A stretch of DNA of 64,000 bases from Nitrosopumilus sp. (GTDB lineage: Archaea; Thermoproteota; Nitrososphaeria; Nitrososphaerales; Nitrosopumilaceae). The stretch covers positions 160,001 to 224,000 of the forward strand of contig CBDBCE010000004.1 in assembly GCA_965203315.1 (NCBI GenBank), in the 5' to 3' direction. Positions 1 to 64,000 of the stretch are shown here, in pieces (positions within the stretch are counted from its first letter, which is position 1; every line of letters begins with the position of its first letter). The notes below the pieces were generated by a model. The model saw nothing but the letters and a program-made list of their open reading frames with translations, was not told where the DNA came from and ran no database searches. The translations under genes and the position numbers were made by a program.

Positions 1-482
1 CACAAAAACTCTGATGTACGAAGAAAAGGTTTTGTTGCCTTGATCTCGGCGCGAAGAGCTGTGTTCCAAAAGTTGATCTTGAGTGGTAGATCGCGCCAAC
101 TTTGAATCCATTTAGAGTACAACGTATACGCAAGAGTCTCAGATGTTGGTCGGAGCGCAAGTCGATCACCCATCTTGTTTGTACCTGAATGAGTCACCCA
201 AAAGACTTCGGGATTGAACCCGGCAAAGTGTGTCTTCTCTTTGCTGAGAAGTGACTCTGGTATCAATGTTGGTAGAAAACCGTTACGTATACCATTCTTT
301 GCAAATCTGTAATCAAATGTATTACGTAGAGACTCCCATATCGAGTACCCATCAGGTCTTAAAACTATCAATCCTTTGACTGGAGCATAATCGGCCAACT
401 CTGCCTTGATTACTAGCTGTGTATACCACTCACTAAAATCGTCCTCTTTTGCAACCGTAATTCCGACTTTCTCTTTATTCAA
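1..482 (-). CDS. proS: Prolyl-tRNA synthetase, N-terminal part (runs off window start)
   Basis: Minus-strand translation from TTG at 482: LNKEKVGITVAKEDDFSEWYTQLVIKAELADYAPVKGLIVLRPDGYSIWE..., later LRPTSET and SWRDLPLKINFWNTALR; archaeal-type ProRS motifs. Confidence 0.93.
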   Translation of the reverse strand, partial: MNKEKVGITVAKEDDFSEWYTQLVIKAELADYAPVKGLIVLRPDGYSIWESLRNTFDYRFAKNGIRNGFLPTLIPESLLSKEKTHFAGFNPEVFWVTHSGTNKMGDRLALRPTSETLAYTLYSKWIQSWRDLPLKINFWNTALRAEIKATKPFLRTSEFL

Positions 483-558
483 ACTAACAAACTATTCACT
501 TTTGTATTGGTTCTATAAACTTGATGCTCTTGATAAAAAAGGGAGTGATGATTTCGTA

Positions 559-1035
559 CTAGTCTTCTAATGTAGCACGTAACATCCAAGCTGTCTTTTC
601 ATGTTTCTCAAGTAGGCCGGTCATAAAGTCTTCTGTACCAACATCGCCATACTCGTCACCTATCTTTGGTATATCTGCTCTGATACTCTTGATGATCGTC
701 TCGTGATCTGCAAGCAAATTCGCAGTCATCGTCTTTGCATCAGGATACGTACCTGGATGTTCCTTGAGGCGAGTCTTTCTCTGAAACTCATCTAGTGACG
801 CATCTACTTTTACTCCTAGTGCTCTTATGCGCTCTGCAATGTCATCCATGTCTGTAGCCAATTCATCATATTGTTCTTCAAAGACCTTGTGATAGTCGTT
901 AAAATGTGGTCCTGTCACGTTCCAATGATACCTACGAGTCTTGGTGTACAGAACAAACTCGTCTGCAAGTAGATCTGTTAGGATTGCAGATATCTTTTCT
1001 CGATTTTGTTCATCGATACTTATGTCTGGTTTCAT
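559..1035 (-). CDS. dps: Dps / ferritin-like DNA-protection protein
   Basis: HWNVTGPHF..H..FEEQY...DDIAERIRALG ferroxidase signature; C-terminal HEKTAWML. Confidence 0.93.
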   Translation of the reverse strand: MKPDISIDEQNREKISAILTDLLADEFVLYTKTRRYHWNVTGPHFNDYHKVFEEQYDELATDMDDIAERIRALGVKVDASLDEFQRKTRLKEHPGTYPDAKTMTANLLADHETIIKSIRADIPKIGDEYGDVGTEDFMTGLLEKHEKTAWMLRATLED

Positions 1036-1068
1036 AATCTAATTAGGATTGATTATTATTTAAATGTT

Positions 1069-1087
1069 ATTATTATTTAGTAATAAT
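1069..1087. promoter_or_regulatory. Candidate Fur/PerR-type operator between divergent dps and fur
   Basis: AT-rich inverted repeat ATTATTA-TTTAG-TAATAAT next to the dps TATA-like element (~1058-1064); functional role is inferred from context. Confidence 0.45.
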
Positions 1088-1151
1088 TATTTTATGAGTG
1101 TGATTTCTATATGATACTAAATATTAAATACCCGTGATCTTTACCATATGT

Positions 1152-1574
1152 ATGGGCATGGATAATGCCATATCGGCTCTCAAAAAAGAAGGCTTTAGGA
1201 TAACGCCTCAGAGGATAGCAATTGTAGACTGCATTCTCAAGACCACCGAACATCCAACTGCTGAACGAATTCACAAGATTGTTAGACGTAAACACCCTAT
1301 GGTTAGCCTCTCCACGATATACAAGACACTCGATCTATTGAAGGATAGACATCTAGTAAACGAGCTAGAAGTGGGTGGCGAAACAAGATTTGATGCACAT
1401 ACGGACGAACATATCAATCTGATCTGTATGAACTGTTCCAAGATTGAAGATGTTGACGACGACTCTCTAAAAGAGATTCGGCAAAGAGTGACTGAGAGAT
1501 CACGTTATCATATTGTACGGGGCAACATCGAACTATTTGGATACTGTAACAATTGTAAATCTAAATTCACATGA
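1152..1574 (+). CDS. Fur/PerR family transcriptional regulator
   Basis: RITPQR, HPTAE, SLSTIYKTL, H.NLICMNC and terminal CNNC Zn motifs; start taken at ATG 1152 (or 1158) after TATA-like ATTAAATA. Confidence 0.9.
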   Translation: MGMDNAISALKKEGFRITPQRIAIVDCILKTTEHPTAERIHKIVRRKHPMVSLSTIYKTLDLLKDRHLVNELEVGGETRFDAHTDEHINLICMNCSKIEDVDDDSLKEIRQRVTERSRYHIVRGNIELFGYCNNCKSKFT

Positions 1575-1912
1575 TCTCTGCTTCATACTCTGATATCACA
1601 AACATTACTCAAACTAATGATCTTGTTCATTTGTGATATATTCTATTCAATAACGATGTGACTCTCATCTGGCAATCGTTCATGTAGACTGTATACGTAT
1701 TTCTTTTACCTCGTACAAATTGAGGTACAATGAAACACACCTGTGTGATTTCTAAAGGCAAATTGGTTTATTGTTGTCATGTTTTATGATTGGGCATAGA
1801 ACACTCTCAACAATACGCATACAGTCTCTGTGTATCATTCTACAATAACCTAACGCTGTCTTGTGGATCTAGTACTATTTGTACATCTGTAAATAGATCC
1901 ATAACCATTGTC

Positions 1913-2242
1913 TCACGCGTCTTGATTTTCATCCCTACTTGTGTTTTGTAGAGCAAGTAAGATCGAGTTTATCTTTGACATGATATCTTGTTGTCTTTTG
2001 GGGTCTGTCTCCTCTTTAAGATCATTAGAGAGTGCGACAAGTTGCTCTCTCAAAACATCATCCGTCTGTGGTTCAACATTCTCTTGAATCTTACGCTCTT
2101 CAGGCTCTCTACCACAACATATGCACAAAGCATTGCCATCTTTCATGACTCTAACGCCTTGGCAATATGGACAAGGTTGGCTTAGTAGTGTTGCACCATT
2201 TAAGAGCAGCTTTGCAGCACGTTTTATTAGATTATCCGACAT
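1913..2242 (-). CDS. UPF0148 / autoantigen p27-like Zn-ribbon protein
   Basis: AAKLLLNGATLLSQPCPYC...ALCICC motif typical of this archaeal family. Confidence 0.75.
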   Translation of the reverse strand: MSDNLIKRAAKLLLNGATLLSQPCPYCQGVRVMKDGNALCICCGREPEERKIQENVEPQTDDVLREQLVALSNDLKEETDPKRQQDIMSKINSILLALQNTSRDENQDA

Positions 2243-2388
2243 CTCTTGTTATTGGATATGTCTTGCTAAAAAATCCCGCTGTTGTAGGTTCTGTGAAGTT
2301 ATAGGGACATGAAAATTTAAGCGTGAAATCTCAAGATCATCATCTCATGTAAAATAAATTAAAATACCAGTCTATTTGATACAAAAAA

Positions 2389-2640
2389 TTAGGTTTGGTA
2401 AAAGTTTATAAAATATGGCTTGCCGTTTCTTATTTCAAAAATTATGCACAAATGATTTGTAAATTCGAGTTTATGATGACGCTGTTGTGGACATGTTTCA
2501 CAATCAGTTAAAGACAGTAAGTCATCTCTACCGTACATCCATTCAGCACAATAGAGAATTGTTTCTTTGACATCCTGATTTTGAGCATATTCAAGCTTAC
2601 TCTTAAAACGTCTGGTGCAATAATCATGTATATTCCACAT
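2389..2640 (-). CDS. Small RelE/ParE-like putative toxin (copy 1)
   Basis: 83 aa, YCTRRFKSK ... TCP..HHKLEFTNHLCIIFEIRNGKPYFINFY; size and beta-rich C-terminus resemble the RelE fold; paralog at 14175-14449. Confidence 0.5.
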   Translation of the reverse strand: MWNIHDYCTRRFKSKLEYAQNQDVKETILYCAEWMYGRDDLLSLTDCETCPQQRHHKLEFTNHLCIIFEIRNGKPYFINFYQT

Positions 2641-2660
2641 CTAACATTCACCAAAAAAAA

Positions 2661-2780
2661 TTAATTGGATGTGCTTTTTTCTAAGCCTACTTGTTTATCC
2701 ATTTCAAACTGGACAACTATTTCCGCATCCCTGTCAGTCCAAGTGGTCTTGACTGTTTTGGGCTCTTGTGTTCGATCCAT
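2661..2780 (-). CDS. 39-aa micro-ORF, putative antitoxin (copy 1)
   Basis: MDRTQEPKTVKTTWTDRDAEIVVQFEMDKQVGLEKSTSN, absent from ORF track; paralog at 14038-14172 in the same gene order. Confidence 0.6.
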   Translation of the reverse strand: MDRTQEPKTVKTTWTDRDAEIVVQFEMDKQVGLEKSTSN

Positions 2781-3332
2781 ATATAATATAACATAGTTCT
2801 ATATATTAAAGATTCCTATGATATCGCCGATACAGATAATGGTACCAAACTACATTAGCACCAAAATGGCATATGCTCGAGTCAATTGTTGATGATCTAC
2901 GTCTATTCAAAGATGAGCCCCCTAGATAGACGATCTAGATTGATTCAGAACAGTTGACATTTCATATTGAGGTTTGTAGCGAAATTAATAACTTGTAATA
3001 TTGTACAATCATGTTTTCTAAAGGTAAATTTTAAACAATTTTATACATTTTATTTATTTGCATAATAAACATATCAATATGAATAATGTCAAGTATACAA
3101 GATTATGCATTCAATATTGTAATTTGCGATCTTTCGTGGCTATGTTCTCAGGTCCCTATAACTTCACAGAGCCCTGCTGTATGGATATTTTTCTGTTCTA
3201 GAACATGTACACTTCACAAAATATTTCATCAATGTGTCTAGAGTATGAAAGTTATCACATGATCTATGCTGTGTTGTCTGAGACAACCCTTTATTCTAAA
3301 GACACAAATGAATCATAAAATGGATCAAATTT

Positions 3333-3424
3333 GGACCGGTCGTCTAGTTTGGTTTGGATGACGCACTCACACTGCGTAAGGATGATTCCCGCAAAGGTCG
3401 TGGGTTCAAATCCCATCCGGTCCA
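3333..3424 (+). tRNA. tRNA-Val(CAC) with 17-nt non-canonical intron (3379-3395, variable region ~44/45)
   Basis: Acceptor GGACCGG/CCGGTCC, anticodon stem ACGCA/TGCGT with CAC at 3368-3370, T-arm GTGGG-TTCAAAT-CCCAT; removing AGGATGATTCCCGCAAA gives a 75-nt cloverleaf. Confidence 0.92.
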
Positions 3425-3797
3425 TTACATAAAATCGGATCTTGTGGTTATTGCGAGATTGACTTTTGCATTGTGCTATCATAAATTACAACTGTAATTC
3501 AAATGATGGTGAGAGGTTCCACCATAATTGATCTATGAATGAATTATCTGCCTATCGCCTTGTCATTGGCTCTTCGTCAGGTCCATCATTGAACTCACGA
3601 ATTATGCGTGGGAACATCACTCTTTTTGCGTTATTTGTGATTCGCTTCATGTATGAATCAACATCTTTGATTCTATTATAGAACAAGGCAATAGTATGCA
3701 TATCGTGAATACTATAGCTACTTTGTATAATATTGATTGGAAAGCGAAATAGCCCTATATGATCTAATTAAAATGCAACTGAATCTAACCTTGTTAT

Positions 3798-3929
3798 GTG
3801 AAGGCTAGATTTAACGGCAAATGTGTGGAGTGTGGTGAAGCGATCAAAGTTGGAAAAGAGATCGCTAAAAATTCTAAAGAACAATGGGTACACAAAGCTT
3901 GTTCTGATATTGAAGATGAACTACCATGA
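3798..3929 (+). CDS. 43-aa small Zn-finger protein
   Basis: GTG start; MKARFNGKCVECGEAIKVGKEIAKNSKEQWVHKACSDIEDELP with CxxC...HxxC; below ORF-track cutoff. Confidence 0.7.
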   Translation: MKARFNGKCVECGEAIKVGKEIAKNSKEQWVHKACSDIEDELP

Positions 3930-4001
3930 TCGCATAAAGTGTACGATTTTCGATCATTTGATCTTGTAAATATTTTTAATGTGACTAGATCGACACTCGA
4001 C

Positions 4002-5336
4002 ATGATGGAAAAGTTTCTGATCGTTGGAAGTGGAGGCCGTGAGAGTGCATTTGCAATACATTTGGTTAGAGACGCACAACTATATGCTGTAATGTCTCAC
4101 AAAAATCCATCGATCATAGATTGTGTGTTGGAGACTGGAGGACAATACATAGTATCTGATCCAAACGATCCCGAGACTGTTTTGACGTTTGCAAAAGAGT
4201 TTGATGTAGATTATGTATTTGTGAATGCAGATCAACCTCTAGCCAACGGTGTAGTAGATCTCTTGTTGGATAATAATTTTAAAACTATTGGAGGAACAAA
4301 GGCTGCAACCAGAATCGAGTGGGACAAGATATACTCTATCGAACTGATGCAACGCATATGCCCAGAGTTTACGCCGTTTTACAAGATCGTATCTAGTCGT
4401 GATGATCTGACTGATGCATTATATGAGTTTGAATCAAGAGGAATACCCGTTGTTGTAAAACCGCAAGGACTTACAGGTGGCAAGGGTGTTAAGGTTATGC
4501 CTGAGCATCTAGAGACATATGATGACTGTAAAGACTATGCTGCAAAACTATTGGCAAGTGATGGTAAAGTCTTGTTAGTTGAAAAGTTGAACGGTATCGA
4601 GTTTACCATTATGGGAATCACTGATGGTCAAAGTCTAGTGTTATCTCCTGCAAGTTATGATTATCCATTTCGATATGATGGTGATCTCGGACCAGGAACT
4701 GGAGGAATGGGCTGTTTCACTAGTCCAAAGATACTGCCGTTTATGACTGATAGAGATCTTGTTGATTGTAAAACAATAATGCAACGAGTGATTGACGAGC
4801 TGAGAGATCAAGGTCTATTATTCAATGGCGTACTCAATGGTGGATTCTTTAAGACAAGACAGGGTATACGATTCATGGAGTTCAACAGTCGCTTTGGTGA
4901 TCCAGAGGTTTTGAACATTCTAAGTGTCTTGAACAGTTCTTTCTCTGATCTACTGATCCATATCTGTAATCAAACACTATCTGATGACATTGTATCATTT
5001 ACAGAAAAGTCTAGCGTTAGCAAGTATCTGGTAGCCACAGAATATCCTTCTTCTAGTGAAGAGCCACTGTCATTTACTGTAAACGAAACTGCAATCAAAG
5101 CGATGGGAATAGAGATACTCTTTGCATCGTGTATAAAGACTGGTGACCATCAATATCAGACTCTCAAGAGCTCTCGTGTTGTTGGGCTTGTTGCCACTGC
5201 CGACAAGATCGAAGAGGCATCTAGACTGATCAACGATGCGATCGACTCTCATATTGTTGGTAAATTGGAGTACCGTAGAGATATTGGTTCATCTGAGAAT
5301 ATTGCAAAACTGCTAGATGTGGCCAGAGATCTCTGA
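4002..5336 (+). CDS. purD: Phosphoribosylamine-glycine ligase
   Basis: LIVGSGGRE, VVVKPQGLTGGKGV, GPGTGGMG, EFNSRFGDPE, YRRDIG motifs. Confidence 0.93.
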   Translation: MMEKFLIVGSGGRESAFAIHLVRDAQLYAVMSHKNPSIIDCVLETGGQYIVSDPNDPETVLTFAKEFDVDYVFVNADQPLANGVVDLLLDNNFKTIGGTKAATRIEWDKIYSIELMQRICPEFTPFYKIVSSRDDLTDALYEFESRGIPVVVKPQGLTGGKGVKVMPEHLETYDDCKDYAAKLLASDGKVLLVEKLNGIEFTIMGITDGQSLVLSPASYDYPFRYDGDLGPGTGGMGCFTSPKILPFMTDRDLVDCKTIMQRVIDELRDQGLLFNGVLNGGFFKTRQGIRFMEFNSRFGDPEVLNILSVLNSSFSDLLIHICNQTLSDDIVSFTEKSSVSKYLVATEYPSSSEEPLSFTVNETAIKAMGIEILFASCIKTGDHQYQTLKSSRVVGLVATADKIEEASRLINDAIDSHIVGKLEYRRDIGSSENIAKLLDVARDL

Positions 5337-5547
5337 TCTCATCTGTATCGCATACTGTACGGTACGTGCTTTCTGTACAGTCGATACAGTACAGATACAG
5401 TACAGATTCATATCATATCAAATGTTATAACGATCCAACATCTTGCGTATTGTCAGACAGTATTGTCAGCTAGTTCTGGTGAACCAAAATGAGAGTCTAA
5501 TATGAAACATTCATGCGTAAATTTTTTAAGTTAATCGTATTCATGTA

Positions 5548-5976
5548 ATGTTGTTGAAGACAAAAACTCTCATTATGACTATCGCAGCAGTGATGATGAT
5601 CGCAGCAGTTGTACCTCAAATCGCATCTGCTCAAGACCAATCAAACGCAGTGACAATAACTCCATTAAATGATGAGATCAGCATCAAAGAGATCGAACTG
5701 ACGATGAGTGTCCCTGTCGATAATACATTTCCTTGGGGTACAGTTAAAGGTGGACCATCCGAGTACGTGGAACGTTATCCAATAATCATACAGTTCTATA
5801 AAGATGAAGAGCCTGTACATGTTGCGCAGGTTGGCGTAAAAGGAGACGGTTCTTACGAGTATCGATTTCGAGCTGGGATGCTAGATTCTGAAACAGGCAA
5901 GTTTGTGAACTTTTTTAGTGGTGACTATACAGTAAAGATATTTCGTGTAGTTCCAAATACTACTCAAACTGTCTAA
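5548..5976 (+). CDS. Secreted hypothetical protein
   Basis: N-terminal signal peptide ending ASA-Q; beta-rich body with V.GDGSYEY.F motif. Confidence 0.7.
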   Translation: MLLKTKTLIMTIAAVMMIAAVVPQIASAQDQSNAVTITPLNDEISIKEIELTMSVPVDNTFPWGTVKGGPSEYVERYPIIIQFYKDEEPVHVAQVGVKGDGSYEYRFRAGMLDSETGKFVNFFSGDYTVKIFRVVPNTTQTV

Positions 5977-6051
5977 TTTTTTTAACTATTATACAACGTG
6001 ATACAATATCTACTCCGCTGAACTCTTATATCGAATATTCTGCATCGTTGT

Positions 6052-6591
6052 ATGAGTAAGAACTTTTGGCATGACATTGAATCTGGAACAGATGTACCAG
6101 AGATAATCAACGTTATAGTTGAGATACCAAAAGGTTCTATGAACAAATACGAGTACGACAAGACGCACAACATGATAAAACTAGATCGTGTCCTTTTTTC
6201 TCCATTTCATTACCCTGGTGACTATGGAATAGTTCCACAAACACTCTCTGAGGACGGTGATCCTCTAGACGCTCTAGTGCTAGTTACAAATCCAACATAT
6301 CCTGGAATATTGATAGAGGCGAGACCAATAGGTCTGTTGCAGATGCGTGATGACGGTAAATTGGATGATAAGATAGTATGTGTTTCAATAAATGACCCTA
6401 GATATCTACACACAAATGATATCTCTGACATTGAAGATCACTATCGTTCTGAGACTGCCCACTTTTTTCAAGTGTATAAAGATCTGGAGGGGAAGAAAGT
6501 TGATATCTTGGGCTGGAAGTCTGCTAAAGAAGCAAAACTAGTTGTGATCGAGTCGATAAAGCGCTACAAGAACACGTTAAAAAAATTCTAG
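6052..6591 (+). CDS. ppa: Inorganic pyrophosphatase (family I)
   Basis: EIPKGSMNKYEYDK, YG..PQT, DGDPLDALV signature. Confidence 0.96.
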   Translation: MSKNFWHDIESGTDVPEIINVIVEIPKGSMNKYEYDKTHNMIKLDRVLFSPFHYPGDYGIVPQTLSEDGDPLDALVLVTNPTYPGILIEARPIGLLQMRDDGKLDDKIVCVSINDPRYLHTNDISDIEDHYRSETAHFFQVYKDLEGKKVDILGWKSAKEAKLVVIESIKRYKNTLKKF

Positions 6592-6795
6592 TATTGCAAC
6601 CATGTATAATCCAGCGTTTGAGTTCTGTAAAAATCAAGTAGCATGATGTATTGATCTATGATTTGGATTAAAGTATGTGTAGATGTAACTTCTACATTTG
6701 AGTATTAGCTGTTTACTGCCTGTTAATTCATCAATAGTTCATCGTCATGGTCAAGTTCCAATTGATTTTTTAATGGTCATATTACACACTATCTT

Positions 6796-8553
6796 ATGTA
6801 TAAATCAGGACCGTGGAGTCTAGATGAGATTACTATTGATCCTAACAGTGATGAATTTCAACAAAAGATTAAAGACATGCAACGAGACGTATCTAAATTT
6901 AAAAAGACTACACTATCATCAAATATCTCATCAAAAAAGTTCGTCAAAATATTAAATGATATAGAAAATATCTCGTCTCAGAGAAGCAAGCTAGTCGGTT
7001 ATGCACATTTGTCACATGCTGCCAATACCCAGTCTGATGAAGCGACAACACTGTTGACTCGAATGTCTGTCTTAAACTCTGAGATTGCAAATCAGACGCT
7101 GTTCTTTGATTTGTGGTGGAAGCGTCTTGATAAACGAAACGCGAATCGTCTCACAAAGAGTGCTGGTAATCTGCAAGAGTATCTTAAACACAAACGAATG
7201 ATCGCAAAGTACACTCTAAGTGAACCAGAAGAAAAGATAATCAACACTTTGGATGTGACTGGAGCATCTGCCCTCGTAAAATTGTATGACAAGATAACCA
7301 ACGTCTTTGAGTACCAAATGAAGATAAAATCCAAGATTCGAAAGATGACTCGAGAAGAACTAACAAACTATGTACGTAGTAATAATGCCAATACACGTCG
7401 TACTGCGTACAAAACAATTCTTACAAAGTATGATCAAAGCCGTGGTGTTTTGGGCGAAATTTATCAAAACCTCGTCTTAAATTGGCGAGATGAAGGACTC
7501 AGGATTCGTGGATATGACTCACCAATATCGATGCGAAACATTGCAAACAATATCGATGATGAGACCATCAAGTCTCTTTTAGAGACCTGTGAACGAAACA
7601 GATCTGTGTTTCAAAGATTCTTTGTCCAAAAAGCCAAGATGCTAAAGATGAAACGTCTACGACGATACGACATATACGCTCCAATATCCAAATCTTATAA
7701 ACATCAATACTCGTATGACGCAGCCGTCAAGCTGGTTTTAGAGTCGTTTGGAAAGTTCAGTGATACGTTAAAAGATTATGCAGAGAGAGTCTTTGAACAG
7801 AATCATGTAGACTCTGAGATAAGACTCGGCAAGCGTGATGGCGCCTTTTGTAGTACGCTTGCACCTGATGTCACACCGTTTGTACTACTGAACTTTACTG
7901 GTCAAACTAGAGATGTCTTTACACTCGCACACGAGATTGGTCATGCTGTACATAGTCAAGCAGCTGAAAAACACTCTATTCTAGTTCAAGATGCACCATT
8001 GCCCATATCAGAGACTGCGTCAACTTTTGGTGAATTGTTACTGTATCATAACATGTCAGAACAAGTATCTAACAAACAAAAGATGATCATGCTAGCTGAA
8101 AAGATCGATGATCTATACGCTACGATAATGCGCCAATCATTCTTTACTATATTTGAGGTAACTGCACACGAGCAGATAGATAAAGGAAGCACAATTGAAC
8201 AGATCTCGAATACATATCTTGAGAATATAAAATCTCAGTTTGGAACTGCTGTTGAGGTATCTGATGATTTTGCAGTAGAGTGGTCGTGTATCCCACACTT
8301 TTTTCATACGCCGTTCTATTGTTATGCCTACTCGTTTGGCAACCTCTTGACTCTATCTCTATTTCAACGATATCTAAAAGAAGGCAAAGACTTTGTACCT
8401 TCGTATATCGAGATCCTCACTGCCGGTGGAACGCAAAAACCAGAAACTCTGCTTGACAAATATGGATTTGATATACGCTCTTCAAAGTTTTGGCAACAGG
8501 GTTTTGACTATATAGATTCACAGATACATGAACTAGAATCATTAAGGGGCTGA
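6796..8553 (+). CDS. pepF: Oligoendopeptidase F (peptidase M3B)
   Basis: GKRDGAFC, TLAHEIGHAVH (HExxH), ETASTFGE, W..IPHFF..PFYCYAY. Confidence 0.9.
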   Translation: MYKSGPWSLDEITIDPNSDEFQQKIKDMQRDVSKFKKTTLSSNISSKKFVKILNDIENISSQRSKLVGYAHLSHAANTQSDEATTLLTRMSVLNSEIANQTLFFDLWWKRLDKRNANRLTKSAGNLQEYLKHKRMIAKYTLSEPEEKIINTLDVTGASALVKLYDKITNVFEYQMKIKSKIRKMTREELTNYVRSNNANTRRTAYKTILTKYDQSRGVLGEIYQNLVLNWRDEGLRIRGYDSPISMRNIANNIDDETIKSLLETCERNRSVFQRFFVQKAKMLKMKRLRRYDIYAPISKSYKHQYSYDAAVKLVLESFGKFSDTLKDYAERVFEQNHVDSEIRLGKRDGAFCSTLAPDVTPFVLLNFTGQTRDVFTLAHEIGHAVHSQAAEKHSILVQDAPLPISETASTFGELLLYHNMSEQVSNKQKMIMLAEKIDDLYATIMRQSFFTIFEVTAHEQIDKGSTIEQISNTYLENIKSQFGTAVEVSDDFAVEWSCIPHFFHTPFYCYAYSFGNLLTLSLFQRYLKEGKDFVPSYIEILTAGGTQKPETLLDKYGFDIRSSKFWQQGFDYIDSQIHELESLRG

Positions 8554-8704
8554 CAGCCCAACGCACGGACTGCCAGCTTTGTACCCCAACGGTTTGAATT
8601 CCGATGTCGATATTGCTCTACCGTCCTGTGATTTAAACGTTAGAGCCTAAACTCGTACATGTGCAGTTTAGTATGTGGCATCTGTGAGAACTTTTACTTG
8701 ACAT

Positions 8705-9235
8705 CATCTCAGAGTATTGTTGGTTGACTTTTCTTTATTCTTTTAAACATCCAAATTAACTTTGTTCCAGATTTGATCGATTTTGTAAATTTAAGATTCT
8801 CATATAACTTTGTCTTGGTTTGTATGTAGGATGATATACCTACATCCAATTTTATGACTAGTTCTTCTAGCTAGTCCTACAATAAATTTAACTATCATTC
8901 TTCCGAGACCTTTATGTCTAAACGGTTTATCAATACCCATCTACCCCAACAATATGCAAGTGTATGTAGTAATCGATATTTTACTAACTATCTTTCACTC
9001 AAATGCTTTGTTGATATTCCATTCATAAATAATGTGAAACACCCAACCAAATTATTTTCGTATAGTACAACAAAGAGAGAGCACAAGTCACTGTCTAAAA
9101 AATGCTTTACTTTGGTCTTGAAAAAATTATCTACATTTAAGGGATCTGATCCATCATCTTCTGTAAAATCCAATTTAGCGATATCATCGCCATGATTATA
9201 TTCTCTTATGAGTATGGAATTCGTATTTAACGTCA
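8705..9235 (-). pseudogene. GNAT acetyltransferase toxin (TacT/AtaT-like), disrupted
   Basis: ORF 8988-9257 stops early; a second frame continues ILLG*MGIDKPFRHKGLGRMIVKFIVGLARRTSHKIGCRYIILH (acetyl-CoA-binding loop) with stops and frameshifts. Confidence 0.7.
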
Positions 9236-9457
9236 TGATGAATTTGTTTTTGCACACATCTCAGCATAAAATTCATCCGCCTCTTCCAACCACTTTATTT
9301 CGCTTTGAGTGAGTGGCCTACGATCATGCTCCAGAAATCGCTTTGCGTCATCACCAGTCAGCACTGGCATTCCAAGTAATGCAAAAGTGTTATCTGCTTT
9401 GACCTCATCCGTGTCCATATTGTACTGTATATTTACGGCAATATAACGATTAGCCAC
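9233..9457 (-). CDS. Putative antitoxin of the GNAT module (DUF1778-like C-terminus)
   Basis: PVLTGDDAKRFLEHDRRP motif; directly upstream of and overlapping the GNAT gene. Confidence 0.5.
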   Translation of the reverse strand: MANRYIAVNIQYNMDTDEVKADNTFALLGMPVLTGDDAKRFLEHDRRPLTQSEIKWLEEADEFYAEMCAKTNSS

Positions 9458-9513
9458 ATTACAAATTCATTCGTCTCTAACCCAGTGTCTAGGTCAAGCA
9501 CATAATCCGACAC

Positions 9514-9774
9514 GGATCTTTTTGATTTACATGGGGTGGCATTTTACAAGACTTTTCCCCTAGACTGCATGCGTATTATTAAGAGTGCCCATGCCAATCA
9601 TCAAACACGATAACAATGAATCAATCTGCCTCTAGAAAGTACACCGGTATTTTATTGTACCTTAAAATGTGCGTGTGATATAAGAAATATGCATACAGTC
9701 TCCTAAAGTACCCATACGAAATCTTGTAGTATTTTTTCTATAAAAATTCTACTTTGCGTAAATCGAAAAGATCA
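9514..9774 (+). mobile_element. MITE family A, long copy (~260 bp)
   Basis: Ends GGATCTTTTTGATTTAC...GTAAATCGAAAAGATC; interior co-linear with 58803-59058 (e.g. CATGCCAATCATCAAACA, TTTTATTGTACCTTAAAA). Confidence 0.75.
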
Positions 9775-9888
9775 GATCAAACCATTGATTGATAGTATTT
9801 TGTACACCACTCACCAAAAACATGAGGCGACACATATTATTCAAAGCGAGTCAATACAATATGACCGGTAAGAGAAAATAAAAAAGAG

Positions 9889-10512
9889 TTATTTGAGATC
9901 TTTTAACTCTTTTTCTATGGCTTCTTTAAATATAGGATCAAGAGATCTGCCTTGATCATACTTTTCATTGTATGCTTTATCTCCAACAATTTTGTACTTG
10001 CCATATTTGCCTAGTTTGACAAAGTAGTTATTACCATTCTCTCCATCAGGGCCTTGATCAGACTTTCCTATGTGAACTATGACATGTTCACCCAACTCAA
10101 ATTGAGGCTCAAAACCAAATATGAAGTGTTCGCCATGCTCATAGAGACCTGCTAGATAGAATGTGAATGAATCGCCATTATGTACAAGTTCGGTTTCTTT
10201 ATCCTTTGTTTTCTTACTAACGTCTATGGTTACCGGTACAGCACCATGCGTATCGCCTTCATATTTCCAAACTATAGGATCACCAACTGATGTCACAGTT
10301 CCAGATAATGTCAAAACAACTTCCTCTTTTATTTTAGAAATATCTTCTGTCATCACAGAAAATTCAGTAGGAATTACCTTGAGATTTGGATTTGCTTTGG
10401 TAATGTTTGACTGTACATACACGTACTCACTAGGAGACATCGACGTAGCAATAGAAACTACCGAAATAGCCACTATGATCAAAACACTAGTTGCTAATAG
10501 TTTTTTGTTCAT
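9889..10512 (-). CDS. Secreted/membrane-anchored hypothetical protein
   Basis: N-terminal hydrophobic segment; lies 8 bp downstream of the metallopeptidase gene. Confidence 0.7.
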   Translation of the reverse strand: MNKKLLATSVLIIVAISVVSIATSMSPSEYVYVQSNITKANPNLKVIPTEFSVMTEDISKIKEEVVLTLSGTVTSVGDPIVWKYEGDTHGAVPVTIDVSKKTKDKETELVHNGDSFTFYLAGLYEHGEHFIFGFEPQFELGEHVIVHIGKSDQGPDGENGNNYFVKLGKYGKYKIVGDKAYNEKYDQGRSLDPIFKEAIEKELKDLK

Positions 10513-10520
10513 CTCTTCTC

Positions 10521-11145
10521 CTATGAATAGTAGTCATTGATGTCATTGATGTCTTCGGCTCTCAGTTGCGCCATTCCTGAATCACAGCCAGGCTTCATTG
10601 CGGTATGGTCAGAGGTCCACGTAAAATAGTGATGGTGATTCAAACCTGCAAGATGTCCAAACTCATGATTGAGGATGTACTGTGCTGGTACATCACTAGC
10701 AAATATATTGCAACCACCACGTGTGTTGTAGTTCAGATGTTCATGGGTATTTAGCCAAATTACTTTGTAGAAATATGGGTTACCCTCAAAAGTACCTTTA
10801 TGGATTGTGGTCACACCATATATGCGTGTATCACTAAACTTTGTTGCGTCAACTTTGCTGGCATGTGGCCATGAATATGTACTAGTTTCAACTAGATCAA
10901 AATCAGTATTATGAATTACATTTCGTGATACTTCGGCAGTTAGTCGAATCCCAACACCATTGACTTCGTTATCTAGAGATACTTTATTGAGACTATTGAT
11001 ATCATACCAAATTGTCTCTGACTCGTTTACACCATATGGATTAAATGTCATGATATGAGTTGCAGTCATGCCCAAACGCGATAGGCAATGCAAATATGAT
11101 AGTGATTGCAAGCATTATTGTTGAGGTTATTTTTACGTCAGTCAT
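10521..11145 (-). pseudogene. Secreted matrixin-like zinc metallopeptidase, frameshifted after signal peptide
   Basis: HEFGHLAGLNH metzincin motif plus Met-turn (TAMKP); ATG at 11145 gives signal peptide MTDVKITSTIMLAITIIFALPIAFGH, which terminates at ~11041 in a different frame from the catalytic domain. Confidence 0.7.
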
Positions 11146-11399
11146 GTTCTTACAACTTGAGATCCATAATATCTTTTAACTATCACGCATCTATGGTCCA
11201 TTTTTGTATTCAAAAGTGACTCATCTTTATCAATATGGCTGATAGATTATTCTTTGTGACTCTCATCTTGTGAGTGTAGAATGACCATCAGAAAGATTGT
11301 ACTCAAGATTGGCGTGTTATTGGCGGTATGTTTGACACTACAACACAACTCATTCCGTGCTGTCTCTAAATTCATATTCGAAGCGCCAAGATGAGATTA

Positions 11400-13754
11400 C
11401 TAGTTCCACAATATACTTTGATTGGCTGATATGTACTTGCCCATATCTGACCACTGATCATCTCTTATTCCCCATATCGTATAATCTGCTATTGCTAGAT
11501 CACCTGCATCGTTTAATCTAATAGATCCTAATGCACCTATGTGATCTCTAGACACAGATACTATAGAATCTCTGACATCCATTGCGTTACTGCTATCGGA
11601 CTCGATCATTGCAAGTCCAGCCAACCATACTGCATCATATGCTGTATACGCGTATATGGAAGGAGTGTGACCTAGTATGTCGTCTATGTGATCTGTAACC
11701 CGTTGAGCGATCAAATTCTGTTCTATTGAAAACTGAACTGTTGTAAACTCTGTATGTACTGCAAACTCTCTACTCGTCACATCGTCGAGAATCTCTTGTT
11801 CCTTTGCGCTTGCACTAGTACCAAACCATTGTACATCCAGTAGTGTGTTGTATTTGGTTGACTCTTGCATGAATTCAACACCTTCACCAAATCCTATAAA
11901 CAACACTCCTACTCTGTCTGTACCATACTTGTCAACCAATACCTGGATCTGTTTTGATAACTGTTTTGTAGTCTCTTCGATATCATGCATGTCAGCTGGA
12001 TAAACAACTGGTTCGTCAACGATACCACCCATGGACACAAACGACTCTGCAGCAGTCTTGTATAGTCCTTGACCCCACGTATCGTCACGATACAGTGGAA
12101 CATATGCTTGAATGCCTTGATCGATCATTATACTTGAGATTGCTGGACCTTGTTTGCTGTCATCGGGAATGATTCTGTAGACACTGTCGTTGGGAATGGC
12201 CAGTACCGGCGCTGTACTGCAACAACTGATCAAGATCATATCGTTTGTATTTGCATACTCTTTGATGTGTGATACACTTCCACTAGTTCCAGGACCGATT
12301 ATTGTGTGGATTCCTATTGAGTGTAGGTACTCTAGGCGTTCAAGAGCTACTGCTGGTTTGGTCTCTGTATCTTCGATTACTAGATCTATCTTCCAGTCTT
12401 GATTCTGTTCTTTTAGATATCGGTTGAGATCATCAACTGCAAATAACGCTCCTTGATTTGCTTCTCTACCTATTGATGCTAGATCACCATCAAGTGGCAA
12501 GAGTATGCCGATGGTTACCAAACCAGACAAAGAATCGTCTAGATTCCACAATATCGAATCATTCTCTAAAGTATATTTGCCTATTGGACTCCATTGAGAA
12601 TCTATTATCTGAAATATCTCATAATTACTTGCAATCAAATCTCCCTCTGCGTTCAATGCTGCTGAACCTATGGCACCTTGATAGTCTTGTGATACTTTGA
12701 TTATATTTTGTCTTACTGCATTAGCGTCATACTCTTTAGACTCGAGCATTGCAAGTCCTGCCAACCATACTGCATCATATGTGGTATACTCATAAATTGA
12801 TGGCTCCTGACCAACTGCATCTAAGACATGTGTACTCAATCTCTCTGATATGGGGTTGTTGTCTATTGCAAACTGAATTGTAGTATATTGAGTCTCCTCA
12901 GCAAATTCTAAACCAATATCATCATCAATCAAGTCGAGATTGATATCTGATCCAAACCACCTGACATTCTTTAGTGTCTCATAGTTTGTAGCAGCCTTCA
13001 AGAATTCCATCTTTTCTGAAAATCCTATCAACAAGATACCGACGCTGTCTATTCCATACTCTTGAGACAGTGATTCTATTTGAGCTGATATTGTTTCGAT
13101 GTTGGTTGAAAACTCTTGTGTACCTGGTTCATATCGTACTCCTTTGCCTACGGTGCCACCAAGTGAGATAAATGAATCTCTAGTACTAGAATAAAGTTCA
13201 TCGCCCCACAGATCTCCTCGATATAACGAAACTAGTGCCTTGACTCCTTTGTCATACATGATATTTGCAATAACACGTCCTTCAGTACTATCACTAGGAT
13301 ACACGCGATATACGGAATCATCTCTGATTGCAAGTGAAGGTGCACTACTACAACAGCTTATCAGAACGATATCGTTTGATTCGATATATGGTTTGATCTT
13401 TTGAATCCCAGCACTTGTATCGGGACCTATGACGATGTCGATTCCCTGCTCATCTAGTGTGGTTATCTTGTCTATTATGTTGTCTGAGTTTGTATCTGTA
13501 GTCTCTATGACCACATCTAGTTGCCAATCTTGCTCCAGCTCCTTTAGGTGCTCATTAAAGTCATCTATGCCTAACTGTACACTCTCTATGGATTTGTTAG
13601 TGGACTCTTCTGGCACAAGTGCACCAATAGTTACTATATTCTTGTTAGATACTCTGTCACGCATATCTATATCTGATGAAGTTCCAATCCAAATGCCGAT
13701 GACGATTAGAATGACAGCTATGCCCCCGCCAATCATTATTGCTTTTAATGCCAA
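11400..13754 (-). CDS. ABC-type branched-chain amino acid/amide substrate-binding protein with two tandem binding domains
   Basis: N-terminal TM anchor; duplicated motifs LISCCS(S/T)AP.LAI..DSVYR..P.DS and YDAVWLAGLAM.ES; LivK-like (type I PBP). Confidence 0.85.
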   Translation of the reverse strand: MALKAIMIGGGIAVILIVIGIWIGTSSDIDMRDRVSNKNIVTIGALVPEESTNKSIESVQLGIDDFNEHLKELEQDWQLDVVIETTDTNSDNIIDKITTLDEQGIDIVIGPDTSAGIQKIKPYIESNDIVLISCCSSAPSLAIRDDSVYRVYPSDSTEGRVIANIMYDKGVKALVSLYRGDLWGDELYSSTRDSFISLGGTVGKGVRYEPGTQEFSTNIETISAQIESLSQEYGIDSVGILLIGFSEKMEFLKAATNYETLKNVRWFGSDINLDLIDDDIGLEFAEETQYTTIQFAIDNNPISERLSTHVLDAVGQEPSIYEYTTYDAVWLAGLAMLESKEYDANAVRQNIIKVSQDYQGAIGSAALNAEGDLIASNYEIFQIIDSQWSPIGKYTLENDSILWNLDDSLSGLVTIGILLPLDGDLASIGREANQGALFAVDDLNRYLKEQNQDWKIDLVIEDTETKPAVALERLEYLHSIGIHTIIGPGTSGSVSHIKEYANTNDMILISCCSTAPVLAIPNDSVYRIIPDDSKQGPAISSIMIDQGIQAYVPLYRDDTWGQGLYKTAAESFVSMGGIVDEPVVYPADMHDIEETTKQLSKQIQVLVDKYGTDRVGVLFIGFGEGVEFMQESTKYNTLLDVQWFGTSASAKEQEILDDVTSREFAVHTEFTTVQFSIEQNLIAQRVTDHIDDILGHTPSIYAYTAYDAVWLAGLAMIESDSSNAMDVRDSIVSVSRDHIGALGSIRLNDAGDLAIADYTIWGIRDDQWSDMGKYISANQSILWN

Positions 13755-14037
13755 TGATCTGCTCTGTTGTTGTATGTTAATACGTTTTACCTTTATTTTT
13801 GATTGACGATCTGCTATGGTGGCAACTTAGAGTGAGACTAGAACCTAATTCGAATATCGTGCTTTGGGCTGAGTAGTGTGGTCTATCTTTTTCTATCATG
13901 CAAATTTCTTCAGAATTAAAAGTCAGGAACTCGTATCAACCTAAAAGAATCAATACCAAGAATGAGTACATGAATATCAATCTGCTCACAAAACAAATTA
14001 AATAACCTTTATTATGGTACTTTGGACATACATTAGT

Positions 14038-14172
14038 ATGGCAAGCCAAGAAGATAGTCTTGAGGACTTGACTGTGGATACAGTATGGGAGGACAGAGAT
14101 TCTGACATAGTGGTCCAATATCAGATAGACAAGAAACTGAACCTGGAATCTGTGGATGAACTCTCTCAATAG
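14038..14172 (+). CDS. 44-aa micro-ORF, putative antitoxin (copy 2)
   Basis: MASQEDSLEDLTVDTVWEDRDSDIVVQYQIDKKLNLESVDELSQ; aligns with 2661-2780 (TV.T.W.DRD..IVVQ...DK...LE). Confidence 0.6.
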   Translation: MASQEDSLEDLTVDTVWEDRDSDIVVQYQIDKKLNLESVDELSQ

Positions 14173-14174
14173 GA

Positions 14175-14449
14175 ATGTCTTATCCCGACCCTAAAACCAG
14201 TTCACAAGAAAGTATTCTGCAAGGTTTTATGCAAAACATATTCTCCTAAAGTCAAAAATCGACAAGGACATCATATTTAATTACACAGTAAAGATCGCAA
14301 ACAATCCATCATCTGACAAAATTGGTGGTGTTGTAACGTGCCCTGGTGTCAAGTTTAAAAAACTAAAGTTTACTACCGGTTGGGTCATTATTTATGAACT
14401 GTTGGATGACAAAATAGAGTTTGTCAATTTTTACAAGTGTGGATCATAG
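14175..14449 (+). pseudogene. RelE-like putative toxin (copy 2), frameshifted near 5' end
   Basis: ATG 14175 (MSYPDPK...) is out of frame with ...KYSARFYAK...TCPGVKFKKLKFTTGWVIIYELLDDKIEFVNFYKCGS*, which aligns with 2389-2640. Confidence 0.5.
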
Positions 14450-14460
14450 GTGTGTAATAA

Positions 14461-14600
14461 CTAAAAGATACTGTGGATATCAATATGTAAGAACATGACT
14501 GGCGTAAAAATAACCTAAACAATGGTCTTGTAATCACCATCACGTTTACGTTGCTTATCGCATTTGGACGCGACAGCAACTCATATTATGACATTTCATC
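14461..14600 (+). repeat. Degenerate copy of promoter and signal-peptide region of the matrixin gene
   Basis: Matches reverse complement of ~11040-11180 (GTAAGAACATGACTG.CGTAAAAATAACCT...GCAACTCATAT.ATGACATTT). Confidence 0.75.
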
Positions 14601-14960
14601 TAACTGGTAAGAGATCAAGGGACAACAATAACAAGGTGGAATGCTTGAATGGTATGATTAGAGATCGTGTAGTATATCGTGGTCTCAAGAAAGATGATCC
14701 AAGTCTCATCTGTGGCTTCCGTACATTCTACAATTGTACAAAGAAACATGAAGCGTTGGGAGGCAAGACATCAGCTGAAGAAGCCTTGATCTTGATCGAT
14801 GGACCCAACAAGTGGAAAACAATCATCCAGAATGCGCGAGTCTGTACAAGAGATCGCTGTAACTTTCCTCTTTTTTGTTTATCGTATTACGCCTCGTGAT
14901 TGAACGATCTTTGTGATCTTTCGTGTTTAGATTTCCAGCTCCCGATAACTTCGCAGAACC
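14597..14960 (+). mobile_element. IS6-like DDE transposase C-terminal remnant with terminal inverted repeat
   Basis: DNNNKVECLNGMIRDR..RGLKK...FYN.TKKHEALGGKT...NKWKTIIQNA; ends in TCCCGATAACTTCGCAGAACC (to 14960), homologous to the TIRs of 2287-3173. Confidence 0.65.
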
Positions 14961-15009
14961 TTTTAAAATAAGGCTTAATAGTGTGAATGGTTGAAACATA
15001 TTTGAACGT

Positions 15010-15318
15010 ATGGCAGTAATTTGTAATACTTGCGGTCTTCCAGAAGACTTGTGCGCTTGTGGCGAACTTGCCAAAGATAGTACTAAAATAATCATAAGAT
15101 TGGAGACGAGACGTTTTAAGAAAAAGGGAACTATGATAGAGGGTTTGGATCCAAAACTAAACGATATGGAGAGTGTTGCAAAGGAACTCAAGAACAAGTA
15201 TGCATGTGGCGGAACTGCCAAAGATGGATACATCTTCCTACAAGGCGATCATCGTGATACTATTCGAGATACGCTCATCGGTCTTGGGTTTCCTGAAGAG
15301 AGCATTGAACTACACTAG
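15010..15318 (+). CDS. sui1: Translation initiation factor aIF1/SUI1 homolog
   Basis: CGLPEDLC, ELKNKYACGGT, FLQGDHR motifs. Confidence 0.93.
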   Translation: MAVICNTCGLPEDLCACGELAKDSTKIIIRLETRRFKKKGTMIEGLDPKLNDMESVAKELKNKYACGGTAKDGYIFLQGDHRDTIRDTLIGLGFPEESIELH

Positions 15319-15324
15319 TGTAAA

Positions 15325-16305
15325 TTGAAATTACGACATAAACTCCAACTGGTCGCTATCCCATTTGTTGCTGTAATCTCTGTCCTGTTTGGGCTTTTTT
15401 TGATATCGTTGCCACTTGGACTCTATGTTGTATATGATACTGATATTGGTGATTCGATAAATGATGAATTCCCTATATCTCATCTTGAGATATTTGCTGA
15501 TACTAGCTTTTACCAAACGTGGTCAGATCCTAGTATCGGTGACGCTTTTGCCGTATTGTGGGTTATCTATCTGGTGGTATTTGTCGTTGCTATATTGGGT
15601 CCTAGATCTGATCTTATGCGATCAATATCGCATATCATCTCCTTTGGTTACTCACGTGACACCAACTATATGCTTGAGATCATAAAGTGGTTCTCTATTC
15701 TAGTCTTAATATCATCGATCTCATTCCTCATCCAAAACGAATTTGGTATAACTATTGAATCGCCAACAGTTGAGAATGATCTAATTCAGTTCTTTTTTGT
15801 TAGTCTTGCTCCGTTGATAGAAGAGATCGGCTTTCGCATGATTTTGATCGGTATTCCACTTTTCTTGATATACTCTGGACGATCATCGATACGTTTCTTT
15901 CTCAAATGTCTATGGCGTCCGGCATCCCTAGATATTGTACAGTATCGATGGGCAATTGCGTTGATCATATCTGTCGGAGTATTCTTTGGGTTTGCACATA
16001 TTGGTTTTGCTGATTCATGGAGCGACGGCAAATTCCTACAAGCTATGCTAGGTGGAATCATTCTGGGTTGGGTATATCTGAGATATGGTTTTGCGGTCTC
16101 GTTACTTGTTCATTGGGGTACAAACTATTTTGTCTATACGTATCTGCATTTTATCTCTCAATCAAACGATCTCTTGCTCTCAAATGTATATGATCATCCA
16201 TTGTTATCTACATTGGAGACACTACTGTTAGTCTCTGGCTGTCTATCTGTCTTGTTGATCATAACAACTAGACTGTATCGATCTAGAGATCTAGAGCAAC
16301 TTTGA
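15325..16305 (+). CDS. CPBP (CAAX protease/Abi) family intramembrane metalloprotease
   Basis: APLIEEIGFR, FGFAH, HWGTN motifs; multiple TM segments. Confidence 0.85.
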   Translation: MKLRHKLQLVAIPFVAVISVLFGLFLISLPLGLYVVYDTDIGDSINDEFPISHLEIFADTSFYQTWSDPSIGDAFAVLWVIYLVVFVVAILGPRSDLMRSISHIISFGYSRDTNYMLEIIKWFSILVLISSISFLIQNEFGITIESPTVENDLIQFFFVSLAPLIEEIGFRMILIGIPLFLIYSGRSSIRFFLKCLWRPASLDIVQYRWAIALIISVGVFFGFAHIGFADSWSDGKFLQAMLGGIILGWVYLRYGFAVSLLVHWGTNYFVYTYLHFISQSNDLLLSNVYDHPLLSTLETLLLVSGCLSVLLIITTRLYRSRDLEQL

Positions 16306-17191
16306 GACCCTTGTATCGATTTCTGATGGTCACTTCTGTTACGCCAGCCGCTTCGGCAACATCGCGCTGTGTCTTGTTTTCGCCATTTGTGACACATGCT
16401 ACATAAAGAGCAGCTGCAGCTAGGCCCATCGGATCCTTACCCGCAGATATTTTGTTCTCTTCTGCTGTCTTTAAGATGTTCGTCGCCTTGCGTTTTGTTT
16501 TTTCAGTTAATCCTGCCTTGCTAGCAATCCTTGAAATACATTTTACAGGATCAACTACGGGCATCTTTAGATTTAATTCTCGGAGTAGCAGTCGATAACA
16601 TCTCGCAATATCTTTTCGTTTGATGTTACTGGCATTACCAATATCTTTTAGTGTTCTCGGAGTCTCGGTATCGCGACATGCTGCATATAGTGCCGATGCT
16701 ATCAGTGCTGATATTGATCTGCCACGCACCAGTCCTTTTTCTAGTGCTTTACGATAAATGTATGCTGCCTTTTCGATCACGGCATCTCCAACAGCAAGTT
16801 TGTCTTTCAATCTATCTAGTTCACTAAACGCCTGTCTAAAGTTTCGATCCACTGGTTCATGAACTTGACTTCTATTATCCCATGTGCGAAGTCGTTCAAT
16901 TGTACTCTTCATGGACGCAGTCAGTGGCTTACCTGTCGCATCTCGATTCTGTGGATTGATTACTGTTGCAAGACCCATGTCGTGCATAGCTAACGAGGTA
17001 GGTACACCTGCTCTACTCTTATTTTCACCTTCATTTGAGAATGAACGCCATTCTGGTCCTGTCTCTTCGACCTTGTCTGTGATCACAAACCCACACTTGT
17101 TACAAAAGTTCTCACCAGAGTTGGCATCTGTAACAAGCATGCCTTGTCCGCATCTTGGACATTTATCCTTTATATTGATAGTCTTTACCAT
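16283..17191 (-). CDS. tfb: Transcription initiation factor IIB
   Basis: Zn ribbon CPRC..C..CG, GPEWRSF, GLVRGRSI, GKDPMGLAAAALY, VTEVTIRNRYK. Confidence 0.97.
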   Translation of the reverse strand: MVKTINIKDKCPRCGQGMLVTDANSGENFCNKCGFVITDKVEETGPEWRSFSNEGENKSRAGVPTSLAMHDMGLATVINPQNRDATGKPLTASMKSTIERLRTWDNRSQVHEPVDRNFRQAFSELDRLKDKLAVGDAVIEKAAYIYRKALEKGLVRGRSISALIASALYAACRDTETPRTLKDIGNASNIKRKDIARCYRLLLRELNLKMPVVDPVKCISRIASKAGLTEKTKRKATNILKTAEENKISAGKDPMGLAAAALYVACVTNGENKTQRDVAEAAGVTEVTIRNRYKGLKVALDL

Positions 17192-17657
17192 ACTTAATTC
17201 CCAAACCCTTTTATCAGTTATATATAAAAATGACTAGTAAAGCGTATTATAAATACTTTCTGTTACAACTGCCACAAGTGGTATGTGATCTAATGTTATT
17301 ACTACCCGTCGTTGTGATATATCTTGTGATGATACACGAATCTGCCATTGTATTTAGTCAATTTTGTAATCTTGGTGTAGGTTGGGGCAATCATAAGAAA
17401 TTCTAAATACAAATTTTCTAGTCAAAACTAGATGATGTTTCAACATTTGATCCATATTCTCCAAAATGAGTGTTAATTATGGATTTTGTTACTCGCTACA
17501 GAAGAGGATTCAAATGTCGTACTGCGCTATTCCCTAGTACTCGTTTTGTAGAGCCAAAAGGATGATCTAGAGATGTGTGTCAAGACTAGTGGAAGATTTG
17601 ATATTCACAAACTTTACTGGGATTCATTTAAAAGAACCCTAATACATGACGAGTTGT

Positions 17658-17816
17658 ATGGCTACACGTAAATCTTCGTCTAGAAAGATTCGCTTATTGA
17701 AAAAAACAAGACAGACATCACCTGTACCGGCATGGATTATTGCAAAGACTAACCGTCGCGTCAGGACGAATCCTAAACGAAGAGCATGGAGATCTACGGA
17801 CGTGGAGGTTGGATAG
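17658..17816 (+). CDS. rpl39e: 50S ribosomal protein L39e
   Basis: MATRKSSSRKIRLLKKTRQTSPVPAWIIAKTNRRVRTNPKRRAWRSTDVEVG; immediately upstream of L31e. Confidence 0.93.
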   Translation: MATRKSSSRKIRLLKKTRQTSPVPAWIIAKTNRRVRTNPKRRAWRSTDVEVG

Positions 17817-18668
17817 TTGTCTCTTGAATCTGAGCGGATATATGTTATTAATTTAGGTAAAGTTTTACTCTCCCAATCACAGCACCGATCTGTCAGGGCG
17901 ATCAATATGATTCGCGAGTTTGCTCGTCATCATATGAAAGTCAAAGACATCAAAATTGATGAATCACTTGCACAGCAAATATGGGCGAGAGGTGTACGAC
18001 GGCCTCCAAGAAAGATTAGAGTTAGAATGAGTAAAGTCGATGACCACATCCTTGTTTCGTCTTATGATGGACTAGTGGGATCAGATACCGGTTCTTTGAG
18101 TGAAACCACTAAAGACGATTCTGCTGAGATGGATACAACCAATCTTACATCGCAACCAACCGTCAAAGAACAAGCCTCTTATGCTGCACTAGACGAGTCA
18201 CCAGAAAAGCTATCCAACGATACCCTTGCTATTGAAACAGACGAGTCACCAGAAAAGCTATCCAACGATACCCTTGCTATTGAAACAGACGAGTCACCAG
18301 AAAAGCTATCCAACGATACCCTTGCTATTGGAACAGACGAGTCACCAGAAAAGCTATCCAACGATACCCTTGCTATTGGAACAGACGAGTCACCAGAAAA
18401 GCTATCCAACGATACCCTTGCTATTGAAACAGACGAGTCACCAGAAAAGCTATCCAACGATACCCTTGCTATTGGAACAGACGAGTCACCAGAAAAGCTA
18501 TCCAACGATACCCTTGCTATTGAAACAGACGAGTCACCAGAAAAGCTATCCAACGATACTATGGAATCAAATAAAGATAATTCGCATACTGAATCAGAAT
18601 CCTCTACTTATGAGAGTGATAAATCAAAGTCAGAACCAGACACGTCTGAGACCAAATCTAGTTCTTAG
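17817..18668 (+). CDS. rpl31e: 50S ribosomal protein L31e with long acidic repeat tail
   Basis: ERIYVINL...RAINMIREFARHHMK...IWARG.RRPPRKIRVR core (~85 aa) followed by ~200-aa low-complexity tail. Confidence 0.92.
   Translation: MSLESERIYVINLGKVLLSQSQHRSVRAINMIREFARHHMKVKDIKIDESLAQQIWARGVRRPPRKIRVRMSKVDDHILVSSYDGLVGSDTGSLSETTKDDSAEMDTTNLTSQPTVKEQASYAALDESPEKLSNDTLAIETDESPEKLSNDTLAIETDESPEKLSNDTLAIGTDESPEKLSNDTLAIGTDESPEKLSNDTLAIETDESPEKLSNDTLAIGTDESPEKLSNDTLAIETDESPEKLSNDTMESNKDNSHTESESSTYESDKSKSEPDTSETKSSS
18192..18559 (+). repeat. Coding tandem repeat, 48-bp unit x ~7.7 (DESPEKLSNDTLAI[E/G]T)
   Basis: Unit GACGAGTCACCAGAAAAGCTATCCAACGATACCCTTGCTATTG[A/G]AACA contiguous, no spacers. Confidence 0.97.
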
Positions 18669-18683
18669 TATTGTGACTCTAAA

Positions 18684-19619
18684 TTATTCCATCTGATATA
18701 GATCTATGTTCAAATTAATACTACATTCTGGCATGGATTCCTCGACGCATTTTTCTTGAGGAATGATATTTAGTGGATCATATCTGTCAAACTTTGTCAT
18801 TTCTGACGTCGTAGACAACATCACTACATTGGATTCATCGCTAGTTACGTCTATCTGCGCTACGGTGTTGCCAACTATTCCTTGTGTCATCTCTGACACC
18901 ATGTCTATCGTGCCTACTGGGATGTTACCTGTCATATACAGTATGGATTGTTTTACTGTTTTTGGTGACGTATTTGCATAAAGCATCTTGAGTGAATCAC
19001 GAAGTGATTCTTCGATCTGTTGTCCACCTTTACTCGTAGTGACAATTCCCATACTCTCATGAATATCTGATAGTGCTAGTGACTTTACAACATGTTTGAT
19101 TGCAGCATTACCGATTTTATAGCACTCGTTTGGAGTTAGACTAGGATTACATTCTAGTAAGGAGTCATTATCTAACAATATTGTAAACATCGAGTTATTA
19201 CGAACGTGTTTTAGTGCAAGACCTGAACTAAATATTCTATTCTTCTCATATCTAAAAGGCATGACTACGAACGAGATTAGAGAAGTACTTGTCTCTTTAC
19301 AGATTGCAGATACAATTGGTGCGATCGCAGCACCTGCTCTACCCGCAAGATTTCCCATCATTATTACTGTGCCATAATGTGAAATCTTGGTACGAATTAC
19401 ATTGCTATTATCATATGCCACACCACGAATCATTGAGATCGAGGGATTTATGACTCCTTTAGTAGATACATGGATAGACGAGTCTGTAACTAGATCTCTG
19501 TCATCATTGCTTATCAGTAGGCAATCTGTATTCAAAACATCTTTTGTCTCGAGTGCCAATCTTGATCCTACGCCACCTAATCCAACTATCAAGACTGGTT
19601 CTTTGATTTGAATACTCAT
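18684..19619 (-). CDS. Divergent FtsZ/tubulin-like protein (thaumarchaeal type)
   Basis: IVGLGGVGS, NLAGRAGAAIAP (degenerate tubulin signature), MPFRYE, LDNDSL. Confidence 0.8.
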   Translation of the reverse strand: MSIQIKEPVLIVGLGGVGSRLALETKDVLNTDCLLISNDDRDLVTDSSIHVSTKGVINPSISMIRGVAYDNSNVIRTKISHYGTVIMMGNLAGRAGAAIAPIVSAICKETSTSLISFVVMPFRYEKNRIFSSGLALKHVRNNSMFTILLDNDSLLECNPSLTPNECYKIGNAAIKHVVKSLALSDIHESMGIVTTSKGGQQIEESLRDSLKMLYANTSPKTVKQSILYMTGNIPVGTIDMVSEMTQGIVGNTVAQIDVTSDESNVVMLSTTSEMTKFDRYDPLNIIPQEKCVEESMPECSINLNIDLYQME

Positions 19620-19691
19620 TTCAATTTCTTATTATGATGTAGATAAAAAACCTTCCTACGTTCATTTAATCCTCCTTTAGATCTAAAAAAT

Positions 19692-20960
19692 TTAACTTGT
19701 TATTTCGCCGATCAGTCCATTGACAGTCGCATCTGTGATCTTAATGTTACGAGATTCACCTATCTCTGTGCCCTCTCTCACGAATATGGGCTTGTACGCA
19801 TAGTTCCGTCCCTTGATTCCCTGTTCTGCATGTTCATCAAAGATGACTTTGCCTGTCCACCCAATCCATCTCTTGTTACTTGCAAGACTGATCTCAGTAA
19901 TCTTGTCATATAGTATCTTACTTCTACGTTTGACCTCTCTCGTATCTAATTGCGACCATGTCGCTGCTTCTGTACCTGGTCTAGCACTGTATCTTGAAAG
20001 GTTGACTACATCCGGTCTAGTCTCATCTAATAGGTGGAGCGTTGCCTCAAAGTCATCAATCGTCTCTGATGGAAATCCAACTATGATATCGGTAGAGATG
20101 GTAAACTGTTCAAATCTAGATCGAATATCTCGTACAACTTTACGATATGTCTCTGCTGTATGTCCACGTTTCATATCGTGCAAGACTCTATCACTACCAC
20201 TCTGAACTGGTATGTGTAGAAACTTGAATACTTTATTATTCGTAAACGAGTCCAATAGTCGTCCCTTGATTCGTGGCATATACATTGGATTCATCATTCC
20301 GATGCGGAGCACAAAATCTCTAGGTATTGATACAACATCATTTATGAGCGATGGTAGATCAGTGCCAATATCAAATCCATAACAACCATTATCTGTAGAT
20401 GAGAGCCAGATCTCTCGACAACCTTGTTTCAACTCTTCTTGTACTTGTCTTACAATATCACCTTGTCGATAGCTGACAAGATCTCCCTTTGCAATCTTTG
20501 TTTGACAGAATGTACACTCGCTCATACACCCACTTGCAATCTCTATTATTCCAATTGCTGGATTGAGTCTGATCTTTGGTAGACCGATTTTAGTTACATC
20601 CGAATCTGCAAGCAATATCTCTCTACGACCATCTAGAGTTGAGTTGATCACTTGGAGCGTCTTTCCAAGAGAGCTTGGACCCAACATGCTTGCGTCTTTA
20701 GTGAACTTTTCCACGGTATCTTGCTCTGCTTTTGGTAGGCATCCTGCAACAACCAGTGGCTTTGATCCGAGAGATTTGATTCGGTGGATCATTTTGTTTG
20801 CTGTCGCATCTTTGACAGAGCACGTCACGATGATATTCAGATCAGACTCTGAATCGTTATCGACTAGAGTGTGTCCACCATTCTGTGCAAGTCCAGATAT
20901 CATCTCCGAGTCTGCAAAACTTGCCGCGCAGCCATATGCTTCGACAAAGATCTTGGCCAT
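19692..20960 (-). CDS. tRNA methylthiotransferase (MiaB-like radical SAM, e-MtaB/CDKAL1 type)
   Basis: UPF0004 YGC...TCSV...AGC; GCMSECTFC radical SAM motif; HIPVQSGS; TDIIVGFP; C-terminal TRAM. Confidence 0.9.
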   Translation of the reverse strand: MAKIFVEAYGCAASFADSEMISGLAQNGGHTLVDNDSESDLNIIVTCSVKDATANKMIHRIKSLGSKPLVVAGCLPKAEQDTVEKFTKDASMLGPSSLGKTLQVINSTLDGRREILLADSDVTKIGLPKIRLNPAIGIIEIASGCMSECTFCQTKIAKGDLVSYRQGDIVRQVQEELKQGCREIWLSSTDNGCYGFDIGTDLPSLINDVVSIPRDFVLRIGMMNPMYMPRIKGRLLDSFTNNKVFKFLHIPVQSGSDRVLHDMKRGHTAETYRKVVRDIRSRFEQFTISTDIIVGFPSETIDDFEATLHLLDETRPDVVNLSRYSARPGTEAATWSQLDTREVKRRSKILYDKITEISLASNKRWIGWTGKVIFDEHAEQGIKGRNYAYKPIFVREGTEIGESRNIKITDATVNGLIGEITS

Positions 20961-20962
20961 AT

Positions 20963-22324
20963 CTATCTGAACAATGAGTCGATCTCTCTGTTGGTCATTA
21001 TGCCACTCGATGTCACGATCTCTCTGATAGTCTTACCTGTCTTTAATGACTCTTTGAAAAGTTCCGCTGATTTTAGATATCCTATCTTGGGTGTCAAGAG
21101 TGTGACTATCACGGGACTATTCTCGATATCTGCTTTTAGTTTGGATTCGTTCGCGTCTAGACCGTCAATAAGATTTTTAGTAAATATGGGCAAAAAGTTT
21201 GTGAGCATGTCTGTGGATTCTAGGACACATTTGAGCATTCCAGGCAACATTACGTTTAGCTCAAATTGACCACTCTGAGCAGCAAAAGATACTGAAGTAT
21301 CGTTACCGATTATGTTGAAACATATCATGTTCATACATTCAGCTAAAGATGGATTTACTTTACCTGGCATTATCGACGACCCTGCATGGACTGCAGGTAT
21401 CTCTAACTCTGCCAATCCTGCAATTGGACCTGATGCCATCAGTCTAATATCATTTGCGATCTTGCCAAGTTCTAGTGCAAGGTTTCGAAGTGCACTTGAT
21501 GTCTTTGTTATTGCATATCTACTTTGTAGTCCATGCTGCATGTCGGACTCTGGACGTAGTGAGAGTTTTGAGATCTTTGCAAGTTCTGTTATGACAATCT
21601 TGCGATATCCTTTTGGTGTGTTGGCTCCTGTGCCTACAGCTGTTCCTCCCAACGATACATAGTTTAACATCTGTTGAGCTGAGGTGATGTCGTCACGTGC
21701 TTTGGTCATAGATGTGGCAAATGCGTGGAATTCACTACCAAGTGTTACTGGAAGTGCATCCATCAAATGAGTACGACCGATCTTTTTGAACTCTGCAAAT
21801 TGTTTTGATTTCTTTACCAGCGATTGTATCAACTCGTTGATGATGGGAATCATCACATTCAAACTCAAGAGAATAGCAACATGCATTGCGGTAGGATAGG
21901 TATCGTTGCTTGACTGGGACATGTTTACATGATCATTTGGATGAAGAAATTGATACTGACCCTTCTTTTTGTGCATTATTTCTAGAGCCAGATTTGCGAC
22001 AACTTCATTGGCATTCATATTAAACGCAGTACCTGCTCCCGAGTTTATCATGTCTACCACAAACTGATCAACATGTTTACCATCTAGAATCATATCGCAT
22101 GCAGCGATGATTGCGCCCCCTTGTTCTGAGTCGATCGTTTTGGTCTTCATGTTGGCAACTGCAGCAGAACGCTTTATCATCACAAAAGACTTTATCAGAT
22201 TTGGATGTGCCATACGACCTGTTACACAATACTGTTTGATCGCTCTACCTGTGAAAGCTCCATAGTATGCATTATGTGGTATCTCTACTACACCAAGCGA
22301 GTCTTCGTCTCTACGAAATCTCAT
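20963..22324 (-). CDS. Aspartate ammonia-lyase / class II fumarate hydratase
   Basis: GSSIMPGKVNP signature, KIGRTHLMDA, HPNDHVNMSQSSND. Confidence 0.9.
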   Translation of the reverse strand: MRFRRDEDSLGVVEIPHNAYYGAFTGRAIKQYCVTGRMAHPNLIKSFVMIKRSAAVANMKTKTIDSEQGGAIIAACDMILDGKHVDQFVVDMINSGAGTAFNMNANEVVANLALEIMHKKKGQYQFLHPNDHVNMSQSSNDTYPTAMHVAILLSLNVMIPIINELIQSLVKKSKQFAEFKKIGRTHLMDALPVTLGSEFHAFATSMTKARDDITSAQQMLNYVSLGGTAVGTGANTPKGYRKIVITELAKISKLSLRPESDMQHGLQSRYAITKTSSALRNLALELGKIANDIRLMASGPIAGLAELEIPAVHAGSSIMPGKVNPSLAECMNMICFNIIGNDTSVSFAAQSGQFELNVMLPGMLKCVLESTDMLTNFLPIFTKNLIDGLDANESKLKADIENSPVIVTLLTPKIGYLKSAELFKESLKTGKTIREIVTSSGIMTNREIDSLFR

Positions 22325-22508
22325 ATAGCATTGAGAAAACTCTTTCCTTTTATTCATTCTTTTTCAACCCTTTTGTACACTTGTTTCTATATCTTGTTGC
22401 TTTGAGATTCGGAGAAAAGTAATTGATACTGCTCTCTAACTATTCATGTCAAAAATAAATCCTCTATAGATCAATTATTATATATATGAGTCAATACTTG
22501 TGTCGTTA

Positions 22509-23930
22509 ATGAATAAGCGTGTTAGTATGCTTCTTACAATTGCAGCTGTAACTGTAATGGGAGCAACCTTATTCGGAAGCACATACACACAAACACAACT
22601 AAGCACTCAGACATTTGACATCAATAAATTGGATGCAGAGATCGCTGATCAGATTCATCAGATGGGTGGTCTAAAACTTGTAATGCCTGAAGCCTTTGCG
22701 GAAACAGATTGTGGAGCACTAGAGTCATCCGGTAGAACCGTACATGACTTTCAGTTAACTGGTGAGACCGTTGAACTTCCAATAATGGGAGGCAAGACGT
22801 ACAATGCTATGACCTTTAGTGGTCAGGTCCCAGGACCAACCATTAGAGTAACACAAGGTGACGTCATAAAGATGACTCTGACAATTCCAGAGACTGAACT
22901 TACGGCACACGGAAATGACATGCATGCATCACAAATGTCATCTGCAAACTTTGGTGCAGTATTTCCAGGTGAATCAGCTATGTACTGTTACATTGCAGAG
23001 TCTGCTGGAACATTCAAGTATCATTGTTCTGGCATTGACCTTGCAGCAATGGACCAACATGTCTTATCTGGGATGCATGGAATGGCTATAGTCGATCCAC
23101 TCGGTGGTTACAAGAAACTGATGGTTGAAAAGACCGCTATGCGTGATGGCAATGTCGTCTTGGATCGAAAGTTTTACGATCCTGATGCACTAGAGTTCCA
23201 ACTCCAGTACAGTCAACTATACCTAGACGATAACGGTAACTATAACGCAGTCAAAATGGCTATGCATCACAACGAACAAACTACTGTCAATGGAATGGCG
23301 TTCAGCTATGTACCAAACATGGCACACAACCTCCTCATCAACGGTGACGCAAACAAGAATATCTTTGTTGCACAACCATGGAATGGACTCGAACTGAAAC
23401 AGTACCAATCACAACTCTTGTTTGTTGAGAACGATCAACATGTGAGACTCTTTATTGAGAATCAAGCCAACGAACCAGTATACTTCCACATTGTAGGTGA
23501 GATACTAGATAGAGTTGTACAAGGCAATAGAATTCAATCTGCCGCAACCGAGACATGGATGCTTGGTGGTTCGCAAGGAATGATAGTCGATCTTGTGTTT
23601 GATGAGCCCGGAACATATGCCGCAGTCAATCACGACTATGCAGCAATATACAGTGGGGCCGCTACCGTATTTGTAGCAGGTGATCCATTCAACCTGAATC
23701 CCACTTTAGTGGATCTAGGAATCATTGAATCTCCAGTAGCATCATATGCATATGTACTAGGAAATCCAAGTGACGCAGTTCCACCTATGGGTATGAACAG
23801 TATCAAACATCCTGCAATCAACATACATGGATTGTATACTGATGAAGTAGTTTCCGAAATGCAAGCAAGTGGAGATTATGTTGCACTATGGGAAGTAATT
23901 CCTGGTGTTGCTGAAATGCTCACTTCTTGA
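22509..23930 (+). CDS. nirK: Copper-containing nitrite reductase, AOA-type multicopper protein
   Basis: TFSGQVPGPTIRVTQGD, HGNDMH, YHC....MDQHVLSGM (T1 Cu), FHIVGEI, AVNHD; N-terminal signal/anchor. Confidence 0.88.
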   Translation: MNKRVSMLLTIAAVTVMGATLFGSTYTQTQLSTQTFDINKLDAEIADQIHQMGGLKLVMPEAFAETDCGALESSGRTVHDFQLTGETVELPIMGGKTYNAMTFSGQVPGPTIRVTQGDVIKMTLTIPETELTAHGNDMHASQMSSANFGAVFPGESAMYCYIAESAGTFKYHCSGIDLAAMDQHVLSGMHGMAIVDPLGGYKKLMVEKTAMRDGNVVLDRKFYDPDALEFQLQYSQLYLDDNGNYNAVKMAMHHNEQTTVNGMAFSYVPNMAHNLLINGDANKNIFVAQPWNGLELKQYQSQLLFVENDQHVRLFIENQANEPVYFHIVGEILDRVVQGNRIQSAATETWMLGGSQGMIVDLVFDEPGTYAAVNHDYAAIYSGAATVFVAGDPFNLNPTLVDLGIIESPVASYAYVLGNPSDAVPPMGMNSIKHPAINIHGLYTDEVVSEMQASGDYVALWEVIPGVAEMLTS

Positions 23931-23984
23931 GTTTCCTCTCTTCTTTTTATTTTTGATGCGATCTAGATTGTTATGTGTGTAGAG

Positions 23985-25127
23985 TCAAGCGTGCTCTACT
24001 CTAATGTGAATCTTTTCACCCCTCACCAAGTCTTGGTATATGGTCTTTGTCTTGTAACCGTGTTGATAGAGATATCCATTCAATATCGATATCCACGGCA
24101 TCGAGTGTCTGCTATTGAGCCTTGACTCTGCTGTAATGTTATTCTTTGACTCGAGATGAATATGACCAGAACATGTGATTTGAAGTAATGCATCGACAAT
24201 ATCAAATATCTCGTCTAGCGTTCTAGAACTCAGTGTTATTCCATTTGCTGCAAGTAGATCAATCATATTTGTCTCGCTCTTTGTCGTATCCAACATAAAT
24301 GGCAGACCTGACTCTGTTACAATCTTGATTATCTTGCAGATCTCTTGAACATCACTCTCCGTCATATCGACTAACGCTCTGGTCTCTATCGCACTCTCCC
24401 AGATACTCGTAAACATGTGGGATTGTGTCGTTCCCAAGATATCTGTTGATGGAAATATTGCCCCTTTACCATCATCACTGTTTATTAGTAAAACCTCTGT
24501 CTCATCAAAGATAAAGCAGTTTTGTACAATATCTGAACCACGCACATCGACAGCACTTGGAATCTTCTTAAATGCTTCAGAACCAATCGATGATGAAGGA
24601 ATAATTACTTTTATGTCGAGATCTCTACGTAGGGTTGCTAGTATGGTTGTTCTACACTCTGCGATCAGTCCAAGACCAAACTGATCTACAATTATCTTGA
24701 TCGATCTCTTTGTGCCTTCGATCATTGTTTGGAGTTGAACTAGTATGTTGTTGGCTGATATGTGAAAATACCTCTTCTCCTCGGAGCCTTTAGATCTCCT
24801 ACTCTTTTCACTCGCTTTCTTTAGATCAGAAACAAGAGAGTTCATTGCGTTTACTTTGTTGATCTGCTCATGAATGGTTTTATCAAATGCATTTTCTGGA
24901 GCAACTGCTGTACACATGATCGGTTTACTTTGCGAGATTACGATTAGATTCTTTGCTACTAGCTTTTTTATTGTCGAGTATGCCTTTGGTCTAGGTATAT
25001 TCGAATAGTATGCAAGCTCACTTGCAGAGATTGTGCCATTTGTGACCAACGATACATATGCCTGTGCCTCATATTTGCCAAGCCCAAACTCCTCCAAGCT
25101 GACTGCTAGTGCATTCTCATCTGCCAT
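23985..25127 (-). CDS. TrmB family transcriptional regulator
   Basis: FGLGKYEAQAYVSL...ASELAYYSNIPRPKAY wHTH followed by PLD-like effector domain. Confidence 0.88.
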   Translation of the reverse strand: MADENALAVSLEEFGLGKYEAQAYVSLVTNGTISASELAYYSNIPRPKAYSTIKKLVAKNLIVISQSKPIMCTAVAPENAFDKTIHEQINKVNAMNSLVSDLKKASEKSRRSKGSEEKRYFHISANNILVQLQTMIEGTKRSIKIIVDQFGLGLIAECRTTILATLRRDLDIKVIIPSSSIGSEAFKKIPSAVDVRGSDIVQNCFIFDETEVLLINSDDGKGAIFPSTDILGTTQSHMFTSIWESAIETRALVDMTESDVQEICKIIKIVTESGLPFMLDTTKSETNMIDLLAANGITLSSRTLDEIFDIVDALLQITCSGHIHLESKNNITAESRLNSRHSMPWISILNGYLYQHGYKTKTIYQDLVRGEKIHIRVEHA

Positions 25128-25256
25128 ATAATGACATTTGACATGGTTCTAAGTAATACGGATAGCCAAATTCCTTTACACATTTGCTTAAAAAAAATTC
25201 AAAAACTACAACACAGTCGTGCTTAAAGTTCTAGTAGCCTTGTTACCAGAGTAGCC

Positions 25257-25490
25257 CTAATCGCCCTTTCTGATCAGTGTGGACGTTGAACGCACGTTCT
25301 TTAGTTTCTGGATATTCCATGAGACGATCTCACGTATCTTTTCAAAGTTTTCAGCTTGAAGTTTGACTAGCATATCATGTGTTCCAATAGTCTCAAAGAC
25401 ATCGACCACATTCTCCATATCTTGAAGTTGGGTGATTATCTCTTCTTCGGCACCTAACTCACAATTCAACATGACATATGCATCAGTCAT
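25257..25490 (-). CDS. Stand-alone Lrp/AsnC ligand-binding (RAM) domain protein
   Basis: AYVMLNCELGAE...G.HDMLVKL...VRSTSTLI. Confidence 0.85.
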   Translation of the reverse strand: MTDAYVMLNCELGAEEEIITQLQDMENVVDVFETIGTHDMLVKLQAENFEKIREIVSWNIQKLKNVRSTSTLIRKGD

Positions 25491-25763
25491 GTTAGAGTTG
25501 TACGTAAATGATTATTTAAATATGGATAAATTTAGGTATAGCTCACTACGATTCAACATGATATGTACTCGCATTCTCATCTCTAGTTTATAGATCTGAT
25601 AACTTTGAGTGAATGGCGAGGAATCTAGTTTGTCAAGACAGCATGACACTCGTTTATGTCATCTCACAAACAGTCTCTCGATCAACGTAATCTGAATTTG
25701 AACGTACTAGAGTTATTGATTGTGTATTGTGAGTTGGTATGAGATATTACCATTCACTGTATG

Positions 25764-26168
25764 TCATCCACGTCCTGTAAGATAATAAACGACAGTCGAT
25801 ACGACTAGTACCCCAAAGATCAGTTGTAAAGCTAGAATGAATACATCTGGAATACCTAACAAAGTTAGAAACGAGAAAAAGTACGTTCCGCTTAACAACG
25901 ATAAGAGTTTCAAGACTGCATCATAGCTTGTCTGTGTAAAACCACTGATTTGTTCTAGTATGTTGCCATCATTATTGTCAAATGTAATGTTGCCTGCATT
26001 ACGAAAGTCGTCTGCATTCTCGGCAATAAACTCGCTTGGGGAAAAAGTCTCTCCTTGCAGTCCTGTAGGAACCATTCCTATTGGAGCCAAAACTAGTACC
26101 TCCGCTAAAAAGAAGCCTAGACTACACAGATACATGAATGAGACAAAAGTGATAGCAACAGGTCTCAT
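25764..26168 (-). CDS. Small membrane protein, hypothetical
   Basis: 134 aa from ATG 26168; one N-terminal and two C-terminal hydrophobic segments. Confidence 0.6.
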   Translation of the reverse strand: MRPVAITFVSFMYLCSLGFFLAEVLVLAPIGMVPTGLQGETFSPSEFIAENADDFRNAGNITFDNNDGNILEQISGFTQTSYDAVLKLLSLLSGTYFFSFLTLLGIPDVFILALQLIFGVLVVSTVVYYLTGRG

Positions 26169-26404
26169 CTCTGTTATTGTATGTACTATTATATAATATT
26201 CCTTGTATGCATTTAGACAAATCACAAATACTGCAAGTCTGTACTCGTAAAATCATCTCAGACAATCAGGCATGAATAACTCATCATGACACAACCAATA
26301 AAATTTAGAACATAATAAACTAGATGCTAGTTATCTCTACTCGTCATACGTTGAACGGTGAATCCTGTCTGTCTCTACAGTATAATCGTTTAATTGTTTA
26401 TGAC

Positions 26405-27040
26405 TTACCAGACTACATGTACTAGATCCTTTAGGTTACGTCTTGGTTTGGGAAATTTTGTTTGCTCTGGATATCCTATACATAGAACCGATGAAGGAAT
26501 GAGTTCCGTGTTTAACACATCCATGACTTTACGTTCATCAAACATGCCTATCCATATGGAGCTGAGACCTAATGCTTGAGCTGCTAATTGAGAATAGCCG
26601 GCAGCTAGCGTTGCATCCTGAATTGCAAATTTAGCTAGTATGTATTTATCAAAATCAAACTTTACTCGTGAAGGGTTTTTACAAAATACAAACACCACTG
26701 GCGCATTGACGTACGGTTGATTGTTACATGCAGCTACAAGCTGTTTCTTTTTTTCTACATCTTTTACATAAAATATCTCAAAACCTTGAAAATTACCTGC
26801 TGTTGGGGCTGTATCTGCTGCTGCAATTATTTTATCGATCTTTGCTGTTTCTACTGGTTTGGTAGAAAACTTTCTTGTTGATCTGCGCTTTGCCATGACT
26901 GCAAAGAGATCTGTATCGACCGTCTCGGTTGGCGCAGATTTTAATATAAAGTTCAATAACTGATTACGAATATCTGGATCTTCAGACTTTGGTACAGTCG
27001 TTGGTGTATATCCGAGCGGATATATCTTTTCTTCAACCAT
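26405..27040 (-). CDS. Nitroreductase family protein
   Basis: KRRSTRKFS, APTAGNFQ, GLSSIWIG, LCIGYP. Confidence 0.9.
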   Translation of the reverse strand: MVEEKIYPLGYTPTTVPKSEDPDIRNQLLNFILKSAPTETVDTDLFAVMAKRRSTRKFSTKPVETAKIDKIIAAADTAPTAGNFQGFEIFYVKDVEKKKQLVAACNNQPYVNAPVVFVFCKNPSRVKFDFDKYILAKFAIQDATLAAGYSQLAAQALGLSSIWIGMFDERKVMDVLNTELIPSSVLCIGYPEQTKFPKPRRNLKDLVHVVW

Positions 27041-27117
27041 GATAGTAATTCACACACATAGTATAATAGATTTGTCCAATTTCACCGTTCATTTTTGATA
27101 TTTCTGCTATGAATGGT

Positions 27118-27303
27118 TTACTCGGCGATAAAAGAGTCACAACCAGACATGCATGGTTTATTCATCACACCCTCACAAACTCCTTTAGCATCATGCATTA
27201 TGCGATGATGTCCACAAGTCTTACATTTTATCCTAAAATGTGCAATGATATCCGATAATGCAATATCTGCAAATCGAAGTTTGGATTCAATATCTTGAGT
27301 CAT
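27118..27303 (-). CDS. Small Cys/His-rich putative metal-binding protein
   Basis: CKTCGH..MH....C......C..GC..F pattern in 61 aa. Confidence 0.65.
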   Translation of the reverse strand: MTQDIESKLRFADIALSDIIAHFRIKCKTCGHHRIMHDAKGVCEGVMNKPCMSGCDSFIAE

Positions 27304-27663
27304 ATGTGATGTAATGACTGACGTATTTTTAAGCGTTAGATGCGATTCTTTTAACTAGGGCTGAGGCTCTACAACACATCTACAAAACACGTATTCGCAA
27401 ACCAAACGATCTAATGATCTACATGAGATTACATTATTTTCAGTTTATGAACAATTCACACGGATAAATTTTTTCAAGGATTTACAATGTTATCGATTCA
27501 CGCCAAGTTAAAAAATCAGTATGCCAATGGAGTGGCATTATGTACGCATAGAGGTTATTCTACACAACGACAAATTATTTGATAGATGAACAGTACGAGT
27601 TACCATAAATGCTAGTAATGTATTCTTGTTGTTCGTGTTAGATATATCTCTTGTATATTGCAA

Positions 27664-27746
27664 CGCCGGGAAAGGGATTCGAACCCCTGCACGCTTTCAC
27701 GTAGCCGTTTTCGAGACGGCCGCCTTAACCACTTGGCTACCCCGGC
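27664..27746 (-). tRNA. tRNA-Ser(CGA)
   Basis: GCCGGGGTAGCCAAGTGGTTAAGGCG; anticodon arm GCCGT-CTCGAAA-ACGGC; long variable arm; GGTTCGAATCC T-loop. Confidence 0.93.
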
Positions 27747-27798
27747 ATCTTTGTCTATACAAATACAATATAATAACACAAAGATCAACTACAGATCA

Positions 27799-28818
27799 AT
27801 GGGATTAAATCTAAAAGATCTAGTGGTACGGGAAAAGACAACCCTAGATGCATTTACCAACAGAGTGGTAGCAATTGATGCATATAATGCGATATATCAG
27901 TTTTTGGCGAGTATCAGAGGTCCTGACGGTCTGTTACTATCTGACGAACAAGGACGGACTACTAGTCATCTGAGCGGTCTGTTGTATAGAAACGTCAACT
28001 TTCTCTCACTTGGAATCAAACCGGTGTATGTATTTGACGGAAAGCCTCCATCACTTAAAGCGGCAGAGATTGAACGCAGACGCAAGATCAAGAACGACGC
28101 TGCTATAAAATACGCAAAAGCCATATCTGAAGGAAACATGACTGACGCATTCAAATATGCACAACAGACTACAAAGATGCAAGATGGAATGATCGAAGAG
28201 TCAAAGACCATACTAAAATATTTTGGAATTCCGTACATCGATGCACCATCAGAAGGTGAAGCAACATCTGCACATTTAACAAAGATGGGGTTAGCGCATG
28301 CATCTGCAAGTCAAGACTTTGATTCTGTACTCTGTGGTGCGGTAAAGCTGGTACGAAACTTTACAAATAGTGGCAGACGCAAGATCCCAAATAGAAATTC
28401 ATACATTGATGTCACACCTGAGATCATTGAGACTCAAAAGGTACTTGACTCTCTACAACTCTCACGTGAAGAGTTGGTAGATGTTGGAATATTGATCGGA
28501 ACTGACTTTAATCCCAACGGATTTGATCGGATAGGCCCCAAAACTGCCCTCAAGCTAATCAGACAACATAAACGGCTAGAAGACATTCCACAAATTCAAG
28601 AACAACTATCAGATATCAAATATGATGAGATACGTAAGATATTCCTCGATCCAGATGTCGCAGATATAGGCGAGATTGTATTTGATGAGATAGATTATGA
28701 CTCTATCATGTCATATCTAATAGAGTATGGTTTCTCCAAAGATCGAGTCGAGATTACGTTAAGTCGGTTACAAAAAGCACAAGCTAGAAAGAGTCAAAAT
28801 CTTGATCAATGGCTCTGA
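27799..28818 (+). CDS. fen: Flap endonuclease 1
   Basis: [45 protein letters not shown]; C-terminal PIP box QNLDQWL. Confidence 0.96.
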
Positions 28819-29060
28819 TCTGATTCACTAGTCCTGAGATACTCTTCGAATATATTATCCAACTCGTTGTCATCCTTGCATGTCTGTAACTGCGATACTA
28901 GTGACTGCTCTTCTATCTCGTAACAGTTCAGCATAGATTGTGCATCCTTGTATACTAGATATGCCTTGGACTTGAAGATACAATAATAGATCTGCTCTAT
29001 CTTTAAGAGTTCGGGCTGTATATGTACTCCATTATCATCAGCAGATACTGGATATACCAT
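28806..29060 (-). CDS. Conserved hypothetical protein
   Basis: Clean 84-aa ORF ([11 protein letters not shown]...LNCYEIEE) between fen and dinB. Confidence 0.65.
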
Positions 29061-29108
29061 GACATCATCAAGTTTGCTTATTATTTAGAGTAAACCATCT
29101 ATAATACA

Positions 29109-30197
29109 ATGAATAGGATCATACTACACATTGACTTTGATTACTTTTACGCTCAGTGCGAAGAGATACGTGGACATGGTCTGAAAACCAAACCTGTATG
29201 CGTATGCGTCTTTTCTGATAGAGGTACAGATACCGGCGCAATTGCTACTGCAAATTATATAGCACGCAAGTTTGGAGTAAAGTCAGGCATATCAATATCT
29301 GCTGCAAAGAAGAGACTTGAAGGTCATGATGCAGTATTTCTTCCAGTTGATTTTGATTATTACGACAACATGTCGCAGAATGCTATGACTCTAATTCAAC
29401 AACACGCTGATATATTTGAGTATGTTGGAAGGGATGAAGCATATCTTGATGTTTCACAGAGTACCGAGTTTAGCTTTAAACGGGCTGCACATCTAGCACA
29501 ACAGATAAAAAATGAACTACGTACAAACATTGGACTATGCAGCTCAATTGGTATATCTCCAAACAAGTTGCTCTCAAAGATAGCATCCGACTATCAAAAA
29601 CCAGATGGTCTCACGATTGTTACACCGGCCATTGTTCGATCCTTTCTTGATCCTTTAACGATACGAAAGATTCCTGGTATCGGCAGAAAGACTGAAAGTC
29701 TGCTTGCTGGCATGAATTTGAAGACCATTAAAGATTTATCCAGAATTAGTGTATTTGAATTGTACAAGCAGCTTGGTCGCAAGACTGGCACGTACATATA
29801 CAATGCAGCAAAGGGTATTGACGATGAACCAGTTAAACCACGCGCCCCACGCATTCAATATAGTAAGATCACAACTCTGAAATCAGATACAGTCGACTAT
29901 GATACACTATGTGATGTTATGAGTGATATCTGCGATAAACTATATCAGATTATACTAGACAATAGCAAGGTCTTCAAAGCAATAGGAATCCATTTTATCC
30001 AATCAGATATGACATCTAGAACAAAATCCAAGACGCTAAAGAATCCTACTTGTAGCAAGAGTGAACTGAAACGAGCAGCTGATGATCTACTTAAAGCTGC
30101 ACTCGTAGATCAAAAGACTCCTATACGTAGGCTAGGAGTAAGGATATCTGATTTGAGTGATGCGGCAGGACAACAAGATATTACTAGATATTTTTAG
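29109..30197 (+). CDS. dinB: Y-family DNA polymerase IV (Dpo4/DinB)
   Basis: HIDFDYFYAQCE, ATANYIAR.FGVKSG, DEAYLD, SKIASD.QKPDG, IPGIG. Confidence 0.93.
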   Translation: MNRIILHIDFDYFYAQCEEIRGHGLKTKPVCVCVFSDRGTDTGAIATANYIARKFGVKSGISISAAKKRLEGHDAVFLPVDFDYYDNMSQNAMTLIQQHADIFEYVGRDEAYLDVSQSTEFSFKRAAHLAQQIKNELRTNIGLCSSIGISPNKLLSKIASDYQKPDGLTIVTPAIVRSFLDPLTIRKIPGIGRKTESLLAGMNLKTIKDLSRISVFELYKQLGRKTGTYIYNAAKGIDDEPVKPRAPRIQYSKITTLKSDTVDYDTLCDVMSDICDKLYQIILDNSKVFKAIGIHFIQSDMTSRTKSKTLKNPTCSKSELKRAADDLLKAALVDQKTPIRRLGVRISDLSDAAGQQDITRYF

Positions 30198-31113
30198 TCT
30201 CATTTTCAAGTCGTTTGAGCCGTCTAGATTCTATAACTATCACAACTAGAATAAACCCAAAGAGCCATGGCAAAAACATTATCTCTCCTGCAATTTTGTG
30301 ATACTCTTCCCACGCAACAGGATCTGTTGTAACTTTGAGTGCATACCATGATAGTGAAAATATTCTGATTAGATTCACAATGACGGTTCCAACAATGCCG
30401 ATCAGAAAGTAAATGATCTTGCGACGTCTCTGTATGTTCATCTTTAGCATAAATGCTCCTATAACTAGTGAGAATATTATGATGCTATGTACTCCTGCTG
30501 ATGGCCAAAATACTTGAAGTGCCATAGAACCATGTTCACCACGTAGGAACATTATGTTATCTCGTGCAATGGCGGTTCCAAGATCTAGTGTTGTAATGAC
30601 CCAGACATTTGTTTGTACAAAGTATGGTACAACGTATTGTAGTGGTCCAAGTGTATCGTATGGAAAGAATGCATCCAGAGATAATATTATTGCAGTTCCT
30701 GACAAGAATATCGGAGCTGCCGGAGCAATCCGTATCCAACGTCTACCAAAGAGTATGGTTAGCGCAGAGACCACAAAGATTGACATTATTACATAGTCCC
30801 ACATCCATGTCCATGAATCAATCAATTGAACATCAAAGTTTACTGCACTAGATACGATATAGTCGCGCAGACCATACTCTAGTGTTGTTAGATATGCGAT
30901 GGTACCAAGCACAAACGGTATAATGTACACTAGACGCTGTTTGGATATTACAAGTCGGAGTCCAACCATCTCTGCTATCAAAAAGACAAGTCCAAAGAGA
31001 TAGCCTCCTCGACCCTCATTCCAACTCCATGCAATGGACTCTGGGAATGCAACAATTGCGTATGTGATTGGAGTAGAAGCTAAAATGATACCTAGTATGA
31101 GACTCGGATGCAT
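30184..31113 (-). CDS. Thaumarchaeosortase (exosortase/archaeosortase family)
   Basis: Multi-TM; VFWPSAGVHS (Ser at the usual catalytic Cys), VNLIRI, EEYH catalytic-triad positions. Confidence 0.82.
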   Translation of the reverse strand: MHPSLILGIILASTPITYAIVAFPESIAWSWNEGRGGYLFGLVFLIAEMVGLRLVISKQRLVYIIPFVLGTIAYLTTLEYGLRDYIVSSAVNFDVQLIDSWTWMWDYVIMSIFVVSALTILFGRRWIRIAPAAPIFLSGTAIILSLDAFFPYDTLGPLQYVVPYFVQTNVWVITTLDLGTAIARDNIMFLRGEHGSMALQVFWPSAGVHSIIIFSLVIGAFMLKMNIQRRRKIIYFLIGIVGTVIVNLIRIFSLSWYALKVTTDPVAWEEYHKIAGEIMFLPWLFGFILVVIVIESRRLKRLENETKNI

Positions 31114-31250
31114 GTGTTTGTCAATATGATGGACAAATAAATAGATCAAGTTTAGTCCAACACTTTTTTGATCTTGGTTGGTGGGATTGGTGTCACATTA
31201 ATGTCCCTATGAATGTCCCTATGAATGAAATGCATTCAATCTGTAACTGT

Positions 31251-31730
31251 TTATTGGTGAATCTGACATTGGCTTTGAATGGAGCGAACTGTGGTAAAGT
31301 ATGATATGATCAAGATTATGATCGACGCTACTCTGATTGGAATCTCATAAAATGTTAAAAGCGCAGTCGCTGTAGCTCCTATAGAACCAAAGGTCGAGAT
31401 TATTGTAAAACCGACAGGTCCGCAACTACACAATCCAGCAACCGCTCCTATAGTTGATCCTAGTATTCCGCCACTCATCTTTTGTTTGGATGTACGCATA
31501 GTCTTGATTCTGTATATGTTCATAGGAATGACTAGACCCGCTAGTACTCCTAGTGTTATTATTAATATGAAACCAATCTCAGAGCCTGGTGGTACATGAC
31601 CTATCAAGAATGGTTCTATGAATATGTACTCTGATAATAAAAGCAACGTTACTGTCATGCTAACAAATATCGTCACAGCTAGAGTTAGATATGTAAAGTT
31701 GGAGAACACTAGATGTATGATCATGGTCAT
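31251..31730 (-). CDS. Membrane protein co-transcribed with DsbA-like gene
   Basis: Four hydrophobic segments, GLCSCG motif; abuts the DsbA gene. Confidence 0.7.
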   Translation of the reverse strand: MTMIIHLVFSNFTYLTLAVTIFVSMTVTLLLLSEYIFIEPFLIGHVPPGSEIGFILIITLGVLAGLVIPMNIYRIKTMRTSKQKMSGGILGSTIGAVAGLCSCGPVGFTIISTFGSIGATATALLTFYEIPIRVASIIILIISYFTTVRSIQSQCQIHQ

Positions 31731-32393
31731 TTAGATCATGTCGTCCACTATCTGCTTAAAGACCTGGAATGGTTGTGCACCAGAGATCTGTTCTTGACTA
31801 TTTGGTCCAACAATTATGAATCCTGGTGTACCACTTATGCCGTGTTTCTTTGCTTGCTGACTATTGTATCTGACATCCTTTAGATACTTTTTTGAATCCA
31901 AACAAGAATTAAACATGTCCGTGTCTAGATTCATCGAAAACGCAAATGCCTTTAGTCTCTCAGAACTTGCCCAACCGTTGTCGATCTTTGGTTCCTGAGA
32001 TATATACAATATGTCATGATACTCCCAGTATCTTCCTTGCTCGCCGGCGCAGTAAGTAGCTTGAGCTGCAGTTGGAGAGTCACGTCCTAGGAATGCCAGA
32101 TCCACAAATATGAGATTTGCTTTGCCTGTATCGATATAGTCCCTAGTTATCTGCGGTTTTGTGCTGTGAAACCAGTTGTAACACTGATGGCACTGATAAT
32201 CACCAAACTCGATTATAGTGACTGGTGCAGTGGGATTACCCAAGATCGGTGATGCGTGTATGGTCGAGACTGTCCCATGCATCTGTCCAGTTTGTTCACC
32301 TTGTGTGTTTGACAAATCTCCTGTATTTGTTACTGTTAATACAATACTGACTATGATGGCAATTACAATTAACCCTATGACTATCTTGTTCAA
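31731..32393 (-). CDS. DsbA/DsbG-like thioredoxin-fold protein
   Basis: LGNPTAPVTIIEFGDYQCHQC, GISGTPGF, GAQPF; TTG start with TM anchor. Confidence 0.9.
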   Translation of the reverse strand: MNKIVIGLIVIAIIVSIVLTVTNTGDLSNTQGEQTGQMHGTVSTIHASPILGNPTAPVTIIEFGDYQCHQCYNWFHSTKPQITRDYIDTGKANLIFVDLAFLGRDSPTAAQATYCAGEQGRYWEYHDILYISQEPKIDNGWASSERLKAFAFSMNLDTDMFNSCLDSKKYLKDVRYNSQQAKKHGISGTPGFIIVGPNSQEQISGAQPFQVFKQIVDDMI

Positions 32394-32468
32394 TAATTTA
32401 GTATAGTCTATACAATTAAAAAACTTATGCCGAGTTGTACATCGACGATTGAACCACATGTCTGCTGT

Positions 32469-32834
32469 TTAGATATAATGTATACGCATATGCACGTCCA
32501 TCTCTACCTTGTATCTGGTCACGAATCCACAATGAGTACATGATATGATCTCTGGTGTGGGAGTAGGTTCACGATATATAGTCTTGCCAGAGATAGATTG
32601 TATAATGATCAGTTCACCTTCAGTAACTACCATAAAGTTACGACCTTCGTCTATCGAGTCCAAAAACTCTTTGATGAGTGATATCACTTCATGTACATTG
32701 ATTGGTTCATCATCTAATTTTGAGAGTGTGAACTGGTTGTTCTTGAGTGTTGGAATCGCTGCCAAATTGTCTGACACGTAAACTAACAGTTCGTCTCTGA
32801 TCGACAAGACATCCTTGCAGTCAACTTGGATCAT
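32469..32834 (-). CDS. Hypothetical protein with C-terminal C2H2 zinc finger
   Basis: Start MIQVDCKD; ends SCTHCGFVTRYKVEMDVHMRIHYI. Confidence 0.7.
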   Translation of the reverse strand: MIQVDCKDVLSIRDELLVYVSDNLAAIPTLKNNQFTLSKLDDEPINVHEVISLIKEFLDSIDEGRNFMVVTEGELIIIQSISGKTIYREPTPTPEIISCTHCGFVTRYKVEMDVHMRIHYI

Positions 32835-33009
32835 AGATTCACCACGATTGTTATGCTGTGGTACATTGTATTTTAGTCTAACATGCGATGTGATATCTGG
32901 AACGATTTGTTCTATGTTAATAGTACTTGTGCTGATACGTGATGTATTGACATGTATGCACATGAATACTCTACAAAGCGATTTATAGATTATTACGCAA
33001 TATGAATCG

Positions 33010-33396
33010 ATGAAAGACTCTGAGACCTTTGGCGTTGCGGAAGGATGTGGAGATGAGGTTATTGAATGGCTCAATACACAAGCTAGATCACAAAAGACAA
33101 AACTTGAGTTTAGATTGTATGGTTACAAGTTGGTTACAAAAAACTTTGGAACTTTTGAAATGTTTTCGTGGATAGGCGATCCACAAATTGCAAGACGACT
33201 AGTAATTAAAGCAAGCAAACGCTTTCGAGTAAATATCATTGAGGGTGGATACAAACCAAAGGAGAAGATCTTTAAACTAAACAAAGTAGACTACGCCAAA
33301 GTTAAGCGTGGTGATAAGACTATTGGAATACTAGAACTTTATGCACCAAGATTTGGTAACTATCAGTGGAAGGTTAAAGATGAAGAGCGCCACTAG
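33010..33396 (+). CDS. Conserved hypothetical protein
   Basis: 128-aa ORF overlapping the start of the downstream dehydrogenase. Confidence 0.7.
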   Translation: MKDSETFGVAEGCGDEVIEWLNTQARSQKTKLEFRLYGYKLVTKNFGTFEMFSWIGDPQIARRLVIKASKRFRVNIIEGGYKPKEKIFKLNKVDYAKVKRGDKTIGILELYAPRFGNYQWKVKDEERH

Positions 33397-34261
33397 ACAT
33401 ACAATTGGTATCGCAGGTACTGGATTGTTGGGTACGGCAGTAGCTCTACATCTTGTAGATTCGGGGTATGATGTTGTCGTGTATAACAGAACACGAGACA
33501 AGACTATAAAAATTGGTGAGATGGGAGCAAGAGTTGTAGACACACCAGCAGAACTGGCTCGCATTTGTGATATAGTTATAATCATTGTAAGTGATGCTAG
33601 TGCAGTCAACGATATCGCGTTTGGTGAATGTGGGCTAATCCATGGAGCCCACAAAGATATGATAATTGCAGATATGAGTACAATTGGACCACTAGACGCA
33701 AGGCAATTCACAAAGAAATTTCATAGATCTGACATAACAAAGATTGATATCCCTGTTATGGGCGGACCAAATGTTGCAATAGATGGCAAACTAACCATGA
33801 TGATATCTGGTAGCAATGTTGCATATCACCAAATTGAAGATGTGTTGAAGGTTATCGCTGATAATCATTTCTTTGTAGGTGATGACGGTAATGCACAGAC
33901 GATAAAGCTTGCAATGAATATGCAGATAACCGCAATTGCACTTGGACTATCTGAAGGGATAGCGCTAACTAGAAGAGACGGTGTTGATCCAAATCTGTTC
34001 CTCAAAGTACTAAACTCGACATACTTTGGAACTGGAATGAGTAAGAGAAAGGCGTACAAGATGATCACTGACTCGCCAGATCCTACATTCACACTTGCAA
34101 ATCTGGGAAAAGATATTCGTATAATGCAAAATACTGCCAACTCGTTAGGGCTTGATCTACCTATGATTCAGCGAGCAGGTGAGATATACTCTGCAGCTAT
34201 CGCTGGCGGATTAGGTGATCTAGACTATACTGGAATTATTAGATATATTGAACAACACTAG
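33380..34261 (+). CDS. NAD(P)-dependent beta-hydroxyacid dehydrogenase (3-hydroxyisobutyrate/6PGDH family)
   Basis: GIAGTGLLG Rossmann motif, YNRT, DMSTI, DIPVMGG, KLAMN. Confidence 0.9.
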   Translation: MKSATRHTIGIAGTGLLGTAVALHLVDSGYDVVVYNRTRDKTIKIGEMGARVVDTPAELARICDIVIIIVSDASAVNDIAFGECGLIHGAHKDMIIADMSTIGPLDARQFTKKFHRSDITKIDIPVMGGPNVAIDGKLTMMISGSNVAYHQIEDVLKVIADNHFFVGDDGNAQTIKLAMNMQITAIALGLSEGIALTRRDGVDPNLFLKVLNSTYFGTGMSKRKAYKMITDSPDPTFTLANLGKDIRIMQNTANSLGLDLPMIQRAGEIYSAAIAGGLGDLDYTGIIRYIEQH

Positions 34262-34525
34262 TGACATTTTGTAAATTCACGATAACTCAGACCAGTGACC
34301 AACATTGCAATACATGTTACTATTGACCACAATGCAATAGAAGACATGGTCGATTCATCCATGTGTGTGATTGATGTGGGATTAATCTAAATTTTTGGGT
34401 CGCTAGTATTTGTCCTCAAATGCAGATCGTCAGAAAGGTCAGTTCCGTCAAGTTGATGGGAGTTGAGATAAGACGATGCTATCTTTATCTACGATGCGAC
34501 TCTGTAATTTACACTAGATAACACA

Positions 34526-36059
34526 GGAGTTCATGCGAAAGTCATTTTCAGGCACATATGATGCGTGATGGGTCAAATCTGACTAAATTCTCCGAGTTAT
34601 TGCGGGTTTCGTGTATGTGAGGAGGAGTAAAAAATTAACCAAAAATAGAATACGCAACAAGACCATTTTTTAAGACACTCTATGGTAAATACCAATTTGA
34701 ATAAACAAGAGTATGGCTAATTCGAGCGAGGAACTGGTGCTTGAACAACGACTCAAAGCAGCAGAAGAGCGTGCAGATATAGCAGAAGAACAGCTCAAAG
34801 CAGCAAAAAAAGAACTCGAGCTCCCTCCATGTAAGAATATCCTTAGCAATGAAAAGACTCTATGGGAGCATACAAAGCTGGATTTTGACATGTTTAACTT
34901 TTTGCTCGGCCTGTTTATAGAATGGATACCGGCAGCAGATGTTCACAGACAGTTTCGTAATGTTCTCATAGTGCGTGGAAGAATATCCAAACTAACTCCC
35001 GAGTATGCCATGCTCTTGGCAATTCTGAGACTGGTAAGTGGTCACAGTCAGTGCCATCTTGCCAGTAGATTTGGCATAGATCAGAGTAATGTGTCCCGGT
35101 ACTGTACATACATGAATCAGTTTTTTCAAAGTTTGGGTTTTTCGCCAGACGAGTTGGCAAATGCGATAAGTAAATGCAAGACAAAGAAAGAGCTTGCAAA
35201 ATGGGTAAAGGATCATACATTCTTGTTCGATGGATCACACACTCGTGTTCCGACGCCCGTAGATAGCGAGATACGCAATGACTACAAATCAGGCAAAAAA
35301 AAGATGCATACGGTAAATACGCTATTGATGTGTACAAAAGAGAGACTGATAGTACATGTGTCTCCTACGTTTCCTGGTAAGACACACGATTTCAGCATAT
35401 TCAAAGAGCTCAAACTGAATCTTGGCAAGTGGTCCATGTCGTTAACAGATCCAAACACTCCACTTCGCCAAAGACTGTACATTCTAGTAGATCTAGGATT
35501 CCTAGGGATTCGAGATATCTTTGTAGGTGCCAAGATAGGCATAAAATACAAGAAACCCAAAGGTGGGCAACTCACAAAAGAACAAGAGATATACAACAAA
35601 AAGATAGACAGTGAACGCGCCACAGTAGAACACGTAGTTGGATGTGTAAAGCAGTTTAAACTCTTGTTCAACATGTTCCGAGGAGATGACGACCAATACA
35701 ACGATGCCTTCAAGATGGCATCTACACTGGTCAACTATCACGTTCTTTGGGATCATGAACACGGCAGACCTAGTCCTAGATTAGAAGAGCTTGTTGCAGC
35801 ATGGAGAGTAAAGATAAACCGTAAAAAACAGGCTAAACTAAAAAAGATGAAATTATCTCACCGCATAGTTGCGTAAATAATACGCACCAACATTGTGATT
35901 TATAGAATGATATTGTAAGATATCAAGGTACGATTCATTGTTTTACTCACTGCGTACATGTACAATTCTACAGATCACAAGCCTGAGATCACTTTATAAT
36001 TTGGAATGTCTTTGTTGCTAGGTGTCCAGAGTCTTCAAAACGACTTTCGCATGAACTCC
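34526..36059 (+). mobile_element. Complete IS, IS5 superfamily (ISL2-like)
   Basis: TIRs GGAGTTCATGCGAAAGTC[A/G]TTTT at both ends; 3-bp TSD ACA (34523-34525 / 36060-36062). Confidence 0.9.
34713..35876 (+). CDS. DDE transposase (DDE_Tnp_4 + HTH type)
   Basis: LASRFGIDQSNVSR HTH; FDGSH, YKSGKKKMHTVN, GKTHD, VDLGFLG, R.TVEHVVG..K. Confidence 0.9.
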   Translation: MANSSEELVLEQRLKAAEERADIAEEQLKAAKKELELPPCKNILSNEKTLWEHTKLDFDMFNFLLGLFIEWIPAADVHRQFRNVLIVRGRISKLTPEYAMLLAILRLVSGHSQCHLASRFGIDQSNVSRYCTYMNQFFQSLGFSPDELANAISKCKTKKELAKWVKDHTFLFDGSHTRVPTPVDSEIRNDYKSGKKKMHTVNTLLMCTKERLIVHVSPTFPGKTHDFSIFKELKLNLGKWSMSLTDPNTPLRQRLYILVDLGFLGIRDIFVGAKIGIKYKKPKGGQLTKEQEIYNKKIDSERATVEHVVGCVKQFKLLFNMFRGDDDQYNDAFKMASTLVNYHVLWDHEHGRPSPRLEELVAAWRVKINRKKQAKLKKMKLSHRIVA

Positions 36060-36295
36060 ACAATGTGGGATATGAAAAGTAACATGTACATTTAACACGA
36101 CATTCATCTACTTACCACTCATCAATATCTACTCATTTTGAAGGTTGTTTCTTGACAAATACAACTGTTGGTCTATCCTCTTTTAGAGACATGTGTGATC
36201 GGTAATGGTTGTATCTTGCATGAATAACAGAACTGCTGTATTTTGCATATGTTCACATTCTACATGTGTACTGGCATGTAGATACACAAGATAGA

Positions 36296-36329
36296 TTTAT
36301 AACTTGCTGGGGGGGGGGGGGGGTGCATA
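36296..36329 (+). promoter_or_regulatory. TATA box followed by G15 homopolymer upstream of giant surface protein gene
   Basis: TTTATAA at 36296-36302, 15 G at 36309-36323, TTG start at 36330. Confidence 0.65.
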
Positions 36330-39300
36330 TTGCTCAAGAGCCATTTGACCCTTCTGCTAGTCTTGATAGCAGTTGTACCGTTTTTGATAGTCTATGCGCC
36401 TGATGCATATGCCGCACCTATAACCATTCCTGAGCCCACTGGTTATCCTACTACATTTGGGGATGGCTTTACCTCTCTAATATATGATAATCGTAGTGCG
36501 GATATATCTTTACATTTAGATCCACGCCTCCTTGTTCCAGCGAACAATGCTGACAAGGGAGAGCTCTATACACAAAGAAACACAAAGATACTACCTCATC
36601 CAGAACTTGTACCTGGTCAATGGCTTACTTTTGTATTCGATCATCTGACCAACAATCCTGCTAGTATTACAAAGCCTAGTAATGTAGTTGGTGATCATAA
36701 TATTCTGATAATTCATAGTAGTGGTAGCTTTCCTCCAGGACGTACCTACTCTCATGTTCTTAGTGGCAACACTGGAACTGCACCTCTATTAATCGATAAA
36801 GAGGTGCGAGTCTCGATCAACAGTACGGCGATCTCTTCTCCCAAACCCTTCTTCTTTTCTACTTTTGAGAATATAACTCAGGGACATCCAATACCTGAAT
36901 GTAGTGCTACCAACTTTGACAGCTCTACTCAAACTCTAAAAGGTAATTACAAGATGTGTTATGGTATTTTAAATGACTATATCGTTATAATCACAAAACG
37001 ACTTGGACATTTTGGCGTAACGACCACACTGAATGCGCCTAGTACTCCTATAGATATACACGCTCGTACACTATCAATACCCAAGCCTGACAACCTCGAG
37101 ATATCTACTAACCATACTCTAAGAACCAATACCGTTGATCAAAGTACCAATCAGACTTCATTTGTTGTCCGAGATACCAACAACGAATTTGTTCGATCCC
37201 CTGTGGCATTCAAGAACAAACCCAATGGTCAAGTGGGCGATGTATACATACCAATCTTTACGCGTACAGTAGCAAATCCAATATTTGATGCCTCTCCACC
37301 ATTCTCTTATCAGAATACTGACTGTAATGTAGATGTCTGGTCTATAACGGAACTGGCCAAGACCAATAACGTTCCATCGTTTACTATACCAAACAACATA
37401 AACCCAACTAATCCAAACAATATAGTCGGACTGGCACTCGACTTTGCTAATGTTACTAGTAGTTGTGCTGTAGATATGGACGCCAAATCACCAAATCCTC
37501 TATTAACCGAGAAAGAGATGAGATTTACAATATACAATACAATCAACCAACCTTACTATTTCTCGCCTCGTGACAGTACGACTAGTGCCGTACAAGTACC
37601 TGCTTGTACTACTGATACAATACATCTGAACAATCAGACTCTCAAAGGCACTACAAAGATGTGTTATGGTACGAACGGTGACGATATCGTAATAATAACA
37701 AAGAGGATTGCATTTTATGCAATCGCGGGTGCTGGTACACCAGATCCATCTGAGCCGGTCTCGGTCGAACTCTATATCCATAGCGACGGTTCGGCACGTT
37801 TCAATCTTGGTAATAATGACAACCACACACTGAATGCTTATCATCAGTCTCACGGCAGTATCCTACTATACAACGACACAAGCATATCTCATCCTATATT
37901 TGCAGCATCAGGAGACTGTACAGTTGGAACTAGCATCACTGTTCAAGGATATAGTATTGGCCAAAAGAGCTCTACTAGCGATCCAGTTCTTGATGTATCA
38001 CTACCGACAAATGTAGAGTCCGGTGCAAAGACGATAGGACTCGACTTTGGGTTACATGCTGCAAACTCTACTCGTGTAGAGACTGATGCTGAACAGTGTT
38101 TGATAGATCGTCTCATCACTCCAAACTATACCAATGCACCACTCATCACAAACAATGATATGATAATCACACTAGATGGTCAGGCCGACCAAAAAGCATT
38201 CTTTATCTCAAACTTTCAAAACATAACTCTTGCTCAACCGATCGCAGCATGTACCGCCACAAACTTTGACAACTCTACCAAACAACTCAAAGGCCAAGCT
38301 CTAATGTGTCATATCAGCTATGGTGGAGATCTGATCATTGCAACAAAGCAGATAGGATTCTATGGTGCAACGAGTGGATTTACAAAACTAGACGGTGTCT
38401 TGTCGTTACAGAAACCTCCTGGTCCACACAGAGATCATTCTCTGTGGATTAGTCAGGATAGTAGTGCAAGTACTATAACCTTTGGCAGCAATAAAAGATA
38501 TCAGATAGATTTTGGCGGTGGGCCCACATTAGCACATGTCAACAAGCCTATTGGTGATATCTATATCTCTACAGGTACAAAAATCAAGAATGACTTTTTT
38601 AGTCCAGGTAATAGCCGTGGTAGTTGTTTCTTTGGCACATACTCTATCTATTATACAAGTACTCAAGGTGGTCCAGGTTTACCCTCTAATGTATTTCCTA
38701 CAGTTACAGCAGGTAATCCATCTGGACTAACCTATCGGGGAGTATCCAACTGCGCAAACTGGAGTCCTCCGACACCACTGATAGCCGACAAAGAGATGCA
38801 GATATCACTATACAACAAGATGGCCCAGAAAGCGTGGTTCTCTGCACCTCGTGAGGGTATACACGAAGCACAACCGATCCCAGCATGTACCACAGACATG
38901 ATATATCCAAACAACAATACCCTCAAAGACGGTACGACGATGTGCTATGGGGTAAATGGTACAGACATGATAATAGTGACCAAGAGATTCCAAGGATCTC
39001 ATGGATCTGCCAACGTCATAAATCCACCACAGACACCAGTCGATCTCAATCCACCCCCGCCGCCAGATCCAGGCAGTTCATCCACAACATCACTAGTTCC
39101 ACCACAAAACTTTGCAAGTCTGTCGCCCCAGTTTACGGCATTTGGGATCATCCCACGTGGCGCAAGCATAGGTGGCGATATCAACGTGAACACTGATACT
39201 CGATTTGGTCCACCAAACAGCAAAGGTGACGTGGTAATACAGGCCAATACAAAGGTAAAGCCTGCTGCTCTATTTGACACTGACATCGGAAGACCTTGCA

Positions 39301-40585
39301 TCAGCGTCAACTTTAGAGATCCCGCAATCTTGGTGACCCCTCCTACTGTTCTACGAGGTGCAGATGCAATGGGATTTGACTTGTCAACATCTACTGGTCT
39401 GACTCCTGTATGTACGATAGACCCTACAACATTCAACGGAACTCTATTAACAGACAAAGAGCTGCGCATAACGCTATATCCAAACGCAACCACCGATACA
39501 ATAGCGCCGCACTTTTTCTCACAAGAACAAGGAAATTCAGCTACTAAGCCGATACCTCTGTGTACTAGTACAAACATGCACGCCAACCAGACTCTGATAG
39601 GCGACACAGAGATGTGCTATGGCACACACGACAACAACACCATAATCATATCAAAGCGCATTGGCATATACAGTGCAAATGCACCAACAGGAACTATTGT
39701 TCCAGATCCTGTATCTACACCTGTAAATACGGTCAACGGTACAATATCGTTCACAGTATCAGGCGCATGGACACCAGGTGAGCAAGCTACAGTATCAATA
39801 TCTGATGCAGATCAAAACACCAACAGTGCAGCAGACGACGATCAAACTATATCGAATGCAAAATCTAGAATTCCAACACTGATAACAGGTGATCCACATA
39901 CGCTAAAAGATGGCGATACAGATCAAATATACGCATATACGGGACGAGGCAGCACATGGATATCATTCCTTCAAGATCCCAGTCAATCTTACATACATCG
40001 ATTAAACTATAAAACAGATGACAGTCATCGTGGTATAATATCGTGGACTGGTGGTGATCTATCAAACAACGCAGAGACTCTATCACTTGGAGGTGCTGGA
40101 GTAGGACCAATGCTTGCGATACCTCTGGGTACGCTAGGTGATCTCCGTGATTCCATAAACGACGACGACCTCAACGGTACAGGCAACTTTACAGGACGAA
40201 ACCTGATAAACTATGACTTTGGTTCACTGACCCCAAACATCCGAAAGAGTCAGCTTACCATAGTGAATAGTGCTGGAACTTATTTGTACAGTGGCGTATT
40301 TGCAAGTGATGATACGAGATTCCCAAACCATAATGCTAAATCTGACATACTAGATATTACCGGTTTTACAGTTGCACATCAGACTGGTACCGACTATGTA
40401 CTGACAGGCCCTGATCTATTATCTCAAACTAATGTAAACGACAACAGTCAAGTTTTATGGATAATAGAGTTCAGCGAGAGTCTAGTGCTTACAGAAGGTA
40501 TAGAATATCCAATCGTACTGGACTTTATCTCGTACGGATTCTATGGTGATGGTGACAGTACAGATGAGCGTATAGCAAACCAGAT

Positions 40586-41492
40586 GGCGATTGCTCATTT
40601 CGAGCCCCTAAGCATGTATTGTACCAATAAATCAAACAGATCGCATTCTCGGTTATTGTATCGCCACTCCATCTCCTTGAGATACAGTAAGAATTTCTTT
40701 GAACTCACACCTCGATACTTTGCCAAGTTCAATTTAGCAAAGCCCCAGAACCCTTCCATTCCATTGATGTGAACATCGCCTTTTGCGAAGCTCTTTTGAT
40801 GATTAACTGATTCTCGATCATATCCATGAAAGATCAAGGTGTCATACCCTTTCCACTTGTCCGTGTATATCATGCTGCCCTTCTTTACTTTCTTGATCGT
40901 TGATTCAAGCAGAGTTTTAGCTGTGACGTCTGGTACAATGTCAACACGTACCTTGCCACCTCTCTGCAATATGCCAAAAACGATAGTCTTATTTCCGGCG
41001 CCGCGGCCTCGTTTTCCTTTACGTTTACCCCCAAAATACGACTCATCTGCTTCGATTTTGCCCTTTAATGTTCGATATTCGTCATTTAGTTGCATTAGAA
41101 TCACGCTCCTGAAAATATCAAAAGCTTTGAGTGCCGTATTGTAAGACAATCTTGCTTGTTTTGCAGCAACTCTTGCAGATACAGCTAGTTCAAACAATTT
41201 GACAAGTACCAGCCATTTTGAATATGAGATTTTGAGTGACGAAAATCTGGATTTGTTAAACGGTCTGAAATCTTTTTTGCATAATTTACAACGTAACCGA
41301 TCTCTGTTTTTCATGTAATGGTATTGATCGCACTGACAAAATTTACAAACGATCTTGTCTGAACTATGAGATTCCAAATATTTCATTATTGCATACCCAT
41401 CATTTCTCATCTCAAGAAGAGATATCAAATCCATCAAGACTTGCGTCTAAATTTAGTCATATTTAGTTAGGGGCTCGAAATGAGCAATCGCC
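40586..41492 (-). mobile_element. Complete IS1595-family element (907 bp)
   Basis: Perfect 26-bp TIR GGCGATTGCTCATTTCGAGCCCCTAA; direct repeat ACCAGAT at 40579-40585 and 41493-41499. Confidence 0.93.
40595..41437 (-). CDS. IS1595-family transposase
   Basis: Zn ribbon CxxC..CxxC, IEADESYFGG.RKGKRGRGA, YTDKW.GY, VNH, HINGMEGFW, YLKEMEWRYN. Confidence 0.95.
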   Translation of the reverse strand: MMDLISLLEMRNDGYAIMKYLESHSSDKIVCKFCQCDQYHYMKNRDRLRCKLCKKDFRPFNKSRFSSLKISYSKWLVLVKLFELAVSARVAAKQARLSYNTALKAFDIFRSVILMQLNDEYRTLKGKIEADESYFGGKRKGKRGRGAGNKTIVFGILQRGGKVRVDIVPDVTAKTLLESTIKKVKKGSMIYTDKWKGYDTLIFHGYDRESVNHQKSFAKGDVHINGMEGFWGFAKLNLAKYRGVSSKKFLLYLKEMEWRYNNRECDLFDLLVQYMLRGSK

Positions 41493-41559
41493 ACCAGATA
41501 ATACGTATAGCAGCAGAAGAGACTGGTGTAAACACTGGTACATTTACAGGTACGATATC

Positions 41560-42791
41560 CAGTGATCCCAAATGTGCTCAGATTGGGCTGAGATGGGAGT
41601 CGATCGAAACATTTAGATCGGGCAAGTTTTTGGATACTCTTTATGGTTCAAAAAACCAGGATGCAACGTGATGTGCGCTCAAAAAGAACAACATACAATG
41701 CCATCATCATGTGGCTGTTCTCTCTCGAAATATCGGTATCAAATCGATACAACAGATTGTACGACGAGTACAATGTCTTTTACGTGATGATGGTGACCAT
41801 GATAAATGGTGCAACGATTACAAGCTGTGCAATATCTGTAAGACAGATATTCGAACTATCGCCAACAAGTGAATGGTTTAGAGTATTATTTGCAAAAATG
41901 TCTAAACTTAATTTCCAAAGACAATTCAAAACTATTGTCAAACAACAGATCAAATCTTTACAGGATGCAGATATTTGGCCAGATGTAGTCAACATTGCAA
42001 TAGACAAACACAAAATCATGCGATACGACAAACAAAATAAAAAACTGAAACGCTGCAAACCAGAAAAGGGAACAGACAAGGTAGAGACCTACATGACTGC
42101 CCAAGTTGCTCATCCAATAGCAAAACTAAATCTGGCAGGTATTCTCATGTCTGCAGCTGATAATAACGTAGTTTCTATAGGTAAAATCATCGATATCTGT
42201 GCGTCATACAAGTTCAAGATCGGTGTATTCTTGTTTGATCGTGAATTTTATGCTGCAGAGATATTTGCTAAATTTCAAAACACTGCATACAAGTTTCTTA
42301 CCCCATGTAAAAACACCGCATATGTTAAACACTGCATACAAGAGTACCAGCAAGGACTACGTGGTAGAATATCACAAGCGAAAATCACCAACGGAAAAGG
42401 ATTGACCGTACCATTTACCATGATAATAACCAAGAACAGAAAAGGAAAGTTGATGGCATATGCAACAAATGATCCCAGCATCGACGTATCGATATATGCA
42501 AGTCGATGGATCATAGAATCTGGATATCGTGATCTAGAACAGATGAGATTAAAGATGCAGAGTAAAAGCGAATCTGTAAGATTTATGTTGTTTTTGTTTA
42601 GTATGTTATTTTACAACGCATGGATCCTAGCACGACACATGCCATCTGAAACAAAAGGATTCTCAGAGATGGGCAAGAAAGTCACCAAAGTATACTTTAA
42701 GACATTTTTACAGCTGCGTTTTCGAGAGCTAATGGCTTGTTGGCCACCACCCACGAAATGAGTCTAAGAGGCAGCACATTTGGGATGACTG
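41560..42791 (+). mobile_element. Complete ISH3-like element (1,232 bp)
   Basis: TIR CAGT[G/C]ATCCCAAATGTGCT; 5-bp TSD ATATC (41555-41559 / 42792-42796). Confidence 0.9.
41643..42761 (+). CDS. ISH3-like DDE transposase
   Basis: IAIDKH, LFDREF, Y..RWIIESGYR (YREK-like), LFYNAWILAR. Confidence 0.88.
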   Translation: MVQKTRMQRDVRSKRTTYNAIIMWLFSLEISVSNRYNRLYDEYNVFYVMMVTMINGATITSCAISVRQIFELSPTSEWFRVLFAKMSKLNFQRQFKTIVKQQIKSLQDADIWPDVVNIAIDKHKIMRYDKQNKKLKRCKPEKGTDKVETYMTAQVAHPIAKLNLAGILMSAADNNVVSIGKIIDICASYKFKIGVFLFDREFYAAEIFAKFQNTAYKFLTPCKNTAYVKHCIQEYQQGLRGRISQAKITNGKGLTVPFTMIITKNRKGKLMAYATNDPSIDVSIYASRWIIESGYRDLEQMRLKMQSKSESVRFMLFLFSMLFYNAWILARHMPSETKGFSEMGKKVTKVYFKTFLQLRFRELMACWPPPTK

Positions 42792-45700
42792 ATATCATAT
42801 ATCCTGATAAACCAACTAGACACTATAGTCCACGATGACATTTACTGGAATTCGGGACAGACTCAGATACTAGAGACTCCTTACATCTATGAAACAATCA
42901 CACCAACAGGCAAGGATGCAACATTTATCGCATTTGAAGGCATGACAGCTCAAGTAAACTATACAGATATCAACTCTAACGGTGTCGATACAGTACTGTC
43001 TGCTCAGCAAGATATCATTACAAACACAGGTACAGTATCTCTCAATAATACAAGCTATGATACAGGTGATGCAGTAACTATAACACTCGTCGATCCCGAT
43101 CTAGACAGAGATACTAGCACAGCTGACGTCTATAATGTATTTCAGGATAGTACAGATCCCGATAGAGATCTAGTAGGCAAGAACGCACAGGGTTCACAAG
43201 AGACTCTACTGTCTGGCAGATCGTTGGGAATGTTACTCGAGGTAACACTAAACAATACGAGATGGCAGTCTGGTACGTGTACTTTATCTAGTGGTACACC
43301 AAACGGACTAGGCGGTACAACCTTTGCATTACAAGAGACTGGACCCAATACAGGCACATTTACAGGTACATTTGATGTACCGGCCCAGTTTTGTGATGGT
43401 GCTGATACCGTATATACAAACGGTACAAATATCGGTGTAACATATCTAGACTTTAGAAATGCTACCGGTAGTATCGTCACAGCTAGTGATACAGCTAGTA
43501 TCGCTGCAGCTGTGACCACTCCAACTCCCCCCGTGACTCCGCCCCCAATCACAATTCCTAATAATCTATTAACAATACCGCCACTAACCAATTCGAGCAG
43601 TTCTGCTGGGATGAATTTTGATTCAGACACAGAACACGATGGTTCGATATACTATGATGGCGACTCTAAAAGATACACAGACGACAGTGGCAACGATGCT
43701 ACCGCTGATCTCTATGTGGCACGAGGTACTGAAACACTACCGCGTGCTCTATTTGAAGGCACTGGTGATTATCAGTGTACTGGAAATTTTGAACGTGTTA
43801 AATTCCTCGGCAAACAACGTGTTCCAAGCTTTGCCATACCGGATAATGTAACTCCTGATAGAAAGGGTAGACTAGCTGCATATGGACTAGACTTTTACAA
43901 CAAGAGCACAACAATATCATGCAGACCAAATCCTGAAGCCGTCTCTGATCAAACACTGATAACCGACACTGCACTGCGAATCACCATATACGGTAAGGCA
44001 GACAAAAAGCCTATCTACTTTTCACCCCGTGACGGAATACTCAAGGCTCAACCAATTCCAATGTGTACAACTGATATGATCGACACAAGCAACAACAATG
44101 CTCTCAAGGGTAACAATACTGTATGTTATGGCGTACACGGTAATGACATGGTCATCGTTACAAAACGACTGACTGGGTTTTATGGCGCAGCAGACAGCGT
44201 TACAACACCTACAGATCCAACAGATCTCAATGCCGCTATACCTGTTGCATCTCTTACCAATCCCGTAACCGGTAAAATACAAACACACGAATACTATACT
44301 GAAAAGATAAACAGTACATCTCTGATAGAATATCCCAACCCTGTCTTTTTGTACAACACGTTACCTCTTTGCGAGGACTCTGTTCGTGGCACATATCATA
44401 CAATACAAATGACAACAAAAGGAGATATTTTGTTCAAGTATGCTCTAAACGGAGTACAGTTTGACGGCAGGCTATTCCTGACTCTGACAGATCATACTCC
44501 CAAAAAGACCATATCACTAGACTCTAACTTTGTCCAACAGCGTGGTAATTGGTACAACTATAACAGTACTCTTCCAAAGAGTATACTGGATCAGTTTGGC
44601 AACTTTACCAGCATAAACGCCAGACTGTTTGTGACCAATGACACCATACCAAACAAAAACATATTCAGCAACAGCTCTACAGGTTCACCTCTATACTACA
44701 AAAGCCAGAAAAAGGCTATCATGGAGTTGCCAGATGCTGCAGATACAGTAACCTTTGTACCTGGTAAAGTACCAGGTGTCCGTGGCAATGTACATGTTCC
44801 ACAAGGTGATACCGTACCACTAACCGCAGAGATACTGTGCCAGTTTGGTCATATACAACCATCTCCATCAGCTCAGGTATTTGATCTAGGTATATCTGCA
44901 GATAACGCAACAAACGGTCTCGAGATCAAGTATGAATTTACATCAAAGACGTTCTATCAAGGTGCAGAGGAACAGAAACCGACAAAGTTCTTTTGGATTG
45001 CAACCGACTCTGACGGCAACTCTGTCAACGGTGATACAACTCGTACCATAACCAATTCATACAACTTTGTCATTCCTCAAAGTACATCTGGTACATATGA
45101 TATAGTGATATACGGCTCTGATGCTGAACGTACACTAATAGGTACACATGCAGGTTCGTACACGTTTGCAGCTGCATCTGCACCAGTGACCAACCCTCCA
45201 TCAACATCTGGTATACTAACGATACCCAAGCCTGACAACCTTGAGATATCTACTGATTATGATCTACAGACCATAACCACTACTAATGGTGATCGGCAGA
45301 CTACGTTCATGGTCCGAGATGAAGCCAATGAAAAGTATGTATTCACTCCTGTGGCATTTGAGAACGAACTTAATGGCAAGGTAGGTGATGTGTACATACC
45401 CGCTCGTACACTTACAGAGTCCAACCCAATATTTTTCAACTCTGTAACCAACTCTTACGCAAATACTGACTGTGATGTAGATGTCTGGTCTATAACGGAA
45501 CTGGCCAAGACCAATAACATTCCATCGTTTACTATACCAGCCAACATAAACACAACTAATCCAAACAGTATAGTCGGACTGGCACTCGACTTTGGTCCTG
45601 TTGGCGGTAGTTGTGCAGTAGACATGGACGCCAAATCTCCAAATCCTATATTCACAGAGAAAGAGATGAGATTCACAATATATGATACAACCAACCAACC

Positions 45701-48507
45701 GTACTATTTCTCACCCCGTGACGATATCACCACAGCTGTCCAGATACCTGCTTGTACCACCGATATGATAAATCTGAACGACCAGTCTCTCAAAGGTGAC
45801 ACAAAGATGTGTTATGGCAAGAACGGTGACGATATCGTAATTATAACAAAGAGGATTGCATTTTATGCAGTCGCAGGTGTACCACGGGACTCAACTCCGA
45901 CCAAGGTTATAGATCCAACTCTACTAACAATACCGCCACTAGGCAGCTTGACACCCACCTTTGGTACTATAGAATTTAAATCAGATCCTGCTAATGACGG
46001 CCAGCTATATCAATCTGCCACAGTTAGATCCTCTGATTCTGATCAAAAATATGATATCTATATGCAACTGGATACTCGTACACTCGTAACCCGTCTATTC
46101 ACTGGTGTTGATGATTATAGTTGTAGTGCAAGAGTCGATAATGTCCCGCGTCTGATCGATAACAACCATGTTCCAAATCTTGCAATACCAAATAACATTA
46201 GTCCCAAAGATCCTGACAGTGTGGTTGCAGCTGGACTGGACTTTTACATCGATGACCAAAAGTCACCATGTCCTTCACCAGATATAGAGGAAAAGAATGA
46301 TCAACCACTAATAACCGACAAGGATATGCGAATCACCATATACAACAATATAGACAAAAAGCCGTACTATTTCTCACCGCGTGACGGAATAACAGAGGCT
46401 CAACCAATTCCAAAATGTACATCTGATATAGTCGATATAAACAACAACCATGCCCTCAAAAGAAACAATGTAATGTGTTACGGCGTAAATGGAACTGGCG
46501 ATACGGCATCTATTGTTATAGTTACAAAACGTCTAACTGGATTTTACGGTGTGGCAACCTCTATCGATGAACCAACAAATCCTATGAAATTTCAGTATGG
46601 TGGAGCAACTGTACCTCTTGTAGATAAAAGTACTCTATTATCAATACCATCAATAGGCAGCTCGACACCAAGTTTTAAGATCATGGAATTTAAATCAGAT
46701 CCTAACAATGACGGTCAAATATATCACGAGCAAGATACTGCTAGATACTCAAATTCTGACAAAAAGTATGATATCTATATGGAACAGAACGCTCGTACAC
46801 TCGTAACCTCTCTATTCACTGGTGTCGATGATTTTAGTTGCAGCGCAAGGGTTTCTCATATTCCAGGTTTGATCACTGACAACCGTGTTCCAAATCTTGC
46901 AGCTCCTGCCAACATACAACCTAGACTTGTTAGCAGTCTAGATGCAGTTGGACTAGACTTTTACAACGCTACTGGTTCATCATCATGTTTACCAAATATA
47001 GAGACTCCTTCTAAACAACCGCTAGTACTCGACAAGGATATGCGAATCACCCTTCCTGACACCGGCAACAATCTCTACTATTTCTCACCACGTGACGGAA
47101 TAACCGAGGCTCAACCAATTCCTGCATGTACATCTGATATAATCGATACAGACAACAACAATGCTCTCAAAGATGGCAATACAATGTGTTACGGCGTAAA
47201 TGCAACCACAGGTCCGCAATCTTTTGTTGTAATCACAAAGTGTCTGACTGGATTTTATGGTACAACTGATACACTCTTTGTACCTACAAGATCTGTAAAT
47301 CCTAACAACATGTGTGGAAGCGGTGACCCTAAAGACAGCGATGATTATCTGGCCACTGCACCAACCTTTGGCGTCTCACAACTCACAGGTGAACAGCTGG
47401 TAACATGTGGCTATAAAATGGACGACACTTGCCGTGATATTACGGGCTATCATGTCCAGTACGAGCGAGACACAATCCAAACTAACACGACACACACATT
47501 TGCAATAAAGACACTGGCACCAAACATGTTGCACAATGTTATACTGGCATTTAGTGTACCAAATGTGGGCGCTCCAGTGAGTACAGCAGAAGCATACATC
47601 TCTGTACATCTTGGAATAAACTATAGCGAACCGTCACACCACTATATCACAGATGTTACTATACATGACCCAAACAACATCATCGACTATGACACACAAA
47701 ACACAACAGTATCTGCTGCATCTTGTTCTGGTACCGAGCTACAATGTACGCAAATAACACTCCCAGATGTGTTGTTCCGTGAGGTGATGAACCATGAACC
47801 ATTTGCAATACAAGTAACTGATACTCTACGATTCACATCCATAAACTACATGAACGAAGGTGTCTTTGTTGAAGGTACATCACTAAACGCACCACCAACT
47901 GCACAGCCAGGACTCACACTATCTAGTGACGATGGTAGACCAGTAACTCTCATTCTAGTCCGTACGGACAAGGTCTCTGATCTATGGGCAGACGCATTCG
48001 GCAACACTTGGAGTCGCAACTCGTTTGGCAACTTTGTCATAGTAGAGTATGCACCATATGCAGGTACCACTCCCGTATGTACAGACATCAACGACAGAAT
48101 ATGTGCACCATTCAAAGCTAAACTCGACTGGCACAATCAAAGGATGATAGAACTACGTGACTCGTTATACGACGCATACAAGACAAAAGCATACGCCGAG
48201 ATCGACAACATCTTCACCTACGAGTTTGGTGATGTAGACTCTCGCACTAGAACACTGATCAATCTGGGCTGGCTAACCGAGTAGGTGCAGTAACCAGACC
48301 TAGTCTTACGACTAACGTGTCTGTCATTATGTCGACTTAATTCTATTGACCGAGATTGACAGTTTTGTACAATCTCAAATCAAAAAGATGAGCATGGTTG
48401 TATATCGACTATTGTGAATTGTCGTTACTATGCCAAATCACATAATATGCATTAATCGTGATCTCGTCATCTAATTCTCGACATGTAAAGTTAGTAGAAC
48501 AAAAAAA

Positions 48508-48623
48508 AAATCTTTTCGGTCTACATGGGATAGAATGGTTACAAAAAATCACTACAAGATTCTATAAAGAAAAATTAGAAAAAAGCCTTATGAAATACCA
48601 TCCCACGTAAACCGAAGAGATCC
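48508..48623 (-). mobile_element. MITE family A, short copy (~116 bp)
   Basis: Ends TCTTTTCGGTCTACATGGGATAG...CCATCCCACGTAAACCGAAGAGATCC; reverse complement matches 59896-60014 and the ends of 58803-59058. Confidence 0.72.
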
Positions 48624-48662
48624 CAAAAAACACCTAAATAGATTTGATATATTCGATGATAT

Positions 48663-48872
48663 ATGCCAGAATATGTATGTCCAGAGTGTCACAAGCGTAT
48701 ATTCCATGAGAATGAGACAACGCTAAAGGTACTGGTGACAATTCACTCAAAGTTTTGTAGAAAGACTCTTGGTGAGACACATAGCTTTATGCACAGAGAC
48801 TTGGCACACATGGATACATTTGACTCAGAGCGAGCAAACGACTCTGCTGGTACACCGATCCTCAAAAAGTGA
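48663..48872 (+). CDS. Small Zn-finger-like hypothetical protein
   Basis: YVCPEC...HSKFC in 69 aa. Confidence 0.65.
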   Translation: MPEYVCPECHKRIFHENETTLKVLVTIHSKFCRKTLGETHSFMHRDLAHMDTFDSERANDSAGTPILKK

Positions 48873-48911
48873 TTACAAAGCTCAAAATATCACTTATGGA
48901 TAGTGTTGTAA

Positions 48912-50120
48912 TTGGTTAAAGAGTACGAGTATGATCTAGTGGTGGTCGGTGCCGGTCCTGCAGGATCGTCTGCAGCCAAGAGCGCTGCCGATGCTGGACT
49001 ACGAGTTGCATTACTAGAACGAGAAGCAACTATTGCCGAGACGGTACGAACCAGTGGTGTAACATGGATGGATAGTATTGATGAGTTTGGGATACCTGAC
49101 AACTGTTACAATCCGATCAAAGACTTTTCATTTTGTACTCCAAACACATCAGTTGCTATATCTAGTAAACAATTCAAAGCAGCCGTGCTAGATGTACGAA
49201 GAACATATCGCTGGTTATCTGAACAAGCTGTTGTTGCGGGATCTGATCTATATACATCACATACTGTAACCGATGTAATACGTAATGATAGATCAGATAT
49301 CGCTGGAGTCGGTGCAATAACATCTGGTAATCGTGTAAACTTTAAAGCCAAAGTTGTCATCGATGCAAGTGGGTTTACGTCTATACTCTGCAAGCTCTTG
49401 AATATCGCTCCACCGTGGAAACGATTTGGTGTAGGTGCTGAGATCGAGGCTAGAGTCGAAGATGTAGATGCAGATCGATGGTGGCTGATGGTAGGTGATA
49501 TCTATTCTCCTGCCGGATATGCATGGATATTTCCATTAAATAACAAGATGGTCCGAATTGGAGTCGGAGTTGGGAGACCAGAGTCTGTCGCCGATCCCAA
49601 AATACTACTTGACAATCTTATCAAGACGAGACCTGGTCCTATATCTGATCTAGGTGAGATAGAACCGATCGAGTTTCACTATGGAATGATTCCAAACGAT
49701 GGAACAACTCGCAAGACGGTATTTAACAATTTGATACTAGTTGGTGATGCTGCGGGACAATCCAATCCACTAGTACTAGAAGGAATAAGATATGCTATAA
49801 GATTTGGTAAACTTGCTGGCAAGACTGCCGCTACATGTATTCATGCATCTAGTACTATGCAACGAGATCTACAAATATACGAAGACGAGTGGCGCCGCCA
49901 AATAGATGCAAAGATCAGATCTGCCAAACGAGTTCAGGATCGATGGCTAAAACTTGATAATGAACAATGGGATCGTGAATTGGAGATAATCAGTCATCTG
50001 AATATAGATGAGTTTCTAGACTTTATACGTGCTGACTTTGGATTGACGAGTATCGCAAAGATGGCAACACGCCATCCCAAGATGATCGTCAGACAGCTGT
50101 TTAGTCTTATACGAAACTAG
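48912..50120 (+). CDS. Geranylgeranyl reductase family FAD oxidoreductase
   Basis: VVGAGPAGS, IDASG, GYAWIFP, VGDAAGQSNPL..EGI. Confidence 0.88.
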   Translation: MVKEYEYDLVVVGAGPAGSSAAKSAADAGLRVALLEREATIAETVRTSGVTWMDSIDEFGIPDNCYNPIKDFSFCTPNTSVAISSKQFKAAVLDVRRTYRWLSEQAVVAGSDLYTSHTVTDVIRNDRSDIAGVGAITSGNRVNFKAKVVIDASGFTSILCKLLNIAPPWKRFGVGAEIEARVEDVDADRWWLMVGDIYSPAGYAWIFPLNNKMVRIGVGVGRPESVADPKILLDNLIKTRPGPISDLGEIEPIEFHYGMIPNDGTTRKTVFNNLILVGDAAGQSNPLVLEGIRYAIRFGKLAGKTAATCIHASSTMQRDLQIYEDEWRRQIDAKIRSAKRVQDRWLKLDNEQWDRELEIISHLNIDEFLDFIRADFGLTSIAKMATRHPKMIVRQLFSLIRN

Positions 50121-50225
50121 ATTATCTCAACACATGTGATATATTGAAGCGACGTCATCGCATTCACTATGAATACTTTTATCTTGTATTCGATCTCGTG
50201 TACAATGATCTCAAAATTATAATAG

Positions 50226-50870
50226 ATGGCTGATCTGATGCTGTTGATGGATGAGGTTAAAGCCACTTTTGATGCATGGGCAAAAGATAATCGAGATATA
50301 AAGATGGAAAAGGAACATGGCAAGAGTGTATCAAAGTTTTTGAGAACGATCAGATTTGATAGCCCCTTCACATTCTTGGACGTTGGTTGCGGAAACGGTT
50401 GGCTAGTACGAAAGATTGCACTGGAACCATACTGTAAGAGATCTGTGGGAATCGACAAGAGTGATGTGATGATACATAGAGCAAACTCTGTTCCTGCATC
50501 CAAGACTAAATTTGTCTGCACTGATATTCTGTCGTGGACGAGTAAGACTAAATTTGACTATATCTTTTCAATGGAGTCGTTGTATTATGTTGATATGATT
50601 GATGTATCTCTGGCAAAGATATTTCAAATGTTAAAACCTGGAGGACGTTTCTTTTGTGGTACGGATTTTTACGCAGAGAACAAGGCTACACAAAGATGGT
50701 CAAACATGATAAAGATCAAGATGCATCTATACTCAAAGTTAGAATGGAAACAATTATTCTCCAAAGCTGGATTTGATACTAAAACTAGGCACATTAAAGA
50801 TCCTCAACACTCAAAAAAGTGGCGGCGTGAATTTGGTACACTCTTTATTACTGGTTACAAACCAGAGTGA
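50226..50870 (+). CDS. Class I SAM-dependent methyltransferase
   Basis: LDVGCGNG, FDYIFSME, LKPGG. Confidence 0.9.
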   Translation: MADLMLLMDEVKATFDAWAKDNRDIKMEKEHGKSVSKFLRTIRFDSPFTFLDVGCGNGWLVRKIALEPYCKRSVGIDKSDVMIHRANSVPASKTKFVCTDILSWTSKTKFDYIFSMESLYYVDMIDVSLAKIFQMLKPGGRFFCGTDFYAENKATQRWSNMIKIKMHLYSKLEWKQLFSKAGFDTKTRHIKDPQHSKKWRREFGTLFITGYKPE

Positions 50871-51059
50871 TTCTGTTGCTCCTAAATACTTGAGATTAGA
50901 ATACGATCTATAGATTTATGCAGAGATGTACATACTATGAATTCGTCTTCGTACGAGTACATACATTTGATCGATTATACTTTAGCATGATATGCATATC
51001 TGTTGAAACATTCAACATTCGCGCTAGTACGTATTTATTTGTAAACTATGTCTGTTGTG

Positions 51060-51344
51060 GTGTGAGCTGGAGCACGAAACGCTGCTACGGCAGAGGAAAC
51101 TCCTCCCTCCATACAGACGATGTGATTTGGAGATAAATAATCAGAGATGGTTGGCTACGGAGCAGAGAGTGATTCGTTATGGCGTACGATGATGACAAAA
51201 TCTGAGGTTTCCAGAAACGAAATGAGAGATGCCGTCCCACATGGAGTAAGGCCAAACAGAACCACACTAGTGTCTGTACTAGGTTCAGGTAGGCTGCATA
51301 GCGAAATATCGTGAAAACAAAAGGAGGGTTACTCCCAGCACACA
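51060..51344 (+). ncRNA. rnpB: Archaeal RNase P RNA
   Basis: CR-I GAGGAAACTCCTCCC and CR-V ACAAAAGGAGGGTTA (P4 pairing); P1 TGTG.GCTGG / CCAGCACACA. Confidence 0.88.
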
Positions 51345-51345
51345 T

Positions 51346-52722
51346 TTAATTCATTGACTGAGTGTATTCTTTACAGGTTTGTCCGCTACAACCACAAGTT
51401 GCGTCACACAAACAAGATCCTTGCATCTCGCAGTCACATTCAGAACCCATCTCAGCTGACGCTGCACAACCACATGCTGCATCTATTGATGGTGCAGGTT
51501 TAGCCTGGGTGATCTCGGGTGCCGTGCTGGCTTCGTAGACGTTTCGTGTCTGCGCATGATCTGAAAAGTCTCGCAACTGTGCTTCGCCTCGATTTGTCTG
51601 ATATCCTCCTGCAGACGCACTAGTCTGATATCCTACTAGGTGTGATGGATCTATGCCTTGTTGTCCCTGTTTTTCATTCTTTAGTGCACGATTGCTTACA
51701 AAGAAGAATGCAATTCCTGCAACTGCGGCCATGCCTGCCATGCCATATATGATAACGATTGGAAAGTCACCAGTACTGGTGTCTGCATAGCCTGTTGGTA
51801 CTTTATCAGTAGTACCTATGATCTCTATTCCGTCTAGCCTATCTGCTGAACCAAAACCTATGACTCTCAATGTGGCGTCATCTGGTGCTCTAACACTACG
51901 TATGGTATATTCTGCATCTGCTTGAATTGTAGAGTCATGGAATCTTGGAACTTGTATTCCTTCACGGAAACTGCTTTCGCCCATGGTCCAGCTAGCTACT
52001 ACAAAACCTGCGATCGATTCGTCTAGACCAAACTGACCTGCATCTACATTTATTCCTGTAGGATCAAACAAAAAGTGCCAGTTGCTTAAAGGCTGATTTA
52101 AAACACCATCGGCATTTATTATGGGCAATGCTAGTATTTCTGTCTCTGCTGATGTACCTCTGATGATATCATACACTATTGGTTCTTGTATGCGAATTAC
52201 GTTTATTGGCGTGTTGATCTCTACATCATTGATCGTTACGGGATCATTGACAGTTAGGCCCCGCCACCCAATATCGATTATGGTCTTTGGGCCATCATCA
52301 GAGTCGATTGTTGTGATGACATAGTCTGAGATTATGCCCTCTATGGTTATCTCGTAATCTATCGATGCTCCCAACTCTCGTCCTTGTAGATGAAAGTTGT
52401 AAGATACATCTAGGTCTGTTACTCTAGCATGTGAACCATCACTTGCAATCTTTCTGTTGAGCTGTTGTACTAGATCTTGAACTCCTGTATTGGTAATATC
52501 TGCTGTATCTTGGACACGCCACTCTTTACCACTTAATTCGTCATACATTATGCCCCCATTTGGATAATCGATAAAGATGGTCTTTTGATAACCTACCTCA
52601 AAGTGCGAGTCACTTACCTTGGGATTGATCACAGACTCAAAACCGGCAGCCCACGCGTCTGTAGACATTCCGATTGATATCATACTTGTAACTAGTGCCG
52701 TGAAAATTATGAGTTTATACAT
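51346..52722 (-). CDS. Secreted, C-terminally membrane-anchored protein with Cys-rich tail
   Basis: Signal peptide ending DAWA; TM FPIVIIYGMAGMAAVAGIAFFFV; tail with four CxC motifs. Confidence 0.75.
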   Translation of the reverse strand: MYKLIIFTALVTSMISIGMSTDAWAAGFESVINPKVSDSHFEVGYQKTIFIDYPNGGIMYDELSGKEWRVQDTADITNTGVQDLVQQLNRKIASDGSHARVTDLDVSYNFHLQGRELGASIDYEITIEGIISDYVITTIDSDDGPKTIIDIGWRGLTVNDPVTINDVEINTPINVIRIQEPIVYDIIRGTSAETEILALPIINADGVLNQPLSNWHFLFDPTGINVDAGQFGLDESIAGFVVASWTMGESSFREGIQVPRFHDSTIQADAEYTIRSVRAPDDATLRVIGFGSADRLDGIEIIGTTDKVPTGYADTSTGDFPIVIIYGMAGMAAVAGIAFFFVSNRALKNEKQGQQGIDPSHLVGYQTSASAGGYQTNRGEAQLRDFSDHAQTRNVYEASTAPEITQAKPAPSIDAACGCAASAEMGSECDCEMQGSCLCDATCGCSGQTCKEYTQSMN

Positions 52723-53122
52723 TAATGTGTTATCTGTTCATTTATAGTAATAAACTTATCATTTTTGTAGTTTTTTGTCTGATATCGGAGTGATCACAGA
52801 ATCATGATACGTCAAACCCATTCATGTAGGCACAAATCTAAACCAAGATTATCTAGACATAACGTGATGTGCGGGTATCGTACTAGTTAGAGTATGTCAT
52901 ATTTTACATTCTCTGCCATCTGACATGTTAGACTGATGACATAGATATAAAGACGATCTTCACCACTCATGTCTGATGATATTGTACAGTTCAATATGAT
53001 GCAATTTGCTGTGTTGCGAACAATATGATGTCCAAATGTGTCCAAATTACGTCATTTTGGATAATTTGAAAAAGTAATAAAGAGTAGTATCTGAGGTTTG
53101 ATAGTTTTCAGGTGAGATTGAG

Positions 53123-54043
53123 GTGATTACGATATTGGCAGGAGGAACAGGCTCGGTAAAGTTGGTTAGGGGACTTGCCTCACTCAAATCCAAAGTTAAT
53201 GTAGTAAGTAATGTCGGTGACAACTATTGGCTGTATGGACTGTATGTTTGTCCAGACATTGATACAATTGTATATGGACTCGCTGATCTGTTGGACGTTG
53301 ATCGTGGTTGGGGGATCAAGAAAGACACATTCAACTTTTTACGACAGATGGAGGTCTTTGGTGAAGAGACATGGTTTCGTATAGGTGATCGTGATTCTGC
53401 AACACATCTGATCCGAACAAACATGTTAAAGAACGGATACAATCTTACCGATATCACAAAGTGGATGTGTGAAAAGTTTGCAGTCAGTACAAACATAATC
53501 CCGATCACCGACAATAGTGTTGAGACAAGAATAACTACAGAAAAGGGAGAGATGCATCTTCAAGAGTATTGGGTAAAACATAGAGGCAAAGATAAGGTTG
53601 AAGGGATACAGTATATAGGAGCTGAGAAGGCAAGACCAAACCCAGAGGTAATAAACGCAATCCATGATGCTCAGATTGTTGTTTTAGCTCCAGGTAACCC
53701 ACTAACGTCAATTGGACCGATGTTGCAGATAAAAGGAATCAGAAAAGAACTCTCAAAGATAAAACAAAAAGTGGTTGCAGTCAGTCCATTGATTGGCAAT
53801 GACTCAATAAGCGGACCAGCAGCAAAGTATATGCAAGCAGCTGGAATCGAGTCCAATGTCTATGGACTCGCAAAGATGTATTCAGATGTATGCTCAAATA
53901 TTATAATCGATACAAAAGACAAGGCTCTTGGAAAGAAGATTCAAGAGCTAGACATGAAGGTGTATGAGACGAAGATACTCATGAAGAACAAAAAAGCCGA
54001 AGATGCTCTCGCAAACTTTATCGTAAAACAAGTACGCCTATAA
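53123..54043 (+). CDS. cofD: 2-phospho-L-lactate transferase (F420 biosynthesis)
   Basis: LAGGTGSVK, NVGDN..LYGLYVCPDIDT, WFRIGDRD.ATH, HLQEYWV, PGNP.TSIGP. Confidence 0.95.
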   Translation: MITILAGGTGSVKLVRGLASLKSKVNVVSNVGDNYWLYGLYVCPDIDTIVYGLADLLDVDRGWGIKKDTFNFLRQMEVFGEETWFRIGDRDSATHLIRTNMLKNGYNLTDITKWMCEKFAVSTNIIPITDNSVETRITTEKGEMHLQEYWVKHRGKDKVEGIQYIGAEKARPNPEVINAIHDAQIVVLAPGNPLTSIGPMLQIKGIRKELSKIKQKVVAVSPLIGNDSISGPAAKYMQAAGIESNVYGLAKMYSDVCSNIIIDTKDKALGKKIQELDMKVYETKILMKNKKAEDALANFIVKQVRL

Positions 54044-54044
54044 C

Positions 54045-54683
54045 TTGAAACTAGCAGCAATCATTCCAGTAAAGACCTTTGCAAAAGCAAAGACTAGACT
54101 AGATGTATCACAGCATCAGCGAGAACTCTTGTGCAAATTGATGCTAGAAGAAGTTATTCTAACTACAAGCATATCGTCTCATGTAGATGAGATCGTCATC
54201 GTTACTAGAGAGCGCCAAGTTCAAGAGATCGCAGATAAGTATGGAGCTACTGTAATCTCAGATACAGAGTCTGGTGTAAACAATGCAGTAATGCTTGCTG
54301 ATCAATACCTATTGAATGCTGGTTTTGATGCGTCATTGGTACTCCCTCAGGACATTCCATACATCAAAACACAGGACATTGATTTTATGTTAAACTACAA
54401 GATGCATCCCAACTTTGCAGTCATAGTTCCTTCTAGACACTTTGATGGTACAAACGCACTGATACGCATGCCAATAGATCTGATGAATACCTCATATGAT
54501 CAAAACAGTTACAAGAATCACATGAGTATTGCAAAACAACATACACGTAATGTGGCAATGATCTTTGTTAGACGTATCATGTTGGATGTTGACACTCGTC
54601 AGGATCTCAACTTTCTGCTTACTCAACCAGAGAAGCGACATATTGTCCACAAGATACGCGCTATCTTGAACGATCATTCATAA
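54045..54683 (+). CDS. cofC: 2-phospho-L-lactate/PEP guanylyltransferase (F420 biosynthesis)
   Basis: IIPVKTFAKAKTRL, DGTNAL, LDVDT..DL; follows cofD. Confidence 0.92.
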   Translation: MKLAAIIPVKTFAKAKTRLDVSQHQRELLCKLMLEEVILTTSISSHVDEIVIVTRERQVQEIADKYGATVISDTESGVNNAVMLADQYLLNAGFDASLVLPQDIPYIKTQDIDFMLNYKMHPNFAVIVPSRHFDGTNALIRMPIDLMNTSYDQNSYKNHMSIAKQHTRNVAMIFVRRIMLDVDTRQDLNFLLTQPEKRHIVHKIRAILNDHS

Positions 54684-54753
54684 CAAAATTTGATTAATTG
54701 CTCTAAATAAAAAAAGTTACACATTGATGTTCGTTTGTGTATAGTGATAATAG

Positions 54754-55206
54754 TTGAAGATACCAAAGCGTGAGATCATCAAAGAGCTAGATCGTATAAA
54801 GAACATATCTGTCAAACTAGAGCAACAGCTGACCAAACTCGGATCAGATGATATAAAGGTCGAGCAGTTGACTCTTGAAGAGATCCAAGATCTGTCAAAG
54901 CTAGTGGGCATTGCCAACTTTATGGTTACAAAGTATGCTGACAAGAGAGACGTATATCATATAGTCAAGGACTTTGCTGATATCATAACACAAGCCGCTC
55001 AGTCATTAGAACAGATCGATGATGAGATAACGGAGATGATTATGTCAGCTGAGGACTCGATCGGTAGAGTCAAGGCCATGTATGTCAACATATCTGCCAA
55101 CTCTGATCTCAAAGAACAGTATGCAGACGGACCAGAGTATAACCGATCTCAAACAAGTGCAAATAATTTAACTAATCTTACAACAGAGATTAACACATCA
55201 GAATAG
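54754..55206 (+). CDS. Helical/coiled-coil hypothetical protein upstream of cdvC
   Basis: 150-aa acidic, helix-prone ORF 35 bp upstream of the Vps4 gene. Confidence 0.65.
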   Translation: MKIPKREIIKELDRIKNISVKLEQQLTKLGSDDIKVEQLTLEEIQDLSKLVGIANFMVTKYADKRDVYHIVKDFADIITQAAQSLEQIDDEITEMIMSAEDSIGRVKAMYVNISANSDLKEQYADGPEYNRSQTSANNLTNLTTEINTSE

Positions 55207-55241
55207 CTATAACGTTTTACAGATATGCTTAGGTAGTATAA

Positions 55242-56435
55242 ATGAGCGTAGCACCACAAGAGTTGGAGAACACTGTCATCAAGTGTGCCACGATGGCAAT
55301 AAAATGTGATTCAGAAGGAGCACGTGGCATGGCGATAACATACTATCAACACGCTGTAGATGGATTGGACAAGTTGATGAAGTTGTATCCTAGCAACAAG
55401 ATAAATGATGTCTATGTAAAACGTTACAAGACATATCAAAACAGAATCGAGACACTACAAAAGGCTCACAATATCGAACCTGCAATCGATCCCAACGCAA
55501 CCCTTGAAGAGCAACGGAGATCGGTTCAGAGACAAGAGGCTGAGAACGATTTTGAAGATTTGGTTATGAAAGAAAAGCCCGATATTACGTGGAACCAAGT
55601 TATTGGTCTAGAAGATGTGAAAAAATCACTACTGAACTCCATAGTTCGCCCCAGTACACGACCAGATGTATATCCGATTGGAGTACAACGAGGAATGTTG
55701 TTACATGGGCCACCTGGCACCGGCAAGACTATGCTTGCAGCTGCTACTGCAAACGAGGTTGATGGCTACTTTATCAATATAGACGGCGCATCGATTATGA
55801 GTAAGTGGCTTGGAGAAGCAGAGAAGAACGTCTCTAAAATATTCACTATGGCTAGAACGTATGCAGAAAAGGAGGGCAAACCTGTAATATTGTTCATTGA
55901 TGAGGTCGACTCGTTGTTAGCAGATCGAACCAGTGAGGTTGGTGGTGAGGTCAGAACAAAGAAACAGTTTCTTACAGAGATGGATGGTGTCTTGGATAAA
56001 GGAAAGAGTTTGATGCTTTATGTAATTGGAGCAACAAATAAACCGTGGAGTCTTGATGAAGCATTTTTGAGAAGGTTTGAAGCAAGAATCTATGTACCTC
56101 TACCGGACGAAGCGGCTAGACAGAAATTATTTGAACAGTACACTTCACGTCTCAGAACGACTCCTCAAGTTAATTGCGCCAACCTTGCGAAACTCTTCAA
56201 GGGGTACAGTGCAAGCGATATTCGAAGTGTCTGCATCTCTGCACAGAATCAAGTCGCCGATGAGCTCTTTAACTCTCCAGACTATCATGAACCTGTTGAG
56301 GGCGAAGAGTTGGCATTACCAAGAGAGATCACTCCTACTGATTTTAAAAATATCATGGGTAGCCGAAAGCCTAGTGTATCTCATGAGATGATTCGTGCAT
56401 ACGAAGAATGGAATAGGAACTTTAAAGCAAACTAG
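55242..56435 (+). CDS. cdvC: Vps4/CdvC AAA+ ATPase with N-terminal MIT domain
   Basis: MIT-like N-terminus; EKPDITW..VIGLE, GPPGTGKT, SKWLGEAEK, FIDEVD, GATNKPWSLD..FLRRF. Confidence 0.85.
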   Translation: MSVAPQELENTVIKCATMAIKCDSEGARGMAITYYQHAVDGLDKLMKLYPSNKINDVYVKRYKTYQNRIETLQKAHNIEPAIDPNATLEEQRRSVQRQEAENDFEDLVMKEKPDITWNQVIGLEDVKKSLLNSIVRPSTRPDVYPIGVQRGMLLHGPPGTGKTMLAAATANEVDGYFINIDGASIMSKWLGEAEKNVSKIFTMARTYAEKEGKPVILFIDEVDSLLADRTSEVGGEVRTKKQFLTEMDGVLDKGKSLMLYVIGATNKPWSLDEAFLRRFEARIYVPLPDEAARQKLFEQYTSRLRTTPQVNCANLAKLFKGYSASDIRSVCISAQNQVADELFNSPDYHEPVEGEELALPREITPTDFKNIMGSRKPSVSHEMIRAYEEWNRNFKAN

Positions 56436-56463
56436 TGTATGCTGGTTACCGAGTTCTGTTATT

Positions 56464-56712
56464 GGTTCTTTTAACTTGTTGGGGGTATTTGAAATTTAGG
56501 AGATCTCTTGGAAATTTACTGTCGATGGCAATCTCATAAACGATTCACAAAAAATTACATATTATTAAACAATTCATCTTGAATTATGTAAATTTTCGAT
56601 ATTTGGAGCATAAATCATGTATTTTTTAGTTTTTATCATGATAATTTTACTAGGAGTATAATTTCATGAACGCTCCCAAATTCCAAATATCCTCCGATAA
56701 GTTAAAAGAACC
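56464..56712. mobile_element. MITE family B (249 bp) with long imperfect TIRs
   Basis: Left GGTTCTTTTAACTTGTTGGGGGTATTTGAAATTTAGGAG; right (rev. comp.) GGTTCTTTTAACTTATCGGAGGATATTTGGAATTTGGGAG; AT-rich non-coding core; no clear TSD. Confidence 0.75.
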
Positions 56713-57091
56713 CGATTCTCATCTCTAAGATTACACAGAACCTCAATTACTAAATTTTAAATAGTCATTCGTTTTACTATTACATGTAAGTCGCGTCTGA
56801 AACTCATAGGCGATCGGGGTAAGACCAGGTGGTGCTGTAAGCGATGTAGACAGACTTACAATTTCATGACGTGTACGTTAATACCTTCACGAATCTCGCC
56901 CCTACAATCTAACGTGATTGTCCTTTTTGGCTCTTTCTCTTTATTATTTCCCCATGCAACAATATCAGCTATAGTGTGAGCATCTCCTTTGTATGAATGA
57001 TCTAAGTCATTATCTTTTGCAAAACCTCGGCAATCCGAATCACATTCAAAGCAAACTTTACATACGCCGTGAAGCTGTAAAAAACAATCAA

Positions 57092-58346
57092 CAGTACTTC
57101 CAAATGTCTCTTTAAATAACGAAAATTATATAGAAATAGAAAGATCTATAAAGGGTTTCTAAAAATAACTTTTGTTGAAAAACAAAAATGAATTAAATGG
57201 ACAGCGATTTAGAAGACATTTAGAATATTCTCGATATACTGCATTTTTAAATGATTTAGATATTCCTGTGTCTAAAAAAAATAATGCAAAGTTTGGTAAA
57301 GAAGATGTTTTATCCATTATGTTTAAAACAGCCATGTCTAAAAGTACAATAACTGGACATTCAACTTCAATGAAAATGAGGAAAAAGCGTGCTCCATCTC
57401 CAGAATATTTTAGACTATTATTCAAAAAGGCAGCAGCTGATTTTGACAACTTTAAATTTAAAAGGTCAGTAAAAAGCAACATCGCAGCATTACAAGATAT
57501 GGGTCGTTGGTCTAAAGAGCCAAAAGATATAGCAATTGATCTGCACAAATATGCACGATATGATGACAAAACAGATACTAAACTATGCTATGGTCCGGTT
57601 GACGACAGATATGCATTACATGAAAAGTACATGACAGCACAAGTCATAAACGAAGGCGAAACACTAGTTGTGTCAAAACATGCCATGTACAAAGGAGACC
57701 AAAACCCCAATTTTGTGCGTAAAATCATCAAAGATTGTGAAGATCTGCGTCTGGACATTGGTAACTGGTTGATGGATCGTGAGTTTCTTACTACACAGAT
57801 CTTGCAGCTGCTGCAAGGTCGAGGTTACACATTTCTCACCATCTGTCAAAATAACGCCAAGACAAGGCGATATCTAGAAGAGTACAAACAAGGAAAACGT
57901 AAACGAGTATCAAAACGTACGATCTCTAATGGCAAAGGCTTGTCAATGGACTATTACATGATCATAGAAGAAATTGAAAAGGATGGTAAAATAGACTACA
58001 TTCCATTTGCAACAAACAATCCAAGAATTGATACAAAAAAATACGCAAAGCGATGGGTTATTGAAACTGGATATAGGGTAGTCGATAAGATGAGATTACC
58101 AACTACAACTAAAAATGAATCAGTAAGAGATTTGTTGTTTTCTTTTTCTCTTTTGTTTTATAATGCTTGGATCATAGCACGTAACATAGATGATGAAAAT
58201 GATCCATTGAATGTTGGTTGGTGGCACATTCCTCAACTTACGTTCAGAGATCTTGTGCTAGATTACATTGAACTCTATCGAGAAAAATGGCCTCCACCAA
58301 AGATTGCCGCTGCAGCTTGTTAATAAGCAGACAGTTGGAAGTACTG
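57092..58346 (+). mobile_element. Complete ISH3-like element (1,255 bp)
   Basis: TIR CAGTACTTCCAA[A/C]TGTCT; 5-bp TSD ATCAA (57087-57091 / 58347-58351). Confidence 0.92.
57172..58323 (+). CDS. ISH3-like DDE transposase
   Basis: IAIDLH, MDREF, YAKRWVIETGYR, LFYNAWIIAR, WPPP; distant paralog of 41643-42761. Confidence 0.88.
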   Translation: MLKNKNELNGQRFRRHLEYSRYTAFLNDLDIPVSKKNNAKFGKEDVLSIMFKTAMSKSTITGHSTSMKMRKKRAPSPEYFRLLFKKAAADFDNFKFKRSVKSNIAALQDMGRWSKEPKDIAIDLHKYARYDDKTDTKLCYGPVDDRYALHEKYMTAQVINEGETLVVSKHAMYKGDQNPNFVRKIIKDCEDLRLDIGNWLMDREFLTTQILQLLQGRGYTFLTICQNNAKTRRYLEEYKQGKRKRVSKRTISNGKGLSMDYYMIIEEIEKDGKIDYIPFATNNPRIDTKKYAKRWVIETGYRVVDKMRLPTTTKNESVRDLLFSFSLLFYNAWIIARNIDDENDPLNVGWWHIPQLTFRDLVLDYIELYREKWPPPKIAAAAC

Positions 58347-58802
58347 ATCAATACGTTTTTGTACTAGTTCAAAGAGTACCTTGTTAAAAATACAAACAAG
58401 TTCGGCTTTACGAATCTTGTTTTTCATTAAATTATAAAATTCGTTAATTATGGTGTCTCTATCTATTCTAATGCATAGTCCTAGAGAATTTTTTCTGTCA
58501 AAATGTATTTTCGATATGATGTCTTCTTGTCTCTTTCTTTTTTTAATTCTGCTCATATGAATATTGTCATGTCCTATGCTGTTTACAGTCTGTTTGATAA
58601 TATCCTCAGTACCAATCACGATTGACATATATGTGTGATTACCTATATTTGGACGACCGGAAACATCCATTCCTGCAATTATCATAACCATCTTTTTTAC
58701 TTTTCAAAAAATACTATATTAATGCAATTGAGAATGTACGTAGCTGTTGAATATAGGTAACCGTATGTGGAGTCGAAAAGAAAGCGATCAGATGATGCCA
58801 AT

Positions 58803-59058
58803 GGATCTTTTCGATTTACGTGGGATAGCGTTTCACAAGGTTTTCCATAATTTTTCTTTAGGCAGTATGCGTATTATTGGGGGTGTTCCATGCCAATCAT
58901 CAAACATGACAACAATGAATCAATTTGCCTCTAGAAATTACACATGTGTTTTATTGTACCTTAAAACGTGAGTATGATGTAAGAAATACACATACAGTCT
59001 TTGATAGAATCTTGTAGTGTTTTCTGTAATTATTCTATCCAGTAAACCGAAAAGATCC
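58803..59058 (+). mobile_element. MITE family A, long copy (256 bp)
   Basis: GGATCTTTTCGATTTAC...GTAAACCGAAAAGATCC inverted ends; co-linear with 9514-9774. Confidence 0.8.
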
Positions 59059-59094
59059 GCCAATAGTACTATTATCACTGTATCTAGTCAATAG

Positions 59095-59430
59095 TTATAG
59101 AAGTTTTAATTCTAAATTCGATAAAGCACTCAGTGCCTCATCTCTATATTCTAGAGTTATTTCCGACTCTTCGTATCTGGCACTCATGCTCGCTTCAAAC
59201 AAAAAATTATATTCATCTTTTACATGTGGGATGTGTTTCTTTACCATCTTTTTTCGTGAGGTGTGATTGTCGGTCGATGCATATTCATTTCTTTCAAAAT
59301 AGTCATCAACCAAATGCAATGTAGCATAAAATAATATGGTTACTTGTCAGTCATAAGAATTTGATTCACTCTTACGTAGCTGCTCAAATATCTCCTTGTT
59401 GTGCTTGTATCTCTCGTAGTGCCACGTCAT
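59095..59430 (-). pseudogene. HEPN-domain putative toxin with in-frame TGA
   Basis: MTWHYERYKHNKEIFEQL...YD*QVTILFYATLHLVDDYF...NHTSR...SMSARY; TGA at 59347-59349 where W is typical (YDW). Confidence 0.65.
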
Positions 59431-59435
59431 GAGTG

Positions 59436-59840
59436 CTATTCTCTCTTAAAAACAGTGGTTGTGTTGTCTAGGCGCTTTGATTTAATTTCAGATGCCTTGA
59501 AAAATAACATCTCCATATCAGAGTCGGGAAATTGATCTTCCAGTTTACCAAATTTTTTAAATATCGTCTTGACTGCAAAGCTAAAGTCATCATGTTCATA
59601 AATTACAATTAGTTTGATTACATTACAATGAAAATTGTTTTCGTAACATACCTGTTTTATGAAATCAAGATCAAACGCCTCAACAATTTTGGGCTTTATG
59701 CTATCCATGTCTATCTCTTGTTGGGAGAGTCTATTTACGCTAGTTTGCAGCTGATCCATACTAGTTTGCAATTGTTTGATTCGAGTCAACATTTCACTCA
59801 TCTCTGATTTCTCTGCACGCTTTACCTGAACACTAGCCAT
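59436..59840 (-). CDS. Hypothetical protein, possible MNT-like antitoxin partner of HEPN
   Basis: 5 bp upstream of HEPN start; N-terminal coiled coil plus alpha/beta domain. Confidence 0.5.
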   Translation of the reverse strand: MASVQVKRAEKSEMSEMLTRIKQLQTSMDQLQTSVNRLSQQEIDMDSIKPKIVEAFDLDFIKQVCYENNFHCNVIKLIVIYEHDDFSFAVKTIFKKFGKLEDQFPDSDMEMLFFKASEIKSKRLDNTTTVFKRE

Positions 59841-59895
59841 TTTTCAGTCACTGTGATATCTGCTATTTAAGACATAAATTCTTTATGTATATACC

Positions 59896-60014
59896 GCTTT
59901 CTCTTCGATTTACGTGGAATAGATATTCACAAGGCTTTTTCCATAATTTTCACTTGTAGAATCTCGTCGTACTTTTTCTATAATCGTTCTATCTCGCGTG
60001 AATCAAAAATATCC
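59896..60014 (+). mobile_element. MITE family A, short degenerate copy
   Basis: TCTCTTCGATTTACGTGGAATAG...CACAAGG.TTTTCCATAATTTT...GTGAATCAAAAATATCC; matches both ends of 58803-59058 with the middle deleted. Confidence 0.65.
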
Positions 60015-60515
60015 GTTACTCGTATAACCCTCGTGTATAAAGATCAAGCCACAATCAAATTCCTAGTCGCAATGATGACCTTGTCTCAATATGGATGTAG
60101 ATGATCTTTGATCTAAACTTCTAATTAAACGGATAGAATTTATGTTTTGAATGTATTGATCCATGATTGTAGATCGGTCTCATATGCGTGTGCGAAACCA
60201 AAGAATCGACATGTTTTGTGTGATCGAAACAATCGTGATTATCTGTCAAATTGATCTAGTGAATAGCCATGAAACCACGCCTTGCCGACGATCATGTTGA
60301 TCATACGATGCATTGCTATTCATATGGTTTAGTATATCTCAACTGCTATCAAACTTGGTAATTTTTAATGAAATGTTTGGTTTTAGTCCCTCAATGAGAC
60401 ATGGTTCTGGGCATTCTTGTGGGAAGAGATCTGTTGGGAGAGATCAAAAAAGCTTAAATTCACTTTATTATCGACTCAATTAGGGTTAAGAATTAAAACA
60501 AAAAAATCAGTCCAT

Positions 60516-61649
60516 GTGAAAAAGTTTGCAAAACTGATCCTCAGTGACGGAACCGTACTTGAGGGTCAAGGTTTTGGATACTCTACTATCTCCTTTGGTG
60601 AGATCGTATTCAATACTGGGATGGTTGGTTATACTGAAGCACTAACTGATCCATCGTACAGAGGTCAGATCTTGACATTGACGTATCCTCTAGTTGGTAA
60701 TTATGGCGTTCCAGATCCATCGATCAAAGACAGGTATGGGATACCAAAGTTCTTCGAGTCTGATGTGATCCAACCTAGGGGTTTGGTAGTTCACGAGCTA
60801 TCTCTTACCGCGAGTCATTGGAACATAGCAATGACTCTTGATGAGTGGATGTATAAACACAAGATTCCAGGAATATCTGGGATCGATACACGAGAGCTTA
60901 CAAAGAAACTGAGAACAGGTGGTGTGATGATGGCAGCACTCGCAGTCTCTGATGACTATATCGATACATCTGTTGTCCAAGATCAACTAAAGACAGCAAC
61001 ACCATACAACTCGGAGCAGTTTATGAGTCAGGTATCTACAAATGAGGTTAAAAGGTATGGGAATAGTTCTAATGTTGTAGTTGTGATTGATACAGGTACA
61101 AAATATGCGATACTACGAAATATTCTAGATATGGGGTACAAAGCTGTGTTGCTTCCATGGGACTCTACGTTTAAAGATATCATGTCACACAATCCAAAAG
61201 GTGTGGTTCTTAGCAGTGGGCCTGGCGATCCACAAAAATGTCCCAACACAATCGAGACTGCAAAGAGTTTGATTAAAAATAACGTTCCAACTTTGGGAAT
61301 ATGTTTGGGAGCTCAGATCATTGGAATTGCAGGAAATACAGAGACATACAAGTTAAAGTATGGACATCGTGGACAAAACAAGCCTTGTATCAATCTCTTA
61401 AACAATCAAGTGTATGTTACTAGTCAGAATCATGGTTATGGTATAACTCCTGAATCGTTAACCCGATCTGAATTTGATTTATGGTTTACAAACGCAGACG
61501 ACAAGACAGTTGAAGGAATACGACATAAAACAAAGAGCTGTATAGCCGTACAGTTCCATCCAGAAGCATCGCCGGGTCCATACGACTGCAAGTTCGTCTT
61601 TGAAGAGCTACGATCCCTTATGGAGGAGGAAGTACCTGCCAAAGCGTGA
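60516..61649 (+). CDS. carA: Carbamoyl-phosphate synthase small subunit
   Basis: GEIVFNTGMVGY.E.LTDPSY.GQ, SGPGDP, LGICLG, GHRG.N, SQNHG, VQFHPEASPGP; start uncertain (GTG 60516 chosen). Confidence 0.95.
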   Translation: MKKFAKLILSDGTVLEGQGFGYSTISFGEIVFNTGMVGYTEALTDPSYRGQILTLTYPLVGNYGVPDPSIKDRYGIPKFFESDVIQPRGLVVHELSLTASHWNIAMTLDEWMYKHKIPGISGIDTRELTKKLRTGGVMMAALAVSDDYIDTSVVQDQLKTATPYNSEQFMSQVSTNEVKRYGNSSNVVVVIDTGTKYAILRNILDMGYKAVLLPWDSTFKDIMSHNPKGVVLSSGPGDPQKCPNTIETAKSLIKNNVPTLGICLGAQIIGIAGNTETYKLKYGHRGQNKPCINLLNNQVYVTSQNHGYGITPESLTRSEFDLWFTNADDKTVEGIRHKTKSCIAVQFHPEASPGPYDCKFVFEELRSLMEEEVPAKA

Positions 61650-64000
61650 GACACTATCAAAGATCCTCGTGTTGGGCAGTGGGGCAATAAAGATCGGAGA
61701 AGCCGGCGAAAGTCGCTAAAACGACCGTCAATTTGACTACTCCGGGAGCCAATGCCTCAAAGCGATACGCGAGGATGGGTTAAAGAGCGTTCTGATAAAT
61801 CCCAACATTGCAACTATACAGACTGATACGCGGTTTGCAGATAATGTCTATTTGTTACCGGTAAATCCAGAGTATGTTGAATCGATAATCGAGAAAGAAC
61901 GACCAGATGGAATAATGCTTGCCTATGGTGGACAGACAGCACTAAACTGTGGCGTGCGATTACACGAATCTGGAGTATTTCAAAAGTATGGGATCAACGT
62001 TCTTGGTACTCAGGTACCGGGAATTCAACGTACAGAAGATAGACAGTTGTTCAAAGACGCAATGCGTGAAGCAGGTGTACCTGTACTGAATAGTAAAACC
62101 GTGACAAACTTTGAAGATGCAAAAGAGGTAGCTAAAGAACTGAACTATCCTGTGATAATTCGAGTTGCATATACGCTAGGTGGTAGAGGTGGAGGTGTTG
62201 CACACAATGAGATTGAACTACACGAGATAGTTGAACGAGGTATCAAGGCATCTCTAGTTGGCCAAGTTTTAGTTGAAGAGTACATCGGACATTGGAAGCA
62301 GATCGAGTATGAGATAATGCAAGACTATGATGGCAATAATGTCATTGTATGTAACATGGAGAACGTACTGTCCATGAAGGTTCATACTGGCGATAATATT
62401 GTGGTGGCTCCATCACAGACGATAAACAATCACGAGTATCACATGCTGCGCACTGCGGGGCTTTGCGCAACAAAACACGTTGGAATTGTTGGAGAATGTA
62501 ATATTCAATACGCTCTCGATTCAGACTCTGACAGATTTGTTGCAATCGAGATAAATCCAAGACTCTCTCGTTCTTCGGCACTAGCAAGCAAAGCAACCGG
62601 TTATCCACTAGCGTACATGTCGGCCAAGATAGGTCTAGGTTACAATCTATCTGAACTTGTAAATCGAATAACAAAGAGTACTACTGCATGCTTTGAACCC
62701 TCTCTTGACTATATTGTATGTAAACACCCACGATGGGATTTTGCAAAGTTTGAGTTGGTAAATCCTAGACTTGGACCAACTATGAAGTCTGTCGGCGAGG
62801 TCATGGCGATCGGTCGTACATTTGAAGAGTCGTTACAAAAGGCGATAAGGATGCTCGGTATCGGAAATGACGGCCTGGTGCTAAACCGTAATCGAGACAT
62901 ACAATACAACGAGGAAGAGATCGAAGATCGTCTAGCACATCACGATGACAAGATACTGTACAATGTTGCACTGGCACTAAAGATGGGAATATCCGTAGAA
63001 AAGATATATCAACTATCTTCTATAGATCCGTGGTTTATCGAAAAGATACAAAATATCGTAGACATGGAATCCAAATTAAAGAATCGAGAGCTGAATTCAA
63101 GTCTGATGAGATCTGCAAAACAGATCGGATTCTCTGACCGTCAAATAGCACGTAGTACAAATCAGACCTCAGATCAGATTCGAGATGTGCGTAAAGAGAT
63201 GGGTGTCATACCTGTTGTCAAACAGATCGATACTCTGGCTGCCGAGTGGCCAGCAGTTACAAACTATCTCTATCTGACGTATGGCGGTGTCACAAGTGAT
63301 ATTGAGACAAAGCCTGATGAGCAAGGCGTAATAGTTGTAGGTGCAGGACCATACAGAATAGGAAGCAGTGTAGAGTTTGATTGGGGAACGGTAAATATGG
63401 TCTGGGGACTACAACAGAATGGACAAAAGAACGTCTCTGTAGTGAACTGTAATCCAGAGACTGTGTCTACAGATTATGATATCTGTACTAGACTATACTT
63501 TGAAGAGTTGACTCTTGAGAGATTGCTAGACATTGCAGACTTTGAATCTCCACACGGTGTAGTGACATGTGTTGGTGGTCAGACTGCAAACAATCTGACT
63601 CTTGGACTGGCACAACATGGGATCAACATAATGGGTACATCTGCAGCCGATGTTGATAGGGCTGAAGATAGATCCAAGTTTAGTGCTGAATTAGACAAAT
63701 TACACATACAGCAGCCAAAGTGGCAAGCGTTTTCAAATATTGGTGCAGCAAGAGAGTTTGCTCAAAGAGTAGAGTTTCCCGTGATCGTCAGACCATCGTA
63801 TGTGTTGTCTGGCGCAGCGATGAAGGTTGTATGGTCGTCAGATGAGCTCAAGAGATACGTCAAAGAGGCCACAGACGTATCTCCAGATCATCCGGTAGTG
63901 ATATCAAAGTTTATGCTCAACTCACTAGAGGTTGATGTAGATGGAGTCTCTGACGGTACCCATGTTATAATCGGTGCAATCGTTGAACATATCGATAGTG
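61636..64000 (+). CDS. carB: Carbamoyl-phosphate synthase large subunit (runs off window), interrupted by 21-nt intron candidate
   Basis: CTG-PKRETLSKILVLGSGAIKIGEAGE [SR*NDRQ] FDYSGSQCLKAIREDG..VLINPNIATIQTD, then GGQTALN, YTLGGRGGG, EINPRLSRSSALASKATGYP, MKSVGEVMAIG. Confidence 0.95.
61711..61731 (+). other. Candidate BHB-type archaeal intron in carB mRNA
   Basis: AGTCGCTAAAACGACCGTCAA; central helix GGCG/CGUC, bulges AAA and AAU, intron hairpin GUCG-CUAAAA-CGAC; excision restores GGC GAA TTT GAC. Confidence 0.85.

What the first reader, a model, noticed from the sequence alone, without database searches (positions are those of the whole stretch)
61681..61758. Candidate spliced mRNA intron (bulge-helix-bulge type) in carB, a core metabolic gene
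Seen: the conserved CarB N-terminus ...IGEAGE-FDYSGSQ... is interrupted by exactly 21 nt (61711-61731, AGTCGCTAAAACGACCGTCAA) containing an in-frame TAA (61717-61719), while the rest of the visible gene looks intact. The insert folds as a 4-bp helix GGCG(61705-61708)/CGUC(61726-61729), a 3-nt bulge AAA, an intron hairpin GUCG-CUAAAA-CGAC and a second bulge AAU. Exon-exon pairing nearby (UCGGAG/CUCCGG; GGGGCA/UGCCUC) extends the stem, but the pairs directly next to the second bulge are mismatched, so the motif is relaxed (HBh'). Established: the archaeal tRNA-splicing endonuclease EndA cuts after the second nucleotide of each bulge and RtcB ligates; the classic protein-coding precedent is the crenarchaeal cbf5 intron. 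Applying that rule gives GGCGAA|...|TTTGAC, the exact wild-type junction. Inference: carbamoyl phosphate synthesis (Arg/pyrimidine entry, nitrogen assimilation in an ammonia oxidiser) depends on splicing. Unspliced mRNA yields only a 27-aa peptide, so splicing could be a post-transcriptional switch, and pipelines would mis-call the gene as truncated or a pseudogene. I cannot check whether it has been reported before.
Basis: partly seen in the sequence, partly recalled or inferred. Interest (0 to 1): 0.95.

Follow-up and report, generated by a model that had tools for sequence, protein, structure and literature searches.

The report
Tiny spliced intron inside archaeal carB
The gene for a core enzyme of arginine and pyrimidine synthesis in this ammonia-oxidising archaeon is interrupted by a 21-base insert that has every comparative hallmark of an intron cut out of the messenger RNA by the tRNA-splicing enzyme, and the same intron sits at the same spot in hundreds of related genomes.

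Summary
carB carries a 21-nt insert (61711-61731) with an in-frame TAA. The rest of the gene is open for 1057 codons and is the only carB in a 99.98%-complete Nitrosopumilus genome. The interpretation, a bulge-helix-bulge intron, is strongly supported by comparison, but splicing was not seen because no RNA data were available. An insert lies at the same codon boundary in 231 of 401 genomes of the class and in 3 genomes of another class. It is 17-30 nt long. All 63 distinct versions carry a stop or shift the frame. The geometry is constant: a 4-bp helix, two 3-nt bulges and a hairpin. The two core helices are 98.5% paired, and 6 of 8 pairs show compensatory changes, including GGCG/CGYC replaced by GCGG/CCGC. 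Exon codon choice is constrained only where the insert is present. The Pfam profile runs 3-20 in exon 1 and 21-117 in exon 2. The genome encodes catalytic and structural EndA subunits and RtcB. Gene callers truncate the protein to 1017 aa. Nine literature searches found no report; reviews from 2020 and 2023 list only cbf5 and HVO_1309. A regulatory role is untested. It is a new member of a known kind, of high interest.

The parts
60417..61649 (+). carA (glutamine amidotransferase small subunit) ORF. Its 3' end overlaps the start of carB by 14 nt.
   Evidence: ORF list. The stop TGA at 61647-61649 was read.
61636..61710 (+). carB exon 1: 25 codons, LPKRETLSKILVLGSGAIKIGEAGE. The first codon is CTG at the conserved initiator position.
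   Evidence: translation. Pfam CPSase_L_D1 profile positions 3-20. CTG sits at this position in 54 of 94 insert-bearing loci.
61694..61699 (+). 5' strand of the distal exon-exon helix (UCGGAG), which pairs with 61740-61745.
   Evidence: 95.4% of cells are paired over 63 sequences. Codon choice GGA is 80 of 82 with the insert against 6 of 39 without.
61705..61708 (+). Central 4-bp helix, exon-1 strand (GGCG).
   Evidence: 97% paired. It is replaced by GGUG/CACY and GCGG/CCGC in other lineages.
61709..61711 (+). 5' bulge (AAA). The predicted 5' cut lies between 61710 and 61711.
   Evidence: Geometry is constant in 82 of 82 distinct contexts (AA|A 45, AG|A 36, AG|U 1). The cut position is inferred from the BHB rule.
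61711..61731 (+). The 21-nt intron, with the in-frame TAA at 61717-61719.
   Evidence: It is unique in the genome at up to 4 mismatches.
61712..61725 (+). Intron hairpin: GUCG, loop CUAAAA, CGAC.
   Evidence: 100% paired, and 4 of 4 pairs show changes on both sides.
61726..61729 (+). Central helix, intron strand (CGUC).
61730..61732 (+). 3' bulge (AAU). The predicted 3' cut lies between 61731 and 61732.
   Evidence: AA|U 66, AG|U 14, AU|U 2 of 82.
61732..64000 (+). carB exon 2. It begins FDYSGSQCLK and runs past the window end to G000:C5:224674 (1057 codons).
   Evidence: The Pfam CPSase_L_D1 profile resumes at position 21.
61740..61745 (+). 3' strand of the distal exon-exon helix (CUCCGG).
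   Evidence: Codon choices TAC (81 of 82) and TCC (78 of 82) with the insert, against 11 of 39 and 3 of 39 without.
61852..61854 (+). Internal TTG at which automatic gene calling starts the truncated 1017-aa 'CarB'.
   Evidence: ORF 61852... P0001 begins MLPVNPEYVE.

Best explanation
The 21 nt at 61711-61731 are a bulge-helix-bulge intron in the carB pre-mRNA.

How the RNA folds. The last exon-1 bases GGCG pair with CGUC near the 3' end of the insert. This 4-bp helix is flanked by a 3-nt bulge on each strand. The 5' bulge is closed by the intron hairpin. The 3' bulge is closed only loosely by a more distant exon-exon helix. That makes it a relaxed HBh' motif.

How it is removed. The heterotetrameric splicing endonuclease (a catalytic alpha and a structural beta subunit, both encoded in this genome) cuts in each bulge. 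RtcB then joins 61710 to 61732. The mature mRNA reads ...GEAGE-FDYSG... and encodes a full-length CarB of about 1082 aa.

Shown: the anatomy, its conservation and covariation, the coding consequences, and the presence of the enzymes.
Inferred: cleavage and ligation themselves, and the exact cut positions.

The intron is old. It occurs across the order, elsewhere in the class and in a second class. It has been lost precisely several times, notably in most marine Nitrosopumilus.
For: 1. Same-site insert.
- 14 of 29 relatives' loci.
- 50 of 80 named loci, plus one cut by the contig end. These include Ca. Nitrosotenuis chungbukensis MY2, Ca. Nitrosopumilus salarius BD31, Nitrosotalea sp. TS and a Cenarchaeum MAG.
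- 231 of 401 genomes of the class, against 1 genome hit by the reversed-pattern control.
- The contiguous, intronless motif is in 95 of the same 401. In genus g1 the two counts are 22 and 61, which sum to all 83 genomes.
- Outside the class: 3 of 341 genomes. That is 3 of the 26 genomes of their class.

2. It cannot be translated through. The 63 distinct versions are 17, 20, 21, 22, 23, 26 or 30 nt long. 25 shift the frame, 38 hold an in-frame stop and 0 are open.

3. Structure.
- Over 66 sequences the central helix and hairpin are 98.5% paired, against 15-59% when the partners are slid.
- 6 of 8 pairs change on both sides.
- 0 of 500 shuffles reach the observed value for four measures, and 1 of 500 for further pair types (one search gives the same picture for 17 pairs).
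- Where exon 1 encodes GQAAE instead of GEAGE, the helix is GCGG/CCGC instead of GGCG/CGYC.
- The spacing is fixed: 4 helix nt plus 2 bulge nt before each junction in 82 of 82 contexts. The central helix has 4 of 4 pairs in 73 contexts and 3 of 4 in 9. The hairpin is at least 4 bp in 81.

4. Exon constraint, with the insert against without:
- GGC 80 of 82 against 5 of 39.
- GGA 80 of 82 against 6 of 39.
- GAC 79 of 82 against 3 of 39.
- TAC 81 of 82 against 11 of 39.
- TCC 78 of 82 against 3 of 39.

5. The junction is exact. Pfam PF25596 matches profile positions 3-20 in exon 1 and 21-117 in exon 2. Exon-1 variation in alignment A1 falls at third codon positions, except for one Ile/Val column (my reading).

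6. The gene is needed and single. There is no second carB; the other hits are 25-38% identical, one of them a further stretch of the same frame. The genome is 99.98% complete.

7. Machinery.
- Two PF01974 genes and one RtcB.
- Paralog 1 aligns without gaps to the A. pernix alpha chain 3p1z_B (7e-41). It has Lys at the positions aligned with K44 and R46 of the specificity loop (residues named in PMC3241643, passages).
- Paralog 2 has Ala where the M. jannaschii enzyme has the His that I recall as catalytic.

8. This genome's own tRNA-Tyr and tRNA-Ser introns show the same helix and bulge geometry (my reading).

9. Precise loss. Intronless L098 and intron-bearing L105 are sisters (support 100*). 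L154 is 98.0% identical to L098 and 96.2% identical to L105, with exactly 21 gap positions against L105.
Against: - No transcript evidence. No RNA run holds the stretch, and the one run guessed to be RNA laid nothing. Excision, ligation and cut positions are therefore inferred.
- The motif is relaxed. The bases next to the 3' bulge do not pair, and RNAfold prefers a slightly different pairing (-23.8 against -23.1 kcal/mol).
- The single-sequence fold is not exceptional (z = -1.93).
- The sequences are related, so the shuffle controls overstate significance. The slid-partner control and the GCGG/CCGC switch are the firmer tests.
- 9 of 82 contexts have only 3 of 4 central pairs (a G-A at the outer position).
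- carB here also lacks a canonical start codon at the conserved position (CTG). A sceptic could read that as a second lesion.
- Transcription and translation are coupled in archaea, so it is unexplained how ribosomes are kept from unwinding a motif that starts 59 nt (61694) after the start codon (61636).
Confidence: 0.9

Rival explanations
1. Programmed translational bypass. The ribosome takes off at the Glu codon before the insert, skips the 17-30 nt hairpin that holds the stop, and lands at the Phe codon, as in phage T4 gene 60. No RNA is cut.
For: - A stop codon lies close after the take-off site, inside a stable hairpin.
- The insert is short.
- No RNA data exclude it.
Against: - Bypass needs a landing codon that matches the take-off codon. 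I state that requirement from recall of T4 gene 60. The three bases before exon 2 are CAA, TAA, CAG, AAA, AAG, AAT, CAT or TAG, and are GAA or GAG in 0 of 82 contexts.
- Bypass does not explain the conserved 4-bp exon-intron helix with compensatory changes, or the fixed 3-nt bulges.
- It does not explain why the geometry equals that of this genome's tRNA introns.
Confidence: 0.03
2. The gene is damaged or split. The insert is a fixed insertion, and either carB is a pseudogene or a shorter CarB is made from an internal start such as TTG 61852, as gene callers assume.
For: - There is an in-frame TAA, and no canonical start codon at the conserved position.
- The stored gene calls are 995-1017 aa.
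Against: - Exon 2 is open for 1057 codons, and there is no other carB.
- Exon 1 stays in frame and conserved upstream of the insert in all 94 insert-bearing loci.
- Exon 1 supplies Pfam profile positions 3-20, so a protein begun in exon 2 would lack them. A protein started at 61852 would lack 65 conserved residues.
- The state is kept in 231 of 401 genomes. No pseudogene would survive that.
Confidence: 0.03
3. The insert is removed from the RNA, but not by EndA and RtcB. Another endonuclease and ligase, or a small self-cleaving fold, does the work.
For: Removal at the RNA level fits all comparative data. The enzyme itself was not tested.
Against: - The conserved features are exactly those that define EndA substrates: a 4-bp helix and two 3-nt bulges on opposite strands.
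- 17-30 nt is too short for group I or II introns or known ribozymes (my recall).
- No Rfam family matches at E up to 1.
- EndA alpha and beta and RtcB are present.
Confidence: 0.04

Closest known systems
cbf5 pre-mRNA intron of Crenarchaeota (Watanabe 2002; Yoshinari 2006; Yokobori 2009, PMC2738675, passages read)
   Same: - A BHB-type intron inside a protein-coding gene.
- Often a relaxed motif.
- Found in lineages with the heterotetrameric (alpha-beta)2 endonuclease.
- A patchy distribution explained by gain and loss.
   Different: - A different gene: a core metabolic enzyme rather than an RNA-modification protein.
- A different lineage. Nitrososphaeria and one further class carry it, while cbf5 is listed with 0 introns in Cenarchaeum and Nitrosopumilus.
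- Only 17-30 nt long, and located 25 codons from the start.
- Splicing has been shown for cbf5, not for carB.
HVO_1309 5'-UTR intron of Haloferax volcanii (PMC7714728 and PMC10485636, passages read)
   Same: An mRNA substrate of the archaeal splicing endonuclease with BHB sites. Removal appears to be needed for efficient expression.
   Different: - It lies in the untranslated leader, not in the reading frame.
- It is cut by an alpha2 enzyme in a euryarchaeon.
- No comparable phylogenetic breadth has been reported.
Archaeal tRNA introns, including this genome's own tRNA-Tyr(GUA) and tRNA-Ser(GGA)
   Same: The same topology. Exon-1 bases form the 4-bp helix with bases near the intron's 3' end. 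There is a 3-nt bulge on each strand, with the cut after the second bulge base. The same enzymes are expected (my reading).
   Different: - The substrate is an mRNA without a tRNA body.
- The outer helix is formed by codons and is displaced from the 3' bulge.
HAC1/XBP1 unconventional cytoplasmic mRNA splicing (IRE1 with a tRNA ligase: Rlg1 in yeast, RtcB for XBP1). My recall, apart from search-listing abstracts (PMC2965688; PMC8718801) and the title of ref. B45 in PMC6379350.
   Same: A short intron in a coding region is removed by a protein endonuclease and a tRNA ligase. Removal changes which protein is made.
   Different: - A different endonuclease and recognition motif.
- There the splicing is a proven stress switch. 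Here regulation is only a possibility.

Membership tests
Archaeal bulge-helix-bulge (EndA-dependent) intron | Two 3-nt bulges on opposite strands, separated by a 4-bp helix at the exon-intron boundaries | tested here: met
   Own sequence. In 82 of 82 distinct contexts the spacing is 4+2 nt before each junction. The central helix has 4 of 4 pairs in 73 contexts and 3 of 4 in 9. It is 97% paired with compensatory changes. The definition is taken from PMC6379350 and PMC5829648 (passages).
Archaeal bulge-helix-bulge (EndA-dependent) intron | Inner helix h' closing the 5' bulge | tested here: met
   The hairpin is 100% paired, and 4 of 4 pairs change on both sides. It is at least 4 bp in 81 of 82 contexts.
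Archaeal bulge-helix-bulge (EndA-dependent) intron | Outer helix h directly closing the 3' bulge (strict hBHBh') | tested here: not met
   The bases next to the 3' bulge do not pair. A helix starts 2 nt (C-G) to 8 nt (UCGGAG/CUCCGG) further out. This makes it the relaxed HBh' class, which still counts as a BHB intron for (alpha-beta)2 enzymes (PMC5829648, passages).
Archaeal bulge-helix-bulge (EndA-dependent) intron | Excision at the bulges restores a functional product | tested here: met
   Pfam PF25596 matches profile positions 3-20 before the junction and 21-117 after it. All 63 versions block translation if retained.
Archaeal bulge-helix-bulge (EndA-dependent) intron | Host encodes a splicing endonuclease of a type that accepts relaxed motifs, and an RtcB ligase | tested here: met
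   The alpha-like subunit has Lys aligned to A. pernix K44 (for the residue). The beta-like subunit lacks the His. There is one RtcB.
Archaeal bulge-helix-bulge (EndA-dependent) intron | Spliced RNA, excised intron, or cleavage by EndA observed | not testable with these tools
   No RNA run holds the stretch. Only DNA-like contigs could be laid. The metagenome junction scan returned 20 contigs, many of them tens to hundreds of kb long; whether any is RNA-derived could not be told, and none is near-identical to an intron-bearing locus apart from the insert.
Programmed translational bypass (T4 gene 60 type) | Matching take-off and landing codons flanking the skipped stretch (feature recalled, from no call) | tested here: not met
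   The take-off codon is GAA or GAG. The last three insert bases are GAA or GAG in 0 of 82 contexts.
Self-splicing group I / group II intron or known ribozyme | Catalytic RNA core | tested here: not met
   The insert is 17-30 nt. There is no Rfam match at E up to 1 in 61500-61900.
Repeated mobile insertion (MITE-like) | Further copies in the genome | tested here: not met
   The 21-mer occurs once in G000, even at up to 4 mismatches.

The most novel reading that the evidence does not exclude
The intron is kept because it works as a checkpoint. Full-length CarB, the entry enzyme to arginine and pyrimidine synthesis, can be made only from transcripts that EndA and RtcB have processed before ribosomes unwind the motif. 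The unusual CUG codon at the initiator position in most intron-bearing lineages slows initiation to give splicing time. Nucleotide and arginine precursor supply would then be tied to the cell's RNA-processing capacity, in organisms that carry out much of global nitrification. The intron would date from before the split of two classes of Thermoproteota.
Probability: 0.15. Interest if true: 0.9.

Novelty: new member of a known kind. Interest (0 to 1): 0.8.

Why it matters
[quoted passage not shown] This would be a third, and among the three (cbf5, HVO_1309, carB) the only one inside the reading frame of a metabolic enzyme (my comparison).
- It occurs in ammonia-oxidising archaea, which are abundant, cultivable and have transcriptomes. 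The claim can therefore be tested directly.
- It is very short (17-30 nt), deeply conserved and repeatedly lost. That gives a clean system for asking how BHB introns are gained, kept and lost in protein genes, and how splicing coexists with coupled transcription and translation.
- In practice carB is mis-annotated. In the protein collection this gene and its three closest relatives are called as 995-1017 aa N-terminally truncated proteins. Pathway reconstructions and pseudogene counts for these lineages are affected.

Tried and rejected
RNA evidence. The look-up of sequencing runs listed no RNA holder. Read laying on X1, X4, X5 and X23 gave only contigs, no joints, and nothing from the run guessed to be RNA.

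Metagenome junction scan. I scanned metagenome contigs for the contiguous junction in the exon context typical of intron-bearing genes. It found 20 contigs, many of them tens to hundreds of kb long. Whether any is RNA-derived could not be told. Most are from unrelated lineages. Three are relatives of intronless L098. None is near-identical to an intron-bearing locus apart from the insert, so there is no sign of cDNA.

Genome-wide search for further stop-containing BHB inserts in coding regions of G000.
- The vectorised scan recovered carB, but candidate numbers equalled the shifted-splice-site controls: 538 against 432-475 at loose settings, and 79 against 69-87 at stricter ones.
- Requiring A as the first base of both bulges gave 32 and 45 candidates, against 33 and 42 for T/T, so there was no enrichment (after a time-out).
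- The scan has no power. Nothing is claimed about other genes either way.

Stops elsewhere in carB of L059, L091, L097 and L108 are 1-nt frameshifts (L108's region also holds two N). The stop in L100 is a point nonsense codon. None is a further intron.

Link between the CTG initiator codon and the intron. Only 3 independent pairs lie on supported branches, with a sign test p of 0.25. Intronless L098 still has CTG. No claim is made.

Literature. Nine searches found no report of a carB intron. Hallam 2006 (C. symbiosum genome) is not held. Yoshinari 2006 and Watanabe 2002 were not read. They, or other subscription papers, could mention it. Supplements were not consulted.

Full report
What is in the window. 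carA (ORF 60417..61649) is followed, with a 14-nt overlap, by carB. In the carB frame the conserved N-terminus ...KILVLGSGAIKIGEAGE is followed by seven extra codons, SR*NDRQ, and then by FDYSGSQCLK.... The extra 21 nt are 61711-61731 (AGTCGCTAAAACGACCGTCAA), with TAA at 61717-61719. The frame holds no other stop. In the whole genome exon 2 runs for 1057 codons. The window is G000:C5:160001-224000, in a 2.47-Mb, 99.98%-complete genome. Related named loci place it in Nitrosopumilus. There is no second carB. The other hits are two unrelated loci at 28-38% identity and a 25% match further along the same carB frame.

Is the insert real DNA? Contigs of two runs from two studies cover 61400-62400 with no difference, no gap and no joint, at depths 347 and 86. 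Either run may be the source of the assembly. The stronger argument is that the same feature is in hundreds of independently assembled genomes (below). The 21-mer is unique in the genome even at 4 mismatches, so it is not a repeated element.

Distribution.
- A DNA search of 41 relatives and a protein-guided fetch of 80 named loci show an insert at exactly this codon boundary in many lineages: 14 of 29 loci, and 50 of 80 plus one cut by a contig end.
- Named carriers include Nitrosarchaeum, Nitrosotenuis (including strain MY2), Nitrosotalea, Cenarchaeum and some Nitrosopumilus (including BD31).
- A pattern that allows 12-42 nt between the two exon motifs matches 231 of 401 genomes of the class. 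By family: f1 150 of 223, f15 69 of 78, f4 4 of 4, f10 3 of 11, f13 1 of 1, f2 1 of 1, f18 2 of 9. The reversed pattern hits one genome. One f18 hit (G100) looks false by eye.
- The contiguous motif matches 95 of the same 401. Within the genus the counts are 22 and 61, which sum to all 83 genomes.
- Five unpublished genomes are among the 231. Without them the tally is 226 of 396.
- In a sample of the phylum, 3 of 341 genomes outside the class carry a same-site insert (G547 and G577 of family f59, G583 of f65). That is 3 of the 26 genomes of their class. In these, exon 2 is open to the end of the DNA held for each locus: 504, 126 and 504 codons.

It cannot be protein-coding.
- Among 138 loci with both exon motifs, 94 carry an insert.
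- The 63 distinct versions are 17, 20, 21, 22, 23, 26 or 30 nt long.
- 25 shift the frame, 38 carry an in-frame stop and none is open.
- Exon 1 nevertheless stays in frame and conserved. In alignment A1 its variable columns are third codon positions, apart from one Ile/Val column (my reading).
- Pfam's CPSase_L_D1 profile matches positions 3-20 in the 25-aa exon-1 peptide and 21-117 from the first residue of exon 2. Removing the insert therefore leaves neither a gap nor an extra residue.

Structure.
- In every version, the four exon-1 bases that lie two bases before the junction pair with four insert bases that lie two bases before the 3' junction.
- Between them is a hairpin whose sequence differs among lineages but always pairs.
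- On 63 sequences the 17-pair model is 96.8% paired, against 20-57% when the partners are slid.
- On 66 sequences the two core helices are 98.5% paired, against 15-59% slid. 6 of 8 pairs show changes on both sides. 0 of 500 shuffles reach the observed value for four measures, and 1 of 500 for further pair types.
- The sequences are related, so the shuffles overstate significance. The firmest single observation is that lineages whose exon encodes GQAAE have GCGG paired with CCGC, where the ammonia oxidisers have GGCG paired with CGYC, or GGUG with CACY.
- Bulge 1 reads AA|A in 45 contexts, AG|A in 36 and AG|U in 1. Bulge 2 reads AA|U in 66, AG|U in 14 and AU|U in 2, out of 82.
- In this window the BHB conformer is within 0.7 kcal/mol of the minimum free energy.
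- The 3' bulge is not closed by an adjacent helix. Pairing resumes 2-8 nt further out.
- That distal helix is made of codons, and synonymous choice is fixed only where the insert is present: GGA 80 of 82 against 6 of 39, GGC 80 of 82 against 5 of 39, GAC 79 of 82 against 3 of 39, TAC 81 of 82 against 11 of 39, and TCC 78 of 82 against 3 of 39.

Machinery.
- The genome has two splicing-endonuclease genes and one RtcB.
- One paralog aligns end to end with the catalytic alpha chains of crenarchaeal heterotetramers (3p1z_B, 7e-41). It has lysines aligned with K44 and R46 of the A. pernix specificity loop. These residues were shown to confer cleavage of relaxed motifs (PMC3241643, passages).
- The other paralog has Ala at the position aligned with a His of the M. 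jannaschii enzyme, which I recall as the catalytic His. That suggests a structural beta subunit.
- This genome's own tRNA-Tyr(GUA) and tRNA-Ser(GGA) introns have the same topology. A cut after the second bulge base gives a canonical 37/38 intron (my reading).

Evolution.
- A FastTree tree was built from 440 exon-2 columns for 117 distinct rows. Left out were five loci with stops, loci with under 1200 nt of exon 2, and duplicate proteins.
- The tree needs at least 11 changes of the intron state, at least 6 of them forced by supported branches.
- Deep branches carry the intron, and the intron-free rows cluster in marine Nitrosopumilus and Nitrosopelagicus-like lineages. The tree is unrooted, so 'ancestral with repeated loss' is an inference.
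- One recent precise loss is visible. Intronless L098 and intron-bearing L105 are sisters. A metagenome contig is 98.0% identical to L098 and 96.2% identical to L105, with exactly 21 gap positions.

Rivals.
- Translational bypass fails its matching-codon requirement (recalled from T4 gene 60) in 82 of 82 contexts. It also does not predict the exon-intron helix.
- A pseudogene or a protein started internally is contradicted by the conservation of both exons and by 231 genomes keeping the state.
- A ribozyme or another known RNA family is not supported.

What is missing is the RNA. Cleavage, ligation, the exact cut sites (ambiguous by up to two bases, because both bulges begin AA) and any regulatory use are inferred.

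Known or new?
- Passages read in a 2009 paper state that pre-mRNA splicing had been confirmed only for cbf5, and list 0 cbf5 introns in Cenarchaeum and Nitrosopumilus (PMC2738675).
- A 2020 paper says only cbf5 had been reported besides its own HVO_1309 (PMC7714728).
- A 2023 review counts 'at least two archaeal genes' (PMC10485636).
- Nine full-text searches found no mention of a carB intron.
- Papers not held could hold one: Hallam 2006, Yoshinari 2006 and Watanabe 2002.
- I rate it a new member of a known kind.

Practical consequence. The protein collection holds this gene as a 1017-aa product starting at the internal TTG 61852. Its three closest relatives, at 92% identity, are held as 1013, 1013 and 995 aa. 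The other 116 of the 120 listed proteins, all at 85-88% identity, are 1080 or 1082 aa. The two of them that I fetched, P0002 and P0029, have the contiguous N-terminus.

Noticed in passing
window 61636-61638; loci L006-L011, L043-L064 and others: The codon at the conserved initiator position of carB is CTG in 54 of 94 insert-bearing loci and in none of the 44 intronless loci scored, which have ATG (18) or TTG (23). One search shows CTG in intronless L098, which one search had left unscored. In L009, L010, L046 and L111 there is no ATG, GTG or TTG anywhere in the open frame upstream of the intron. In these lineages carA runs on and overlaps carB, with a GGAGG 8-15 nt upstream. Possible readings are a CUG start, coupling to carA termination, or something else. 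Some Nitrosotenuis-like loci have still other codons there (CTA, AAA, CAA, CAT).
   Followed up: partly
window 61560-61900 against exon 2: The 5' part of carB (carA end, CTG, intron) is closest in DNA to intron-bearing relatives (80% to G021). The exon-2 protein tree instead groups this genome (support 95*) with three intronless Nitrosopumilus. Its nearest database proteins, at 92% identity, are truncated calls that presumably also carry the intron. This suggests recombination within carB, or several recent losses.
   Followed up: partly
run X4, record 4, laid at window 61675-61709: A 151-nt contig in the same run matches up to the 5' bulge and then continues with different letters. It is probably a co-occurring relative whose carB intron has another sequence.
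   Followed up: no
L059, L091, L097, L108, L100: carB in five public assemblies, including strains BD31 and MY2, has a stop 162-438 codons into exon 2. Four are 1-nt frameshifts, one of them in an A-run, and one is a single nonsense codon. L108's region also holds two N. They look like assembly errors or decay, not introns.
   Followed up: yes
L053 (JALUTL010000388.1) and L073 (JAICOU010000010.1): A 2.5-kb contig binned as 'Candidatus Heimdallarchaeota' carries a Nitrosopumilaceae-type carB (86% identical to this one) with the intron. A 'Nitrososphaeraceae' MAG contig groups with Nitrosarchaeum. Both are probably binning or labelling errors.
   Followed up: no
G000:C1:40493-42191 and C1:597739-599623: aragorn reports tRNA-Gln and tRNA-Thr with 'introns' of 1601 and 1787 nt. 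These are most likely false joins, but split or long-intron tRNA genes were not excluded. Six other tRNA genes have introns of 15-71 nt.
   Followed up: no
G330 and G410: Two genomes each hold two intron-pattern matches. G330's two are on different contigs (C10 and C35); G410's were not among the listed rows. This suggests two strains in one bin, or a duplicated carB.
   Followed up: no
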